Source: an uncultured Ignavibacteria bacterium (GTDB lineage: Bacteria; Bacteroidota; Ignavibacteria; Kapaibacteriales; Kapaibacteriaceae). From it: a stretch of 64,000 nt of DNA. A program made the translations under genes and the position numbers. Shown in pieces: positions 1 to 64,000 of the stretch (positions within the stretch are counted from its first letter, which is position 1; each line of letters starts with the position of its first letter). Where the stretch lies: contig CAJAIA010000001.1 in assembly GCA_903939735.1 (NCBI GenBank), positions 39,169 through 103,168 of the forward strand, read 5' to 3'. The notes below the pieces were generated by a model that was given only the letters and a program-made list of their open reading frames with translations, was not told where the DNA came from and searched no databases.

Positions 1-680
1 ACGTAGAACATCCAGATCATTATCGATAGCGCGATGATCGATGCATAAAGCTTTGGCTCCCGCACGGCGCGCATACCATCACGTACGCTTGCAAGGATGC
101 TATGGAGTCGATCTGCCACGTTAGCATTCCACTTCCCCACTGTGAGTCGCACGAGCGCCGGACCCACATTCGTGAATACGACAACGACGAGGAATGCAAC
201 AAGGACAAGTGCAGGGATGCCGAGACGCATTGTCAGTGTCTCCATCGTCATGCCAGGAAGTACCTGATGTACAGCCTCAGGTGCGATAAGGACAACACCG
301 ACGATTGAGATAAGAAGCGTGAGGACGTCGATGACACGTTCCACGACGACGCTACTCATCGACAATGGAAGTGGTATCTGTTCACGTTGTGCAAAGATCC
401 ACGGACGAATCACTTCGCCCAGTCGCGGAATCACAGTATTGGCAGCATACCCAATCATCACTGACGAAAACGCGGTCGAGATCCGAACGTGCGGAGCAGC
501 GGGACGTAAAAGAATGCGCCAGCGGATCGCTCGAACGACATGCGACAGAACAATCAAGGGTACCGTTCCGGCAAGCACAAGAAGATTCGATTGTCCCATA
601 TACGACGCGACGTCTGCGAGATCTACTCCGCGCAGCAAGAACCACAACGCTCCTCCAACGAGCGCGAGACTCATGATCAT
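1..680 (-). CDS. Flippase-like / lysylphosphatidylglycerol-synthase TM-region (UPF0104) family membrane protein, 3'-partial (runs off window start)
   Basis: My own reverse-strand translation from the ATG (rc of 678-680) gives MIMSLALVGGALWFLLRGVDLADV...RAIRWRILL...GYAANTVIPRLGEVIRPWIF...ERVIDVLTLL, with no stop down to position 1. The R-W-x-LL and P-R-x-GE motifs are typical of the UPF0104/LPG_synthase_TM family. It is not in the ORF track because it has no stop inside the window. Confidence 0.6.
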   Translation of the reverse strand, partial: MIMSLALVGGALWFLLRGVDLADVASYMGQSNLLVLAGTVPLIVLSHVVRAIRWRILLRPAAPHVRISTAFSSVMIGYAANTVIPRLGEVIRPWIFAQREQIPLPLSMSSVVVERVIDVLTLLISIVGVVLIAPEAVHQVLPGMTMETLTMRLGIPALVLVAFLVVVVFTNVGPALVRLTVGKWNANVADRLHSILASVRDGMRAVREPKLYASIIALSIMIWMFY

Positions 681-700
681 GCGTATGATCGAGCGTCCGT

Positions 701-3550
701 TCACGACGTTGAACTCGCTCGTTTCTTCCGAACGGAAGTGCCGCGCTCAGCGAACAGTTTATGTAGGGCTTGTCCTGTAAAGGAACCTTCGACGGCAGCG
801 ACAGACGACGGCGTTCCGGTTGCGACAACACGACCACCCTGATTACCTCCACCAGGGCCCATATCGATGATCCAGTCGGCTGCAGCCATAACATGAACGT
901 TATGCTCAATCACAACCAATGTATGCCCCTGATCAACGAGCTTGTTAAACGCGTCTATAAGCGCTGATACGTCATGAACATGCAGTCCCGTGGTTGGTTC
1001 ATCGAACATAAAGAGAACCGACCCTTGTGCCTGCGTGTCCAGATGTGATGCGAGCTTGATACGCTGTGCTTCGCCACCACTGAGGTGTGTTGAGGGTTGA
1101 CCAAGGCGAATGTAACCGAGACCGACATCACGAAGAATGCGAAGTTTCGAGACGATGCGTGGATACTCGTCGAAGTGACCGATTGCTTCTTCGACGGTCA
1201 TTCCTAACACATCAATGATCGACTTACCCTTGTACAGGATGTGTTGTGCATCACGTTTGTACCGCGAGCCCAGGCAGCTCTCACACGGAAGTTCAATGTC
1301 GGGAAGGAACTGCATTTCGATCGTAACTGTGCCCGCCCCTTCACACACATCACATCGACCACCGGCAACATTGAACGAAAAATGTCCGGGCCGCCAGCCG
1401 AGTTGCTTGGCTGATTGTGTCGATGCGAAGACATCGCGAATCGCATCGAAGATCTTCGTGTACGTTGCTGGTGTCGAGCGGCTTGAGCGTCCAATCGGTG
1501 TTTGATCGATCATCTCAATACCGGTGATGTGCTCCAATCCATCGATGCGTTCGCATTGGCCCACTTCGCCAGAGTACCCCCCGAACATGCGCTGCACGCC
1601 TGCATAGAGCACGTCGTGCACAAGAGAGCTCTTTCCGGATCCAGATACGCCAGTGACGACAGTCATTGTTCCGAGTGGAATTGAGACGTCGTCACCACGA
1701 AGGTTATGATGATGCGGTTTGCGCACCGTGATCTGACGTCCATTACCCTTGCGATAGGTCTTCTTCACAGGTACTGATCGCGTACCACGCAGATACTCTG
1801 CCGTGAGGCTTTCGCCGCGCTCGATCATGGTTGTCAGTGAACCTTGGTAGACAACTTCACCGCCCTGCTCACCGGCACCAGGGCCGATGTCAACGATATA
1901 ATCTGCTGTGCGAATAACATCGAGATCGTGCTCGACGATCACGACCGTATTGCCCAGTCCGCGCAATTGTTGCAGAATGGAGAGCAAACGATCTGTATCA
2001 CGCGGGTGAAGACCGATGCTTGGTTCGTCGAGCACATAGAGCGTGCCAACAAGGGCCGATCCAAGCGATGTTGCGAGATTTATTCGCTGTGATTCACCAC
2101 CAGAAAGCGTGTGCGACAAACGATCAAGCGTAAGGTACTCGAGTCCGATATCACAGAGCACGTGAAGTCGGCGTCGGATCTCCGCAAGTATCTGTCCGAC
2201 GATTGACTCCTCGAATGGCGTGAGCATCAAATGATCGAAATGATCACGCGCTTCACCCAACGTCATCGCTACAACGTGTGGGATGTTTACACCACCAACG
2301 AACGCTTGACGCGCAGCCGTACGGAGACGCGAGCCTTCACACTTCGTGCAAGCCGTGTAACCGCGATAGCGACTCAGCATCACGCGATAATGCGTCTTGT
2401 AGGTCTTTTCTTCGAGCATCCGGAAGAACCCATCGACCCCGATGTAGCGTCCAAAGCCTGCCATCACGGCATGACGTTGCTCATCAGTGAGCTTGTAGAA
2501 TGGCACATCGAGCGGAATGTCTTCGAGGGGTGCTTCCGAAATCAATGTCTTGAGATATGCACCAAATGTCTCACCGCGAAACGGGTGCAATGCACCACGG
2601 CGTAGACTCAAATTCGTATCAGGAACAACAAGATTCATGTCAACACCAACACTTCTTCCGAAGCCTTGGCATGTTGGACATGCACCGAATGGACTATTAA
2701 ACGAGAACAATCGAGGCTCAGGTTCGATGTACTGCGTGCCTGTTCGTGCGCTTTCAAACCGTGAGGAGAAGAAATGATCTGCACCCGTCTTCACATCGCG
2801 CACAACACAACGTCCGCTCCCCGCCTCAAACGCCTGTTCGATAGAGTCCATGAGACGCGTTTGCGTCTCGTCATCATCTTTGATCACGATGCGATCAACG
2901 AGGACATACACCGCCATGCCTGTTGCTGGGAACTCACTCACATCATCAAGTTCAAGGATCTCTGTTGACGATCCCAGAACGAGACGTGAGAACCCCTTCG
3001 CACGAAGGCCCTCACGGACGATATCAAGTTCAGCATGTTCTTGTGGTAGTTCAGCCAAGATATAAATGCGAGCACCGGCAAGCGTCGACTGGAGATGCGT
3101 CGTCACCGACTGCGGATTATCCTTCCGGATTACTTCGCCCGTCTCCTTGTCAATCACCATTCCAATGCGACCATACAGCAGACGGAGGAAGTCATAGATC
3201 TCCGTCGTTGTTCCAACTGTCGAACGCGGGTTCTTCGCAAAGGTCTGTTGCTCAATTGCCACGGCCGGAGGCAAACCATGAATCGCATCTACATCCGGCT
3301 TATTCATGCGATCGAGAAACTGCCTGGCATATGCACTCAGTGATTCCACGAACCGACGTTGTCCCTCAGCATAGAGCGTATCGAATGCGAGACTCGACTT
3401 GCCGGACCCTGATAGCCCCGTGATAACAGTAAGGGCGTTCCGGGGAATCGTCACATCAACATTCTTGAGGTTGTTGACGCGGGCACCTGTGATCGACACA
3501 ACCTTTTGTGTGGATGTTGGCGGCGTTTGCGATTGAGAAAGGGGCTTCAC
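701..3550 (-). CDS. uvrA: Excinuclease ABC subunit A (UvrA)
   Basis: 949 aa. Two ABC ATPase modules with Walker A (GLSGSGKSSL, GVSGSGKSSL) and zinc-finger cysteines. Classic UvrA N-terminus VITGARVNNLKNVDVTIPRN. Confidence 0.95.
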   Translation of the reverse strand: MKPLSQSQTPPTSTQKVVSITGARVNNLKNVDVTIPRNALTVITGLSGSGKSSLAFDTLYAEGQRRFVESLSAYARQFLDRMNKPDVDAIHGLPPAVAIEQQTFAKNPRSTVGTTTEIYDFLRLLYGRIGMVIDKETGEVIRKDNPQSVTTHLQSTLAGARIYILAELPQEHAELDIVREGLRAKGFSRLVLGSSTEILELDDVSEFPATGMAVYVLVDRIVIKDDDETQTRLMDSIEQAFEAGSGRCVVRDVKTGADHFFSSRFESARTGTQYIEPEPRLFSFNSPFGACPTCQGFGRSVGVDMNLVVPDTNLSLRRGALHPFRGETFGAYLKTLISEAPLEDIPLDVPFYKLTDEQRHAVMAGFGRYIGVDGFFRMLEEKTYKTHYRVMLSRYRGYTACTKCEGSRLRTAARQAFVGGVNIPHVVAMTLGEARDHFDHLMLTPFEESIVGQILAEIRRRLHVLCDIGLEYLTLDRLSHTLSGGESQRINLATSLGSALVGTLYVLDEPSIGLHPRDTDRLLSILQQLRGLGNTVVIVEHDLDVIRTADYIVDIGPGAGEQGGEVVYQGSLTTMIERGESLTAEYLRGTRSVPVKKTYRKGNGRQITVRKPHHHNLRGDDVSIPLGTMTVVTGVSGSGKSSLVHDVLYAGVQRMFGGYSGEVGQCERIDGLEHITGIEMIDQTPIGRSSRSTPATYTKIFDAIRDVFASTQSAKQLGWRPGHFSFNVAGGRCDVCEGAGTVTIEMQFLPDIELPCESCLGSRYKRDAQHILYKGKSIIDVLGMTVEEAIGHFDEYPRIVSKLRILRDVGLGYIRLGQPSTHLSGGEAQRIKLASHLDTQAQGSVLFMFDEPTTGLHVHDVSALIDAFNKLVDQGHTLVVIEHNVHVMAAADWIIDMGPGGGNQGGRVVATGTPSSVAAVEGSFTGQALHKLFAERGTSVRKKRASSTS

Positions 3551-3766
3551 AGTGTGGATTTGGTGCGGCGAAACCTCAAAAATACGGTTTTTAGAGGCCT
3601 GCGATACGGATCATTCGGGGCGTGAAGTAAGGACCCAGGCTGGTCATGCGCCGAACAATCGCATGAACCACTGTCAAGTGATTGCTGGCACGGTACTTGC
3701 TTTATCTTCAAGAGTTCCGTAAACTTGTCCACTTGTTTCTAACGAATCGTATTTGGAGTCCCAATC

Positions 3767-3988
3767 ATGGCTCGTCGCTGTGAACTGACTGGTGTTGGTG
3801 TGATGTACGGCAATAATGTGTCGCACGCAAACAATAAGACACGTCGCCGTTTCCTTCCTAACATCCAAAAGAAGCGCATCTGGGTACCTGAAGAAGGTCG
3901 CTGGGTAACTGTGAAGATCACCGCAAGCGCCCTCAAGACGCTTGACAAGGTGGGCTACACAGCGATGAAGAAGCGCGCTGCGAAGTAA
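3767..3988 (+). CDS. rpmB: 50S ribosomal protein L28
   Basis: 73 aa, MARRCELTGVGVMYGNNVSHANNKTRRRFLPNIQKKRIWV matches the L28 consensus. GGAG-type RBS upstream. Confidence 0.9.
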   Translation: MARRCELTGVGVMYGNNVSHANNKTRRRFLPNIQKKRIWVPEEGRWVTVKITASALKTLDKVGYTAMKKRAAK

Positions 3989-4026
3989 AATCGTAACGCC
4001 CCACTCCGTGGGCTGCGTTCAATAAA

Positions 4027-4050
4027 AAGGCCGCCACGCGGCCTTTTTTC
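4027..4050 (+). terminator. Rho-independent terminator after rpmB
   Basis: GC-rich hairpin aaGGCCGCcacGCGGCCtt followed by a TTTTTT run, about 40 nt after the rpmB stop. Confidence 0.7.
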
Positions 4051-4097
4051 GTTGATACGATGTCATAAAACGACCCATTGGTACGTCATCATACACG

Positions 4098-5702
4098 ATG
4101 AAACGCTTCCAACGCTCACACGCCCTCGCAATACGTACTGCAGCCCTCTGCTGTATTGCTATCTGCGTATCGACAGCTTACGCCGTAGCGCAACCGCTCG
4201 ATTCTCTCGAGCGTGATCGCAAGGCTCGTGAGCTGTTCATCAATGGCACAACGCTCCAGATTCAAGGTAATCGTCACGCTGAAGCAATACTCGAGTTCCA
4301 ACAAGCACTCCGGTATGATTCATCGGCCGTGACACTGGCTGCAATTGCACGTAGCTACTTTGAGCTTCGCAAGCTTGAGCTCGCGCTTGAGTATGCCGAC
4401 GCTGCTGTTCAACGCGACTCAACGTCGCGTGATATCTGGGAGCTTATAGCGGAGATCGAGGTTCTTCGAGGCAGGTACGATGAAGGTATAGCCGCCTACG
4501 AGAGGATTCTGACGCTCAATCCTACACGACGCCAGCTCTATACGCTTGGGCGCTTGTACGAGCCGCGAAATGCAGCTAAAGCTATTGAGATGTTTGAACG
4601 TCTCAGTGCGTCACAACCAGATCCTACATTGCTGTTGCGCCTGGCCGACCTGTACGAGCGGCGACGCGATACAAAGGGCGTACTTCGCTCGCTGGACCGC
4701 GCACGAACAGCGGATCCCTTCGACCCACAGATTGCCGCTCGCTCCTGCGAAGTGTTTGTACGCGAGGCGATGTTCCCCGAACTCAATGCCGTGCTTTCGC
4801 AATGGAAACGGAGCGATCCAGAACTCGAACGCAGTGCACGAATTTGGGGCGTGACGTTCACGAGCTTACTCGAAGATTCTCTCGTCATGGCTCTACACGC
4901 AGATGCCATTACTCCCCTGCTCGATGATGCCTTAGCAAACTTTGCCAACGTGTGGCCAGTTATGGCCTTGGCAGGAACGGTAAGCGTTGCTCTCGACGAC
5001 ACAACACGCTCACGGTCCTTGTTCAATCAAACCGTACTTGCTTCGAATCATCGCGTTGAGAGTTACCTCGAGGTAGGACGAATCTATATCCTTCGCAACT
5101 ATCCGGCTCTTGCCGTTGACTATCTGCTCGAAGGACTGCGGAGGTATCCATCCGATGCTCGTTTCGCATTCATGCTTGGTGGTGCAAGCATCGAGCTTGA
5201 TCGCGATGACGATGCGATCTCATACTACACGGCAGCCGTCGAACTTGACCCGCGCATGGTAGACGCATGGGTGCAGCTCGCAATCCTGTATGATCAACGA
5301 GGCATGGCTGATAGCTCTGATGCACTATATCGTCGTGCTCTTCGACTCGAACCCGATAATGCGCTTGCATTGAACAATCTCAGCTACTCGCTTTCTCAAC
5401 GAAACACTCGTCTGGATGAAGCTCGAGCAATGGCCTGGCGCGCTGTTCAATCAGAACCACAGAACCCAGCCTACCTTGACACCTATGCCTGGGTGTTATA
5501 CAAGCTCGCTGAGTATCGGGAGGCACGCTTCTACATTGAGCGCGCCATTAGTGTGGGTGGAAATGCTACGCATTACGAGCACCTCGGCGATATCCTGCTT
5601 GCTCTTCAGGAACAGGCCGCTGCTCTGTCCGCATGGCGTCAGGCACTTGCTCGCGATCCATCACGGATACGAATTCAACAGAAAATCGATCAAAACAAAT
5701 AA
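4098..5702 (+). CDS. TPR-repeat protein with N-terminal signal peptide
   Basis: 534 aa. Hydrophobic N-terminus (AALCCIAICVSTAYAVAQP), then multiple 34-residue TPR-like units (A..Y..A, W..LA..Y patterns). Confidence 0.7.
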   Translation: MKRFQRSHALAIRTAALCCIAICVSTAYAVAQPLDSLERDRKARELFINGTTLQIQGNRHAEAILEFQQALRYDSSAVTLAAIARSYFELRKLELALEYADAAVQRDSTSRDIWELIAEIEVLRGRYDEGIAAYERILTLNPTRRQLYTLGRLYEPRNAAKAIEMFERLSASQPDPTLLLRLADLYERRRDTKGVLRSLDRARTADPFDPQIAARSCEVFVREAMFPELNAVLSQWKRSDPELERSARIWGVTFTSLLEDSLVMALHADAITPLLDDALANFANVWPVMALAGTVSVALDDTTRSRSLFNQTVLASNHRVESYLEVGRIYILRNYPALAVDYLLEGLRRYPSDARFAFMLGGASIELDRDDDAISYYTAAVELDPRMVDAWVQLAILYDQRGMADSSDALYRRALRLEPDNALALNNLSYSLSQRNTRLDEARAMAWRAVQSEPQNPAYLDTYAWVLYKLAEYREARFYIERAISVGGNATHYEHLGDILLALQEQAAALSAWRQALARDPSRIRIQQKIDQNK

Positions 5703-5719
5703 CACCACGAGATATCACA

Positions 5720-5911
5720 ATGACAACACCTACAAGTACAGATCCGAATGACTACGAAGTGCTAATTCGCCGGCGCGGTGAAGATGATTACGCTTCGTAC
5801 TGTCCGCAGCTTGCGCACATGATCAAGGGAACCGCACACGAAGAAGTTGAAGAGGCCATGAAGGCAATCGTTCTCGCATACATTGCTTCGCTTCAACAAC
5901 CAGCTGTCTAA
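5720..5911 (+). CDS. HicB-like / DUF1902 (UPF0150) antitoxin-fold small protein
   Basis: 64 aa from an internal ATG, 18 nt after the TPR gene stop. YEVLIRRRGEDDYASYCPQLAHMIKGTAHEEVEEAMKAIVLAYIASL fits the HicB/UPF0150 pattern (Y.V.I....DG.Y.A..P.L.G....G.T.EEA..N..EAI). No HicA partner is visible. Confidence 0.55.
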   Translation: MTTPTSTDPNDYEVLIRRRGEDDYASYCPQLAHMIKGTAHEEVEEAMKAIVLAYIASLQQPAV

Positions 5912-6427
5912 ATGTCCCTTCGGTCACATACCTACGTGTCCGGGCTTCGCTGGGAGACCCGTCTAGTGATCACGTACATTGTGTTCGCATGCAGCGCCGT
6001 TGTCACAATGCTTAACGTTGAACCGGTTGCAGCATACATCGTGCTTGGTACGTTATGCATCGTGGGCACTGCACTTGCAGCGACCTTGCGGTCTCTCCTC
6101 CGAGACGACTACCTACACACGACGCCCGCTGTTACAGTCGTGGCGCTCGTGCCGCCCTTTTCGCTGGCTACCGTTCATGTTGGTATGATATCATCATGGA
6201 TGCAGCGCGTGGGGTTTGGCGCGCCAATGCGAATTGGCGTTACGTCCGTGCTTCTGTGGTTGGTAGTATCGGTTGGACTTCACTGTTCGCTAGCAGAGAG
6301 TGCGCTGTTGCTTGCAGCAAGCATAACCACCGCCGCGTTGCGAAACCTGGCGCCAACTTCCCTGTACCTAGTTCCGTGGGTTGCTGTGACCTTTGGTGTC
6401 ATCATAACCAGGGCGATGCATCCATGA
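5912..6427 (+). CDS. Polytopic membrane protein (4-5 predicted TM helices), unknown function
   Basis: 171 aa, strongly hydrophobic. Its ATG directly abuts the stop of the HicB-like ORF, and its stop overlaps the next gene's start (ATGA). Confidence 0.5.
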   Translation: MSLRSHTYVSGLRWETRLVITYIVFACSAVVTMLNVEPVAAYIVLGTLCIVGTALAATLRSLLRDDYLHTTPAVTVVALVPPFSLATVHVGMISSWMQRVGFGAPMRIGVTSVLLWLVVSVGLHCSLAESALLLAASITTAALRNLAPTSLYLVPWVAVTFGVIITRAMHP

Positions 6428-7257
6428 TGAATCACTGGCTCGTTCGAATTCTGGTGTTCGTGGTAGCCATTTGTGCACCGTTTGCTGCAATCTTCGTTGT
6501 TGAGTTCGAACCTGAGGATGCACTCAACATCCAGGCGCTGATGTACGGAATTGCCTGCATTGCTGTAGTTGCGATCGAGCATGGAAGACGTGGAAGCACG
6601 ATGATAGCATCGGGATTGCTCCCCACACCGTGGTCACCACGTCTTGTGTTGTATGGTGTGCTGTGGGCAGCCCTCGCCGCAAGCGTCGTGTTATCTGCCG
6701 CACTGCTTGCCGGCGGCTCGATGGAAGCGCTCGCCGCACCTTCGGTAACCGTACCAGGACTGACGAGCATTGTTTTGTTCGCCATCGGCGAGGAAGTCGT
6801 CTTTCGTGGAACGATCCTCGAGGCCCTCAATGAGCGCTTTGGATCCGTTGTGTCTGTTTCGATAACCAGTGCGCTGTTTGCAGCAGCCCATGCTGGCAAT
6901 CCTGGTGCATCGATCATCAGTACCGTCAATGTTGGTCTTGCAGGTATGGCCCTGGGATGGATGGTCCTCACGACATCCTCGCTATGGACCGCGATAGGTT
7001 TCCATGTTGTCTGGAATCTTCTCCTCGCTGCTGTATTTGGTGTGGTAAGCGGCATTGATCTTGGCGTTGGCATTGTGAAGCTCAATACCGACGCGGTCTC
7101 ATCCGATCTTCGCCCATGGATTACGGGCACATTCGGTGTCGAAGAAGGGTACGTCACGACCATCGTACTGACTCTCTCAGTGGTGTTCCTAACGCGAGTT
7201 ATCCCCTACGATCCTTACGTACGCGCTGCACGATTACGGCGTGCATTTTCGTCTTGA
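6424..7257 (+). CDS. CPBP family intramembrane glutamic endopeptidase (CAAX protease / Abi-type)
   Basis: Internal start MMNHWLV at 6424, overlapping the upstream stop as ATGA. Carries the CPBP motifs EEVVFRG (EExxxR), FAAAHAGN (FxxxH) and FHVVWNLL (HxxxN). The longer 6055-start ORF overlaps the upstream gene and was rejected. Confidence 0.8.
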   Translation: MMNHWLVRILVFVVAICAPFAAIFVVEFEPEDALNIQALMYGIACIAVVAIEHGRRGSTMIASGLLPTPWSPRLVLYGVLWAALAASVVLSAALLAGGSMEALAAPSVTVPGLTSIVLFAIGEEVVFRGTILEALNERFGSVVSVSITSALFAAAHAGNPGASIISTVNVGLAGMALGWMVLTTSSLWTAIGFHVVWNLLLAAVFGVVSGIDLGVGIVKLNTDAVSSDLRPWITGTFGVEEGYVTTIVLTLSVVFLTRVIPYDPYVRAARLRRAFSS

Positions 7258-7289
7258 ACTTAGTTGTGTTCAACCACTACGTTTGCACT

Positions 7290-8441
7290 ATGAAGAGCCT
7301 TCGAATACTGATCGTCTGCCTCCTCGCGAGCGTCGCGCCGTTACAAGCGCAATGGGTTTCGATGAAATCCGATGGTGACTCGATTCTCCAACGAGGCATA
7401 CGCTTCATTTACAACGTCGAGTTTGACCAAGCGCACAACGAGTTTTCTAAGGTCATCGCGTTATACCCGACACATCCGGCTGGCTACTTCCTCGATGCGA
7501 TGGTCGAATGGTGGCGCATCAACCTAGACCAGAAAACAACGTCCTATGATGGACTCTTCCTCCAGAAGATCGATCGAGTCCTAGCGGTATGCGACCGTCG
7601 TCTTGATTCCATGCCGAAGGATGTCGCGGCCCTCTTCTTCAAGGGCGGAGCCATAGGCTTCCGCGGACGGTACCATATCACGCGGAACAACTATTTCAGT
7701 GCTGCCGACGATGGGCGTATTGCACTTGGCATTCTGCAGGATTGCTATCGAATTGCTCCTGGCAATCACGATGTGATGCTGGGTACTGGGATCTACAATT
7801 ACTTCTCGGTTGCTATTCCTGAGCGACGTCCAGCGCTGAGTACGCTGATGATGTTCCTTCCGTCAGGTGACAAGCAACTTGGTCTAGCACAACTCAAGGC
7901 TGCTGCGCGGCAAGCACGGTATGCCGCAGTTGAAGCCAAGGTGATTCTCATTCAAGCCTACACGGACTTTGAATGGAATCTTCTCGAAGCCATGATCTAT
8001 GCTCGTGATCTTCATCAGAGCTATCCGAAGAATCCAGCGTTTCAACGTGCTTATGGACGCTGTCTTGTTGGACTTGGACCTCGTGATTCCGCAGAGCTCT
8101 GCTGGAGGGATGTGCTTGTAAAGTACATGGATAAGAAATTCGGCTACGACCGACTTGCCGCTCGCGAAGCACTCTATTACGTCGGCATATGCCGTTTGCA
8201 GTCACGTGATTTCCCAGTAGCGCTGAAGTATCTGTCGAAGTGCTACGAGGCCAGTGTTGTCCTCGACAAGGACGAACCGACGGGTCTGATGGTTAAGGCG
8301 TACCTGCGCATGGGACAGATCTATGATGCACAGGGTAAACGCGCGGTAGCGCTCAGTCACTACAAGAAGGTGCTCGATTGGCCCGATTGGTCGCAGTCCC
8401 ACGCGGAGGCCAGGCGCTATATGAATACACCCTATCGGTAG
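7290..8441 (+). CDS. Secreted TPR-like repeat protein (signal peptide MKSLRILIVCLLASVAPLQA)
   Basis: 383 aa from the internal ATG, with signal peptide and AQ cleavage site. Helical-repeat composition. The annotated 7116 start overlaps the CPBP gene. Confidence 0.6.
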   Translation: MKSLRILIVCLLASVAPLQAQWVSMKSDGDSILQRGIRFIYNVEFDQAHNEFSKVIALYPTHPAGYFLDAMVEWWRINLDQKTTSYDGLFLQKIDRVLAVCDRRLDSMPKDVAALFFKGGAIGFRGRYHITRNNYFSAADDGRIALGILQDCYRIAPGNHDVMLGTGIYNYFSVAIPERRPALSTLMMFLPSGDKQLGLAQLKAAARQARYAAVEAKVILIQAYTDFEWNLLEAMIYARDLHQSYPKNPAFQRAYGRCLVGLGPRDSAELCWRDVLVKYMDKKFGYDRLAAREALYYVGICRLQSRDFPVALKYLSKCYEASVVLDKDEPTGLMVKAYLRMGQIYDAQGKRAVALSHYKKVLDWPDWSQSHAEARRYMNTPYR

Positions 8442-8485
8442 CCAGTCGATGCGTATTTTTGCGCATTGATCATCGATGCTAGGCA

Positions 8486-10630
8486 GTGATGAATACTGAT
8501 ATCACACCGTGGTTGGAACTCGCACAGCGTGAGCTCAAGGGTAAGGATCCAGACACACTCAATCGTGTCTCTGCCGAAGGGATAACGGTAAAGCCGTTGT
8601 ACACTGCTGCTGATCTTGATCAGCTTGCCAATGTGAACTCCCTACCGGGGTTGTTCCCATATCTCCGCGGACCGTATGCGACGATGTATACGAATCGTCC
8701 ATGGACGATCCGTCAGTATGCGGGGTTCTCAACTGCTGAGGCATCAAACGCATTCTACCGGAAAGCGCTCGAGAGTGGACAGAAGGGGCTCTCTGTAGCT
8801 TTCGATCTGGCTACCCACCGTGGCTATGATAGCGATCATCCTCGCGTGGTGGGAGACGTGGGTAAGGCGGGCGTTGCTATCGATTCTGTTGAAGACATGA
8901 AGATCCTCTTCAACGAGATCCCGCTCGATACAATGAGTGTATCGATGACGATGAACGGCGCGGTAATCCCAATCTTGGCGATGTTCATTGTCGCGGCCGA
9001 AGAACAAGGCGTTTCTCGCGATAAACTTTCAGGAACGATCCAGAACGACATCCTGAAAGAGTTCATGGTGCGGAACACCTACATTTACCCGCCAGAGCCG
9101 TCGATGCGTATCGTCGCCGATATCATCGAATACACGAGCAAGGAGATGCCCCGTTTCAACAGCATTTCCATCAGTGGCTATCACATGCATGAGGCAGGAG
9201 CTACCGCGGTCCAGGAGTTAGCATATACCATCGCCGATGGCATGGAGTATGTGCGAATTGCACTGCAACGTGGCATGAGTGTCGATGCCTTTGCTCCCCG
9301 ACTTTCCTTCTTCTTCGCAATTGGCATGAACTTCTTCATGGAAGTAGCCAAGCTCCGTGCAGCACGTGTTCTCTGGGCAACGGCGATGAAGCAATTCAAT
9401 CCTCAGCGGACCGACTCCCTGCTTCTTCGCACGCACTGTCAGACATCAGGATGGTCGCTCTCTGCCCAGGATCCGTATAACAACATCGTCCGAACAACGA
9501 TTGAAGCGATGGCTGCAGTGCTCGGTGGAACACAGTCACTGCATACGAACTCGTTTGACGAAGCACTTGGTCTTCCAACAGAGCAATCAGCACGCGTTGC
9601 GCGCAATACACAGCTGATCATCGCCGAAGAGTCGCACATCACTGAGGTTGCCGATCCACTAGGCGGTTCGTATTACGTGGAAGCGCTCACAGAAGCGTTG
9701 GTACGTGAGGCATCAACCATCATTGCAGATGTTGAATCGTATGGTGGGATGACACGTGCGATCAATGCCGGTATCCCCAAGATGAAGATTGAAGAGTCTG
9801 CTGCTCGTCGGCAGGCGAAGATTGATCAAGGACATGAAGTGATTGTCGGCGTCAACAAGTATCAGTTGGCACACGAACCAGAGATCGACGTTCTCGACAT
9901 CGACAATACGGCCGTTCGTGAATCGCAGATTACGCGTTTGGCATCGATTCGTGCCTCACGCGATGCCGAGGCAGTTGCTCATGCGCTCGACGCACTTCGT
10001 GATGGTGCACGTACAGGTGAAGGTAATCTTCTCGAGCTCGCTGTGCAGGCTGCGCGCCTGCGCGCAACTGTTGGTGAGATATCTGATGCCATGGCTGATG
10101 TATTTACGCGGTATGAGGCACACACTATGACAATCGAAGGTGTCTATGGTGCAGAGTATGCCAACGACACGGCCTATAACGCTCTGCGTGCAGATGTTGC
10201 TGCGTTCGAACAAGAGTTCGGACGTCGTCCTCGCATCCTGGTAGCTAAGCTTGGTCAGGACGGACATGATCGCGGCGCCAAGGTCATTGCAACGTCGTTT
10301 GCTGATATTGGCTTTGATGTTGATATCGGACCCTTGTTTGCGACGCCCGAGGAGGCAGCACGTCAGGCGATAGATAATGATGTTCACATCGTCGGTGTCT
10401 CAAGTCAGGCAGCTGGGCATAAGACGCTTATTCCTCAGCTTGTTGAAGCACTTCGCACCGAAGGTGCCTCAGATATCATGGTGATTGCAGGCGGTGTCAT
10501 TCCGCCGAAGGACTACGATCAACTCCACAACGCTGGCGTTGCCTTGATCTTCGGTCCGGGCACAAACATCATTGAAGCAGCACAGACAACAGTGAACGCC
10601 ATACGAACACAGCTTCGGTCGCAGTCATGA
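8486..10630 (+). CDS. Methylmalonyl-CoA mutase, large (alpha) subunit with C-terminal B12-binding domain
   Basis: 714 aa. [31 protein letters not shown] motif, TIM-barrel substrate domain, and C-terminal Rossmann B12-binding domain ([35 protein letters not shown]...[13 protein letters not shown]). Confidence 0.95.
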
Positions 10631-11562
10631 TCGCAGCAGGTATCGACATCGGCACCAACACAGCATTGATGGTCGTCGCGTCGATCCTGCCTGACGGCAC
10701 GATTCAGATCCTCGAAGATGTTCATGAACTCCCTCGGTTGGGAGAAGGACTGGATCGGACCGGGATGATTTGTGAGGAGGCACGCAATCGTGGACTCGAC
10801 GCGATGCGTCGATTCCGGGATGTACTGCATAGCGTTGCGCCAGCGTCATCGTCACGGTTCGTCACTGCCGTTGCAACAAGCGCACTTCGTGAAGCTCTGA
10901 ACGGCGACGCCGTTCGTGCAGAGCTTGAAGAAACGCTAGGATGGCCCATCGAAGTGATCCCTGGTAATCGAGAGGCCACACTTACGTTCGGAGGAGCCGT
11001 CGGCGTTTCCAATGATCTCTCGCTGATGATTGATATCGGCGGGGGCTCAACCGAGTACGCATGCGGCACGGCTGGTGATGTGCATTACGCGCAATCAACC
11101 TCAATCGGCGTTGTTCGCTTTATGGAACGCTACTCCAACGCCTACCCGATCTCGCGTGATGCTCGCATCGCAGCGCGCGAGCATGTTCGTGCAGAACTCC
11201 GTCCGCATGTTACTTCCCTATCGCATGCATCAAGCGTTGTTGCCACTGCTGGCACGCCGACAGCATTGGCGATGATTGATCTCGGACTGCCTGCATTTGA
11301 TGCAACTCGTATCGAGGGATATGTCTTGTCGCGCCAACGCGTGACTGAGTTATCAGACTACCTCTGCTCATTGTCGCTTGATGAACTCAGAGCGATTCCT
11401 GGGCTTGATGAACGACGTGCTGATATTATTCCAATGGGCTCACTGATCTTATCGGAGTCTCTCGAGATTCTCGACTACAATGCTCTCCGCGTGACGACTC
11501 GCGGACTTCGCTATGGTGCGCTGCACGTAGCTCGTGACACCGCTATGAAGGTGCAGAGATGA
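10627..11562 (+). CDS. Ppx/GppA family phosphatase (ASKHA fold), short form
   Basis: 311 aa. N-terminal [17 protein letters not shown] actin-like phosphate-1 motif typical of Ppx/GppA. Start overlaps the MCM stop (ATGA). Confidence 0.75.
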
Positions 11563-12488
11563 ACAACACCTTCCCATGGAACATGGTTGTGCTTGCGATA
11601 CTCTTCGCCATTCTTGCACATGTAGCAGGCGCTCAACCCCGAGAGTATAATCTGGTGTACAAGATGAAGGTGGGCGAAGTGCACGACTTTGATCTCGTCA
11701 CTGAACAGCATGTGGTTGGACGACGTGCTGTGCGAGTTGCGACGGACATGCGAATCGATGTGATGGACAAGGACCACTTGGGTAACTATGACTGTCGGAT
11801 GACGCTCTCAATTGATCGCGACTCTACCGTCATGCGCGAGGGTGCACAGGACTTGAGTAGCGGAGCATTCCGTCATGCGGGTCAGCGACAATACAGCCGC
11901 GTCGATGGGTATGATGCTGTGATCAACGACGTTGGCAAGATCGTTCTTGGACAAACAGTACAGCCACACAACTTCGATCAGCGGGGATTTAGTCTGTCAT
12001 CACAGACAACTGACTTTTCAATGACGGAACGGCCTATTGCTCCGTATGAGGTCAACTTTACCTTGTCTTCCGCTCCTGGAGAAAGCCCGCTGAAGATCGG
12101 TGTTCCCTACGAAGACACGATCCTGGTGATAAGCGCTGTTCAGCGCGTAACCCGAACAATCGGTCACGTGACAAGTCCGCAAAACGAGCCCCCTCCCAAC
12201 ATGGATACACTCCTACGAGTGATGACCTTGGACTCAGTCCTCGATGTGGGCGGTCGGCAAATCGGACACATCACATCGCTTGGCGTGAAACGCACGATCC
12301 TCGGTGAGCACTACGACATCACAACGCGGTACTACCGCGACATGACGACCGGCCTGATAGATAGTCTACATGAGGTGTGCTACGCTGTGAGCGCATCGGG
12401 CCGACGGCGTTTGGAGTACGTCACCGTAGGGCGCCGACGAAGTGCCGACGCCTACGGACCAATGACAATTACGCTGTCGCCTCGCTAA
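11559..12488 (+). CDS. Hypothetical secreted protein
   Basis: 309 aa. Signal peptide (VVLAILFAILAHVAGAQP). Start overlaps the Ppx/GppA stop (ATGA). No recognisable motif. Confidence 0.45.
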   Translation: MNNTFPWNMVVLAILFAILAHVAGAQPREYNLVYKMKVGEVHDFDLVTEQHVVGRRAVRVATDMRIDVMDKDHLGNYDCRMTLSIDRDSTVMREGAQDLSSGAFRHAGQRQYSRVDGYDAVINDVGKIVLGQTVQPHNFDQRGFSLSSQTTDFSMTERPIAPYEVNFTLSSAPGESPLKIGVPYEDTILVISAVQRVTRTIGHVTSPQNEPPPNMDTLLRVMTLDSVLDVGGRQIGHITSLGVKRTILGEHYDITTRYYRDMTTGLIDSLHEVCYAVSASGRRRLEYVTVGRRRSADAYGPMTITLSPR

Positions 12489-15400
12489 GCAACGCATCTT
12501 GTTCGCGTTCGTGCACCTTGGCTGAGCCCGTAGCTGGGCTAGCAGATGCGGAACGACCAACATACCGCAGGCGTTGTCCAGACTGGAGAACGTCGAGCAT
12601 GTTCGGCTGCACAAACATCCATGCGCCCATGTTCTTTGGCTCTTCCTGACACCAGACGATGTCCGTCACGTGTGCATAGCGCGAGAGTAATGCAGCCATG
12701 GCCTCGTGATGGAACGGATGAATCTGTTCAAGACGCACCAGAGCAACATGCGACGATCCTTGATCTGCACGTTTCTTCACGAGTTCGTTGTACACCTTAC
12801 CCGTGCATACAACGACACGTGTGATTGCTGATACGTCAGCAACCGAAGCATCGTCAATGATCTCACGGTATGAGCCACTGACCAGCTCTTGGAGTTCCGA
12901 CTGGAAGATGCGCAGGTATCCCTTTGGCGTCATGATGACCATCGGCTTGCGCCATTCAGCCTTTACTTGACGACGCAATGCATGGAAGTAATTCGCTGGC
13001 GAGGTGAAGTTGCAGACAATCATGTTGTCTTGCGCACAGAGCTGAAGGAATCGCTCGAGACGAGCACTTGAGTGCTCTGGGCCTTGTCCGTCGTAGCCGT
13101 GCGGGAGGAGAACAGTGAGATTACTGCGCTGTCCCCACTTCTCTTCAGCACTCGACACAAACTGGTCGAAGATGATCTGCGCACCATTTGCGAAGTCACC
13201 AAACTGTGCTTCCCAAATCGTGATGCCATCCTTCGCGACCGTGCTGTAGCCATACTCGAATCCGAGCACTGCATACTCCGACAGCGGCGAATCATGAATG
13301 AGAAGCTTCTGTACGGCTCCGATATCATTCAACGGTACGTGGCGGGCATCTGTTACCCCGTCGCGATGGACAGCTTGACGGTGGTTGAACGTACCGCGAC
13401 CACTGTCTTGTCCTGTGATGCGCACGGAGTGCCCTTCACGAAGCAAGGAGCCAAACGCCAGCGCCTCAGCCATACCCCACTGTACATGCCCCTGATCGAA
13501 GGAGGCCATGCGCTTATCGGCTTCGGCCTTCACCTTAGGGTGAATGTTGAAGTCAGCAGGAACTGATGTGACGGCCTTGGCGATCGTCGCGAGTTCATCG
13601 TGCGCGACAGCAGTATGAACGGGAGCGAAGTACGAGAACTGCGGAGTTACGGGAGTTGGACTGATTGCAGAGCCACGATTATCATAGGCAGCAGCAAGGA
13701 TCGAAAGCTCATGGTCAACAATAGACTTCAGATCGTCATCCGTCGCAACGCGCTCACTGATAAGACGTTGACCGTATACCTTGCGAACAGGGTCGAGATT
13801 CCGAATCTTCTTGTAGAGCAACGGCTGTGTTGCGGTAGGATCATCCTGCTCGTTGTGACCATACTTGCGATAGCAGTACATATCAATCACAACATCATTA
13901 CCGAAGGCCTGACGATACGCAAATGCGAAGTTCGCGGCCGCACGACATGCCTCAGGGTTGTACCCGTCAACATGAAGAATCGGAACTTGCAGCATCTTCG
14001 CAATCGCGGTTGCATAGTGCGTTGATCGTGAATCTTCCGGCGATGTCGTAAAGCCGATTTGATTATTGATGATGATGTGGATTGTTCCACCCGTTGAATA
14101 GCCTGTCAAACCGGCCATGTTCAACGTTTCCGGCACAACACCCTGTCCTGCAAACGCGGCATCACCGTGTATCAGGATTGGCATCACGTTGCTATACGAC
14201 TCATCGCGATACTGATCATCGAGTGCACGTGCAATACCCTCAACAACTGGGTTCACAGCTTCGAGGTGACTCGGATTCGGTGCAAGCACCAACTGAATCG
14301 ATGCACCGTTTTCAGCAACGTACGTTCCCTTTGCACCAAGGTGGTACTTCACGTCACCTGAACCTTGGAACGACTCAGGATCGATCTTCCCCTCGAACTC
14401 ATTGAAGATCTTTTCAAGGGGCTTGCCCATCATGTTCGCAAGCACATTGATACGTCCGCGGTGTGCCATTCCAAGAACGGCTCCCGCAAGACTCTTCGCT
14501 GCCGCCTGCTGGAGCACTTGATCGAGAATGATCATCGTGCTTTCGCCCCCTTCAAGCGAGAACCGCTTTGCACCGAGAAACTTCGTGTGAAGGAAGTTCT
14601 CGAGGTTTTCAGCTCGCGCAAGCTTGCGGAAGGTATCAAGCTTTGCTTCCGGTGTGAGACCGAGTTTGAGATGCGTTTCTTCAACGTACTCGCGGACCCA
14701 ATTCTTCTGATCTGGATCCTGGACGTGCATGTACTCGATGCCGATGTGATCACAATACGTGTCACGGAGCATGTCGATGATTTCACGAAGCGTCGCACGC
14801 TTTACGCCACCAAGTCCGCCTGTATCAAACTCACGATCAAGATCCCAGATCGTGAAGTTGTAGTGCGCAGGATCAAGCTCAGGATAGTAGTGTGCTTCGT
14901 GACCAAGTGGATTGATGCTCGCAAGAAGATGACCACGCACACGATATGCGTTGATCATCTGGACGACGCGACCTTCCTTGTCGATGACTTCCGGCTGATC
15001 ATGCTGCAGGAATGGATTGACACCCTTTTCTACTGACCAGCGAAGTGGCTCGAACGGAATATCGAGTGCTGCATAGACTTGATCGTAGAAGCGGTGATCG
15101 CCGAGCAGCAATTGGTGGATGTACTGCAGAAACTCACCCGACTCCGCACCCTGGATCACACGGTGATCGTAAGTCGAGGTGATAGTCACAACCTTCGAGA
15201 TGGCCAGCGTCGCCAACACATCTGGCATCATTGCCTGAAACTCTGCCGGGTATTCAATTGCTCCCGCCGCGACGATGGTGCCTTGTCCGTCCATCAGACG
15301 TGGAACAGACATTCCCGTACCGATACCACCAGGATTCGTCAACGTGATGTTGGCACCAGAGAGATCTTCTGGTGTAAGCTTGTTCGTTCTGGCACGTTGG

Positions 15401-16041
15401 ATGAGATCGTCGTATGCTCGCGCAAACTCAACAAACGTGAGACGTTCGCAATGCTTGATGCTCGGAACGAGAAGGATGCGTGAGCCATCCTTTCGTGTTG
15501 TGTCGACAGCCAGACCGAGATTGATACCTCCGCGCTCGACGCGAACCGGCTTGCCGTTCTCGAGGCCATACGAGCAATTCATGGCAGGATGACGCTCAGC
15601 AGACTTTACGATGGCCCATGCGAGGATGTGTGTGAACGAGAGCTTCGAACGACGCTGCTTCGCCAGCACGATGTTGGCGATGCGGCGATTCTCCTCGAGC
15701 GCCTTGACCGGGACGTTGCGGACGCTCGTGGCCGTCGGCACACGGAGCGATGCTTCCATGTTCTCTGCAATCTTTCCGCCGATCGACGAGAGCGGGATCA
15801 GGGTATCACCCTCGCCCAATGCAGGCAAGCGTGTTGTGTGCCCATTCGTGCCAACAGTTGTTGCTGGGGTTGCTGCAGCTACCGGACGTGGGGCTGCAAC
15901 TACTGGGGTTACACCAGAGCCTGGGGCTGCCTCAGGGGTGTACGACGCAAAAAAGGAGCGCCATTCTGGCGACACGGATTCCGGATTTCGAAGGTATTCG
16001 AAATACAGCTCATCGACATACGCACTGTTCATCGACATCAT
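12469..16041 (-). CDS. Multifunctional 2-oxoglutarate dehydrogenase/decarboxylase, Kgd/OdhA-type (E2 acyltransferase domain fused to E1o)
   Basis: 1190 aa. SucA-like N-terminus (YVDELYFEYLRNPESVSPEWRSFF), then an inserted E2 catalytic domain with DHRVIQGAESGEF, then a ThDP-dependent E1 body (GTGDVKYHLG, transketolase-like C-terminus). Confidence 0.9.
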   Translation of the reverse strand: MMSMNSAYVDELYFEYLRNPESVSPEWRSFFASYTPEAAPGSGVTPVVAAPRPVAAATPATTVGTNGHTTRLPALGEGDTLIPLSSIGGKIAENMEASLRVPTATSVRNVPVKALEENRRIANIVLAKQRRSKLSFTHILAWAIVKSAERHPAMNCSYGLENGKPVRVERGGINLGLAVDTTRKDGSRILLVPSIKHCERLTFVEFARAYDDLIQRARTNKLTPEDLSGANITLTNPGGIGTGMSVPRLMDGQGTIVAAGAIEYPAEFQAMMPDVLATLAISKVVTITSTYDHRVIQGAESGEFLQYIHQLLLGDHRFYDQVYAALDIPFEPLRWSVEKGVNPFLQHDQPEVIDKEGRVVQMINAYRVRGHLLASINPLGHEAHYYPELDPAHYNFTIWDLDREFDTGGLGGVKRATLREIIDMLRDTYCDHIGIEYMHVQDPDQKNWVREYVEETHLKLGLTPEAKLDTFRKLARAENLENFLHTKFLGAKRFSLEGGESTMIILDQVLQQAAAKSLAGAVLGMAHRGRINVLANMMGKPLEKIFNEFEGKIDPESFQGSGDVKYHLGAKGTYVAENGASIQLVLAPNPSHLEAVNPVVEGIARALDDQYRDESYSNVMPILIHGDAAFAGQGVVPETLNMAGLTGYSTGGTIHIIINNQIGFTTSPEDSRSTHYATAIAKMLQVPILHVDGYNPEACRAAANFAFAYRQAFGNDVVIDMYCYRKYGHNEQDDPTATQPLLYKKIRNLDPVRKVYGQRLISERVATDDDLKSIVDHELSILAAAYDNRGSAISPTPVTPQFSYFAPVHTAVAHDELATIAKAVTSVPADFNIHPKVKAEADKRMASFDQGHVQWGMAEALAFGSLLREGHSVRITGQDSGRGTFNHRQAVHRDGVTDARHVPLNDIGAVQKLLIHDSPLSEYAVLGFEYGYSTVAKDGITIWEAQFGDFANGAQIIFDQFVSSAEEKWGQRSNLTVLLPHGYDGQGPEHSSARLERFLQLCAQDNMIVCNFTSPANYFHALRRQVKAEWRKPMVIMTPKGYLRIFQSELQELVSGSYREIIDDASVADVSAITRVVVCTGKVYNELVKKRADQGSSHVALVRLEQIHPFHHEAMAALLSRYAHVTDIVWCQEEPKNMGAWMFVQPNMLDVLQSGQRLRYVGRSASASPATGSAKVHEREQDALLSEATA

Positions 16042-16087
16042 GGCCGCGGATCTTCCAATTGTACTCTAAGAATTGCAGCAAAATTAC

Positions 16088-16831
16088 TCACTTTCCAACC
16101 ATTGGACGCAGTCCAATAAATGCCAGCATTCTTCCCGCCTGCTCCCCATCTCGGCGATGTGAGTGCCAGCGTTGATCAGTCATTGTGCATGATTCGTCGG
16201 TGATGATCGATTGCACCGGCACGCCGGCTTCGATCAGTTGCGCCCGAAGTGCAGCGTGGTTATCAAAAAGCCATTGGGATGTCGTTCCCTCAAGGGGCGT
16301 GCAGTAGGCAGGCAATGCGGTATGGACGTCATTCCGCACGACGTATGCCAATCCAGATGCACAGGGAGATAGCCATACCTGAAGATCCGTCGGTCGTGTG
16401 CCATACTGTTGTTGCATCGCCGCGATGGTTGCCGCGACAATGTTCTGCGCTGTTCCCCGCCACCCTGAGTGTACTGCCGCGATAGCATGGTGTGCTTGAT
16501 CGTAGATCACAACGCCACAGCAGTCTGCTAGCTTAACGCCAAGGAGCCATCCCGACCTATTCGTGATGATTGCGTCGGCCTGCGTTGTGGACTGAGGTGG
16601 AGCGTCCTCTACAACCTCGATCGTTGCCCCATGCACCTGCGTTACCGTGACAATTGATGTCCGCCGACAGTCGAGTGCCTCGGCAAGGGCATTGAACGAC
16701 TGTGCAACGAGCTCTGGAGAACTGGCTGGCGTGTGTCCAAATGTATACCCTGGCCAGGGGGCGAATGACGTGTCAACCAGGGTGATACCGCTAACGACGT
16801 TCCCTGTTGGTAGTGCGTGCTGAATCAACAT
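16088..16831 (-). CDS. pgeF: Peptidoglycan editing factor PgeF (YfiH/DUF152 laccase-domain protein)
   Basis: 247 aa. QVHGATIEV...ADAIITN...ADCCGVVIYD...AAVHSGWRG motifs of the YfiH family. Confidence 0.85.
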   Translation of the reverse strand: MLIQHALPTGNVVSGITLVDTSFAPWPGYTFGHTPASSPELVAQSFNALAEALDCRRTSIVTVTQVHGATIEVVEDAPPQSTTQADAIITNRSGWLLGVKLADCCGVVIYDQAHHAIAAVHSGWRGTAQNIVAATIAAMQQQYGTRPTDLQVWLSPCASGLAYVVRNDVHTALPAYCTPLEGTTSQWLFDNHAALRAQLIEAGVPVQSIITDESCTMTDQRWHSHRRDGEQAGRMLAFIGLRPMVGK

Positions 16832-18566
16832 GCCTCGAACCTACGACTTCGAATGCAATACGTCGTGACATACGCCGACCCCACTGTCCAACGCCATCGC
16901 ACAAAACCGCTTCATGCCGGCGCATCGTCCATTGGAGGAACCTTCCATCAAGTCGGCCCGTGGAGGTCCCGACTGCTATCATCTTCGTTATGTGGGGCGT
17001 TGTGTAACCTACGATGTTTCCACTGCGGCACGTATACACCCACACAACCGGACGTTGTGGTGCTGGTACGAGCGTGAGCGCTCCGATGGCAGCCACGCAG
17101 CAGCAGAAGCGCAGCGCTGCTCCCGAAACAGTAGTGGCGATGAGTGGCCACCACCACATCGCTGTACTGATGAAGGCAAGAACAATCACCATGTGTTCAT
17201 GCATCAACACCTCCTCACAGGACTGCGCCACGGCGATCACCGACTCCGCACTCGTGACGATGATTGACATGCACCACACAATGGGTGCTGCAACCCCGAG
17301 CGGTGCCGCAATCAGCAGCAGTGGAACGAGCACGAACACAGCACTGAGGAGCGGCACGACCAGCATGTTCGCTGCCACCGAGAAAAGCGCCACGGAGTGG
17401 AAGTAGAACATCGACGGAACAACGATTGATGTTGATGCTGCAACGCATACACTCATCGCTTGAAGAATCGACGGTATCCTCCCAACGAGCATGCGGGCTG
17501 CATCCACCCATCGTGGTGCAAGCACGAGGATACCTGCAACGGCCGATATCGACAGCACTGTAGAAATCGTGTCGATCCCCCACGGATCGGCAAGCGCGAG
17601 AATGAGCACACTTCCGTACAAGACGTTCAGCCCGTCAACGTCTCGTTCGTAGCGATGGCCTAGCAATGCGGCAATGCCCATAACAGCTGCTCGCAGAGCC
17701 GGACTCTCTGCTCCCGTCAGGTAGACGTAAAACATGATACATGTGCTCGTAACGATCAGCATCGTAGTGCCACGCCACCGACTCAGCAGTAGTGATACGA
17801 GGAGGAACATCAGTCCGACATGCGACCCACTGACCGATAGCATGTGTGCTGTTCCCGTTCGCTGATAGCCCAGCATCTGCGCATGCGATACACCGGTGCG
17901 ATCCCCAAGAGCGAGCGCTCGCACGACAGCTGCAACCGATGGTGTACATGATGCTTCGAGTGTAGCCGTAATGTCTGCATGGATCGTGCTTCGTAGGCGA
18001 TGCCACCACGGTGCTTCCTGTATGCGGACAGACGAAGCAACACGCACCATGAATGACACGTTGCGTTGATGCGCTATCGTCCGCACGTCAACCTCGTCTG
18101 GCAACGCAGGTGGAGCAGGCCGACTGAGATGTCCAATAGCGATGCGACGCTCACCCTGGCATGCTGCACTAATCAACGGACGCGCCTCAGTGCATAGCGA
18201 ACGCACATAGATGCACGGTAGGTCACGACCGTCCGTATGCCCCTCAAGCACATACACTGTCGTTTTCGAATCTTGGCGAACTACCGAGCTGACAACACCC
18301 TCGATTCGCACCGGCATACCGTCGAAATCCGCCAAGTCGGAGGGTTCAACCCTTGCCGCAGAACGTGATGTGGCGCAGAGTGCCAGCAGCAGGCACGACG
18401 TAACCAGCGACAGATGAAACAGATGTCTGCGGTAGGCAACAGCGGCTACGACGCCTAGGATGACGACCAGACCAAAGATGCTCTGGGGGTCCAATGCTAC
18501 CCCGCGCAGCGGGAAAATGGCAAGGCATACGTAGCAGGCCGGTATGAGGAGCGGACGACGTCGCAT
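16791..18566 (-). CDS. comEC: ComEC/Rec2 DNA internalisation channel protein
   Basis: 591 aa polytopic protein. Competence domain [30 protein letters not shown]. Confidence 0.85.
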
Positions 18567-18739
18567 GCCCTTCTGTGCTCAAACAGCGCGTCTCTGTGAC
18601 TCATCTGTGGATGTTGAAAACTTCATTCCGCGGTGGCCATGCTGCCATGGGTATTTTCGAGCTGTCACGTTGCTTCAGGACTCGTCCTCATATGAATCAA
18701 CGTCCTCCATTTTGCTACGTAGCCACAAGGAAATCTGTT

Positions 18740-19816
18740 ATGAGCCAAGAGTCGAAAGCAACCAAGGAAGCGTCATCGAAGGATGCCGCTGCATCAGCAC
18801 CGAAGGTGAGTGATGCGAAGGTAAAGGCAGCACAACTTGCGATGGAGCAGATCGAGAAAGCCTTCGGTAAGGGTTCGATCATGCGCCTGAGCGACGAACA
18901 ATCTGTTGATATCGATGCGATTTCAACGGGCTGTCTTTCACTCGATGCAGCTATCGGTATCGGTGGTGTTCCGCGTGGCCGCATCGTCGAGATCTACGGT
19001 CCGGAATCGTCAGGTAAAACAACGGTCTGTTTGCAGGTGATTGCAGAAGCGCAGAAGGCCGGTGGTCTTGCAGCGTTTGTCGATACTGAGCATGCGCTTG
19101 ACGTGAAGTATGCACAACGTCTTGGCGTCGACCTCAACAACCTCCTTCTGTCGCAGCCAGAGTTCGGCGAGCAAGCGCTCGAAATCGTTGAAACACTCGT
19201 TCGCTCCGGTGCTATTGATGTGGTAGTTGTCGACTCCGTTGCTGCACTGACACCGCGCGTCGAAATCGAAGGCGACATGGGTGACGCGCAGATGGGATCG
19301 CAAGCACGACTGATGAGTCAGGCAATGCGCAAGCTGAATGCAGCGATCGGACGCTCAAACACAACGGTAATCTTCACGAACCAGCTTCGTTCGAAGATTG
19401 GCGTCGTCTATGGTAATCCTGAAACCACAACCGGCGGCAATGCGCTCAAGTACTATGCTTCGGTGCGGATTGACGTTCGTCGTAAGGACGTCATCAAGGA
19501 CGGACAGGATATCGTGGGTAATCGCGTCCGCGCGAAGGTTGTCAAGAACAAGGTTGCTCCTCCGTTCCGTGAGGCTGAATTCGACATCATGTACAACGAA
19601 GGCATTTCACGCCTCGGCGATATGATCGATGTCGCGGTGGAATCGGGCATCATCACAAAGTCTGGATCATGGTTCTCGTTCAACGATGAGCGTGTTCAGG
19701 GTCGTGATGGCATGCGCAAGCTCCTCACAGAGAATACTGCTCTGTGCGCCGCACTTGATGAAGCTGTTCGCTCCGCGTTGCACCTGCCAACACATCAGGC
19801 ACCTGCAAAGAAGTAA
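18740..19816 (+). CDS. recA: Recombinase RecA
   Basis: Start at internal MSQESK with an [36 protein letters not shown] Walker A, and the remainder is canonical RecA. The 18575 upstream extension was rejected. Confidence 0.97.
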
Positions 19817-19819
19817 TCC

Positions 19820-21979
19820 ATGGGCATCGTCACAGCGGTCCGTCGTAACGTGAAGAATCCTTCACGGTGCTCGGTCTTTGTCGACGACGAATTTCTTGCC
19901 GCCTGCCCCATCGACGTAGCGTTGTCACTCGGTATCCGCAAGGGTATCGAGTTGACAGCCGACCTCGAACGCCAGCTGCGGCGTGAAGACAAGCGCATCG
20001 TCATGCGTCAAAAAGCCTATCGTTTCGCGACGTACAAGCCACGCACAGAGCATCAAGTACGAGCATTTCTCGCGACCAAGGAACTCACTCCCGAGGAAGT
20101 AGACGATGTGATGTCGTGGATTGTGGAGTTTCGTCTCATCGACGATGCACAGTATGTTGAACGATTCCTCTCCGCAGCATTTGAGCGCAAGCCACTATCG
20201 CGTCTCATGGCTCGTCGTACGCTCCAGAAGAAGGGCATCCCCGATGCACTTCTCACACCGGCACTTGAGCGATGGTACTCACAGGAGGCAACCGAAGACG
20301 TTGCGTACCGTGCAGCTGTGAAGAAACTGCGGATGATCGGTACCGCAACACCATCAGAGAAAGAGTCAAAACTGGTCAGGTTTCTCCAATATCGTGCCTA
20401 TCCTTGGTCAACAGTCAAGCAGGTTGTCGAGCGTTGTAAAGTCGAGGGCATACTCGCCTGCCTTGTTGCGGTGCTCTGCTGTTCTCTTTCCGCCGTCGCA
20501 CAACCGGACACGTGCGGTCGCGTGCGACTGCCGGATGTGATCAATCAGTTTCAGCCGACAACGATTCCCGTTCTCGACGCCACAGGTATGCTGTACGTCG
20601 ATAGAAAACAACACCCAGAGAACAGGGATGGAGGCGTTCGGGATCCTGATGATGTCTGGCGTGCATACCGCACGGGTACAAACCTCTACACCGAGCTCTC
20701 GCACACGCCAATAGCAGAAGGCGTGCAGCCGGATGTCGTATTCTGGGTTTCATCCGATGGTCTCGACGCGCTTGTTGTCGGACCCTATTGCTCTCAATCA
20801 ACACGTTCGGTTCGTTGTCTGGCAGTCCTCCATCGGTCCTCCCCCCGAGGTCCATTTGGTGATCCCACTCCAATATCTATCCCCGGTGTGCTGGATCTCG
20901 GTCGAAACTTCTATGCCTGTATGAGCGAAGACCGGTCGACGTTGATTCTCGCTCTCGATCGTATAGATGGTACAGGTGGTCTTGATCTGTATGTATCGCA
21001 ATCCTGCAAGGGTACCTGGTCGGCGCCGCGAAACCTTGGCACAACCATCAATACGCCGGCGTTTGACGGGGCTCCATGGATCGGACCAGACGGAACAACG
21101 TTGTACTTCGCATCGAGCGGACGCGACGATCGGTTGGGCAAGGCTGATTTATATGTGACGCGCCGTCGCGATACGACATGGACATCATGGACACAGCCGC
21201 GTAACCTTGGTCCGTGTGTAAACACGATCGAGGACGAGACAGCCATTTCTCTACTGCCGTCCTTCGACTCAGTCATGATTCATTCATGGGATGCCGAATC
21301 TGGTCGAACCGGCATCTACATTGCTCCCCTAGCCGCCGATTTGCGGCCAGCGCCGGTGCTGACCCTGCGCGGAACCGTTGTTGATGCCGTCACACGACGC
21401 ATCATTCCGCATGCGGAGATTGTTCTGACATCGCCGTACAACTGCACGTCATGGACGCTTCAGAGCGACACAATCAACAGTGTGTTCTCTACCGTCATAC
21501 CGCAACGCACTGCGTTGCATATATCGACCAGTGCTAATGGCTATACCACGACCACCAATGATGTCCGCACGCAAACGCTTGATTCGTCGTCGACAATGAT
21601 GCTGACGGTGGCGTTGTTCGATACCACACGCCCACTTGCTTCGCTCTACTTCGAACGTGGAAGTGCGGAACTCACGCCTGCATCGACAGATTCCTTGCGC
21701 ATGATTATTGAACGTCTGCGTCAACGATCACTCTCCTTCGTTGTCCGCGGATACACTGATCCCATCGGATCGCCAGGATCCAATGCCGATCTCTCTCGTC
21801 GTCGTGCACGGGCTGTTGCAGATTACATGGCGACACACGGTATTGACTCCGCATCGATCGTCGAGGAGGGCCGCGGCGTTGAGCATTCAACGGCTAAGCG
21901 CACCTCGGTTGAACGACCAGAGAGTCGCCGTGTGGATTTGTTCCCACGCAGTATGCTAGTGCGCGACAAGAGTCACTGA
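19820..21979 (+). CDS. recX: Single ORF: complete RecX (about aa 1-207) continuing in-frame into a signal-peptide-like segment, PD40/TolB-like beta-propeller repeats and a C-terminal OmpA-like domain
   Basis: RecX three-helix repeats (YRFATYKPRTEHQVRAFLATKELTPEEV...), starting 3 nt after the recA stop. Then GILACLVAVLCCSLSAVAQP. Then PD40 repeats (DGTTLYFASSGRDDRLGKADLYV). The C-terminus is OmpA-like (RGYTDPIGSPGSNADLSRRRARAVADYM). No stop between the two parts. Confidence 0.7.
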   Translation: MGIVTAVRRNVKNPSRCSVFVDDEFLAACPIDVALSLGIRKGIELTADLERQLRREDKRIVMRQKAYRFATYKPRTEHQVRAFLATKELTPEEVDDVMSWIVEFRLIDDAQYVERFLSAAFERKPLSRLMARRTLQKKGIPDALLTPALERWYSQEATEDVAYRAAVKKLRMIGTATPSEKESKLVRFLQYRAYPWSTVKQVVERCKVEGILACLVAVLCCSLSAVAQPDTCGRVRLPDVINQFQPTTIPVLDATGMLYVDRKQHPENRDGGVRDPDDVWRAYRTGTNLYTELSHTPIAEGVQPDVVFWVSSDGLDALVVGPYCSQSTRSVRCLAVLHRSSPRGPFGDPTPISIPGVLDLGRNFYACMSEDRSTLILALDRIDGTGGLDLYVSQSCKGTWSAPRNLGTTINTPAFDGAPWIGPDGTTLYFASSGRDDRLGKADLYVTRRRDTTWTSWTQPRNLGPCVNTIEDETAISLLPSFDSVMIHSWDAESGRTGIYIAPLAADLRPAPVLTLRGTVVDAVTRRIIPHAEIVLTSPYNCTSWTLQSDTINSVFSTVIPQRTALHISTSANGYTTTTNDVRTQTLDSSSTMMLTVALFDTTRPLASLYFERGSAELTPASTDSLRMIIERLRQRSLSFVVRGYTDPIGSPGSNADLSRRRARAVADYMATHGIDSASIVEEGRGVEHSTAKRTSVERPESRRVDLFPRSMLVRDKSH

Positions 21980-22333
21980 TGTACACAGAGCACCTTCATG
22001 GGAATGATCTTCCATGATGGTGAGATCCCATGTGTCATGCGCATGGAGATAGAAAACAACTTCTAACTCCCCATTACGCTCACAAGCCTCGTCGTGAAAG
22101 GGCGATCGCCAGAGAAACTCATCTGCTGCCAGGAGACATGCTCGTTCGAGCTGATCTGACGTATGAAAGAGAACAACGATCTCTTCCGTGTCCGTCGGCA
22201 AATGCTCGAGCCGCATAATGATGCAATCCAGGTGGTTCTGCTGCTCTATTCGCAGATCCCGAACGCAGGCGTGCGACGTGTCCATTACTGATGTTCCGAA
22301 GATGACCGGAACGATACGTAGTATAGCTGGCAT
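21956..22333 (-). CDS. Hypothetical cytoplasmic protein (about 125 aa)
   Basis: The internal Met (MPAILRIVPV...) is preceded by a perfect AAGGAGG SD 5 nt upstream. No recognisable family. Acidic and His-rich. Confidence 0.45.
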   Translation of the reverse strand: MPAILRIVPVIFGTSVMDTSHACVRDLRIEQQNHLDCIIMRLEHLPTDTEEIVVLFHTSDQLERACLLAADEFLWRSPFHDEACERNGELEVVFYLHAHDTWDLTIMEDHSHEGALCTSVTLVAH

Positions 22334-22465
22334 ACCAACCTCCTTAAACGGTTGTTTACACTCAATCAACAGAACGAATACAACGACATATCAGATATGA
22401 AAACTACGCGATAGATCTATGAACCAACACACCGTGCCGTCAGGTGCATGAAGTCGTTCCTCTCG

Positions 22466-22538
22466 AGCGGGAAACGGGTCTCGAACCCGCGACATTCAGC
22501 TTGGGAAGCTGATGCTCTACCAACTGAGCTATTCCCGC
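22466..22538 (-). tRNA. tRNA-Gly (anticodon CCC)
   Basis: 73 nt, GCGGGAATAGCTCAGTTGGTAGAGCATCAGCTTCCCAAGCTGAATGTCGCGGGTTCGAGACCCGTTTCCCGCT. Perfect 7-bp acceptor stem. Anticodon loop UUCCCAA. 5' half matches E. coli tRNA-Gly. CCA is not encoded. Confidence 0.9.
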
Positions 22539-22545
22539 CTACGAG

Positions 22546-22910
22546 TGGAGATGCCGGGAGTCGAACCCGGGTCCGAAGTGGAAAATCCGAAGCATACCAC
22601 GTGTGTCTTCGATCTATAGGTTCTCGTCGCCTGGGGCACCGATCGATAGGTCCCACACGACCAGTATCAGTGTTTTCTTACGCTTTGCCCTGGTACACAG
22701 CTACGCGCCAGCCTGATTCAAGCGTCACCACGGGTTGAGAGCAACAGGCGGCTCTCATCGTGATGGCATGGCGTCCTAAGTCTTAGGCGGCCATGCGATA
22801 ACCGAAGTTATCTGCATGTATTGTTCGCCGGTTGTATTAACGAGCTCCACCAGCGTAGCTCGACACGCATCTTCGTGACTGTCTCACCCCGTCGAAACCG
22901 GTACATCCCC
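22546..22910 (-). ncRNA. ssrA: tmRNA (SsrA), predicted tag peptide ADNFGYRMAA
   Basis: 5' end GGGGAUGUACCGGUUUCGACGGGG and 3' end GGACCCGGGUUCGACUCCCGGCAUCUCCA form the tRNA-Ala-like domain, including the G3:U pair. Internal ORF GCA GAT AAC TTC GGT TAT CGC ATG GCC GCC TAA follows a TAA in the right context. Confidence 0.85.
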
Positions 22911-23012
22911 ATTACGACTGTGACTGATCACATGCAAAGGTACAACCCTTTGCGTTACCGCTCCGTAGACGGACGTCGGACGTTTGTTGTGTATGAGGCA
23001 CACAACTTTTAA

Positions 23013-23930
23013 TTACACGTTCACATCTTCCGTAGCACAGAGGCCCTCGACAAAGGCCTGGACTTCTTCCATGTACCACTGCGGCGTGCTGGTTGCGCCA
23101 GAGATGCCGATATGTTGCATACCACGGATCCATGCTGGATCAATTTCATCAGTACTTTCGATGAAATACGTACGTGGATTAGACGCATGAGCTACATCAA
23201 ACAGCACTTTTCCGTTCGATGATGCTCGGCCCGCCACAAACAGAATCACATCATTCCCAGCCGCGAACTTGGCGAGCTGCGCCTCACGTCCGCTAACCTG
23301 ACCACAGATGGTATCCTTTGCGTGGAACTCAGTGGCAATCTCCTCCATCGTGTCGACGATCAGTTCGGCTACACGCCCCTTGAGCGCATCACGAATAAGC
23401 AGAAACGTCGGTCGGTCCATCGTTGTCTGGGAGAACAACACTGTCTTCTTTGCCATGTCAACTGTTGCCAGTGCCTCGTCTACCGACTTGACCACAATGC
23501 ATTGATCGTGCACAACGCCGCGCACACCGAGCACTTCGGCATGATCATACTTTCCGAAGATCACAACCTGATAGCCCTGATCCCAGAATTTGCGGACACG
23601 CTCCTGAAGCTTTGTCACGACGGGACATGTCGCATCGACTATCTCGATGCCATGCTCCCATGCTGCTCGATACGTTGAAGGGGGCTCACCATGTGCACGA
23701 ATGATCACCTTCGCTCCGGTGTTAGCCAGGCGAGGAAAATCATTGACAGTGATCGTTGTCAGCCCCTTATCCTCGAGACGTTGGATCTCTTTAGGATTAT
23801 GGATGATGTGGCCCAGGACGTAGACATTTCGCTGGGCGCGTGTTGCAGCCAATTGATCTTCAGCGATCTGAACAGTCCGAACAACACCCCAGCAGAAACC
23901 GCTGAATCGATCGATGGAAACGGTGACCAT
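23013..23930 (-). CDS. ispH: 4-hydroxy-3-methylbut-2-enyl diphosphate reductase (IspH/LytB)
   Basis: 305 aa. FCWGVVRTV, conserved Cys ligands and HNP motif (IIHNPKE). LytB fold order. Confidence 0.92.
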   Translation of the reverse strand: MVTVSIDRFSGFCWGVVRTVQIAEDQLAATRAQRNVYVLGHIIHNPKEIQRLEDKGLTTITVNDFPRLANTGAKVIIRAHGEPPSTYRAAWEHGIEIVDATCPVVTKLQERVRKFWDQGYQVVIFGKYDHAEVLGVRGVVHDQCIVVKSVDEALATVDMAKKTVLFSQTTMDRPTFLLIRDALKGRVAELIVDTMEEIATEFHAKDTICGQVSGREAQLAKFAAGNDVILFVAGRASSNGKVLFDVAHASNPRTYFIESTDEIDPAWIRGMQHIGISGATSTPQWYMEEVQAFVEGLCATEDVNV

Positions 23931-23947
23931 GGCGTTACTTACCCACC

Positions 23948-24652
23948 TTAGATGTTTGTGAACGCGGAGACGAGCGAATAGGTCTTTTGGTATCCGTCTA
24001 CGAGCTCAAGAATCCGCTGAACTTGGTCGTCGATCGTACAATGTGTGGTGTCGATCTCAACCGCACCCTCAGGCTTGATAAGGGGGCTTACCTCGCGCTC
24101 ACTATCAAGCTTATCACGTTCGATGATGTGACGGCGAACAGTTTCCACATCGAGATGCTCGCCACGTTGGTCGGCATCAATCACACGACGTCGCACTCGC
24201 TCGTCGACGTCTGCAACGAGAAACACTTTGATCTCTGCATGTGGAAACACGACGCTCCCGATGTCACGTCCGTCCATCACGACGCCACCATGAAGCCCAA
24301 GCATGCGCTGACGTTGAACTAACGCTCTGCGAACGCGTGGAAACACGCTGACTTGACTCACATTGCTTGTGACGGCAGCCTCGCGAATCGCGCGTGTGAC
24401 GTCCTCACCGTTGACCAGAACGCGTTGTCCGTCAGTCGTCGGCTCGAGTCGAATGTCGAGACTTTCTGCTAGCTCGCCAAGGGCCACATCTTCGAAGGTT
24501 GTATCACGCTGAAGTGCAGCGAGTGTCACTGCACGATACATCGCACCAGTGTCGATATACACATACCCGAGATGTTCGGCGACCTTTCGAGCCGTCGTGC
24601 TCTTTCCGGCACCGGCAGGGCCGTCGATTGCAATGGTAAGACGTTGACTCAT
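23948..24652 (-). CDS. cmk: Cytidylate kinase
   Basis: IAIDGPAGAGKSTTARKVAEHLGYVYIDTGAMYRA P-loop and NMP-binding motifs. Start taken at the internal Met just after the upstream gene's stop (the longer ORF to 24769 overlaps the HAD gene). Start position uncertain by a few nt. Confidence 0.88.
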   Translation of the reverse strand: MSQRLTIAIDGPAGAGKSTTARKVAEHLGYVYIDTGAMYRAVTLAALQRDTTFEDVALGELAESLDIRLEPTTDGQRVLVNGEDVTRAIREAAVTSNVSQVSVFPRVRRALVQRQRMLGLHGGVVMDGRDIGSVVFPHAEIKVFLVADVDERVRRRVIDADQRGEHLDVETVRRHIIERDKLDSEREVSPLIKPEGAVEIDTTHCTIDDQVQRILELVDGYQKTYSLVSAFTNI

Positions 24653-24656
24653 GGTG

Positions 24657-25358
24657 TCAAAGATACCCCAAAACTTGCCGTAAAAGGGTTGTGGTTGCGT
24701 TGGCTGGCGCGAGCGAGAGGATGACATGTGCAGCTCCTGCATCACGTAGTTCCTGATCGCTGTGCACACCCGTCGTCACGGCGATGCACGGTATTCCATG
24801 AGCTCGAGCACAGTCGACGTCCCCGATAGCATCACCGATAATCACGGCATCCGACGGACCGAAGCTTGACTGTAGGGATGCATTCACGGCTCCAATGGCT
24901 AGCGGTGGAAGCTCACGTCGATCAGCATGATCGCCACCGTAAGCACCCGCACAAAACACCTTGGGCATACCAGCCATCGATAGTTTATGCTGCGCAATAC
25001 TGTCGATATTCCCAGTCAGCAATCCGCATGTAATCCCCTGTTCAACAAATGCATTCAGCGTCTCAACTGCTCCATCGAGCACCTGGAGTGTTGACGGGGT
25101 GATCAACTCAACGGCGTGAGCTGCCATGTCTGCGGTGAAATCAAGCCACACGTCATCGACAGCCGATCGTGGAACGCCAGCGGCGTCGACGATATCGTAC
25201 ACAAGGCCACGATCCGTGCGACCGGCAAAGGACATTCCTTCGACAATCGGTTGCACATCAACGCCAAGGAGCGTCCGAAATGAGCGTACATACATTTCAC
25301 GGCCGATCCCGTGATCGACACGCAGGAGCGTGCCGTCGATATCCCAAAGTGCTAGCAT
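24657..25358 (-). CDS. HAD-superfamily hydrolase (HAD-IA phosphatase-like)
   Basis: 233 aa. N-terminal DIDGTL (DxDGT) motif I, and C-terminal GDAIGDV motif IV. Confidence 0.75.
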   Translation of the reverse strand: MLALWDIDGTLLRVDHGIGREMYVRSFRTLLGVDVQPIVEGMSFAGRTDRGLVYDIVDAAGVPRSAVDDVWLDFTADMAAHAVELITPSTLQVLDGAVETLNAFVEQGITCGLLTGNIDSIAQHKLSMAGMPKVFCAGAYGGDHADRRELPPLAIGAVNASLQSSFGPSDAVIIGDAIGDVDCARAHGIPCIAVTTGVHSDQELRDAGAAHVILSLAPANATTTLLRQVLGYL

Positions 25359-25395
25359 CCAACAAACCTACGGCTCCTTACTCTATCTTTGTGCC

Positions 25396-26163
25396 ATGCA
25401 ACCCCTCCTATCGGTTCGGAATCTCACGCTGACCTACCCAAATGGGTATCAGGCGCTCAAGGGCATCTCGTTTGACGTGATGCCTGGGGAATTCCTAGTC
25501 ATCATCGGTCTCTCTGGTAGCGGTAAGTCGACGCTCTTGCGTTGCCTCAATCGCCTCCTCGAGCCAACGACTGGGTCGATCACGTTCAACGATCGCGATA
25601 TCACGCATATCCAGGGCGAAGCGCTTCGAGAGCACCGTGCGCGCATAGGCATGATCTTCCAGCACTTCAATCTCATTCCTCGGCATTCGGTTATCAAGAA
25701 TGTCCTCTACGGAGCGCTCGGTGCAACACCGACATTGAATGCTATGCTTGGAAGGTTTTCTGACGACGCACAACGCAGAGCACAGGAAGCACTTCAGGTT
25801 GTGGGTATTCCTGAGAAGGCGGAGATCAGGGCCGATTCCCTCTCGGGCGGACAGCAGCAGCGCGTTGCTATTGCGCGAGCGCTGATGCAACAACCGCAGT
25901 TGCTGCTGGCCGACGAACCCGTTGCATCGCTCGATCCGTCGACCTCGCATTCGGTGATGTCGTACCTCGAGCGCATCAACAAGGAAATGAACACAACGGT
26001 TATCTGCAATCTGCACTTCTTGTCTCTGGTTCGACAGTATGCAACGCGGGTGATTGCCCTCAAGAACGGCGAGATGGTGTTTCAAGGCTCACCACATGAC
26101 ATCACGGATGAGTGGTTCGCTACCATCTATGGTGAAGATGCTGTGGAGGTAGAGATCCGATGA
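25396..26163 (+). CDS. phnC: Phosphonate-type ABC transporter ATP-binding protein (PhnC-like)
   Basis: Walker A GLSGSGKST, signature LSGGQQQRV, Walker B LLLADEP. Overall PhnC-like. Start at MQPLLSV. Confidence 0.8.
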   Translation: MQPLLSVRNLTLTYPNGYQALKGISFDVMPGEFLVIIGLSGSGKSTLLRCLNRLLEPTTGSITFNDRDITHIQGEALREHRARIGMIFQHFNLIPRHSVIKNVLYGALGATPTLNAMLGRFSDDAQRRAQEALQVVGIPEKAEIRADSLSGGQQQRVAIARALMQQPQLLLADEPVASLDPSTSHSVMSYLERINKEMNTTVICNLHFLSLVRQYATRVIALKNGEMVFQGSPHDITDEWFATIYGEDAVEVEIR

Positions 26164-27161
26164 AACGTCTTCTTGCCATCATCATCGACGGTCTGCTCGG
26201 TGCGTCGGTTGGCGCATTGATCGAGCGTGTCATCGTGCCTGCATTGCTCGACACATCAGGCGCTGCCGATACATCGTACGCCCTCCTTGCCTCTGGTCTT
26301 GGTGCCGCCATCTATATCATTGCTGGTCTTGCAGCGAAGTCCTCAATCGGTGGAGTTAGCCTCGGCATTGACACACCAGAAGGTCGGTCCCTGCGCACGG
26401 TGTCGCATCTCGGCTGGCTTACTCTCTCTGTGTTCATTGTTGGCGGCTGGATCATCACCGCTATCTCGCCGATAGAGTTCTTCTCCGGAGATGGACTTGC
26501 CGGAGCGGGTCGAATCTTCCAGGCCCTTATCACTCCTGAATTCGACATCATTGGTGAAGCTGTCTCGGCGATGATCGTCACGATCTTCACGGCGTTCATG
26601 GCAACAGTTGTGGCAGTACCGATTTCGTTCCTGCTCAGCTTCCCCGCTGCACGTAATGTGATGTCCGAAACACCGTTGACGAAGACCATCTACGTCATAC
26701 TGCGGGTTATCCTGAACATCATGCGGTCGATGGAGCCCATCATCTGGGCCATCATCTTTTCGGTGTGGGTTGGTATTGGTCCATTCGCTGGTATGCTCGC
26801 ACTTGTGGTGCATACCGTTGCATCGCTCACCAAGCAATACAGTGAGCAGATTGAAGATGTCAATAGTGGTCCGATCGAAGCAATTTCCGCAACGGGTGCG
26901 TCACGCATTCAAGTACTGTGGTTTGCCATCGTACCACAATGTGTAATTCCATTTCTTTCGTTTACCATCTATCGTTGGGACATCAACGTACGCATGGCCA
27001 CAATCATTGGTTTTGTCGGCGGTGGTGGTATCGGCACCTTGCTTACGCAGTACCAAGGCGTGGCGAAATACAACGAAGTGGGCACGTTGGTCATTCTGAT
27101 CACGGCCGTGGTCTGGATCCTCGACGTTGTCAGTGCTCGCGTTCGCGAGGCTTTGCGGTAA
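26160..27161 (+). CDS. phnE: Phosphonate-type ABC transporter permease (PhnE-like) with about 100-aa N-terminal membrane extension
   Basis: 333 aa. The C-terminal two-thirds is a PhnE-like permease core. Start overlaps the phnC stop (ATGA). Confidence 0.75.
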   Translation: MKRLLAIIIDGLLGASVGALIERVIVPALLDTSGAADTSYALLASGLGAAIYIIAGLAAKSSIGGVSLGIDTPEGRSLRTVSHLGWLTLSVFIVGGWIITAISPIEFFSGDGLAGAGRIFQALITPEFDIIGEAVSAMIVTIFTAFMATVVAVPISFLLSFPAARNVMSETPLTKTIYVILRVILNIMRSMEPIIWAIIFSVWVGIGPFAGMLALVVHTVASLTKQYSEQIEDVNSGPIEAISATGASRIQVLWFAIVPQCVIPFLSFTIYRWDINVRMATIIGFVGGGGIGTLLTQYQGVAKYNEVGTLVILITAVVWILDVVSARVREALR

Positions 27162-27179
27162 AGCTCACGACGAACAGCG

Positions 27180-27632
27180 TTAGACGGCTGCGCGCCATGT
27201 GCGTGTGATGAGTTCGGTAAGCACGGACATATCTATCTGTTCAAGCTTCTTGATGTAGATGCACGACTTCCCCGTTGTGTGCTTACCGAGCTTTGACATG
27301 AGGTCGCTGACGTCTGCCGTGCTGTGCAGATACAGCGTAAGTGCGGCCTTTCGTGGCGAGCAACCAACAACGAACCAGTCGACACTGCGTCCTGATTCGT
27401 AATGGAGCGTCTGCGAGCCAAAGCCAACAACACTCGCACCCCACATCACCGGAGCACATGCGGTAATCTGCTGCATCAATGCACACACCTTCTCCGTGTC
27501 ATTCCTACGCTGAGTGTCTGGAATTGAATCGAGCAGTGTTCCAAGTACTCCCGAAGAGGGTGCGGTTTTAAGGGTTGCTTTTGCCATTGCCAAACTTACA
27601 ATGGCATCGATATCTTCGTGCGATGAAAACAT
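27180..27632 (-). CDS. DUF1801 (YdhG-like) domain protein
   Basis: 150 aa. C-terminal KSCIYIKKLEQIDMSVLTELI and a central VDWF motif are typical of DUF1801. Confidence 0.6.
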   Translation of the reverse strand: MFSSHEDIDAIVSLAMAKATLKTAPSSGVLGTLLDSIPDTQRRNDTEKVCALMQQITACAPVMWGASVVGFGSQTLHYESGRSVDWFVVGCSPRKAALTLYLHSTADVSDLMSKLGKHTTGKSCIYIKKLEQIDMSVLTELITRTWRAAV

Positions 27633-29800
27633 TCCTCCGCCTCGTCCTGGTTAGTCTTTCCGTATGGATGTGCATCCCCATTGACGCTGATGCACAGAAG
27701 CAGGCATATGTGCCAGCGTACATTCGCGACACAAATACCGTCGAGGGACGTCAGTTCTCGTGGGATAAGACTGCTCAAAGCACAAACTTCCTACTGATCT
27801 GGGGTGATGGTGTAGGGCCAAGCCCACAGACCTTTACAGACCCTAACCTTCGTTTCGACCCGAAGCAGATCCTCGACACCATGGAGTACATTTTTCGTCG
27901 CTGCGACGAACTGGGAATGATCCATGATGAGCCCGGAACGCAAGCATCGAAGTACAAGTACGTGATCGTGATGTACAACACCTACGGTGAAGGCGGACCC
28001 GAAGGGTGGGCCAACGGTTGGGCTGTTGACGATACAATCGGTGCCTTTTGGGTACATCCCAATGCGACGCGTGATGGTGGTGTGATAGCACACGAGTTTA
28101 CCCATTCACTGCAGGCGATGTACCACATTGACGACCAGAACTCGCAACGCGGTGCAAAAGCCATTTACGACAACGACGGTCTGTTCTACGAAACGCATGC
28201 AAACTATGTGCGCAACGTACTCTACCCGATGGCCGTTTCGTCGGATATCGATGCGCATCACTACTTGATGCTCGAGCCTGACTGGAAGTTCAACTACGAG
28301 GGGTATCACTTCCTCTTTCACATCCACAGCACACTTGGCTTACCGATGGTGAGCAGACTCTGGACTGAATGGAAGCCCCTTGAATATCCTCTTCAGACGC
28401 TGCGTCGCCTCAACGACATGACGCAAACGTCGTTCAACGACTATATGTTCGATTACGCACGAAATGCTGTGTGCTGGAACTACCCTACTAACTCATGGGG
28501 CTCATACCTTCGCAACTCACGCAGGGATAGGCTCAATGCCGACTGGGGACGGATCTTTGCTCAACGCACGTATGATGTGCTCCGCGCCATCGACACGAAT
28601 CAACGTCGCTACTACTCCGACCCCTACAATGCGCCGCAAGACTACGGATACAATGTAGTACCGCTCTATGTCGACGATAGTTCGAAACCCGTAGAGGTCA
28701 CGTTCATCGGTCACGCAGAAGTCAATGATCATGCCGGTTGGCGCTATGGCTTCGTTACCGAACGTGCCGACGGAACGGAAGCTCGACGCGAACACGTCCA
28801 ATCATCTGTCCGCACATCGATCTCGATCAATCTCAAACCTGATGAGACTCGCGTATACCTCGTTGTACTCGGTGCACCGGTAGATAGCATGCATGCCAAT
28901 CCAGCGCTCAACAACACATGGAATGGAAACCCCAAACGGTACCATTATCCGTATGAGGTTCGGTTGAAGAATGCCGTTCCAGAAGGATACCAGAATCCAG
29001 ATCTCGTTCGTCCGCAGCTCCGCAGAAGCCCAGGGAAGCGACATGCAAATGGAGGGGGCTGGGTGGATGACCGCTCAACGGTTGATGCAAGCGTGTACGT
29101 CGGACCACGAGCAATCGTAGCGGGCGCAAGCATGATCACGGGCAATGCACGAATCGACGGGTACGCCTATGTCCAGGATGCTACGATCTCTGGCAATGCT
29201 CGGGTAACAGACAATGCCTTCGTTCTTGGCGGTACCTTGACTGACAGTGCTGTTGTACGCGATCAGTGCTTCGCACAGAACAACCGTATCACGGGCGGCG
29301 CTGTTCTTGGCGGTTGTTCGCAAGTGTTCAACTACAAGCTTGGTGGCTCCGTTCGGGTCTTTGGCGATCTCGTTGTGTACAACGAGACCGGTGAGTGTAA
29401 TACCGGTGAGTATCACGTGCTCACGCAGTACTATCGCAACGAGCTTCTGCCGTGCGACATGCGTGATAGCACGCACCCAGAAAACGTGTCTGTCAACCGT
29501 CCGATGATCTTTGAGATCGTATCTGTACATGATGTTGCAACCACATCAATTCCAGCTACCGTTGCTCCGCATCCCGTGGTAAACGGAATGATGAGGATCG
29601 ACTGGTCAGGTATTGCTGACGTTGTCGATCAGGTGCGGATCAGCGATGCCGCTGGCCGTGTCCGCGTCACACAAACGATCGATGGATCCAATACCCGAGC
29701 GAGCATCGACGTCTCTGAGTGCTCAACAGGTGTCTACACCGTTCAACTGCTCCGAATGGGTGCAGTTGTATCAACGCAGATGTTCATAACTCAACGGTGA
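27626..29800 (+). CDS. Secreted HExxH metallopeptidase-like protein with beta-helix repeats and T9SS C-terminal sorting domain
   Basis: Signal peptide MKTFLRLVLVSLSVWMCIPIDADA. HEFTH motif (GGVIAHEFTHSLQAM). Glycine-rich hexapeptide-like repeats (GNARIDGYAYVQDATISGNARVTDNAFVLGG). C-terminal IDWSG...GVYTVQL...MFITQR type-A Por secretion tail. Confidence 0.75.
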   Translation, partial: KTFLRLVLVSLSVWMCIPIDADAQKQAYVPAYIRDTNTVEGRQFSWDKTAQSTNFLLIWGDGVGPSPQTFTDPNLRFDPKQILDTMEYIFRRCDELGMIHDEPGTQASKYKYVIVMYNTYGEGGPEGWANGWAVDDTIGAFWVHPNATRDGGVIAHEFTHSLQAMYHIDDQNSQRGAKAIYDNDGLFYETHANYVRNVLYPMAVSSDIDAHHYLMLEPDWKFNYEGYHFLFHIHSTLGLPMVSRLWTEWKPLEYPLQTLRRLNDMTQTSFNDYMFDYARNAVCWNYPTNSWGSYLRNSRRDRLNADWGRIFAQRTYDVLRAIDTNQRRYYSDPYNAPQDYGYNVVPLYVDDSSKPVEVTFIGHAEVNDHAGWRYGFVTERADGTEARREHVQSSVRTSISINLKPDETRVYLVVLGAPVDSMHANPALNNTWNGNPKRYHYPYEVRLKNAVPEGYQNPDLVRPQLRRSPGKRHANGGGWVDDRSTVDASVYVGPRAIVAGASMITGNARIDGYAYVQDATISGNARVTDNAFVLGGTLTDSAVVRDQCFAQNNRITGGAVLGGCSQVFNYKLGGSVRVFGDLVVYNETGECNTGEYHVLTQYYRNELLPCDMRDSTHPENVSVNRPMIFEIVSVHDVATTSIPATVAPHPVVNGMMRIDWSGIADVVDQVRISDAAGRVRVTQTIDGSNTRASIDVSECSTGVYTVQLLRMGAVVSTQMFITQR

Positions 29801-29805
29801 TTCCA

Positions 29806-30087
29806 GTGGCAGCAATCGATCAAACAATCGAAACATCTAAATCTGTAGTCGAAATGCGCGGGCTCATCGACAGTAAGATCCTCTCTCGCCCGGAAGTTCG
29901 GCTTATGCTGGACGAAACCCGCTGGGAGGGCAACGTCCTGCATGCCCGTGGAAAACTTGGACACGGCACGGTCACGGTGGAACACCACCGTGTACATATC
30001 CATATTGAGCTTTCCCTCTTTGGTGCTGCCGCACGTGGACAACTTGAGTCGATGCTGACGGAGCAGGTTAAGCGTCTCGGTAAGTAG
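29806..30087 (+). CDS. Polyhydroxyalkanoic-acid-system family protein (PHA_gran_rgn-like)
   Basis: WEGNVLHARGKLGHGTVTVEHHRVHIHIELSLF matches the W-x-G-x-x-L-x-F...H...L.I.L family signature. GTG start at 29806 just after the upstream stop (alternative ATG at 29854). The longer 29719 ORF overlaps the upstream gene. Confidence 0.55.
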   Translation: MAAIDQTIETSKSVVEMRGLIDSKILSRPEVRLMLDETRWEGNVLHARGKLGHGTVTVEHHRVHIHIELSLFGAAARGQLESMLTEQVKRLGK

Positions 30088-30095
30088 ATTGCAGC

Positions 30096-33000
30096 ATGAG
30101 TTTCGTCCACCTCCACAACCACACGCACTTCTCCCTGCTCGACGCGGCCGCAAGCCCACAGACCCTCATCGATGCAGCTGTCAAAGACGGTCAAAAAGCA
30201 CTCGCGATCACCGATCACGGTGTGATGTTTGGGTGCTTCGAATTCTACAAGAAAGCAAAGAAGTCAGGCATTAAGCCTATTATCGGTTGCGAGGTGTACA
30301 TCGCGGTGCGCAAGCACACCGATCGTGAAAAGATTCAGGATGCTGCAAAGAAGCGCAACTACTACCACCTTGTTCTGCTAGCGAAGAACGAGCAAGGCTA
30401 CAAGAATCTCATCAAGCTCACGTCCATCGGTCACACACACGGCTATTACTACAAGCCGCGGATCGATATGGATCTGCTTCGCCAATACCATGAGGGTTTG
30501 ATCGCAACATCTGCCTGCCTTGCGGGTCCGATCAACGCTCCCATGCTTGCCGGCGACGTCGATACTGCACGTGCGAATGCCATTACACTCAAAGAGATCT
30601 TCGGCGACGATTTCTACATTGAGCTCCAAGATCACGGTCTACCCGAAGACAAGCATGTACTCGAGTTTGCGCCGAAGCTTGCGAAAGAGCTCGGGATCAA
30701 GCTTGTTGTCACCAACGACGCGCACTACGTCAAGAAGGAAGATGCCGCAGCACATAACGTTCTGTTGCATATCAACAAGGATGCATCGTTTGCGCGTGAT
30801 GGGCAGTTCAATGTGAAGACTGATCTGCGGTATAAGGTGCCAGAGATGTACCTCAAGACGCAGTCGGACATGAAGAAACTCTTCAAGGATTTCGCCGAGG
30901 GAATTGAATCCACGGAAGAGATTGCTGAGAAGGTTGACCTGACTATTCCGACCGACCTTCAGCTGCCCAAGTTCCCTATCCCTGCCGATAGTGATGCCAC
31001 GACACTCGAAGACTACCTCGAAGAACTGACGATGAAGGGGCTTGAGGAGCGCTTCCCGCATCTGACAAGCACGATTCTTGATCGCGCCAGCTTTGAACTC
31101 GGCGTCATTCGACGCATGGGCTATGCCGGCTATTTCCTGATCGTATGGGACTTCATCCGCGCTGCGCGTGAGATGAGCGTTCGTGTCGGTCCCGGACGGG
31201 GATCCGCCGCAGGCTCGCTTGTAGCGTACGCCCTCGGGATCACCAACATTGACCCACTGAAGTACGATCTCCTCTTCGAGCGCTTTCTTAATCCAGACCG
31301 TGTGTCGATGCCCGATATCGACGTCGACTTCTCTGACGACAAGCGCGAGCGCGTCATCGAGTACGTGAAGGAGAAGTACGGCGCCGACTCAGTGGCACAG
31401 ATCATCACCTTCGGAACGCTTTCATCGCGTGCCGTTCTGAAGGACGTCGGCCGTGTAATGGGCATTGATCTGGCGACGATTAACAGCATCACCGATAAGA
31501 TTCCGGTAGTTCTTGGAAAGGTTCATGCACTCAAGGATGCAGTTGAACTTCCCGAACTGAAATGGCTCAAGACCTCCGATGATCAGCGCATCAAGGACAT
31601 GCTTGACTACGCAATGACACTCGAAGGGTTCGCGCGAAACTCATCGCTCCATGCCGCCGGAGTAGTCATTGCGCCTGGACCAATCAGCAACTATGTGCCT
31701 GTGTACAAGACGCCGAACACAGAGCCAGCGACACAGTACAACATGAAGGATCTTGAAGAAGCGGGTCTTCTCAAGATGGACTTCCTTGGATTGCGCACGC
31801 TGAGTATCATCGACGAGACGCTTGCACAGATCAAACGCAATCACGGTCTCGAAATCGACATCGATACCATCGACTTCAACGATTCAGCTACCTACGAGCT
31901 CTTCTCCCGCGGACAAACGCTTGCCGTGTTTCAGTTTGAATCCGAACCGATGCAGAAGGCATTGCGTGAGCTTAAGCCGACGGTGCTGGATGACCTCATT
32001 GCGATGAACGCGCTCTACCGTCCGGGACCGATGGGCAATATCCCGGACTTCATTGATCGCAAGCACGGCCGTAAGCCTATCGAGTACCTCCACCCCTTGA
32101 TGGGTCCGATTCTCGAAAAGACCTACGGTATCATCGTGTACCAAGAGCAGGTAATGCAGCTCGTGCAGACACTCGCCGGCTTCACACTGGCACAGTCCGA
32201 TGTGATGCGTCGCGCGATGGGTAAGAAGGACGAAAAGTCGATGGCCGAACAACGGTCGAAGTTTGTCGACGGTGCACAGGGGCATTCCGGAATCAACGAA
32301 GCCACTGCTTCAGAGATCTTCGATTTGATCCAGAAGTTTGCCGCCTACGGCTTCAACAAATCACACTCTGCTGCTTACTCGTATCTCGCCTTCCAGACCG
32401 CGTGGCTCAAGACGCACTATCCTGCTGAGTTTCTTGCAGCCAACATGACTGCCGAACTCAATGATCAGGACAAGATCGTACGTCTCATCGACGAGGCACG
32501 TCGTTTCTCAATTACCGTGTTGCCCCCTGACGTCAACCGTTCAACAGCAACATTCGTTGCCGATAAGAATGTAATCTACTTTGGCATGGCTGGTATCAAG
32601 ACCGTTGGTATCGGTGCTGTTGATGCGATTGTAGAAGCTCGGCAAGAGCAGCCGTTTTCATCGATCTTCGATTTCTCGGCACGCGTCGAAAAGAAGGTTG
32701 TCAACCGGCGTGTTCTCGAAGCACTCGTGTGCACAGGAGCATTTGATTCGCTGAATACGGGGCATCGGTCACAACTGTTTTCCGTCATTGATACGGCGTT
32801 ACATTACGCGTCACAAGTCCAGGACGACGTGCTTTCGAGTACCGGAGGTCTGTTCGGTTCACAAGAGATCGAAAAGCCGAAAGAACCTTCGCTGCCAACC
32901 GTCGATCCATGGCCTGAGCGTGATCGTCTGAAGAAAGAACGTGAGTATCTCAACTTCTACATCTCCGGTCACCCACTGCAAGAGTATGCGCTCGCCGTGC

Positions 33001-33548
33001 AGTCATTCAGTACGCTCTCGCTGGCTCGACTCGATCCGGAGTTACACGGCAAAACAGTCCGCATGTGCGGTCTGCTGAGCGACGTACGCACCAAACTCGA
33101 TCGACGGGAAAACACCTTTGCGATCCTCAAGATTGAGCAATACAACGGAAGCGCCGAAGCAATCCTTTGGAGTGATGCGTACAAGCAGTTCGTCGAACTC
33201 CTGCGTCCAGATACGGTGGTTGTTCTCATCGGCAAATGCGAGATCAATGGCGATGCGGCAAAGATCATCGTTGATGAAGTGCTCACGTTGGAGCAGGCCG
33301 AAAAGAAGTTCTCCAAGGGGTATGTGATCTGCATCCGTCCTGATAGAGTTACGGATGAGCATCTGCGCGAACTCAAGGACCGCTGCAATTCGCGGGATGC
33401 TGACGACAGCATCTCGTTTGTCGTTATGCATCCTGAGGGCCGACGGCAATACCTGACGACCATGAAGATCAAGACGTCCAAAGAAACGACAGCCTTCCTG
33501 TGTTCGACCTTTGGTGAAGGCAACGTGTTGATCGATACCGAGCGCTAA
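30096..33548 (+). CDS. dnaE: DNA polymerase III alpha subunit
   Basis: 1150 aa. PHP domain (FVHLHNHTHFSLLDAA), polymerase core (GPGRGSAAGSLVAY...PDIDVDF) and OB-fold C-terminus. Confidence 0.97.
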   Translation: MSFVHLHNHTHFSLLDAAASPQTLIDAAVKDGQKALAITDHGVMFGCFEFYKKAKKSGIKPIIGCEVYIAVRKHTDREKIQDAAKKRNYYHLVLLAKNEQGYKNLIKLTSIGHTHGYYYKPRIDMDLLRQYHEGLIATSACLAGPINAPMLAGDVDTARANAITLKEIFGDDFYIELQDHGLPEDKHVLEFAPKLAKELGIKLVVTNDAHYVKKEDAAAHNVLLHINKDASFARDGQFNVKTDLRYKVPEMYLKTQSDMKKLFKDFAEGIESTEEIAEKVDLTIPTDLQLPKFPIPADSDATTLEDYLEELTMKGLEERFPHLTSTILDRASFELGVIRRMGYAGYFLIVWDFIRAAREMSVRVGPGRGSAAGSLVAYALGITNIDPLKYDLLFERFLNPDRVSMPDIDVDFSDDKRERVIEYVKEKYGADSVAQIITFGTLSSRAVLKDVGRVMGIDLATINSITDKIPVVLGKVHALKDAVELPELKWLKTSDDQRIKDMLDYAMTLEGFARNSSLHAAGVVIAPGPISNYVPVYKTPNTEPATQYNMKDLEEAGLLKMDFLGLRTLSIIDETLAQIKRNHGLEIDIDTIDFNDSATYELFSRGQTLAVFQFESEPMQKALRELKPTVLDDLIAMNALYRPGPMGNIPDFIDRKHGRKPIEYLHPLMGPILEKTYGIIVYQEQVMQLVQTLAGFTLAQSDVMRRAMGKKDEKSMAEQRSKFVDGAQGHSGINEATASEIFDLIQKFAAYGFNKSHSAAYSYLAFQTAWLKTHYPAEFLAANMTAELNDQDKIVRLIDEARRFSITVLPPDVNRSTATFVADKNVIYFGMAGIKTVGIGAVDAIVEARQEQPFSSIFDFSARVEKKVVNRRVLEALVCTGAFDSLNTGHRSQLFSVIDTALHYASQVQDDVLSSTGGLFGSQEIEKPKEPSLPTVDPWPERDRLKKEREYLNFYISGHPLQEYALAVQSFSTLSLARLDPELHGKTVRMCGLLSDVRTKLDRRENTFAILKIEQYNGSAEAILWSDAYKQFVELLRPDTVVVLIGKCEINGDAAKIIVDEVLTLEQAEKKFSKGYVICIRPDRVTDEHLRELKDRCNSRDADDSISFVVMHPEGRRQYLTTMKIKTSKETTAFLCSTFGEGNVLIDTER

Positions 33549-33561
33549 CATTCGAGGTCTC

Positions 33562-34806
33562 ATGCAGCACCTAGCTTCTGGACTTGGCATCCTTGTAATC
33601 CTGGCTCTTGCCATAGCGTGGTCCTCCTCGCGGAAGGATATCCCCTGGCGCACGGTTGCGATTGGCCTCCTACTGCAGCTGCTCTTGGCAGTCATCATGG
33701 TTGTCTTTCCGCCGGGCGTGGCTGCGTTCCAGTATTTCGGTGATGGAGTAACATGGTTCCTCGGCTTTGCACGCGATGGGGCGGCGTTTCTCTTTGGTGA
33801 TCTTCCATTGCCGAAGGGGCAAGGCGTTGTCGGTTTCCAGTTTGCACTCACGATTCTGTCGGTTGTCGTATTCTTCTCGGCATGCATGAGTGTGCTGTAT
33901 CACTATGGCATCATGCAGCGCGTTGTTCGTTGGTCCGCTCGGTTACTCGAACGAACCATGAAGACTTCCCCGATCGAGTCCATCAATGCTGTTGGAGAGA
34001 TCTTCCTCGGACAAACTGAGTCGCCGCTGCTGGTTCGCCACTACATTGCGCACATCTCGACGTCTGAACTCTTTGCGATGATGGTCGGCGGCTTTGCGAC
34101 GATTGCAGGTTCAACAATGGGCGTCTACGTTGCACGGGGCATCAATGCGACAGACCTCATGATTGCCTCAATTCTTGCAGCACCGGCTGCACTCGTGCTT
34201 GCCAAAGTTGCACAACCGCGACGTCCCAATGAACGTGATCTTGAAGTCGAAAACCTCGACCCCGTCGTACCAGCAGGTAATGTACTCGACGCAATAGCAC
34301 ATGGAGCATTAGACGGCGCTAAACTTGCACTCAATGTTGTCGTCGTTCTTATCGCGTTCAAGGCAATCGTTGCCTTCCTGGATGCGCTCTTGGGCATTGG
34401 CTCGACGGCGCTTGCGGATGCAGGCATGCCGTGGTTCCCGTCGTCGATCGAAGTGGTGCTTGGGTGGATCTTCATGCCATTTGCATGGCTCACCGGAATT
34501 CCAGCCAACGAAGCTTCGGCATTCTCGTCGCTCCTCGGTACGAAGATTGCCCTCACGGAATTCATCGCATATGATCGTCTTGCAACGATGGTTGCTGACG
34601 GGACGTTAAGCGATCGGACTGTGCGCCTCGCGACGATTGCGCTTTGCGGATTTGCCAACGTGATGTCCATTGGCATTCAGATTGGCGGCTATGGAATGAT
34701 GGCCCCGGATCGTCGTGCAGAAGTTGCCCGACTGGGATTCAAAGCGATGTGTATTGGTGCTCTGGCGAATCTTCTCACCGCCTGCGTTGTGGGACTGATG
34801 ATCTGA
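33562..34806 (+). CDS. nupC: Concentrative nucleoside transporter (NupC family)
   Basis: 414 aa polytopic. CNT motifs (GIQIGGYGMMAP, ALCGFANVMSIG). Confidence 0.85.
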   Translation: MQHLASGLGILVILALAIAWSSSRKDIPWRTVAIGLLLQLLLAVIMVVFPPGVAAFQYFGDGVTWFLGFARDGAAFLFGDLPLPKGQGVVGFQFALTILSVVVFFSACMSVLYHYGIMQRVVRWSARLLERTMKTSPIESINAVGEIFLGQTESPLLVRHYIAHISTSELFAMMVGGFATIAGSTMGVYVARGINATDLMIASILAAPAALVLAKVAQPRRPNERDLEVENLDPVVPAGNVLDAIAHGALDGAKLALNVVVVLIAFKAIVAFLDALLGIGSTALADAGMPWFPSSIEVVLGWIFMPFAWLTGIPANEASAFSSLLGTKIALTEFIAYDRLATMVADGTLSDRTVRLATIALCGFANVMSIGIQIGGYGMMAPDRRAEVARLGFKAMCIGALANLLTACVVGLMI

Positions 34807-34809
34807 TGT

Positions 34810-35220
34810 TTACTTCGCGGAGCGCTCGCCGATAAGGCGATCAATATCAACCTCACCTTGCTCCCACACATCATCAACACTGGCAAGCGTCTCGGTAATC
34901 AACACGTCTACATCTGCATGTTCTGACTGCGCCTGTTGAACAGCTTGCGCCTCTGTCTGCTGCTGCGTGACGGTACCACCCGACAATGTGATGAACAGCA
35001 GAACTGCTGCAACGGCCCCACCGGCTCCGGCAAACCATACAAATGGTCGCTCATACCATGCACGATGGTGCGCACGTACAGAACGTTGCGCAAATGCATC
35101 GGCATCAAGCTGACGTCGCAGGTGTTGCCGATCAGCAACCAGCTGATCTGCGTCGTCCCCGAGTATCTCACGTAGCTCGTCGTCAACGTCATGTCGAGAT
35201 GGTGAATGATGCTTACTCAT
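34810..35220 (-). CDS. Putative anti-sigma factor (single-pass membrane protein)
   Basis: 136 aa. One TM helix (FVWFAGAGGAVAAVLLFITL). Immediately downstream of, and overlapping, the ECF sigma gene. Confidence 0.4.
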   Translation of the reverse strand: MSKHHSPSRHDVDDELREILGDDADQLVADRQHLRRQLDADAFAQRSVRAHHRAWYERPFVWFAGAGGAVAAVLLFITLSGGTVTQQQTEAQAVQQAQSEHADVDVLITETLASVDDVWEQGEVDIDRLIGERSAK

Positions 35221-35809
35221 GCGTGTCTTCGGATGATGGTTCTAGATAGGAAGGACGATACTCACTCGACTTCATCGCTTCGGCGATTTTCTTGACTGCC
35301 CAATGGTAATTGGCCTTTAGCGCGCCCTCGGACGTTCCCGTGATGTCGCTCATTTCCGCATAGGAGAGCTCATCGATGTAGCGCATACAGAATGCCTCGC
35401 GCTGCCGGTCAGGAAGTGTGCGAAGAACGTTGTCGAGAAATGTATCAAGATCCGATTGCTGCACACGATGGTCGCTTCGTGATTCGTGATCACGTGCATG
35501 TTGTTGCTCAACATCATTGCCAATCATGAAGAACGACCGCACCTTTGCTCGGCGCAGCGCGGAGGTACACACGTTGACCGTGATTCGATAGAGCCATGTC
35601 TGCATGGAACTCTGCTGTTGGAACGCTAGTAGTCCGCTCAGGGCACGAATCATCACTTCTTGGACAGCATCTTGCGCGTCGTCGTGGTCGCGTATGTAGC
35701 GACGAGCAACTCCGTAGACGAAACGCTGATGCTTCCGCACGAATGCAGAACTCGCGCGTTCGCGATCCCCAGACCGGTATTCATCGAGTATCTGGAGATC
35801 GGATTCCAT
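35213..35809 (-). CDS. ECF (sigma-70 family) RNA polymerase sigma factor
   Basis: Region 2 (FVYGVARRYIRDHDDAQDAVQEVMIRAL) and region 4 HTH (SYAEMSDITGTSEGALKANYHWAVKKI). Confidence 0.85.
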   Translation of the reverse strand: MESDLQILDEYRSGDRERASSAFVRKHQRFVYGVARRYIRDHDDAQDAVQEVMIRALSGLLAFQQQSSMQTWLYRITVNVCTSALRRAKVRSFFMIGNDVEQQHARDHESRSDHRVQQSDLDTFLDNVLRTLPDRQREAFCMRYIDELSYAEMSDITGTSEGALKANYHWAVKKIAEAMKSSEYRPSYLEPSSEDTHE

Positions 35810-35922
35810 GGTGAGATCGAGAGTACGCACGTGATCGTGGTCAGATGACCGACGGTTGAACAACAAACCCGGATTCGACGCCCGGACCCTTCATTCGGTT
35901 TAATCGAATCTCGCGCGCTCGG

Positions 35923-37278
35923 TTACACATGCACGGCCTTCCAACGATTCCTGCGGAAAATCACCAGGGATATCAATGTGAAGATGGCATATCCGATAGC
36001 AAGGGCTATCCAGACGCCCAGTGGGCCCATAGCGAGGCCATAGCCGAGGATCAGAGCCAGAGGAAGCTGTATACCAAGCAGACTGCCCGCTGTGATTGAC
36101 ATTGCAAGTAGCGCCGCTCCGGCACCCGACAACACACGCACCGTCAGGAGGCCTGTTGAGAAGAAGACATATCCTATCACCGTGATGTTGAGATACTGCG
36201 TTGCTTCAGCAATCGTTTCCGGCTGTTGTGAGTATAGTTTGACAAACTCCGTTCCAAACAACCATACCACGACTGCTAACAGCAGCATCAGGATCCCGAT
36301 CTGTGTGATTGCACTTCGATGAATCATCCGCACACGTTCTGGCTGCTGTGCTCCAAGATTCTGTCCGGTCGCCGTTTCCACGGCTATGCCCATAGCGAAC
36401 ACGCTCATGAACACCATCATATCAATGTTCAGACCGAGCGTATACGCTGCTGTAACATTGGTGCCGAATCCTGCGACGATCGCAAAGATCGCTGCACGGT
36501 TAAGCGAGACCGATAACATCTGCAACGACGCCGGAAGTCCCTGCTTTGCCACGCGACGCAACAACCCAGCATCGAGGCGGAACTGTGTAAAATCCAGATG
36601 AATATTCGTCCACCCACGGATCAGCGCAGTGAGTGCGATCGCCGTTCCACTGATTTGTGAAAGTGCCGTAGCCAGACCTGCTCCACGCATGCCAAGCTCA
36701 GGGAAAGGACCAATCCCGAAAATGAGAAACGGCGCAATGATCGCATTAAGAACAACCGTGATCACCAGTACCGTCATCGGAAACACGGCATTACCGGTCG
36801 ACCGCACAATGCTGAACATTTGAAAGTTCATCAGGTTGAATGTAAACCCGATCAAGAGCATGCTTAGATATTCCATGCTAAGCGTCTCGACCGTTGTATC
36901 CATCTGCATAACAGTCGGTATCACTGGCAGCAATCCGTACATCACTGCAGTGACGAGAGCTGCTGTGATAGCCATACCTACAAGCGCCTGTGTACCTGTG
37001 CGTGATGCTCCAACGCGATCGCCTTCACCGAATCGTCGCGCTACGATTATTCCACTTCCAACGGCAAACCCACTGACGAGAGTAAACAAGAGGAACACGA
37101 TCTGATCACTTGAGCCGATCGCTGCGATAGCTGGATCACCGAGGCGCGACACGTAGAATCGATCGATTAACGAATACACCATGTTGATGATGAAGCTAAA
37201 GGCCAGTGGTACGGCAAATCGCCGTAGTGAAGGGCCGATAGGATCATTAATGAGGTCGACGCGACGCGATGTGGTCAT
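35923..37278 (-). CDS. MATE family efflux transporter
   Basis: 451 aa, 12 TM. MATE N-terminal pattern (SLIDRFYVSRLGDPAIAAIG). Confidence 0.85.
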   Translation of the reverse strand: MTTSRRVDLINDPIGPSLRRFAVPLAFSFIINMVYSLIDRFYVSRLGDPAIAAIGSSDQIVFLLFTLVSGFAVGSGIIVARRFGEGDRVGASRTGTQALVGMAITAALVTAVMYGLLPVIPTVMQMDTTVETLSMEYLSMLLIGFTFNLMNFQMFSIVRSTGNAVFPMTVLVITVVLNAIIAPFLIFGIGPFPELGMRGAGLATALSQISGTAIALTALIRGWTNIHLDFTQFRLDAGLLRRVAKQGLPASLQMLSVSLNRAAIFAIVAGFGTNVTAAYTLGLNIDMMVFMSVFAMGIAVETATGQNLGAQQPERVRMIHRSAITQIGILMLLLAVVVWLFGTEFVKLYSQQPETIAEATQYLNITVIGYVFFSTGLLTVRVLSGAGAALLAMSITAGSLLGIQLPLALILGYGLAMGPLGVWIALAIGYAIFTLISLVIFRRNRWKAVHV

Positions 37279-37376
37279 AGATGTTCGTCCATGGGAGCAA
37301 TCGCCCGCAGACGACGACGTTTGATGAATGTTTCGTAATAGTGTGCAAATCTAGTACGGGCTAACTTGCAAGCCGA

Positions 37377-38492
37377 ATGAGCGACGTTTCACTCCATGTA
37401 ATTCTTGCCTGCGCAAGCGGCATTTATGCCCTGCGCCTGGTGTTCTTTCTCGTCGGTCAAGCACGTTCAGGTGGAGTCCGATCATCCGTTGGACCGAAGC
37501 CTACGGTGAGCGTAGTGATACCGGCCCGAAACGAAGAGGCAACAATCTCGCGCTGCATTGCATCTGTGCTGGCAGCTATCGACGGAGTACAGGCTGCCGA
37601 GATCATCATTGTGAACGACCGAAGCACCGATGCTACTGGTGCTGTCATCGATTCGCTCGCAGCCGCAGATAATCGAATTCGCCCCCTTCATCGCAAAGAG
37701 GTATCGGTGGATCGAAATCTCCAGGGAAAGCCTGGAGCATTGCAATACGGCATCGATCATACCTCAAGCGAGATCATTCTCCTTACCGATGCAGACTGCA
37801 CCGTAGACGCTGAGTGGGTCGATGCAATGTCTGCTCCGTTTGCAGATCCGTCGATCGGAATGGTCTGTGGCTTCACCACGATCCGTCGAGGTGGAGCATT
37901 TGCGACAATTCAAGACGTTGAGTGGCTCTACACGCATACGATGGCGAGAGCTGGCTTGAACAATGGGACGCCGTTGGGATGCTTCGGCAATAACATGGCC
38001 CTGCGTCGCAGCGCGATGATGGAGATCGGTGGCTATCGCTCGATTCCGTTTAGTCTCACAGAGGATCTCGCGCTGTTACAAGCCATGGCTGCCGCTGGTT
38101 ATGGCATTCGCTATCTCTGTGATCCCCATGCTACAGTTGAAACTCTTCCATGCACGACGTTTGCTGAGTATGTCAAGCAGAAACATCGTTGGGTTCGCGG
38201 CGGCATTGCACTCGGTTGGAAGGCTGTCGCATTTGTCGTGAGCAGTGCCAGCGTGTGGCTCGGAATCGTTCTGGCTATCGCCACGTCGGCCTGGATCTGG
38301 GTTGCTGTCCTTGCAGCCCTGCGTATCGTCGGAGATGGTGTTCTGATCGCTATCTCTGCACTAACCCTTCGCAAGCGAGATATTCTCCCGGCAATCGGAC
38401 CATCACTGCTGGTATTGCTTGGTCTGGAACTTATCCTGCCATTCCTTACGCTTCGTCGTGATGTGGTTTGGAAGGGGCAGACATTCCGTTAG
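37377..38492 (+). CDS. Family 2 glycosyltransferase, membrane-embedded (processive GT2-like)
   Basis: VSVVIPARNEE, IIIVNDRSTD, TDADC (DxD) and QxxRW-like (QKHRWVRGG) motifs, with flanking TM helices. Confidence 0.8.
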   Translation: MSDVSLHVILACASGIYALRLVFFLVGQARSGGVRSSVGPKPTVSVVIPARNEEATISRCIASVLAAIDGVQAAEIIIVNDRSTDATGAVIDSLAAADNRIRPLHRKEVSVDRNLQGKPGALQYGIDHTSSEIILLTDADCTVDAEWVDAMSAPFADPSIGMVCGFTTIRRGGAFATIQDVEWLYTHTMARAGLNNGTPLGCFGNNMALRRSAMMEIGGYRSIPFSLTEDLALLQAMAAAGYGIRYLCDPHATVETLPCTTFAEYVKQKHRWVRGGIALGWKAVAFVVSSASVWLGIVLAIATSAWIWVAVLAALRIVGDGVLIAISALTLRKRDILPAIGPSLLVLLGLELILPFLTLRRDVVWKGQTFR

Positions 38493-41128
38493 GCGCGCGT
38501 GACTTCCTCGACAAGATGCAGGAGTGAGACGTACTGAATGCCCATGCTCTTGCGAAGAGCACCTTCACACAAGGCATTGGCTGATACGCCTAATCGGACA
38601 GTTGGTGGTAGGTGTTGCTTTGCGGCAGATGTTGCTTGGCGGACAATACCCGGATGCAGTATTCCCCTGTCGCCTCCCATGCCACAACAACCTGAATCTG
38701 ACGGCAGGTAGGTCGAGATCGCACATTGTTCTGCGATCCGCACAAAGGTATCTGTAGTGCCAAGCTTTGCGCTTCCACATCCTGGATGCAGAGCTACAGA
38801 GGTCCTACGATTCTTGATTGGTGTTCGCTCAAGAACGAGCTCCGCATACGCGGTTTGATCAAGCACACGAATACCTCGCTGACGACATGCATCCACAACG
38901 GCAGCTGCGCATGTTGATGCATCAAACAGCACCGGCATGTCGCGCTTACGAACGATTGCTTCAATGCGCTCAAGAAGTTCTTCCTGTGCCGATGATGCCG
39001 CAACTGCGAGCCCCTTTGAGGCAAATGGCTGACCACAACAACTGGTCCCTGTGATGACCTGGATACGCAGTCCCGCACGCTCAGAAAGCGTCAGCACCAC
39101 ATCACCAAGGGCCTCACGGTCGGGCCGACCACCGAACCAGCGACTTGGACAGGTCTGCACGTAGAGAACATGCGGTTCACTTTGCCGTGTCCGTGCCACC
39201 GCATGGTACGAACCATAGCTTCGCCAGATACTTGTTACTGCTCGCATACCAAGATGCACGACGGACATATGGCGAGCCAGGACTGCTGCCATGCGTTGGA
39301 GCACAGACGGTGTTGCCTTGGAACGCATACGCTTGATCATATCGCCGGTGTCGATACCTACCGGGCACACGGTAGCACACATGCTGTCGGTAGCGCAACT
39401 CGCCACGCCATCGTAGGCAAACGATCGTTCGATCTCACGACGAATGTCTGGTTGATCAGCATGCATTAACAGCTCGCGCTGCAGAACAATCCGCTGGCGT
39501 GGCGTAAGGGTATGTGCGCGTGTTGGACACACATGCTCACAGAATCCGCATTCAATACAGAGATCTTCGTTCGGACGAACATTCGGATCCATTGGATCGC
39601 GCAGCTCGGGCACGGGCTTGATATCCTGAAGATGAACCGCAGGATCATCATTCAGGACAACACCGGGATTCAGAATCCCCTTCGGATCCAGCAGTTGCTT
39701 CACCGACCGCATCACGGCTACTGCGGCGCTTCCCCATTCCTGCTCAACAAAGGGCGCCATGTTCCGTCCAGTTCCATGCTCTGCCTTGAGCGAGCCCTGG
39801 TAGCGGTCAACAACGATTTCTGCGATACGACGCATGAAGCGATCGTAGCGCTGCGTCTCGGCATCCGATGTAAATGCTTGATGCACGACAAAGTGAATAT
39901 TGCCATCCTTGGCATGACCGAAGATGACGGCGTCGTGGTAATCGAATTCGCGGAATGACGCTTGCACATCCTTGATAAGCGATGCAAGTGACGACGGAGG
40001 AACAGCAATATCCTCGTTAATCATGGTGGTACCGGCGGGCCGCATCGAACCAACGGTAGGCATCAGCCCCTTACGGACCTTCCACAGGATTGCTTGCTCC
40101 GACGGCGCTGTTGCCCACTTCACGCCCGCAACGGACGGAGGTACGATGTCGTGAAACTCCACAAGTAGTGCTGCACTGCCATCAGGGACAGTGCGCAGAT
40201 TGACTGGTGTATTCGGAAGATGCGCGACAGATCGCAACGAGGCATCGTCCATGATCTCGATCGCAGCTGCGCCGTGATCACGCCAAACCTCTACTGCTTC
40301 TGCTGCTTGATCAAGTGTTGCATACGTGATGATCGATGTCCAGATGGAGCGTGCAGTTGGAATCGTTCGCAGCGTCACAGTTTCAATGAATCCGAGTGTG
40401 CCTTCGCTCCCGATGAGCAATCGCGCTATGATGCGCGACGGCTGATCTTCATCGAGGAAGGCATTTAGCGAATACCCCATCGTATTCTTGATGGCGTACT
40501 TCCGTTGAATTGTCGCGACCAGCTCAGCATTGGCTCGCACGTTGTCCCGTAGTTCGGCAATGCCGCGGTAGACCGCAGGAGCAGCTGTTGCGAGAACCTG
40601 ATCTGCACGTTGGTCGGCAGTATTGATGCGGAGGCCACTGGCTAATTGGTACTCCATTGCATCAAGCGTGTTGTAGGAGTTCTGCTTCGTTCCGCAGCAC
40701 ATGCCAGATGCATTATTGGCAACTATGCCACCAATCATTGCTGCAATGATCGACGCAGGATCGGGTCCGAGCTTTGTACCGTACGGACGCAGCATAGCGT
40801 TCACACGTGCGCCAGTGATGCCAGGTTGCATCCGAACACGAGCGCCATTATCGAGCACCTCACAGCGCGTCCAATCACGTGATAGGTCTGCTAGGACCTT
40901 ATGCGAGAGCGCCTGCCCAGACAGACTTGTGCCACCTGCACGGAACGTAACGGCCGACGCATTCTTGGTGCACCATCGGAAAAGCGATGTGACATGCTCC
41001 GGTGTTGCAGGCCGCACAACTACCTGCGGCACAATCCGATACAGCGATGCATCATGCGCAAACGCAAGGCGATCTACATACGATGTGCGAACGCGATCCG
41101 CACCCAATAGTCGCTGCAGCTCTTCCAC
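38489..41128 (-). CDS. FAD-linked oxidase fused to Fe-S/CCG-domain oxidoreductase (GlcD-GlcF-like; YdiJ-type putative D-2-hydroxyacid dehydrogenase)
   Basis: 879 aa. N-terminal PCMH FAD-binding domain. 4Fe-4S motifs (CIECGFCEHVCP, CATDSMCATVCP). Two Cys-rich CCG domains at the C-terminus. Confidence 0.8.
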   Translation of the reverse strand: MEELQRLLGADRVRTSYVDRLAFAHDASLYRIVPQVVVRPATPEHVTSLFRWCTKNASAVTFRAGGTSLSGQALSHKVLADLSRDWTRCEVLDNGARVRMQPGITGARVNAMLRPYGTKLGPDPASIIAAMIGGIVANNASGMCCGTKQNSYNTLDAMEYQLASGLRINTADQRADQVLATAAPAVYRGIAELRDNVRANAELVATIQRKYAIKNTMGYSLNAFLDEDQPSRIIARLLIGSEGTLGFIETVTLRTIPTARSIWTSIITYATLDQAAEAVEVWRDHGAAAIEIMDDASLRSVAHLPNTPVNLRTVPDGSAALLVEFHDIVPPSVAGVKWATAPSEQAILWKVRKGLMPTVGSMRPAGTTMINEDIAVPPSSLASLIKDVQASFREFDYHDAVIFGHAKDGNIHFVVHQAFTSDAETQRYDRFMRRIAEIVVDRYQGSLKAEHGTGRNMAPFVEQEWGSAAVAVMRSVKQLLDPKGILNPGVVLNDDPAVHLQDIKPVPELRDPMDPNVRPNEDLCIECGFCEHVCPTRAHTLTPRQRIVLQRELLMHADQPDIRREIERSFAYDGVASCATDSMCATVCPVGIDTGDMIKRMRSKATPSVLQRMAAVLARHMSVVHLGMRAVTSIWRSYGSYHAVARTRQSEPHVLYVQTCPSRWFGGRPDREALGDVVLTLSERAGLRIQVITGTSCCGQPFASKGLAVAASSAQEELLERIEAIVRKRDMPVLFDASTCAAAVVDACRQRGIRVLDQTAYAELVLERTPIKNRRTSVALHPGCGSAKLGTTDTFVRIAEQCAISTYLPSDSGCCGMGGDRGILHPGIVRQATSAAKQHLPPTVRLGVSANALCEGALRKSMGIQYVSLLHLVEEVTRA

Positions 41129-41129
41129 C

Positions 41130-42806
41130 TTACACCTGGAATACGCCGTTCTTCATTTCAGGGAGGACACCCTGATGCGAGGCCACTGCAATACCTCGCG
41201 AGATCACCTCACGTGTCTGCGTCGGATCGATAATACCATCAACCCACAGACGTGACGCAGCATACAACGGTGTTGTTGTTGCATCATACTTCGCTTGAAT
41301 CTCATTGAGCATCGCTTGCTGTTGTTCTGGTGTGAGTTTCTCACCCGACTTCTCAAGTGATGCTACGCGTATGCTCAGGAGTGTCTTGGCAGCTTGCGAT
41401 CCACCCATCACGGCGATCTGTGCTGTTGGCCATGCATAGATGAAGCGCGGATCATAGGCCTTACCACACATGGCATAATTGCCGGCACCATAGGAGTTAC
41501 CCATAACGATCGTGAACTTTGGCACGACGCTATTTGCAACGGCATTGACAAGCTTTGCACCATCCTTGATAATGCCACCTTGCTCTGCACGAGTTCCAAC
41601 CATGAAGCCCGTAACATCCTGGAGGAACACCAGCGGAATACCACGCTGGTTGCAGTTCAGAATGAAACGTGCAGCCTTGTCAGCAGAATCGGAATAGATC
41701 ACTCCGCCAACCTGCATCTCGCCCTTGCCGGATCGCGTGATTTCGCGGTTGTTTGCTACGATACCAACGGCCCAACCATCGATGCGCGCATATCCGCAGA
41801 GAATGGTCTGACCAAAGCCAGCCTTGTATTCATCGAATTGCGAACCATCAACCAGACGCGCAATGATCTGTCGTGTGCTGTACGGTTTTGCCCGATCGGC
41901 AGGCATGATGCCGAGGATCTCGTCTGTATCATAGAGCGGTGCAACGGGATCAACTCGGGAGAACAACGCCGACTTGCCTTTTGATGGGGCGAACTTATCA
42001 ACCAGTGATCGAATCGTTGCCAGTGCCTCTTCGTCAGACTCAACCTTGTAGTCGATCACGCCGCTCACAGTGCTATGCATTGTTGCGCCACCGAGTGGTT
42101 CAATGTCGGTCTTCTCGCCGATTGCTGCCTCGACAAGGGCCGGACCAGCAAGAAACACGCTACCCGTTCCATTGACGATCAGCGCTTCATCGCTCATGAT
42201 CGGCAGGTATGCACCACCGGCTACGCAGGGTCCCATGATGGCCGCGATTTGTGGCACTCCCATCGCACTCAACACAGCATTATTGCGGAACTGACGTCCG
42301 AAATGTTCCTTGTCTGGAAAGATCTCGTCCTGCAACGGGAGAAACACCCCGGCGGAATCAACGAGGTAGATGATTGGGAGATGATTATCGATCGCAATTT
42401 CTTGCGCACGCATGTTCTTCTTTGCCGTCATCGGGAACCACGCACCGGCCTTCACCGTAGCATCATTGGCCACGATCATGCATTCACGACCGTGAATGAT
42501 GCCTACACCTGCAACAACACCAGCAGATGGGCAACCGCCTTCTGCCTGGTACATGTCAAATGCAGTGAACAGACCTACTTCAAGAAACGACGAGCCTGGA
42601 TCAACAAGCGCATCAATTCGCTCGCGAGCAGTGAGTTTCCCCTTTGCTTTGTGGCGTTCGATCGCTTTGACGCCGCCACCAAGCATCACAGTGCTTGCCT
42701 TCGCCTGAACTACGCGCGAAAGGTTCTTATTGGCATCGGCATTCGACTCAAAGACAAGGTCGTGCTCGATCGGTGATCCAATGAGGTTGCTCATAGAGTG
42801 TGTCAC
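41130..42806 (-). CDS. Acyl-CoA carboxylase carboxyltransferase subunit (propionyl-CoA carboxylase beta / methylmalonyl-CoA decarboxylase alpha type)
   Basis: 558 aa. Two crotonase-like CT domains; overall PccB/MmdA-like. Confidence 0.9.
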   Translation of the reverse strand: MTHSMSNLIGSPIEHDLVFESNADANKNLSRVVQAKASTVMLGGGVKAIERHKAKGKLTARERIDALVDPGSSFLEVGLFTAFDMYQAEGGCPSAGVVAGVGIIHGRECMIVANDATVKAGAWFPMTAKKNMRAQEIAIDNHLPIIYLVDSAGVFLPLQDEIFPDKEHFGRQFRNNAVLSAMGVPQIAAIMGPCVAGGAYLPIMSDEALIVNGTGSVFLAGPALVEAAIGEKTDIEPLGGATMHSTVSGVIDYKVESDEEALATIRSLVDKFAPSKGKSALFSRVDPVAPLYDTDEILGIMPADRAKPYSTRQIIARLVDGSQFDEYKAGFGQTILCGYARIDGWAVGIVANNREITRSGKGEMQVGGVIYSDSADKAARFILNCNQRGIPLVFLQDVTGFMVGTRAEQGGIIKDGAKLVNAVANSVVPKFTIVMGNSYGAGNYAMCGKAYDPRFIYAWPTAQIAVMGGSQAAKTLLSIRVASLEKSGEKLTPEQQQAMLNEIQAKYDATTTPLYAASRLWVDGIIDPTQTREVISRGIAVASHQGVLPEMKNGVFQV

Positions 42807-42815
42807 GAAGGATGG

Positions 42816-42852
42816 TTCTGAAACAACAAAGGCGCCCCAATGGAACGCCTTC
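42816..42852 (-). terminator. Candidate intrinsic terminator downstream of secG
   Basis: On the minus strand: GAAGGCG-ttccattgggg-CGCCTTT followed by a U-rich tract (gttgtttc). Confidence 0.35.
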
Positions 42853-42873
42853 GATCACTGCTGTTGGGATGAC

Positions 42874-43233
42874 TTACTTCGGCTGTGCGGCTGGCTGTGC
42901 TTGTTGCGCTGGTTGCGCTACAGGCTGCTGCGCAGCAGGAAGCGACGTCTGTGGAATCTCCGCACCCTGCGTTACTGGCACCGGGCCGCCACCATTATTG
43001 GACGCAAGAAAGAACTTGTTCACGACGACCGCGATAAGGACAAGTCCGCCGAGAAGGACCATGGTTGCGTTCTGCAGAATGTTCCGCGACTGACGCACGC
43101 CAAGCAGGTTTGTCATCTGGCCACCGAACCCACCCATTCCGGAGATCATGTCGGCCTTACCAGGCTGAACCATCACGACGAGGATGAGGAGAATTGCGGC
43201 GATCAGTGCGATCGAGATGAGGAGGATTTCCAT
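42874..43233 (-). CDS. secG: Preprotein translocase subunit SecG
   Basis: MEILLISIALIAAILLILVVMVQPGKADMISGMGGFGG is the SecG signature. Low-complexity P/A/Q C-terminal tail. Confidence 0.85.
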   Translation of the reverse strand: MEILLISIALIAAILLILVVMVQPGKADMISGMGGFGGQMTNLLGVRQSRNILQNATMVLLGGLVLIAVVVNKFFLASNNGGGPVPVTQGAEIPQTSLPAAQQPVAQPAQQAQPAAQPK

Positions 43234-43283
43234 ACGGGTGCTGAGATGTAAAGAATAGCGACAAATATACGCCGTTTCTTGCG

Positions 43284-44390
43284 TTATGGGCAACGATATC
43301 CCACGCAAAGGGGCTTGCGGAACGAGAATCCATGCTCCCCGAACCATACCAGGAAGGTATCATAGCGCTGTTCGTTCTTGCGGAAGAATCGATTCATCTC
43401 GACTTTATCACCGTAGGCATAGAGCCACCAGAGATAATCCTTGAGTTTTCCCTCTCGCTGAAGCTCGATGTTCCAACGCAAAACGTCGTTCGGATGCGTT
43501 GTGTCAAGGCCGGCCTTGGCCCATGCCCGCGTGAAGGCATATCGCAGGTCAATCATCTGCTCAATGGACAGACGGCGTGTCAAGGTGTCCTTGGGCGTGA
43601 CAACACTGGCTGCGAGCGCCATGGTGTACTCAAATGCCACCGGGAACGACATCACGTTGGGACCCCGTCGATCAGGCTGCTCAAGCACATTGTCCGAGCA
43701 GAAATTGATGGGATCGTTTGGATCCCCAACCTTCAGGGCTTTGTTCCACATCTCAAAGCAGAGTTGGGACATCTCGGCTGTGCGCTGGGTGTTACGCTCG
43801 AGATTGAGGAACAGCTCGGCGTACATGATGCCCCAGAGTAGATCCTTGGTTTGGGAAAACGACTTGGCCAACCAGTAGTAGTTTTTCGCGTAAGCTGGGT
43901 CGGCCTGCGTACCCTTACCCCACCATTGATGAGCGGTTGTGCGATCAAGGGCGACATAGTACTGCTGTCCCATTTCGAAATGGAGTCGCCCAGATGTTGG
44001 GTACGCCTGAAGACCTTCGCGATAGATCCGACGTGAGGACGCGGTGTCCTGACGTTCATCATAGCACGCACCTAACAGCTGATATCCTCGATCCTTGAGA
44101 CTGGTGTCGGTGTAGATCGGACTCAGGATTGTAATTGCCTCGTCAAACCGCTTTGCCATGGAGAGACACACAGCCTTCTCATACATGTAGGGCCGATAGT
44201 TTGGCATAAGCGCAAGTGCTCGATCCCACGCCTGGATGGCGCTCTCGGGGAGATTCCTGTCCATGAAATCAAGAGCCTTGCCGGCTTCATCGTCTGCCTT
44301 CTGGGGATCTACCTGCGCATGTACAGTCACCAGACTCACACACAGGGTCAGAAGGAGCACAATCAACGATCTTTGCATGGTACGCGTCAC
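43284..44390 (-). CDS. Hypothetical secreted protein (helical-repeat rich)
   Basis: 368 aa. Signal peptide SLIVLLLTLCVSLVTVHAQ. No catalytic motif recognised. Confidence 0.5.
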   Translation of the reverse strand: MTRTMQRSLIVLLLTLCVSLVTVHAQVDPQKADDEAGKALDFMDRNLPESAIQAWDRALALMPNYRPYMYEKAVCLSMAKRFDEAITILSPIYTDTSLKDRGYQLLGACYDERQDTASSRRIYREGLQAYPTSGRLHFEMGQQYYVALDRTTAHQWWGKGTQADPAYAKNYYWLAKSFSQTKDLLWGIMYAELFLNLERNTQRTAEMSQLCFEMWNKALKVGDPNDPINFCSDNVLEQPDRRGPNVMSFPVAFEYTMALAASVVTPKDTLTRRLSIEQMIDLRYAFTRAWAKAGLDTTHPNDVLRWNIELQREGKLKDYLWWLYAYGDKVEMNRFFRKNEQRYDTFLVWFGEHGFSFRKPLCVGYRCP

Positions 44391-44408
44391 TCTACGTCCC
44401 TCAAGTAC

Positions 44409-45323
44409 ATGTCACAACGTCGCAAGATACTGCCAATGCTCGTGTTGCTCATGATGCTGTGCACCATCGGTGCTCAGACCGCTGAAGACCAAAGTTTGTT
44501 GTGGAAGGTGTCGCATCCGCGATCGTCGCACACGAGCTACATCTTCGGGACAATTCACCTGCAGGACTCGACGGTGTTTCGCCAGCGCGATACCGTGCTG
44601 ACGCTCCTGGACGCATGTACGACGTTTGCAGCGGAGATACACCTTGATTCGGCCCAGAAGATCATGATGAACCCTGCTGTCATCATGCGCTCGTCTGGTT
44701 CACTGTACGACGACCTCGACACGCCAACCGTTCGACGCCTGATGACGCTCGTAGACAAACGAATGCCAGGACTATCAGCGCTGATCCCCCGTTTGAAGCC
44801 AGGCGCGCTCACGGCACTGCTCGCAATGGGTCAGCACGAAGCAACTGCCCCCGAGGCAATGGACGTGTTTCTCTGGAACCTGGCAAAACGCAAACACCGA
44901 AACACGGTTGGATTGGAATATGTGTCGGAACAGATCCAACTGCTCGACACGATGGGTGTCGATGGCTTGAAGCGTATTGCACGAGATACAGCAAACGAAG
45001 ACGCAGACGACCTTCAGCGGATGATCGTCGCATATCGGAACGAGAATCTTGACGACCTCACCGCAATGGCGAGCGATACGGCAGTGATGGCGGGCAATGA
45101 ACGTGAATCACTGAACGACGATCGAAATCATCGACTTGTCGACCGCATGATTCCGATACTCGAGCGTGGTCGGACGTTTGTGGCCGTTGGCGCATTGCAT
45201 CTGACCGGAAGCGAGAGCGTAATCGCATTGCTACGACAGCGTGGATGGACCGTAACTCCGGTCATCGGAGGTCAGCGCAGTCAGTGGCTCACACCGGCAT
45301 ACTTGCGAGGATCTCGGTATTGA
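44409..45323 (+). CDS. TraB/GumN family protein
   Basis: Signal peptide, then LLWKVSHPRSSHTSYIFGTIHLQD (TraB/GumN N-terminal motif) and C-terminal VAVGALHLTG. Confidence 0.7.
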   Translation: MSQRRKILPMLVLLMMLCTIGAQTAEDQSLLWKVSHPRSSHTSYIFGTIHLQDSTVFRQRDTVLTLLDACTTFAAEIHLDSAQKIMMNPAVIMRSSGSLYDDLDTPTVRRLMTLVDKRMPGLSALIPRLKPGALTALLAMGQHEATAPEAMDVFLWNLAKRKHRNTVGLEYVSEQIQLLDTMGVDGLKRIARDTANEDADDLQRMIVAYRNENLDDLTAMASDTAVMAGNERESLNDDRNHRLVDRMIPILERGRTFVAVGALHLTGSESVIALLRQRGWTVTPVIGGQRSQWLTPAYLRGSRY

Positions 45324-45327
45324 CTTG

Positions 45328-46236
45328 TCAGCGTCTGTACCGTCGTGATGCTTCCATTGCAACAGCGTACAAGTTGCACTGTGCCTCGATAGTCTCCTCG
45401 ATGGGCGTGGCATAGCCACCACCGAGTGCGAGCATGACGGGAATGTCACGCGAGCGAAACGTCTCGAGCACATACGCATCGCGCTCGCGGAGTCCGTCGT
45501 GCGTCAATGAAAGTCTGCCCAGTGAATCAGCATGGAGTGGATCAACGCCGCATTGGTAGTAGACGATGTCGGGTTGGAAGGCCAATACTGGCTCAAGCTC
45601 TCGACGGACCACTCGCATGTACTCGTCGTCACCTGTTCCATCGGGCAGATCAACGTCAACCGTCGATGGCACACGTCGGAAGGGGTAGTTCTTCGCCCCA
45701 TGCACCGAGAGAATATAGACGTCGTCGCGTCCGCCAAGAATCTCGCTGTTACCATTGCCCTGATGAACATCAAGGTCCACAATCGCGACGCGCTTGACGT
45801 GTTCTTCTCGCATCAAACGTAGCGTAGCGATGGCAATGTCGTTGAACACGCAAAACCCCTCGCCGGCATCACGCATCGCATGATGCGTGCCCCCTGCCAG
45901 ATTCCCACTTAAGCCATCTTCAAGCGCAGCATAGGATGATGCGATACATCCACCCACGGTCGCGAGTGAACGCGCAACGAGCGCCTTGCTCCATGGGAAT
46001 CCAATGCGACGCTGTTCAAGGGGCGCAAGCGTACCATTGAGCACGCCATGCACATACCGCGACGTATGCGCGAGCATCACGTCCTCGAGTCCGGCAAGTT
46101 CAGGCGAAACCAACTGTGTCTCGTCGATGATCTTCCGACGCACGAGCTCTTCACGCAGCATCCGATACTTCCGCATCGGAAAGCGGTGTCCCTCAGGAAG
46201 GTCAATCGTGTAGTGGTCTGAGTAGAAGACCTTCAT
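45328..46236 (-). CDS. Histone deacetylase-family amidohydrolase (AcuC/HDAC-like)
   Basis: HHAMRDAGEGFCVFNDIAIA and IVDLDVHQGNG zinc-binding motifs. Confidence 0.8.
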   Translation of the reverse strand: MKVFYSDHYTIDLPEGHRFPMRKYRMLREELVRRKIIDETQLVSPELAGLEDVMLAHTSRYVHGVLNGTLAPLEQRRIGFPWSKALVARSLATVGGCIASSYAALEDGLSGNLAGGTHHAMRDAGEGFCVFNDIAIATLRLMREEHVKRVAIVDLDVHQGNGNSEILGGRDDVYILSVHGAKNYPFRRVPSTVDVDLPDGTGDDEYMRVVRRELEPVLAFQPDIVYYQCGVDPLHADSLGRLSLTHDGLRERDAYVLETFRSRDIPVMLALGGGYATPIEETIEAQCNLYAVAMEASRRYRR

Positions 46237-47273
46237 ACACGGTAAGATCGGATGCGCATACCGACGAACTTACGTCGTGTATGGACAAGCGACGTGCGAG
46301 CCGTTTGGCGCTGCAATCATCACGGGTGCATCCTGCGCACATGCTGGCTGTGCGATCGGACACCGTGTACGGAAACCACAACCTGATGGCTTGTTAAGCG
46401 GCGTTGGGATATCGCCCTGCAGAACAATGCGCTTCTTGTCGCGTCGTGTTGGATCCGGCTCTGGAACAGCCGAAAGCAGCGCACGCGAGTATGGGTGTAC
46501 AGGATCGAAATAGACGTCATCGGCTGAACCAATCTCGACCATGTTGCCGAGGTACATCACGGCAATACGCTGGGAGATGTGGTACACCACCGAAAGGTCG
46601 TGCGCGATGAACAGATACGACATGCCGAATTCCTTCTGCAGGTCTTCCATCAGATTAATCACCTGCGCTTGCACCGACACGTCGAGAGCAGACACCGGCT
46701 CGTCACAAATGATGACGTCTGGATTTGTCGCCAATGCACGCGCAATCCCGATACGCTGTCGCTGTCCACCAGAGAACTCATGCGGGAAACGCACAGCATA
46801 CTCAGGTTGGAGTCCGACACGCTCGAGAAGCCATTTCACTTTTTCGTCAACCTGCGCTGCAGTGAGCTCCGGCTGGTGAATCTCAAGGGGCTCAGCAATA
46901 ATCTGCTTCACCGACAGACGCGCATTCAACGAGGAATACGGATCCTGAAAGATCATCTGAATCTTCGAGCGGAACCGCACCATCTCACTGCGTGATAGCG
47001 CGAGAAGGTTTGTCTTGGTTCCGTTCGCATCAACGTAGTTTACTTCCCCTTCGACTTCAACACCCGGGGCAACGTGCGAGAGAATATTGATCAGCGCGCG
47101 GCCAACGGTGGTCTTGCCACAGCCCGACTCGCCCACCAAACCAAGCGTCTCACCGCGATTCACGGTGAATGAAACACCATCAACAGCACGAACGTCAGCG
47201 ACTTTACGCTGCAGAATGCCACCATGCACGGGAAAGCGCACGTGAAGATTCTTTACTTCAAGAACAACCGAAC

Positions 47274-48284
<1,011 letters not shown>

Positions 48285-48311
48285 CGTGTGGAACGAAGAA
48301 GAACGGAGTCG

Positions 48312-49424
48312 TTAACGCAAGCGTGAGAACACCTTCGGATCAAACGCTTCGCGGATAGCCTCACCAATGAATACCACAAGCGTCAGCGTGAGGAACATCG
48401 CGCTGAACGGCACAACGACCAGCCAGTACTTTGTGATGTTCGACAAACCAACGCTGATCATCTGTCCCCACGACGGAGTCGGAGGCGGCATACCGAATCC
48501 TAAATAGTCCAGCGACACCAACGCGCTAATCCCACCAACAAGTGCAAATGGGAAGAACGTGATGATCGGGACCAATGTATTCGGTAGGATGTGCTTGAGC
48601 AGAATCGTGCGTGTTGGCACGCCGATCGAGACGGCCGCAGCTACGTAATCGCGTGCACGCTCGCGGTAGAACTGTGCCCGCATCTGGGTAGCTATACCCA
48701 GCCACGAGAAGATCACCAAGAGAAACACCAACAGCGAGAATGTGGGCGTTACAAACGACACGATGATGATGATCAGGAAAAGAAACGGCAAGGCGTGCCA
48801 GATTTCCATGATGCGCTGCAATACAAGATCGAGTGCTCCACCAAAGTAGCCCATCACTGCACCAACAGGAATACCGATGAGATACTCGAGAATGGCGATC
48901 AGCAATGCAAAGGACATCGACACTTGAAACCCATATGCCATGCGTGCGAGCACATCACGACCGTTATCGTCGGTCCCAAACGGACGCAGACGTCCATGCC
49001 CATCGTCGGCGAATGGTTCAACAAAGCTCTCGTTACCATCGACACCGACGTCTTCGTTCGGAGCGAACGGATAGAGTGGCATGATGATGAAGTTGTCTGA
49101 ACCTTCGTCTTCCCACGACGCCTGCAACTCGCGGTAGTTGGCCTCGCCAGTCACGCCTTCCTCACCGTACTTGGAGGCTGGATCGAAGCTTGATGGTGCC
49201 AGACCGCCAACCAATGGCAGCGAACCCAGGAACTCACGTCCAGCAGGCGAAGACCATTCACCCTCGTAGGAGACCAAGAGTGGCTTGTTGTTGATCATTA
49301 AGGGAAGAAGGAACGAAATCAGATAGGCACCCAGGAGGATCAGCAATGATGCATAACCACGACGAATGCTCTTGAACTTCTTCCAACGACGTTGGTTGAT
49401 CGACAGTGATGGGGTTGATGCCAT
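48312..49424 (-). CDS. ABC transporter permease (OppC/DppC-like)
   Basis: 370 aa. BPD-transporter core with N-terminal periplasmic extension. Confidence 0.8.
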   Translation of the reverse strand: MASTPSLSINQRRWKKFKSIRRGYASLLILLGAYLISFLLPLMINNKPLLVSYEGEWSSPAGREFLGSLPLVGGLAPSSFDPASKYGEEGVTGEANYRELQASWEDEGSDNFIIMPLYPFAPNEDVGVDGNESFVEPFADDGHGRLRPFGTDDNGRDVLARMAYGFQVSMSFALLIAILEYLIGIPVGAVMGYFGGALDLVLQRIMEIWHALPFLFLIIIIVSFVTPTFSLLVFLLVIFSWLGIATQMRAQFYRERARDYVAAAVSIGVPTRTILLKHILPNTLVPIITFFPFALVGGISALVSLDYLGFGMPPPTPSWGQMISVGLSNITKYWLVVVPFSAMFLTLTLVVFIGEAIREAFDPKVFSRLR

Positions 49425-49426
49425 GG

Positions 49427-50665
49427 TTAGGAGAATCGAATACGTGGATCAACAAGTGCGAGCATCAAGTCTGAGATGATCGATCCAACCAATGTGATGA
49501 TGATCGAGATCACAGCAAATGCAAAGAAGACGTTCGAGTCGCGCGAGCGAATAGCCTCGAACGACAAGCGTCCGATGCCATCGATATTGAAGGCATACTC
49601 AACGAGGTAGTTCCCTGCTAGGAAGATGCCGATGATTCCGCCGATGGATGCCACAAGTGGAATCACCGAGTTCCGCATTGCGTGCATCCAGATTACGCGG
49701 TCTTCACGAAGACCCTTTGCATAGGCTGTACGGATGAAGTCCTGTCCGAGCGTGTCGAGAAGCGAATTCTTCATCAACAACGTGATCGAGGCAAATCCAC
49801 CAAGCGTATAGGCAATCGTTGGAAGCACGAAATACCACACCCGATCGGCGATCATCTCGATCAAGGTCAGCGACTCATAATCGTCAGACTGAAAACCGCC
49901 CGTTGGGAACAGTGCTAGGTCGGACCCACCGCCAAGCACCACCAACAACACACCACCAAGTGCCCACCCCGGAATCGAGAAGGCAATGAAGACGATGCTC
50001 GACGAAATGACGTCGAAGTTGCTTCCGTGGCGCAATGCCTTTTGCGTGCCGAGATAGAAGCACACAACGTAGGTGATCACAAAGCTGATCAATCCAAACT
50101 GCATCGATACCGGGATACGCTCGCGAATGAGCTCAGTGACCGGCTTGCGATACTGGAATGAAATTCCAAAGTCGAGCGTGAAGATGCCAGAGATCTCGCG
50201 TTGATAGACCCATACGCTGTTGGCCTTCTGAGATGGATCAACGTACCAATCTGCTAGTGGCGCTGAACGGTCACCAGCCTTGTACACGAGGTATCCACCA
50301 GACGCTTGATCACGCACCACATCGACGCGGAAGCCACCACCGACGTTCTGCGGTGTGCCTACTTGCACCAGGTAGTCATTTGTGGGACGTGGCACAAGGC
50401 CTAGCCACATGCAGTACCGCTTCCAGATTGGCTCTTGCACTTGGTAGTACCGCTGAAGCGCCTCAAGCTGACTTGGCGGAATGGACATTGTTTCTGAACC
50501 GATGGCCGAGCCACCGCCTTCAGCCCCCTGCCCCTTGCGCAGCGCATTCAATTGTTGATCGTAGGGTCCACCTGGTGCAAACTGCACGATGAAGAAGACC
50601 ACAAACGTTGCACCAAAGAACGTCGGTATTGCCAGAAGCAAACGACGAATGATGTACTGAAGCAT
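49427..50665 (-). CDS. ABC transporter permease (OppB/DppB-like) with enlarged periplasmic loop
   Basis: 412 aa. EAA-type permease motif region. About 130-aa insertion between TM1 and TM2. Confidence 0.8.
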   Translation of the reverse strand: MLQYIIRRLLLAIPTFFGATFVVFFIVQFAPGGPYDQQLNALRKGQGAEGGGSAIGSETMSIPPSQLEALQRYYQVQEPIWKRYCMWLGLVPRPTNDYLVQVGTPQNVGGGFRVDVVRDQASGGYLVYKAGDRSAPLADWYVDPSQKANSVWVYQREISGIFTLDFGISFQYRKPVTELIRERIPVSMQFGLISFVITYVVCFYLGTQKALRHGSNFDVISSSIVFIAFSIPGWALGGVLLVVLGGGSDLALFPTGGFQSDDYESLTLIEMIADRVWYFVLPTIAYTLGGFASITLLMKNSLLDTLGQDFIRTAYAKGLREDRVIWMHAMRNSVIPLVASIGGIIGIFLAGNYLVEYAFNIDGIGRLSFEAIRSRDSNVFFAFAVISIIITLVGSIISDLMLALVDPRIRFS

Positions 50666-50688
50666 GTTGTCCGGTTACTAGGTGGTGA

Positions 50689-52659
50689 TTACTTGGTATC
50701 CGAGAAATCTTTCCAGTAACGGAACTCCGTTACGCCCTTGTTTCCACCAAGATCGGTCTTGTTCTTGCGTGCTTCAGCAATTGCAGTTGCCTTCTCGCCA
50801 TCATGCCACCATGTGAGACCAGCAGCACCGAACACGTAACTCAGCTGTGTGTAACGTCCGATACCATACTCAGGCATGCCGAACTTATCCCACACGGCAA
50901 GACGAATGCCCTTTGGATTCCACCAATGGCTCTTCATGTGTGTGTCATAGACGATGCGGTCGATCTCCTTGATGATCTTGATTTGACCAGCGACATCAAA
51001 TGTTGAGTCGTAGATCGGAAGGAGCTCATCAACACGGGCATTCTTGAAGCCCTGGATGTTGTTGTTATCGTTCTTGTCAGCAAGCTCGCCCTTCAGGGAT
51101 GTCTCTGGGTTCGGCGTGAGCAGACCCGAGTAGCCGTAGGAGAAGATCTGGAAGTTGCGCTCATCAATGTTCTTGATGATCGCGTTCCAGTCCATGTGCT
51201 TCAGACGCAGGTCAATACCAATCTTGCGAAGCTCTTCCTGATATGGCGTCAACCAGCGCTCTTCCGCCTTTGTGATAGCCATCTCGATGACGAACGGCTT
51301 ACCATTCTTGACGAGCAGACCCTGGCTATTGCGTGTTGTCCAACCTGCTTCAGAAAGAAGCTTTGCAGCTGCTTGCGGATCATACGGTACAACTGGATTT
51401 GTTGTGCTTGCGTATGGTGTGTTTGGATAATCGGTATCGTAGATCTCGTACTCATTGAACAGCAACTTCTCAACGACACGCTGGCGTGGGTAGAGCATGA
51501 TGAATGCCTGACGAACACGCATGTCATCAAATGGCGCACGACGCATGTTGAAGGTCACGCCGGACGTACCCATTGGACCGTTGTTATAGAAGCGGTAGCG
51601 GCGGACCCAACCATTCTTGATGGCATCGTAATCTGTGTCGCCTACCCACTTCTCCGTTGTCGCCATGTTATAGCGATAGAGATCGATATCACCCGCCTTG
51701 AACTTCTCATACAGCAATGTCGGGTTATCCTTCACGACGACATAGTTGATGTAGTTGAAGTTCGCCGTGTTCTTTGCCGCAGGATAGTCCTTCGCCCAGT
51801 AATCCGGACGGCGTGTCAAGCGCCAGCCTGAGCCTTCCTTGATGTCCTTTTCGTTGAGGAAATATGGCCCCGTGCCCGCTGGCATATTGAAGTTGTACTT
51901 ATCGAGGAATTCCTTGCCCGTGATCTGGCCAAGCTCATGATCAGGGTAGATCAGCATTCCAGCGCCAAAGTAGAGGAGATTGCGGAAGTTGACCGTCTTG
52001 GATGTCACCTGCACGATATACTTGCTCAGCGCTACAGGCTGTTCGAACTTCTCAAACACAAGGTTGAGTGCAGGCTCAAGGATGCCCGGATCAACCATGA
52101 GCTTCCATGTTGTCACAACGTCCTGTGCAACCACAGGGCGTCCATCGGACCAACGTGCATTAGGATCGATGCGGAATGTGAACGTCTTCTTGTCTGGACT
52201 GATCTTCCAGTGCGAGGCAAGCGCTGGGATGTACTCGCGTGTCACAGGATGTGTGCTAATGAGCGTCTCGTAGACATAGCCCTTGATTTCTGTATTCACC
52301 ACCATCGACGAGCCCTGTCCTTCCGGACGGAAGGTCGTCGGGAATGTGACTTCACCGATGTTGAGCTCGCCACCCTTTACCGCACGCTCATCGCCGAAGA
52401 ACTTGGCGTCCTTCTCTTCGATCACGTACGTTGAAAAGCCGAGAGATTCAGCAACCTTTTCAAAACCAGCTCCACCCAACGTGTCAGGAATGGATGGGTC
52501 GGCACCAGCAGGGGTGTCAACCTTCTTCCAGACATTCTTGATATCATCGGAATTGTCCTTCTTTTCACGTCGTCCGCAGCCCGTGGTGAAGACCAGTGCT
52601 GCCAGCGTCAGCGCCATCATGAGCGATGCTGCGCGCGGAGTCAAGAGCTTCTGAAACAT
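50689..52659 (-). CDS. ABC transporter substrate-binding lipoprotein, family 5 (OppA/YejA-like)
   Basis: 656 aa. Lipobox LVFTTGC. SBP_bac_5-type fold composition. Confidence 0.8.
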   Translation of the reverse strand: MFQKLLTPRAASLMMALTLAALVFTTGCGRREKKDNSDDIKNVWKKVDTPAGADPSIPDTLGGAGFEKVAESLGFSTYVIEEKDAKFFGDERAVKGGELNIGEVTFPTTFRPEGQGSSMVVNTEIKGYVYETLISTHPVTREYIPALASHWKISPDKKTFTFRIDPNARWSDGRPVVAQDVVTTWKLMVDPGILEPALNLVFEKFEQPVALSKYIVQVTSKTVNFRNLLYFGAGMLIYPDHELGQITGKEFLDKYNFNMPAGTGPYFLNEKDIKEGSGWRLTRRPDYWAKDYPAAKNTANFNYINYVVVKDNPTLLYEKFKAGDIDLYRYNMATTEKWVGDTDYDAIKNGWVRRYRFYNNGPMGTSGVTFNMRRAPFDDMRVRQAFIMLYPRQRVVEKLLFNEYEIYDTDYPNTPYASTTNPVVPYDPQAAAKLLSEAGWTTRNSQGLLVKNGKPFVIEMAITKAEERWLTPYQEELRKIGIDLRLKHMDWNAIIKNIDERNFQIFSYGYSGLLTPNPETSLKGELADKNDNNNIQGFKNARVDELLPIYDSTFDVAGQIKIIKEIDRIVYDTHMKSHWWNPKGIRLAVWDKFGMPEYGIGRYTQLSYVFGAAGLTWWHDGEKATAIAEARKNKTDLGGNKGVTEFRYWKDFSDTK

Positions 52660-52768
52660 GCCTCTCCTTGTATCGGATGTAGTGGGTGGGTATCAGGGGG
52701 CAAATATACGCCCTACATAGAACCCCGACCAATGATTGCCGCAACGATCGTTATGCCGAGATTTGCAC

Positions 52769-53695
52769 ATGCGTACAATACTGCCCGACGACCTATCGCA
52801 CCGCGACCGACATCAGCTGCTTCTGAGTGGCGTGTCGCCCCGTCCAATCGCCTTTGTGACATCGATGGACGCCCAAGGAACGATGAACCTGAGTCCGTTC
52901 TCGTTCTTCATGTCATTTGCATCGAAGCCCCCTATCGTAGCCATCGGACCAGCCATTGCAGCTAAGACAGGTCGGGCGAAGGATACGTGGCTGAACATCT
53001 TGGCAACGCGCGAATGCACGATCAGTTGCGTGTCGTACGACATGGTCCATGCCATGAATCTTACCTCGGCTGAGTTCCCTTCCGAGGTGGACGAATACAC
53101 TGTTTCAGGCTTCACGAAAGCACCATCGTCGATGGTTGCCCCTCCATATGTCGCCGAATCACCCTACAGTATGGAGTGCCGTCTGTTCGAGAACATCGAA
53201 CTGCGCCGCGATATAGGAGGCAACGGAAACATCGTTCTTCTTGAGGTGGTAGCATTTCATGTGGCCGATAGTGTGTTTACTGCCGACGGCAAGGTCGATC
53301 CAAGGAGTTTGGATCTGGTAGGACGCATGGGGTACTCTCACTACTGCCGCACGCGCGACATCTTCGACGCAACACAGCCGGGGCATCTTCCAATCGGTAT
53401 GGATGCGCTACCTGATCATATCCGGACGAGTCAGATTCTCACGGGAAACGATTTGGCTCAGCTCGCCTACGTTCCGGTGCTGCCGATGTACGATGGATCC
53501 TTCCCGCAATTCGCGTCTGACTTCGCTGCGGATTCTATCGACGTTGAGCTCGCCTGTGAGCGACCACTCGGAGCGCTCTATGTGTGGCTACAACGCGGTG
53601 ACCGCAAGGATCATGCAACACTGCACCGCATCGCACAGCTGTTCATTCAGCAGGGCAAGATCGACGAAGCCTGGCAATCACTTCTGCTCGATTGA
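52769..53695 (+). CDS. Flavin reductase-like (FMN-binding split barrel) protein with about 100-aa C-terminal extension
   Basis: PRPIAFVTSMDAQGTMNLSPFSFF is the flavin-reductase-domain signature. Start at MRTILPDD. Confidence 0.7.
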   Translation: MRTILPDDLSHRDRHQLLLSGVSPRPIAFVTSMDAQGTMNLSPFSFFMSFASKPPIVAIGPAIAAKTGRAKDTWLNILATRECTISCVSYDMVHAMNLTSAEFPSEVDEYTVSGFTKAPSSMVAPPYVAESPYSMECRLFENIELRRDIGGNGNIVLLEVVAFHVADSVFTADGKVDPRSLDLVGRMGYSHYCRTRDIFDATQPGHLPIGMDALPDHIRTSQILTGNDLAQLAYVPVLPMYDGSFPQFASDFAADSIDVELACERPLGALYVWLQRGDRKDHATLHRIAQLFIQQGKIDEAWQSLLLD

Positions 53696-53696
53696 G

Positions 53697-54221
53697 CTAC
53701 TCGGCGAGTGGCTCAACAGTGCACATAAGTGCACCTTTCTCTAGCGCACTGCCTTCAACAACACCGATGTTCCGAATCACACCCGAAACTGGTGTCTTGA
53801 TGGCGTTCTCCATCTTCATTGCTTCAAGCGTGAAGAGCGTTTCACCCTTGCGTACGGTTTGACCGTCGACAATGGCAATACCCTTGAGAAGTCCTGGCAT
53901 CGGAGCGGAAATCTTTGTGCTCCGGTTCTGCTGTGCTGGGGACGAAGTGAGGATCTCCAGCAGCTGGCGATGACGCTTGTCGTGGACGCTTGCCGCATAG
54001 ACATATCCACGCACGGTGATGGTCACCGATGAAATGCCGTCAGACGCGATGTGCACAGGTACACGGTTGGAACCGTCAATCCAATCCCAGACATTGGGGT
54101 GATCCGTTGGTGCGAGCAGCACGGGAGCTCCGCCAAGCGGTGTGGCACCTTCCGACGTGAGGGTGATTTCTCGCTGGCGTCCGTCGATTTCTGTCTGTAC
54201 GATGAAGGTGCTCATATCCAC
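53697..54221 (-). CDS. Biotin/lipoyl-attachment domain protein (biotin carboxyl carrier-like) with about 100-aa N-terminal extension
   Basis: C-terminal KISAPMPGLL...GETLFTLEAMKMENAIKTPVSG with the AMKM biotinylation motif. Confidence 0.7.
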   Translation of the reverse strand: MDMSTFIVQTEIDGRQREITLTSEGATPLGGAPVLLAPTDHPNVWDWIDGSNRVPVHIASDGISSVTITVRGYVYAASVHDKRHRQLLEILTSSPAQQNRSTKISAPMPGLLKGIAIVDGQTVRKGETLFTLEAMKMENAIKTPVSGVIRNIGVVEGSALEKGALMCTVEPLAE

Positions 54222-54253
54222 GCTGAAATGTTACGTCGCAAAGATACGGTTCG

Positions 54254-55486
54254 TCAGGGCTTACACTCGAGCAGAAAGAGATGACGCCCCATGTAGCCGA
54301 GTCCTTGAAACACATTCTTCGATCGGTTATACACGACCGACAGCATTGAGTCGCACATCTTCCCGAGTCGGAGAATGTTCTGCTCGAGTTGCGCTTTTGC
54401 CAGTGTTGTTGAACTCGCCCACGCAACGGATGTCCCCGTTTGATCCACGGCGAGCGGAACCCTCAGATTCACAGCGCCGCTTACACGATGTTGCTTCCCG
54501 TTGAGGGTGACAAAATGCTCGCCATCGAATCCGGCATACACCATGATCGATCCATCAGGAGTAAAGCGTATCGGACTCGTCTGCCGTCCCGCCGGATATT
54601 CCATTCCGTTGAAACTCACTGAGCGATTGCCATTCCGGCTGACGAGTGCTGCTGCAAGGGGCTCAAATGGCGCAATGACAAGTCCGGCGATGTTGTCGCA
54701 GGGCTGACTCGTCCACGGCTGTCGCATGTCGGCTGAGTAGAGGTACATGCGGGCCAGACCTGTACCGTCCGATGCATGAAAGGCACACGCTGTTCCTGCG
54801 ACGTTTGTCTGTAGATCCGCTACATTGATAAGTCCTTGCGCGATCACATCCTCCCCTACGAGCACCGACCAACGTTCGCCAATACGCGTTGCATACACGA
54901 TCGACCCATCGGCCCATACGCCAGCTACGAGGACTTGCTCACCGCGCGCAACTTCATTGCCGTTGCGCATCAATACGTCAATTGTTCCGGTCGATTCAAT
55001 CCATGCTACTACAGCTCCGCTTGGATCGGTATGGATCATCTGCGGTATGCGGCTGCAGCGATATGTTTTGGTACGCGTGGATATTCTGTGATCATCCCCA
55101 TTACCATGATGCCACCAGGCAACAGAAGCCATCGTTGCCAGGCGCACGTCATAGAGCATATCACCGGCAAGTGAGATTGTATCGGTCTGTGTAAGCACGC
55201 TCCACTGACCCAAGATCTTCACGCCTGCGAAGAACGTTGAGCCATCATACGTAAACTGCGGCTGCAATGCAGACTCGAACGGACCTAGCGGAACGCCGTC
55301 GATGATGAGTCCAACCATTTGCTCAAATGGCTGCGTAATCGCAAACCAATGTCCATTTGTGTCAATACCAGCCGTCATGATACGCTCGTGCGCAGCAAGC
55401 AACCTGATATCGCGACAGTCCTGTGCACCCAACGAGCATAGAGTCAGAACTCCAGTGGTAAACAGTACCAACAACGATCGTGTCAT
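54254..55486 (-). CDS. Hypothetical secreted protein (beta-propeller-like)
   Basis: 410 aa. Signal peptide LLVLFTTGVLTLCSLGAQ. Repetitive beta-rich composition. No motif. Confidence 0.45.
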   Translation of the reverse strand: MTRSLLVLFTTGVLTLCSLGAQDCRDIRLLAAHERIMTAGIDTNGHWFAITQPFEQMVGLIIDGVPLGPFESALQPQFTYDGSTFFAGVKILGQWSVLTQTDTISLAGDMLYDVRLATMASVAWWHHGNGDDHRISTRTKTYRCSRIPQMIHTDPSGAVVAWIESTGTIDVLMRNGNEVARGEQVLVAGVWADGSIVYATRIGERWSVLVGEDVIAQGLINVADLQTNVAGTACAFHASDGTGLARMYLYSADMRQPWTSQPCDNIAGLVIAPFEPLAAALVSRNGNRSVSFNGMEYPAGRQTSPIRFTPDGSIMVYAGFDGEHFVTLNGKQHRVSGAVNLRVPLAVDQTGTSVAWASSTTLAKAQLEQNILRLGKMCDSMLSVVYNRSKNVFQGLGYMGRHLFLLECKP

Positions 55487-55501
55487 GTGCGCGCGTCCGA
55501 G

Positions 55502-56092
55502 TTATGGCGTTGTGGTTGGTGCAACGTACCAACGTTCCTGCGTTGCAACACAATGCAGTGGAACATCATGTTCGTTGGCTGCAGTATTCATCACGCGCTG
55601 CAACTCATAGGCTACGCCGATAGTTGTTGCGCGCACGGTCCGAAGGAACGCATCGTAGAAACCTTTGCCATAGCCAATGCGATTACAGGAACGATCGAAT
55701 GCCACCATTGGGACGATGATTGCCGACGACTCATCAAAGAAAGATGGTTCATCAACGATGTCGCGCTCATCGGGGTTCTCGGGTTCCAGGATCCCAAAGG
55801 AACCCTCACGCCACGTGGTTCGCCACGTCACACGACAATGGCGCATTCGTGTCGCTCCCGGAGCCACAACAGGCACATAGACGTCTTTGCCAATGCCCCA
55901 CGCATACTCGATTAGCGGCATTGTCTCGACTTCGTCACGTACGGTTCGGTACACATGAACACGATGTGCAAGTTGAAAGGCACGATGCTTATGCGCACGT
56001 TCAAAAATGAGCTGATCCCAGAGAAGTCTGGCCGGTGGCTCAATAGCTGCTCGCTGCGTGAGAATTTGTTGTCGGATATCCGCTTTACTCAT
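55502..56092 (-). CDS. 5-formyltetrahydrofolate cyclo-ligase
   Basis: 196 aa. C-terminal IVPMVAFDRSCNRIGYGKGFYD motif of MTHFS. Confidence 0.8.
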   Translation of the reverse strand: MSKADIRQQILTQRAAIEPPARLLWDQLIFERAHKHRAFQLAHRVHVYRTVRDEVETMPLIEYAWGIGKDVYVPVVAPGATRMRHCRVTWRTTWREGSFGILEPENPDERDIVDEPSFFDESSAIIVPMVAFDRSCNRIGYGKGFYDAFLRTVRATTIGVAYELQRVMNTAANEHDVPLHCVATQERWYVAPTTTP

Positions 56093-57015
56093 ACGTCCTG
56101 CTCGCGTGTCGTCGGTGTCTGTTCAGTTCGGCGTTGTATTGATGCGACTACAAGATCCGGAACAACTGTTCCAATAAGCAATACGCTGGCTCCGACGATC
56201 TGCATCGGACTAAACCGCTCGTCAAGAATGATCCATGCGATTGCTGCTGCAGCAAGGGGCTCAAGCGCGTATATCACTCCAGCACGAACGGGATGCGTGT
56301 AATGCTGATAACGCGTCTGAACAAAGGTGGCGACCAGCGATGCTAAGACGGCGCAATACGCCAGCGCAACAACGAACTGCGTATCGAATGTTGGCAGTAC
56401 AGCATGACCATTCGCAGCATCGACTCCAACCATCACAAGTGCTAGCACGACAGTAACGATAAACTGCAGAACTACCAGTGCGTTGAGTGATGATGCGTCG
56501 TCCTGAATCTCTCGCGTCCAGACATCAATGTAGGTGAGGTATACCGCCCAGAGGATTGAACTCAGCAACGTGATCGCGTCGCCCAGATTCACACCGTGTT
56601 CTTGTGGATTGGTGAAGAACCACAGACCGACAAGCACGAGGACGATGGAGGCCAGGTGATTTGGCTTTACGGGTGTTCCATGAAGCAGGCGGTTCACGAT
56701 GGGAACAAAGACAACCATCGTGCCTGTCACAAACGCTGATGCTGAAGCCGTCGTGTGCTGCATCCCCACAGTCTGGAGAAGAAATCCAGTCCCATACAGC
56801 AGACCAAGAACAACTCCCCTGCGACGGGTACGCGCATCAAGACGTCGGAGATTGCCATGCCACAGCAGAAGACCGAGAAGCGATGCTATGCCAAACCGCA
56901 ACGCAACAAAGACGCTCGGCTGAGTGTCCACCATCTCGTTCTTGATGAAGGCGAATGTCGCACCCCACAAGATGGTGACACCAACGAGCAGCAACTCGGC
57001 CCCACGCTTGGTCAT
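56089..57015 (-). CDS. DMT-superfamily (EamA-type) transporter
   Basis: 308 aa, 10 TM. Two EamA-like halves. Confidence 0.8.
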   Translation of the reverse strand: MTKRGAELLLVGVTILWGATFAFIKNEMVDTQPSVFVALRFGIASLLGLLLWHGNLRRLDARTRRRGVVLGLLYGTGFLLQTVGMQHTTASASAFVTGTMVVFVPIVNRLLHGTPVKPNHLASIVLVLVGLWFFTNPQEHGVNLGDAITLLSSILWAVYLTYIDVWTREIQDDASSLNALVVLQFIVTVVLALVMVGVDAANGHAVLPTFDTQFVVALAYCAVLASLVATFVQTRYQHYTHPVRAGVIYALEPLAAAAIAWIILDERFSPMQIVGASVLLIGTVVPDLVVASIQRRTEQTPTTREQDV

Positions 57016-58379
57016 GCCTCACCCATCATTGCGTAGTACCGCGCAACTGCATGCATGCCCGTGTGATAATTCGCTAGTGAGAAATGCTCATCAGGCGAGT
57101 GCGCATTCTCGTTGTTCAATCCGAATCCCATAAGAACCGTTGGAGCTCGCAGAACGGTATCGAACAACAGGACAACAGGAATTGAGCCACCTTCGCGTGT
57201 GAATCTACATGGCGTCCCAAACGTCTCTTCGAGCGCTTTGGCTGCCGTGGTGATTGCTGGTGATGTGATATCAACGAGAACTGGATCAGCCCCATGCAGG
57301 TCCTGCACAGAAACTGTGGTTCCCTCTGGCGCAATCGATGTGATGTAGTTCATCACCTTCTCTGCAATGTCGGTATGTGTTTGATGTGGCACCAGACGCA
57401 TAGAGATCTTCGCCATCGCTCGCGCAGGGAGTACCGTCTTCGCTCCCTCACCGGTAAAGCCACCGAGGATACCGTTTACATCTAATGTTGGACGGGCACC
57501 AAGACGTTCAATAGTGGTGTATCCAGGTTCGCCGGATACAGCAGTGACAGTAACGTCTGCTTTGAGTCGCTCGTCAGAGTAGCCGAGTGCATTGAGTGAC
57601 GTACGCTCTTGCGGCGTGAGATCAAGAACTGCATCATAGAATCCAGGGACGGTAATCAAACCGTTGGCGTCTTTGAGCTGTGCGATGATATGTGCCAGAG
57701 CATTGATCGGGTTAACAACAGCGCCGCCATACGAGCCCGAATGAAGATCGCGATTCGGTCCTTGAATGTCGATCTGCAGATAGGCTAGGCCGCGCAGGCC
57801 ATAGACAATCGATGGTTCACCGGGCGCAAACATAGACGTATCCGAGACCACGACTGCGTCACACGCGAGTTTGTCGCGGTGTTGCTCGACAAACGGCGCA
57901 AGATTTGGACTGCCGATCTCTTCTTCGCCTTCGATCAGGAGCTTAAGATTTACCGGAAGCGAGCCGTCAACGGCGAGCATAGCTTCGATGGCTTTGATGT
58001 GCAGGAATACTTGCCCCTTGTCATCTGTTGCACCGCGAGCAAAGACGTTACCGTCACGGATGGTCGGTTCGAACGGTGGGTTCGTCCACAAGTGAAGAGG
58101 ATCAACTGGCTGCACATCGTAGTGGCCATAGAACAACAACGTTGGTGCGTCGGGTCCGGCTGTGCAATGCTCAGCATAGACGATAGGATGTCCCGCGGTT
58201 TGAATCACCTCTACATGTGGTACGCCTATTGCACGAACGTGCTCCGATAGCCAGGTTGCACATCGTTGCACCTCTGTTGCGCACGCAGGATCAGTGCTTA
58301 CGCTTGGAATCGCAAGAAACTCACAGAGTTGGTCTTCAAAACGTTGACGGTGTTGCTCAAGGTATTGGTCGATTGTCAT
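57012..58379 (-). CDS. M20/M25/M40 family metallo-dipeptidase
   Basis: 455 aa. HYDVQP and GATDDKG metal-binding motifs. LIEGEEEIGS. Confidence 0.85.
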   Translation of the reverse strand: MTIDQYLEQHRQRFEDQLCEFLAIPSVSTDPACATEVQRCATWLSEHVRAIGVPHVEVIQTAGHPIVYAEHCTAGPDAPTLLFYGHYDVQPVDPLHLWTNPPFEPTIRDGNVFARGATDDKGQVFLHIKAIEAMLAVDGSLPVNLKLLIEGEEEIGSPNLAPFVEQHRDKLACDAVVVSDTSMFAPGEPSIVYGLRGLAYLQIDIQGPNRDLHSGSYGGAVVNPINALAHIIAQLKDANGLITVPGFYDAVLDLTPQERTSLNALGYSDERLKADVTVTAVSGEPGYTTIERLGARPTLDVNGILGGFTGEGAKTVLPARAMAKISMRLVPHQTHTDIAEKVMNYITSIAPEGTTVSVQDLHGADPVLVDITSPAITTAAKALEETFGTPCRFTREGGSIPVVLLFDTVLRAPTVLMGFGLNNENAHSPDEHFSLANYHTGMHAVARYYAMMGEA

Positions 58380-58405
58380 GACGTAGTTCTGTACCTAAAG
58401 AGTGA

Positions 58406-59560
58406 TTATTCGTTCGTGGTCAACAGTGGTCCAACGTTCAGCGATGCGTAGAGCTCTTCGTACATCGGAACGATCGTGGCAATATCAAAGTTCTCAACGG
58501 CGCGGCGGCGTGCGTTGGTACGAAATGCAGCTAGCTTCTTTGGATTGCTGAGAAGCTCAATGCAATACTTGGCCATACGCTGGACATCCCCGAGTTCAGC
58601 AATGAACCCGGTTTCGTCATGCTTGACAACCTCTGGTATTCCACCAATGTTGGTTGCTACAACAGGAACGGAGCACGACATTGCCTCCAGCGCTGAAAGG
58701 CCAAAGCTCTCTTGTTGTGAAGGCAGCAAGAAGATATCGGCAACTGAGAGGATTTCCGGAAGGGCTGACTGTTTGCCGAGGAATGTGACATGCTCCTCAA
58801 CTCCAAGCTCACGTGTGAGGCGCTCGGCTTCACTTCGGTCTGGTCCGTCGCCAACGAAGATCAGGCGTGCAGGCAGCTTCGTTCGAACTTCGGCAAGAAT
58901 GCGGATGCAATCCTGCACACGTTTCACTGGACGAAAATTCGAAACATGCATTAGAATCCACTCGTCACCGCAGCGAAGTCTGCGTTCAAGAACTTCGTTG
59001 GTGGATCGCACATAGAGCGATGTATCAACAAAGTTTGGAATGGCCTGAATCTCGAGATCACTGCCAAATCCTTGTCGTGTTTTCTCCTGCAAAAAGTTCG
59101 ACACAGCCGTTACGGCATCGCTCTTCTCAAGCGAATACTTCACGAGGGGATGGAACGTAGGCTCCATCCCGACAAGTGTGATATCAGTTCCGTGAAGCGT
59201 TGTAACCAGGGTGAATGGGTTTGATGTAGCCGCGATCTCCTTGGCCAGGTGTGCACTAATTGCATGCGGAATCGCGTAGTGTACGTGTACCACATCCAGC
59301 TGTTCGTATTTTGCGACGTCGAGGATCTTCCCGGCAAGGGCAAGCGTGTAGAGATTGAATTCGAGCAGCGGATACGACGGCGTCTCAACCTCGTGGTAGT
59401 AGATGTTCTCCTGGAATCTATCCAACCGCATCGGCTGAGCATACGTGATGAAATGCACACTATGCCCACGTCGGGCGAGTTCTTGCCCCAGCTCTGTCGC
59501 CAAGACACCACTGCCGCCATAGGTTGGATAGCAGACCATTCCAATTCGCATGAGACCCAC
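58406..59560 (-). CDS. bshA: GT4 glycosyltransferase, BshA-type (N-acetyl-alpha-D-glucosaminyl L-malate synthase)
   Basis: MRIGMVCYPTYGGSGVLATELGQELARRGHSVHFITY N-terminus, and C-terminal EX7E-like region (ESFGLSALEAMSCSVPVVAT). Closely BshA-like throughout. Confidence 0.75.
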   Translation of the reverse strand: MGLMRIGMVCYPTYGGSGVLATELGQELARRGHSVHFITYAQPMRLDRFQENIYYHEVETPSYPLLEFNLYTLALAGKILDVAKYEQLDVVHVHYAIPHAISAHLAKEIAATSNPFTLVTTLHGTDITLVGMEPTFHPLVKYSLEKSDAVTAVSNFLQEKTRQGFGSDLEIQAIPNFVDTSLYVRSTNEVLERRLRCGDEWILMHVSNFRPVKRVQDCIRILAEVRTKLPARLIFVGDGPDRSEAERLTRELGVEEHVTFLGKQSALPEILSVADIFLLPSQQESFGLSALEAMSCSVPVVATNIGGIPEVVKHDETGFIAELGDVQRMAKYCIELLSNPKKLAAFRTNARRRAVENFDIATIVPMYEELYASLNVGPLLTTNE

Positions 59561-59569
59561 TTTCTTGCA

Positions 59570-60184
59570 ATGAACTTCACGTCGTACGATACCATTCGCG
59601 CTACCGTAACAGGCGAAATTACCATCAAACGGTCAACCTTTCTCGCATACCTTCACCCGTGCGTATCGAAGGAACAGGCCCAACAACTGCTAGAAGAGCT
59701 GCGTTCCAAGCACTGGGATGCCGTGCACCACTGTTATGCCTGGCGGATTGGACCGAATGGGATGGATTATCGAATGTCCGACGACGGTGAACCCTCTGGA
59801 ACGGCTGGCAAGCCCCTACTCTTCGCACTCCAGAGAGCGCAGCTTAGCGACGTGCTCCTCGTCGTGGTCCGCTACTATGGTGGTGTAAAGCTTGGTGTCG
59901 GACCACTTGCACGGGCGTATGCGGAAGCTGGTCAAGTTGCCATTGATGCCTGTGAACGCATCATTGTGCGCGATATGTCGCGTGCAACTGTGTTCTGCCT
60001 CTACGACGACGTCTCGACTGTAACGCGAACGCTCGAAGAGTACGAGGCGATATTCACTGCGACCTATGCCGATGCGATAACCTTCGATGTTGAGGTTGCA
60101 TCGGAACACATTGACGTGCTTATTGAAGCAATCACGTCGCGAACGAATGCTCGCGCAGGCTCGTTAAAAATCAGCGCCGAGTGA
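59570..60184 (+). CDS. yigZ: IMPACT/YigZ family protein (UPF0029)
   Basis: TIKRSTFLAYLHP, HHCYAWRIG and DDGEPSGTAGKPLL motifs. Start at MNFTSY, 10 nt beyond the bshA start. Confidence 0.85.
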   Translation: MNFTSYDTIRATVTGEITIKRSTFLAYLHPCVSKEQAQQLLEELRSKHWDAVHHCYAWRIGPNGMDYRMSDDGEPSGTAGKPLLFALQRAQLSDVLLVVVRYYGGVKLGVGPLARAYAEAGQVAIDACERIIVRDMSRATVFCLYDDVSTVTRTLEEYEAIFTATYADAITFDVEVASEHIDVLIEAITSRTNARAGSLKISAE

Positions 60185-63100
60185 GAACAGGTAAACTGGC
60201 GCAGACGTGCCGCCCCATGGCTCTTGACGCCATGCTACATCAAATCGCAATGGTAGGCCTAGTGCGAGCGAGCGAATTCCGAATCCGAAGCTGGTAAGCA
60301 TTGGATTGGGCGCAGGCATTCCGTTGGCCATGAGAGCGATTCCATCGGCGTTCCATGCACCACCTGCATCGAAGAAGACCTGCCCTTGAAGTCCTTGAAA
60401 CAGCGACGGCAATGGTCCTGCCTGCAGGAGGAACAGGAATGGGAAACGGAGTTCGACGTTTGTAACGAGGTACTGTGTGCCGTTACGTTCATTCAATGCC
60501 CATCCGCGAAGGGGCCAACCTGGACGTGTGAATGCGAAGTCCTCGGGATTGACGAACGGCCAGCCATTATCAGAAAAGAAGCGGTTGAACCAATTGTCGA
60601 CACCGCCAACAAAGAACTTCTGCGGATTGCCGCCGACACTCACGCCACCAGATCCTCGCACGGCAATCGTGTAGGGTCCGCCGAGATGGATATAGTGCCG
60701 TCCATCAAATCGTGCTGTGGCAAACGAAAGTCCTGATGATCCCCACTTCGGTGATGCCTCGAGTGTAATGTTTGCTCGTGTCCCCTTTGTCGGTGCCCAG
60801 AATCCGAGCAATGCATCGTCATAGACGTACGAGAGTGTCGGCACCGTGACGAAGCGTGATAGTGACGGATCTTGCGGAACGTCGATGTTCTCACGCGACA
60901 TCATCATGATCTGCGACCCAAGGTCGATACGCGAATACCGCGAGAACGGATACGACGCCCAAAGGAGTCCGCCGTAGTTCCTCAAACGGTAGAGATTAGA
61001 CACGGGCGAACCTTCAGGACGCACATAGGTGAAGCCGGCGTTCTGGAAGACCGCAATGTTGTAGTCAATGATCTCTGGCCGATAGGCATAGGAAACGAGG
61101 AAGCTACTATTGTTGAGATCAAGGAAGAGATTTGCACTGACGTAAATCTCATGATCCCCCATCATGTCGCTAAACAACAACTGAATCTGTCCGTTTGCTC
61201 CGAACCAGTTGCTATACCCAGCATTACCTGTCACGACGTCAGGCGAGAATGATACCTTATAGTCCTTTGGCGTGAAGTCTGCCTCGAGTGCAGGAGTATC
61301 GCCATCCGGCGTGCCCACTGGTGTAGCGACATCTGACGGCGCTACTGAGCGATCACTACCGAGCTGCACATCAAAAGCATCATACGTAACGGTCGTCGAG
61401 TCACCAGTACTCGATAGCCGATCCATTACGCTGGCTAGCGCATTCTTCTCTTCGACTTGCTGCTGTCGGAACAGCGTCATCGGAAGAGTGTCGCGCTCCT
61501 TGAGATCAAGTGGGAATTTGATCAGGAACAGATCATATCCTACACGATTCTGCGATGCGAAGAGCAGCTTCGTGCCGTCATTGGAGAGTGAAATCTGGCT
61601 TACTTCCTGCAGTGAATTCGTCAGCGCTACGCGCTTACCAGATTGCAGATCAAGTTTCCAGACATTGCTGATGCCATTGTAATCGGCAGAATAGAGCAGC
61701 TGTTTCCCATCAGGGGTGAGTTCCAGCGAATACTTACCAACATCGGGATCACGCGTGATACGTTCGATGGTGCCTTTGGCAACGTTGACGCGGTAGACAT
61801 CGCGAGCATCCACATCATACATCGACAAATCGAAATTGAGTGTTGTCTCGTTACCAGTCGTGTACTTCGTTCGATCGGAAACAAAGTACACGTATGTACC
61901 ATCTGGCGACCATGTTGGTAGCATATCTGTAAACACGTCGTACGTCAAACGACGCACACGTTTGCTGGCGAACTCGTAGATATAGATGTCTGTATGCTTG
62001 CCCCCTGAATCTGCGTCAAATGCGAGATACTTGCCGTCGGGCGACCATGCTACGGCACCAATTGTTTGAAATCCATCAACGATGGACTGATAATCCCCCG
62101 TCGCTACATCGACGATATAGATAGCATCTTGTCCGGCCCCCTTTGCGCCAACAGCGAGCTTTTTGCCACTTGGGTTCCAGGAAATACCAGGCGTTAAGAA
62201 GTTCAACTCCTCGAAGTCCGTCGATCGCGCGCTCGCAGCCAACCTTCGAGGTTCCTTCTTCTGAAGATCCATCACCCACAAGCCAAACGTGTTATCTCCG
62301 CGGTCCGACAGAAATGCAACCGATTCACCATCAGGCGAGATTGCTGGCGAGGTATTATAAAAGTTGTCTTGCTTCTGGTGATTTGTCAAGCGTGTGGCAA
62401 AGTCCTCGACGTACTCATAGCGACTGACATCAGGGAAGTAGAACTTCTTCTCGTCCTTTGCCCACTGCTCCGACATCTCTTCGTAGGTCATTCCGAACGT
62501 CGCACGGAAGGTACGGTCGACGTCTCCAATGGACCGGAAGCGGTTGAGCAATTCACCAACCTTGCCCTTACCGTACTTCGTTGCGATGTACGACCAAAAC
62601 GCCTGACCGCCGCGATAGGCGAAATATCCGTTGAGTTGGTTAAGACCACGCAGATACTCACTCACGGCGACGTCCCGCATGAACATGTCGGTCTTTACAT
62701 CCAATCCCTGAGCGCTTGAATACTCAGCATACCCTTCATTCATCCACAGTGGTAGCATGGCAGTGCCACTGTTGTTGATCAGAGACTGCACTGATCCGCC
62801 GTAGAACATGTCGTTGATGACGGCATGGACAAGTTCGTGGTGAACTACATGTCGGAACTTCGCGTAATCGCCCTCGAACGGAATAACGACGCGGTTCTTA
62901 AACAGCTCCGTCACACCACCAATACCTTCCGTCATAAACTGGTCGATCACGTTCGTCTGTTGGAACTGATTATGCGAGCTGTAGATGATCAACACGATAC
63001 GTTTCGTGATCGAGAACGACAGTTCATCTTGGATTTGGCGAAGGGCGTCTTCGGCTTTCAGCGCTGCATAGCGAGCTACATACTCAGCATCACCGTGAAA

Positions 63101-63259
63101 GTACACGTCGAAATTGGCCGACTGTATATAGCGCCATTGGAACTTCTCGTACTGCTTCTTATTCTTTCCGAACGGCAGGTTCCCAGCCAGGAACTGTGCA
63201 GTCGCTGGTTGGATCACGGCGAGAGCCGCGAGCAAGATGATCAGTAGCAGTTTGCGCAT
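60164..63259 (-). CDS. Outer-membrane Omp85-superfamily beta-barrel protein with N-terminal HExxH metallopeptidase-like domain and PD40 beta-propeller repeats
   Basis: 1031 aa. Signal peptide. HHELVHAVIND...WMNEGYAEY (HExxH plus downstream E). At least three PD40 repeats (SPDGESVAFLSDRGDN, WSPDGKYLAFDADSGG, WSPDGTYVYFVSDRT). C-terminus Bac_surface_Ag-like (LVTNVELRFPF...VFFDAGGAW...LGADF). Confidence 0.75.
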   Translation of the reverse strand: MRKLLLIILLAALAVIQPATAQFLAGNLPFGKNKKQYEKFQWRYIQSANFDVYFHGDAEYVARYAALKAEDALRQIQDELSFSITKRIVLIIYSSHNQFQQTNVIDQFMTEGIGGVTELFKNRVVIPFEGDYAKFRHVVHHELVHAVINDMFYGGSVQSLINNSGTAMLPLWMNEGYAEYSSAQGLDVKTDMFMRDVAVSEYLRGLNQLNGYFAYRGGQAFWSYIATKYGKGKVGELLNRFRSIGDVDRTFRATFGMTYEEMSEQWAKDEKKFYFPDVSRYEYVEDFATRLTNHQKQDNFYNTSPAISPDGESVAFLSDRGDNTFGLWVMDLQKKEPRRLAASARSTDFEELNFLTPGISWNPSGKKLAVGAKGAGQDAIYIVDVATGDYQSIVDGFQTIGAVAWSPDGKYLAFDADSGGKHTDIYIYEFASKRVRRLTYDVFTDMLPTWSPDGTYVYFVSDRTKYTTGNETTLNFDLSMYDVDARDVYRVNVAKGTIERITRDPDVGKYSLELTPDGKQLLYSADYNGISNVWKLDLQSGKRVALTNSLQEVSQISLSNDGTKLLFASQNRVGYDLFLIKFPLDLKERDTLPMTLFRQQQVEEKNALASVMDRLSSTGDSTTVTYDAFDVQLGSDRSVAPSDVATPVGTPDGDTPALEADFTPKDYKVSFSPDVVTGNAGYSNWFGANGQIQLLFSDMMGDHEIYVSANLFLDLNNSSFLVSYAYRPEIIDYNIAVFQNAGFTYVRPEGSPVSNLYRLRNYGGLLWASYPFSRYSRIDLGSQIMMMSRENIDVPQDPSLSRFVTVPTLSYVYDDALLGFWAPTKGTRANITLEASPKWGSSGLSFATARFDGRHYIHLGGPYTIAVRGSGGVSVGGNPQKFFVGGVDNWFNRFFSDNGWPFVNPEDFAFTRPGWPLRGWALNERNGTQYLVTNVELRFPFLFLLQAGPLPSLFQGLQGQVFFDAGGAWNADGIALMANGMPAPNPMLTSFGFGIRSLALGLPLRFDVAWRQEPWGGTSAPVYLFSLGADF

Positions 63260-63289
63260 GTGTTGATGATGACCGTTGTCATCGAAAAG

Positions 63290-64000
63290 TTACGAGACCG
63301 ACGATTTACGCGACTGACCCCGTAGAGCCAGATACTCAAGACCCGCCTCGGCAGCTGCCTGCTCAGCGTCCTTCTTGTTGCGTCCCGATCCTGCGCCGAT
63401 AACCTTGTCGTCGACGATAACTTCCACTGTAAAGTGTTTCTCATGGTCGGGGCCTTCTTCTCGGACCACCGCGTAGCGGGGTGCCGGCTGCCCCTTGGCT
63501 TGGACTGCTTCCAGCAGCAAGCTCTTGTAGTTCGTGTCGTGAACGAGGGACTCACCAACCATAATCGGTAGGAGTTTCTCGACGATAAACCGACGAACAT
63601 CCTCGAATCCACGATCGAGGTAGATAGCTGCAATGATTGCCTCAAGTGCATCAGCGAGCATGGAGTCGTTGCCGCGCTGAAGCGATTGCGACGCTGAATA
63701 GCTTAAAAACAAGTAGTCATCGAGCTTCAATGCTCTGGCGCAAATCGCCAGCGACTTCTTGTTGACGATCCAGGACCGCATCTTCGTGAGCTCGCCCTCG
63801 AGTACTTCACGGTTGTTGTAGAACAAGTACTCGGCTGTTACCATGCCAAGGATTGCATCACCCAGGAACTCAAGTCGTTCATTTGATCGATGATCAGGAC
63901 TGTTGACGACCTGCAGGTACGAGCGATGGGTTAGGGCCTGCTCATACAACGAGGGCATTTGAATGCCGACACCAAGGAGCTGCTCGAGCTCCGCAACGCG
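63290..64000 (-). CDS. rnc: Ribonuclease III, 5'-partial (start lies beyond window end)
   Basis: ERLEFLGDAILG RNase III signature. dsRBD at the C-terminus (GPDHEKHFTVEV...GSGRNKKDAEQAAA). The frame stays open through position 64000. Confidence 0.9.
   Translation of the reverse strand, partial: RVAELEQLLGVGIQMPSLYEQALTHRSYLQVVNSPDHRSNERLEFLGDAILGMVTAEYLFYNNREVLEGELTKMRSWIVNKKSLAICARALKLDDYLFLSYSASQSLQRGNDSMLADALEAIIAAIYLDRGFEDVRRFIVEKLLPIMVGESLVHDTNYKSLLLEAVQAKGQPAPRYAVVREEGPDHEKHFTVEVIVDDKVIGAGSGRNKKDAEQAAAEAGLEYLALRGQSRKSSVS

Follow-up and report, generated by a model that had tools for sequence, protein, structure and literature searches.

The recX gene of this uncultured Ignavibacteria bacterium is the first part of a longer gene. 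In the window, by which we mean the whole stretch of 64,000 nucleotides that was analysed, a single ORF encodes RecX and continues in frame into a protein with the characteristics of an envelope protein; as judged from sequence and conservation, this ORF is one genuine gene that is conserved across a lineage. RecX probably stays in the cytoplasm while the C-terminal part is exported, and signal peptidase I probably cuts between A227 and Q228, so that one gene would yield two proteins. We searched the literature for RecX in connection with OmpA, a transmembrane segment, a fusion or Kapabacteria and found nothing relevant, and no paper describing a fusion of RecX to an exported protein was found. 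The features of the locus are the following.

18740 to 19816, plus strand: recA, 358 aa from the ATG at 18740 (Pfam RecA, 450 bits, and RecA_C).
19820 to 21979, plus strand: single ORF of 719 codons (719 aa, ATG start) containing recX, the internal signal peptide, a PD40 propeller, a CRD-like domain and an OmpA-like domain.
19820 to 20446, plus strand: RecX module, aa 1-209, with a RecX_N β-hairpin domain and three three-helix repeats; predicted to be cytoplasmic.
20447 to 20500, plus strand: predicted internal type I signal peptide, aa 210-227, GILACLVAVLCCSLSAVA, with R205 and K207 upstream as n-region.
20492 to 20503, plus strand: predicted signal peptidase I site, A225-V226-A227 followed by Q228, with the putative cut between nucleotides 20500 and 20501.
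20516 to 21334, plus strand: PD40 (TolB-like) β-propeller, approximately aa 233-505 (Pfam PD40; AF2 model).
21356 to 21619, plus strand: carboxypeptidase-regulatory-like β-sandwich, approximately aa 513-600 (AF2 strands at 513-599; PF13620 on homologues).
21638 to 21949, plus strand: OmpA-like peptidoglycan-binding domain, approximately aa 607-710 (Pfam OmpA).

The ATG of the fusion lies 4 nt past the stop codon of recA. Pfam matches in the 719-aa protein were to RecX_HTH1, RecX_HTH2 and RecX_HTH3 (aa 63-203), PD40 (aa 410-446) and OmpA (aa 610-698). NCBIfam RecX models aligned with aa 1-209, and aa 363-695 were covered by OmpA models of the PorE/CHU_0125 type. The AF2 model contains two confident modules, one RecX-like and the other made up of the propeller, the sandwich and the OmpA-like domain, with a low-confidence hydrophobic helix between them. 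These results confirm the sequence-only reading of the locus, which had described a 719-codon ORF directly after recA as a complete RecX followed by a hydrophobic h-region, PD40 repeats and an OmpA domain. The 64-kb window contains no second recX and no second copy of the exported part.

RecX is a regulator of the RecA filament that binds RecA and limits filament extension, and its dose relative to RecA matters. In the window protein RecX_HTH1 scored 36.1 bits against a Pfam cut-off of 26, and RecX_HTH2 and RecX_HTH3 fell just below this cut-off (25.4 and 25.2 bits); all three repeats exceed it in close relatives, and PF27462 (RecX_N) is recorded on homologues. The best NCBIfam RecX model, PRK14135, gave 82.4 bits and missed its equivalog cut-off of 240. 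The RecX module is predicted by AF2 with a pLDDT of about 88 and was matched by Foldseek to the RecX structure 3D5L (TMt 0.76 over 204 columns), and phmmer matched it to the RecX entries 3D5L, 3C1D and 3E3V. It shares the β-hairpin N-domain and the three three-helix repeats with both E. coli OraA/RecX (PDB 3C1D) and the long RecX of the Gram-positive type (PDB 3D5L). Like stand-alone RecX, it is of full length (about 205-220 aa) and its gene lies directly downstream of recA, and its nearest stand-alone relatives are 205-236 aa long and align to residues 1-205. By these sequence and model comparisons the module is a complete and divergent RecX. To our knowledge, every characterised RecX is a free cytoplasmic protein; unlike these, the polypeptide encoded in the window runs on into a predicted signal peptide and a 490-residue exported protein.

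The second half of the protein ends in an OmpA-like domain that scored 60.3 bits against a Pfam cut-off of 27.2. Foldseek matched this domain to the C-terminal domains of OprF, Pal, OmpA and PorE (6TOP) with an rmsd of 2.3-3 Å. OmpA-like domains have an α/β fold and carry a TD...N..LS..RA motif in which the Asp and Arg bind the peptide stem; the corresponding residues D647, N655 and R662-A663 do not vary among the 27 sequences compared. The propeller region is all-β in the AF2 model with pLDDT mostly 85-95, and homologue alignment shows Cys232 and Cys466 of this part to be invariant. Only one PD40 repeat of the window protein lies above the Pfam cut-off, and no TolB model was among its NCBIfam matches; TolB, which combines a domain of its own at the N-terminus with a Pal-binding PD40 propeller of six blades, was weighed only as a resemblance. 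PF13620 was precomputed on homologues, with weak matches on L035 and P0208. The order of a propeller with PD40, a CRD-like sandwich and an OmpA_C-like domain is shared with PorE (PG1058, type IX secretion) and the CHU_0125 OmpA-like outer-membrane integrity proteins, whose models gave the best NCBIfam alignments of the exported half. We considered whether this half is a member of the PorE/CHU_0125 group and rejected the assignment because its scores are far under the NCBIfam cut-offs (85.9 against 600 bits and 95.3 against 620 bits) and because the window protein has no Pfam match to TPR and no lipobox ahead of Cys232. In contrast to the PorE/CHU_0125 proteins it begins with RecX. Thus, on sequence grounds, the exported half resembles these proteins in architecture and is not one of them.

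About 38 species-level genomes of Kapabacteria/Ignavibacteria-like bacteria carry the same single ORF behind recA, and full-length fused proteins form about 70 clusters with 40-98% identity, counts of proteins that share ancestry and are not independent events. One of these proteins, P0001, is 98% identical to the window protein, and its 90% identity cluster has 33 members, mostly of 719 aa, from NCBI, ENA, JGI and Logan assemblies. Wherever a related locus reaches far enough, recA is the gene immediately before recX, whether recX is fused or split; the exception (L080) is one of the distant fused members, in which RecX identity is 28-36%. Of the two halves, RecX shows the higher conservation (57-60% versus 39-49% in the exported half, for example). 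Dozens of independent assemblies carry the two halves in one ORF with strong conservation of each, which puts the fusion far beyond chance. The sequence-only reading had listed a genuine fusion among its options, to be judged by conservation in related genomes, and this conservation was found. Throughout the clade, the gene for the ComEC DNA-uptake channel is located beside recA in divergent orientation.

A few relatives are not fused. In three loci (L035-L037) recX ends in SLPS and a stop codon, and about 10 nt further on an ATG begins a protein starting with MRFPLATLCLSLVTLHTSLLC/QP or with a segment ending in LFVTA/QP (the slash marks the predicted cleavage site), followed by the same exported protein. 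Two other loci (L082 and L083) are split in the same manner with a longer spacer. In these split variants the ATG stands exactly where the hydrophobic segment begins. At another locus (L043) only a 205-aa RecX is left, followed by the usual downstream neighbour, and the exported part is gone. The split and RecX-only loci are nested inside fused clades in a neighbour-joining tree of RecA, which suggests that they arose by secondary fission; the resolution of this tree is weak because RecA is 85-97% identical across the loci, and we do not rely on it.

The hydrophobic segment at aa 210-227 consists of 18 uncharged residues preceded by R205 and K207. Its core is hypervariable, with 16% pairwise identity versus 55% in the next 14 aa, and has a mean Kyte-Doolittle value of 2.07; AF2 pLDDT is below 50 at aa 212-231. 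A small residue at position -1 and Gln at +1 are present in 71 of 75 fused proteins, which are related by descent and do not count as independent events, and the other four have no Gln. In the 75 proteins position -1 is A, S, C, G or T and position -3 is mostly A, V, L, S or G; the background frequency of Gln is 3.2%. All seven N-terminal signal peptides of the signal peptidase I type in the window share the small-x-small/Gln ending (that of ORF 4098 ends in AVA/QP), and their uncharged length is 14-18 residues, a range that includes the 18 of the internal segment. Unfused Bacteroidota homologues (P0072, P0076) start with AxA/Q signal peptides, and the internal segment occupies the place that the N-terminal signal peptide takes in the split orthologues. 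This pattern, both family-wide and within the window, bears out the earlier recognition of a signal-peptide h-region after RecX. The Q-rule is documented for Bacteroidetes, with a Q-value of 77% for Ignavibacterium album (PMC5837995). As in Bacteroidetes Q-rule signal peptides (PMC5837995; PMC10653852), the hydrophobic region is followed by small-x-small/Gln; in contrast to these, the signal in the window is internal and stands behind a folded domain of 209 residues and not behind a short N-terminal n-region. The segment has an n-region, an h-region, Gln at +1 and small residues at both -3 and -1. In its location it departs from a type I signal peptide, since it begins at residue 210 of the precursor; in the split orthologues it is N-terminal. 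By its sequence, the hydrophobic segment is the type I signal peptide of the exported protein itself, and the junction shows all the sequence features expected of a Q-rule signal peptide that can be cleaved.

These observations are consistent with the following sequence of events. Fusion would have brought recX into one reading frame with the gene behind it in the recA operon. That gene is predicted to encode a Sec-exported PorE/CHU_0125-like protein, and because the join falls exactly at the start of the signal peptide, this peptide is now internal. RecX (aa 1-209) would be made first and remain in the cytoplasm. The hydrophobic segment would then be taken up by the Sec machinery with the usual N-in orientation, and the C-terminal 490 residues would pass into the periplasm, where the OmpA-like domain would bind peptidoglycan. 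Signal peptidase I would most probably cut after A227 to give a mature periplasmic protein beginning with Gln228, a candidate for pyroglutamate formation. RecX would keep the signal peptide as a C-terminal membrane tail, which may be a stable anchor or may be removed by a site-2 or signal-peptide protease.

In Bradyrhizobium japonicum, signal peptidase reportedly separates two proteins at an internal signal peptide in FbcH, the cytochrome b/c1 precursor. For the window, as for FbcH, the proposal is that one gene yields two proteins that are split at an internal signal peptide. The first protein encoded by fbcH is polytopic, lies in the membrane and belongs to the same complex as the second, whereas in the window the first protein is a soluble DNA-repair regulator of the cytoplasm that is not known to be linked to the second, and here cleavage is predicted. 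Literature searches on bacterial internal signal peptides and fbcH yielded no usable paper, one of them returning only ER and viral work.

Several points weigh against this reading. In most members the uncharged stretch has 17-23 residues, a length that would also suit a membrane-spanning anchor. A folded domain of 209 residues ahead of the signal peptide is unusual for bacterial signal peptidase I substrates. Four of the 75 fused proteins are without the Gln, and the reading offers no reason for the link of recX to an envelope gene.

It is rather unlikely, although it deserves weighing, that the segment is an uncleaved signal-anchor and the whole protein a bitopic inner-membrane protein, with RecX permanently tethered by one helix to a peptidoglycan-bound periplasmic module, much as in RseA, ToxR or MotB. 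RseA, ToxR, CadC, MotB and TssL are bitopic N-in/C-out proteins in which a single hydrophobic segment links a cytoplasmic N-terminal domain to a periplasmic one, and they show such a topology to be feasible; in MotB and TssL, as predicted for the window fusion, the periplasmic domain is an OmpA-like peptidoglycan binder. The sequence-only reading was therefore wrong to call the fusion topologically unworkable, since a hydrophobic segment behind a cytoplasmic domain gives an ordinary N-in/C-out protein. Unlike the segment of the fusion, the hydrophobic segments of these five are stable anchors with no signal peptidase site, and their cytoplasmic domains are not homologous to RecX. An anchor would fit with the persistence of a fusion, and not mere adjacency, among deeply diverged members and even where the gene has moved away from recA, with an uncharged stretch of median length about 18 residues (26-40 in some members) that could span the membrane, and with the continuation of the last RecX helix into the hydrophobic segment in the AF2 model. 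However, an anchor has no need for small-x-small/Gln at its periplasmic end, yet nearly all fused proteins keep this ending while the remainder of the segment varies freely. The segment is also indistinguishable from the cleaved signal peptides of the genome, and the split and RecX-only lineages show that RecX works untethered. If the anchor were real, RecX would act only at the membrane or under control from the envelope.

There is a small chance that the fusion itself is functional, with the internal signal peptide delivering RecX to the inner membrane, where it would be held or else released by signal-peptide or site-2 proteolysis along with export of the envelope protein, so that RecA regulation might be coupled to the state of the envelope or localised beside the ComEC channel. 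This would amount to a membrane-gated control of a recombinase regulator, similar to that of an anti-sigma factor.

Production of the two proteins by internal translation initiation, the exported protein being made separately and the long ORF being a read-through by-product, is very improbable. The split orthologues do initiate with an ATG, and at some fused loci an ATG, GTG or TTG stands in frame close to where the hydrophobic segment begins. Against this, a scan of 35 loci for in-frame ATG, GTG and TTG found no start codon conserved at any junction position, and three fused loci (L005, L020 and L023) have none in the junction at all, making it unlikely that the unusual initiation put forward earlier operates in general. 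In the window the only such codon between the end of RecX and Cys232 is a GTG at V218, inside the hydrophobic core, which would yield a truncated signal with no charged n-region; the junction scan thus agrees with the earlier identification of this GTG as the sole internal candidate. A promoter and terminator scan of 18400-22600 found nothing at the junction. Under internal initiation nothing would select against a stop codon between the halves, yet there is none in about 38 species.

An assembly or sequencing artefact or a pseudogene, in which a lost stop codon or an indel joined two ordinary genes, is practically dismissed: the split relatives, with their stop codon and spacer, exist and a single mutation could therefore interconvert the fused and split states, but the mostly 719-aa cluster of P0001 comes from many independent assemblies and four sources, the frame is kept across the species and clusters counted above, both halves are under purifying selection and base composition is uniform across the junction, so that the loss of a stop or an indel raised by the sequence-only reading is excluded.

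We favor cleavage at the internal signal peptide. If this is true, the fusion would contain a rare natural bacterial signal peptidase I site behind a large folded cytoplasmic domain and would supply two compartments from one gene. This is relevant to protein-targeting research, and signal-peptide predictors examine N-termini only. Proteins of this type are currently annotated either as "RecX family transcriptional regulator" or as "OmpA family protein", and either label misses half of the protein. The natural split, short and RecX-only variants are ready-made experimental controls. In a whole lineage RecX forms the N-terminal portion of an exported protein, and this raises the question of how the dose and location of RecX are set there.

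The RecX and PD40/OmpA parts are encoded by one ORF that begins just past recA. Features are listed in window coordinates or, where marked aa, in residues of the 719-aa fused protein.

16791-18566, minus strand: comEC (Pfam Competence and DUF4131), divergent, upstream of recA
18740-19816, plus strand: recA, unambiguous (Pfam RecA, 450 bits)
19820-21979, plus strand: fusion ORF, 719 codons, ATG start 4 nt past the recA stop codon
aa 63-203: three RecX three-helix repeats (Pfam)
aa 210-227 (nt 20447-20500, plus strand): hydrophobic stretch GILACLVAVLCCSLSAVA
aa 410-446: PD40 repeat (Pfam)
aa 610-698: OmpA domain (Pfam)
21956-22369, minus strand: orf137, 137 aa, convergent with the fusion and overlapping its 3' end by 24 nt
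22465-22538, minus strand: tRNA-Gly(CCC)
22545-22910, minus strand: tmRNA gene, tag peptide ADNFGYRMAA
23013-23930, minus strand: ispH/lytB, downstream of the fusion
23948-24769, minus strand: cmk, downstream of the fusion

The mechanical recA ORF opens at a GTG at 18575 (plus strand), 55 codons 5' of the ATG at 18740 where RecA homology starts; this extension (18575-18739) is probably not translated. NCBIfam RecX models match aa 1-209 of the fused protein and PorE/CHU_0125-type OmpA models match aa 363-695, both under equivalog cut-offs. From the end of RecX to Cys232 the sole in-frame ATG, GTG or TTG is a GTG at V218, within the hydrophobic core. Thus, the sequence-only reading described the ORF, its domains, the hydrophobic segment and the lone GTG accurately.

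Among stand-alone proteins, those closest to the N-terminal part are ordinary RecX of 205-236 aa, and their alignment with residues 1-205 shows that the RecX module is complete. This module matches three solved RecX structures by sequence and, in an AlphaFold2 model built from a 27-sequence alignment (mean pLDDT 84.9), aligns structurally with RecX crystal structure 3D5L (204 columns, TMt 0.76). The C-terminal part is modeled as a beta-propeller (~aa 233-505), a beta-sandwich (513-600) and an OmpA-like domain (607-710) that structurally matches the peptidoglycan-binding domains of OprF, Pal, OmpA and PorE. Of the OmpA-like motif, D647, N655 and R662-A663 do not vary; in characterised domains of this type its Asp and Arg bind the peptidoglycan stem peptide. 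Three features point to export of the C-terminal part: this domain, invariant cysteines and homologues with N-terminal signal peptides. PorE and CHU_0125 have a similar domain order. We rejected membership of the exported part in that group based on a score that is too low and the lack of a TPR module and a lipobox.

A search of 5.8 billion proteins recovered about 70 clusters of 700-740 aa with the RecX, PD40 and OmpA make-up (40-98% identity, 98-100% of the query covered), and those with names come from Ignavibacteria or Kapabacteria metagenome-assembled genomes. One homologue, P0001, is 98% identical to the window protein; its cluster at >=90% identity has 33 members, drawn from NCBI, ENA, JGI and Logan assemblies, and most of them are exactly 719 aa long. 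In a tblastn survey of GTDB with one genome per species, the two parts shared one stop-to-stop ORF in about 38 species, and recA lay directly 5' of the fused gene in every contig reaching that far. Thus, an artefact is excluded and the lost stop or assembly indel that had been raised earlier did not hold up; of the three options named at that time, a genuine fusion is the one supported. Searching with the RecX part alone against 1.8 billion cluster representatives added distant fused members at 28-36% identity (P0153, P0205, P0208, P0213). The gene for P0153 (29% RecX identity; locus L080, 4001-6265) is away from recA, between a FlgD_ig-domain gene and dnaN-recF-dciA, upstream of the latter three; the fusion thus moves as one unit. 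Purifying selection acts on both halves, and RecX is the better conserved; in three related loci (L004, L008, L018) the RecX half is 57-60% identical versus 39-49% for the exported half. Base composition is even over the junction.

The order comEC, recA-recX fusion, orf137 is kept in about 35 related loci, and ispH/lytB and cmk are syntenic in most. The position of a DNA-uptake channel gene next to recA and recX could be significant or mere chance. The tRNA-Gly(CCC) and tmRNA genes are spaced by 6 nt. The orf137 product has no Pfam match and occurs at the same position, with 25-51% identity, in nearly all related loci, including one with RecX only (L043); orf137 is a real gene of unassigned function. 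Several clearly Kapabacteria/Ignavibacteria-type loci (L006, L015, L019, L027, L032, L034, L044, L045) are in genome records with the organism labels Hyphomicrobiales, Patescibacteria, Chitinophaga pinensis, Bradyrhizobiaceae or Didemnitutus. These are probably wrong names on MAG records or mis-binned contigs.

Only one segment of the family alignment is hypervariable, that from RecX to the invariant Cys232; its length and sequence vary freely. Aligned at the conserved Cys, the fused proteins show a Gln after a small residue, 2-12 residues before the Cys, in 71 of 75 cases (one of the 71, P0067, being doubtful); Gln makes up 3.2% of their residues overall. Residue -1 is A in 50, S in 14, C in 3, G in 3 and T in 1 of the 71, whereas at -3 A, V, L, S and G predominate. 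The 14 residues ahead of the predicted cleavage position have a mean hydropathy of 2.07 and 16% pairwise identity; the 14 after the Cys have 55%. This sequence pattern combines the (-3,-1) rule of signal peptidase I with the Q-rule of Bacteroidetes, in which Gln at +1 is later cyclised (PMC5837995; see also PMC10653852); Ignavibacterium album has a Q-value of 77% (PMC5837995). As an internal control, all seven N-terminal type I signal peptides recognised in the window (ORF starts 4098, 7266, 27623 and 44409, plus strand; 63259, 55486 and 44390, minus strand) end in small-x-small followed by Gln, indicating that this organism obeys the Q-rule. That of ORF 4098 ends AVA/QP (slash, predicted cut), the same as the fusion. 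The uncharged stretch is 14-18 residues long in these controls versus 18 in the fusion (family median 18.5). ORF 52659 (minus strand), unlike these seven, resembles a lipoprotein (...FTTGC). In Bacteroidota, two homologues of the exported part that are not fused (P0072 and P0076) begin with ordinary AxA/Q signal peptides. By these features the junction segment is a predicted signal peptide.

Natural variants of the locus bear on this. In three species (L035-L037) the genes are split: recX ends ...VLTSLPS and a stop codon, and after about 10 nt an ATG starts the same exported protein, which opens MRFPLATLCLSLVTLHTSLLC/QPNGC... or MLPTTVFRFLSNVACHLTLATLFVTA/QPNPC.... In the other split form (L082/L083, protein P0070), RecX carries an acidic tail, and the signal encoded by the separate gene downstream reads ...LLVTNGMA/QGPTTC. 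In every case the break coincides precisely with the beginning of the hydrophobic segment, which identifies this segment as the downstream protein's signal peptide. L043 has a 205-aa RecX alone, followed directly by the usual downstream neighbor. Short fusions of about 430 aa (L044, 6001-7305; L045, 6001-7308; P0073, P0125, P0126, P0129, P0130, P0132) contain RecX, a hydrophobic signal segment (e.g. ...RPATA/Q), the beta-sandwich and a degenerate OmpA-like end with no Pfam OmpA match, and are without the propeller. Split and RecX-only loci nest among fused ones in a poorly resolved neighbor-joining tree of RecA, which hints at secondary fission. Since the locus passes between fused, split and RecX-only states, RecX evidently works without the exported part, which fits a model of two separate end products.

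The fusion had been thought topologically unworkable. This is not borne out, because N-in/C-out insertion of a hydrophobic segment after a cytoplasmic domain is ordinary, as in ToxR, CadC, RseA, MotB and TssL. We propose that RecX would remain cytoplasmic while the internal signal peptide directs the polypeptide to Sec, its C-terminal 490 residues are exported, and signal peptidase I cuts between A227 and Q228, a step that we infer from the conserved motif. RecX would then keep the signal peptide as a C-terminal tail, either as a lasting membrane anchor or until a signal-peptide or site-2 protease removes it. Among natural bacterial precedents known to us, the Bradyrhizobium FbcH cytochrome b/c1 precursor comes closest. 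Engineered constructs in the ER system demonstrated that internal signal sequences can be processed by signal peptidase and that hydrophobic-region length separates cleaved signals from anchors (PMC2120157).

The main rival is an uncleaved anchor that permanently tethers RecX to a wall-bound periplasmic module. Persistence of the fusion favors it, but the cleavage motif is conserved and split forms are viable, and we consider it rather unlikely. Internal initiation at the junction, suggested earlier as an unusual mechanism, is also unlikely: no start codon is conserved there, three loci have none in the junction, no promoter-like site was found at it, and under this model nothing would hold the frame open.

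Every part of the fusion is of a known kind, and database names for the fused proteins are half-correct (for example, "RecX family transcriptional regulator" or "OmpA-OmpF porin"). Our literature search found no paper tying RecX to OmpA, a membrane anchor, a fusion or Kapabacteria. To our knowledge, their combination has not been described: an exported envelope protein whose pre-sequence side is a soluble DNA-repair regulator, the two being linked by a predicted internal Q-rule signal peptide. Gating of RecX at the membrane, which might be tied to the conserved divergent comEC neighbor, seems improbable. The fusion is a real, conserved and testable oddity, and its outcome is most likely two ordinary proteins from one gene.
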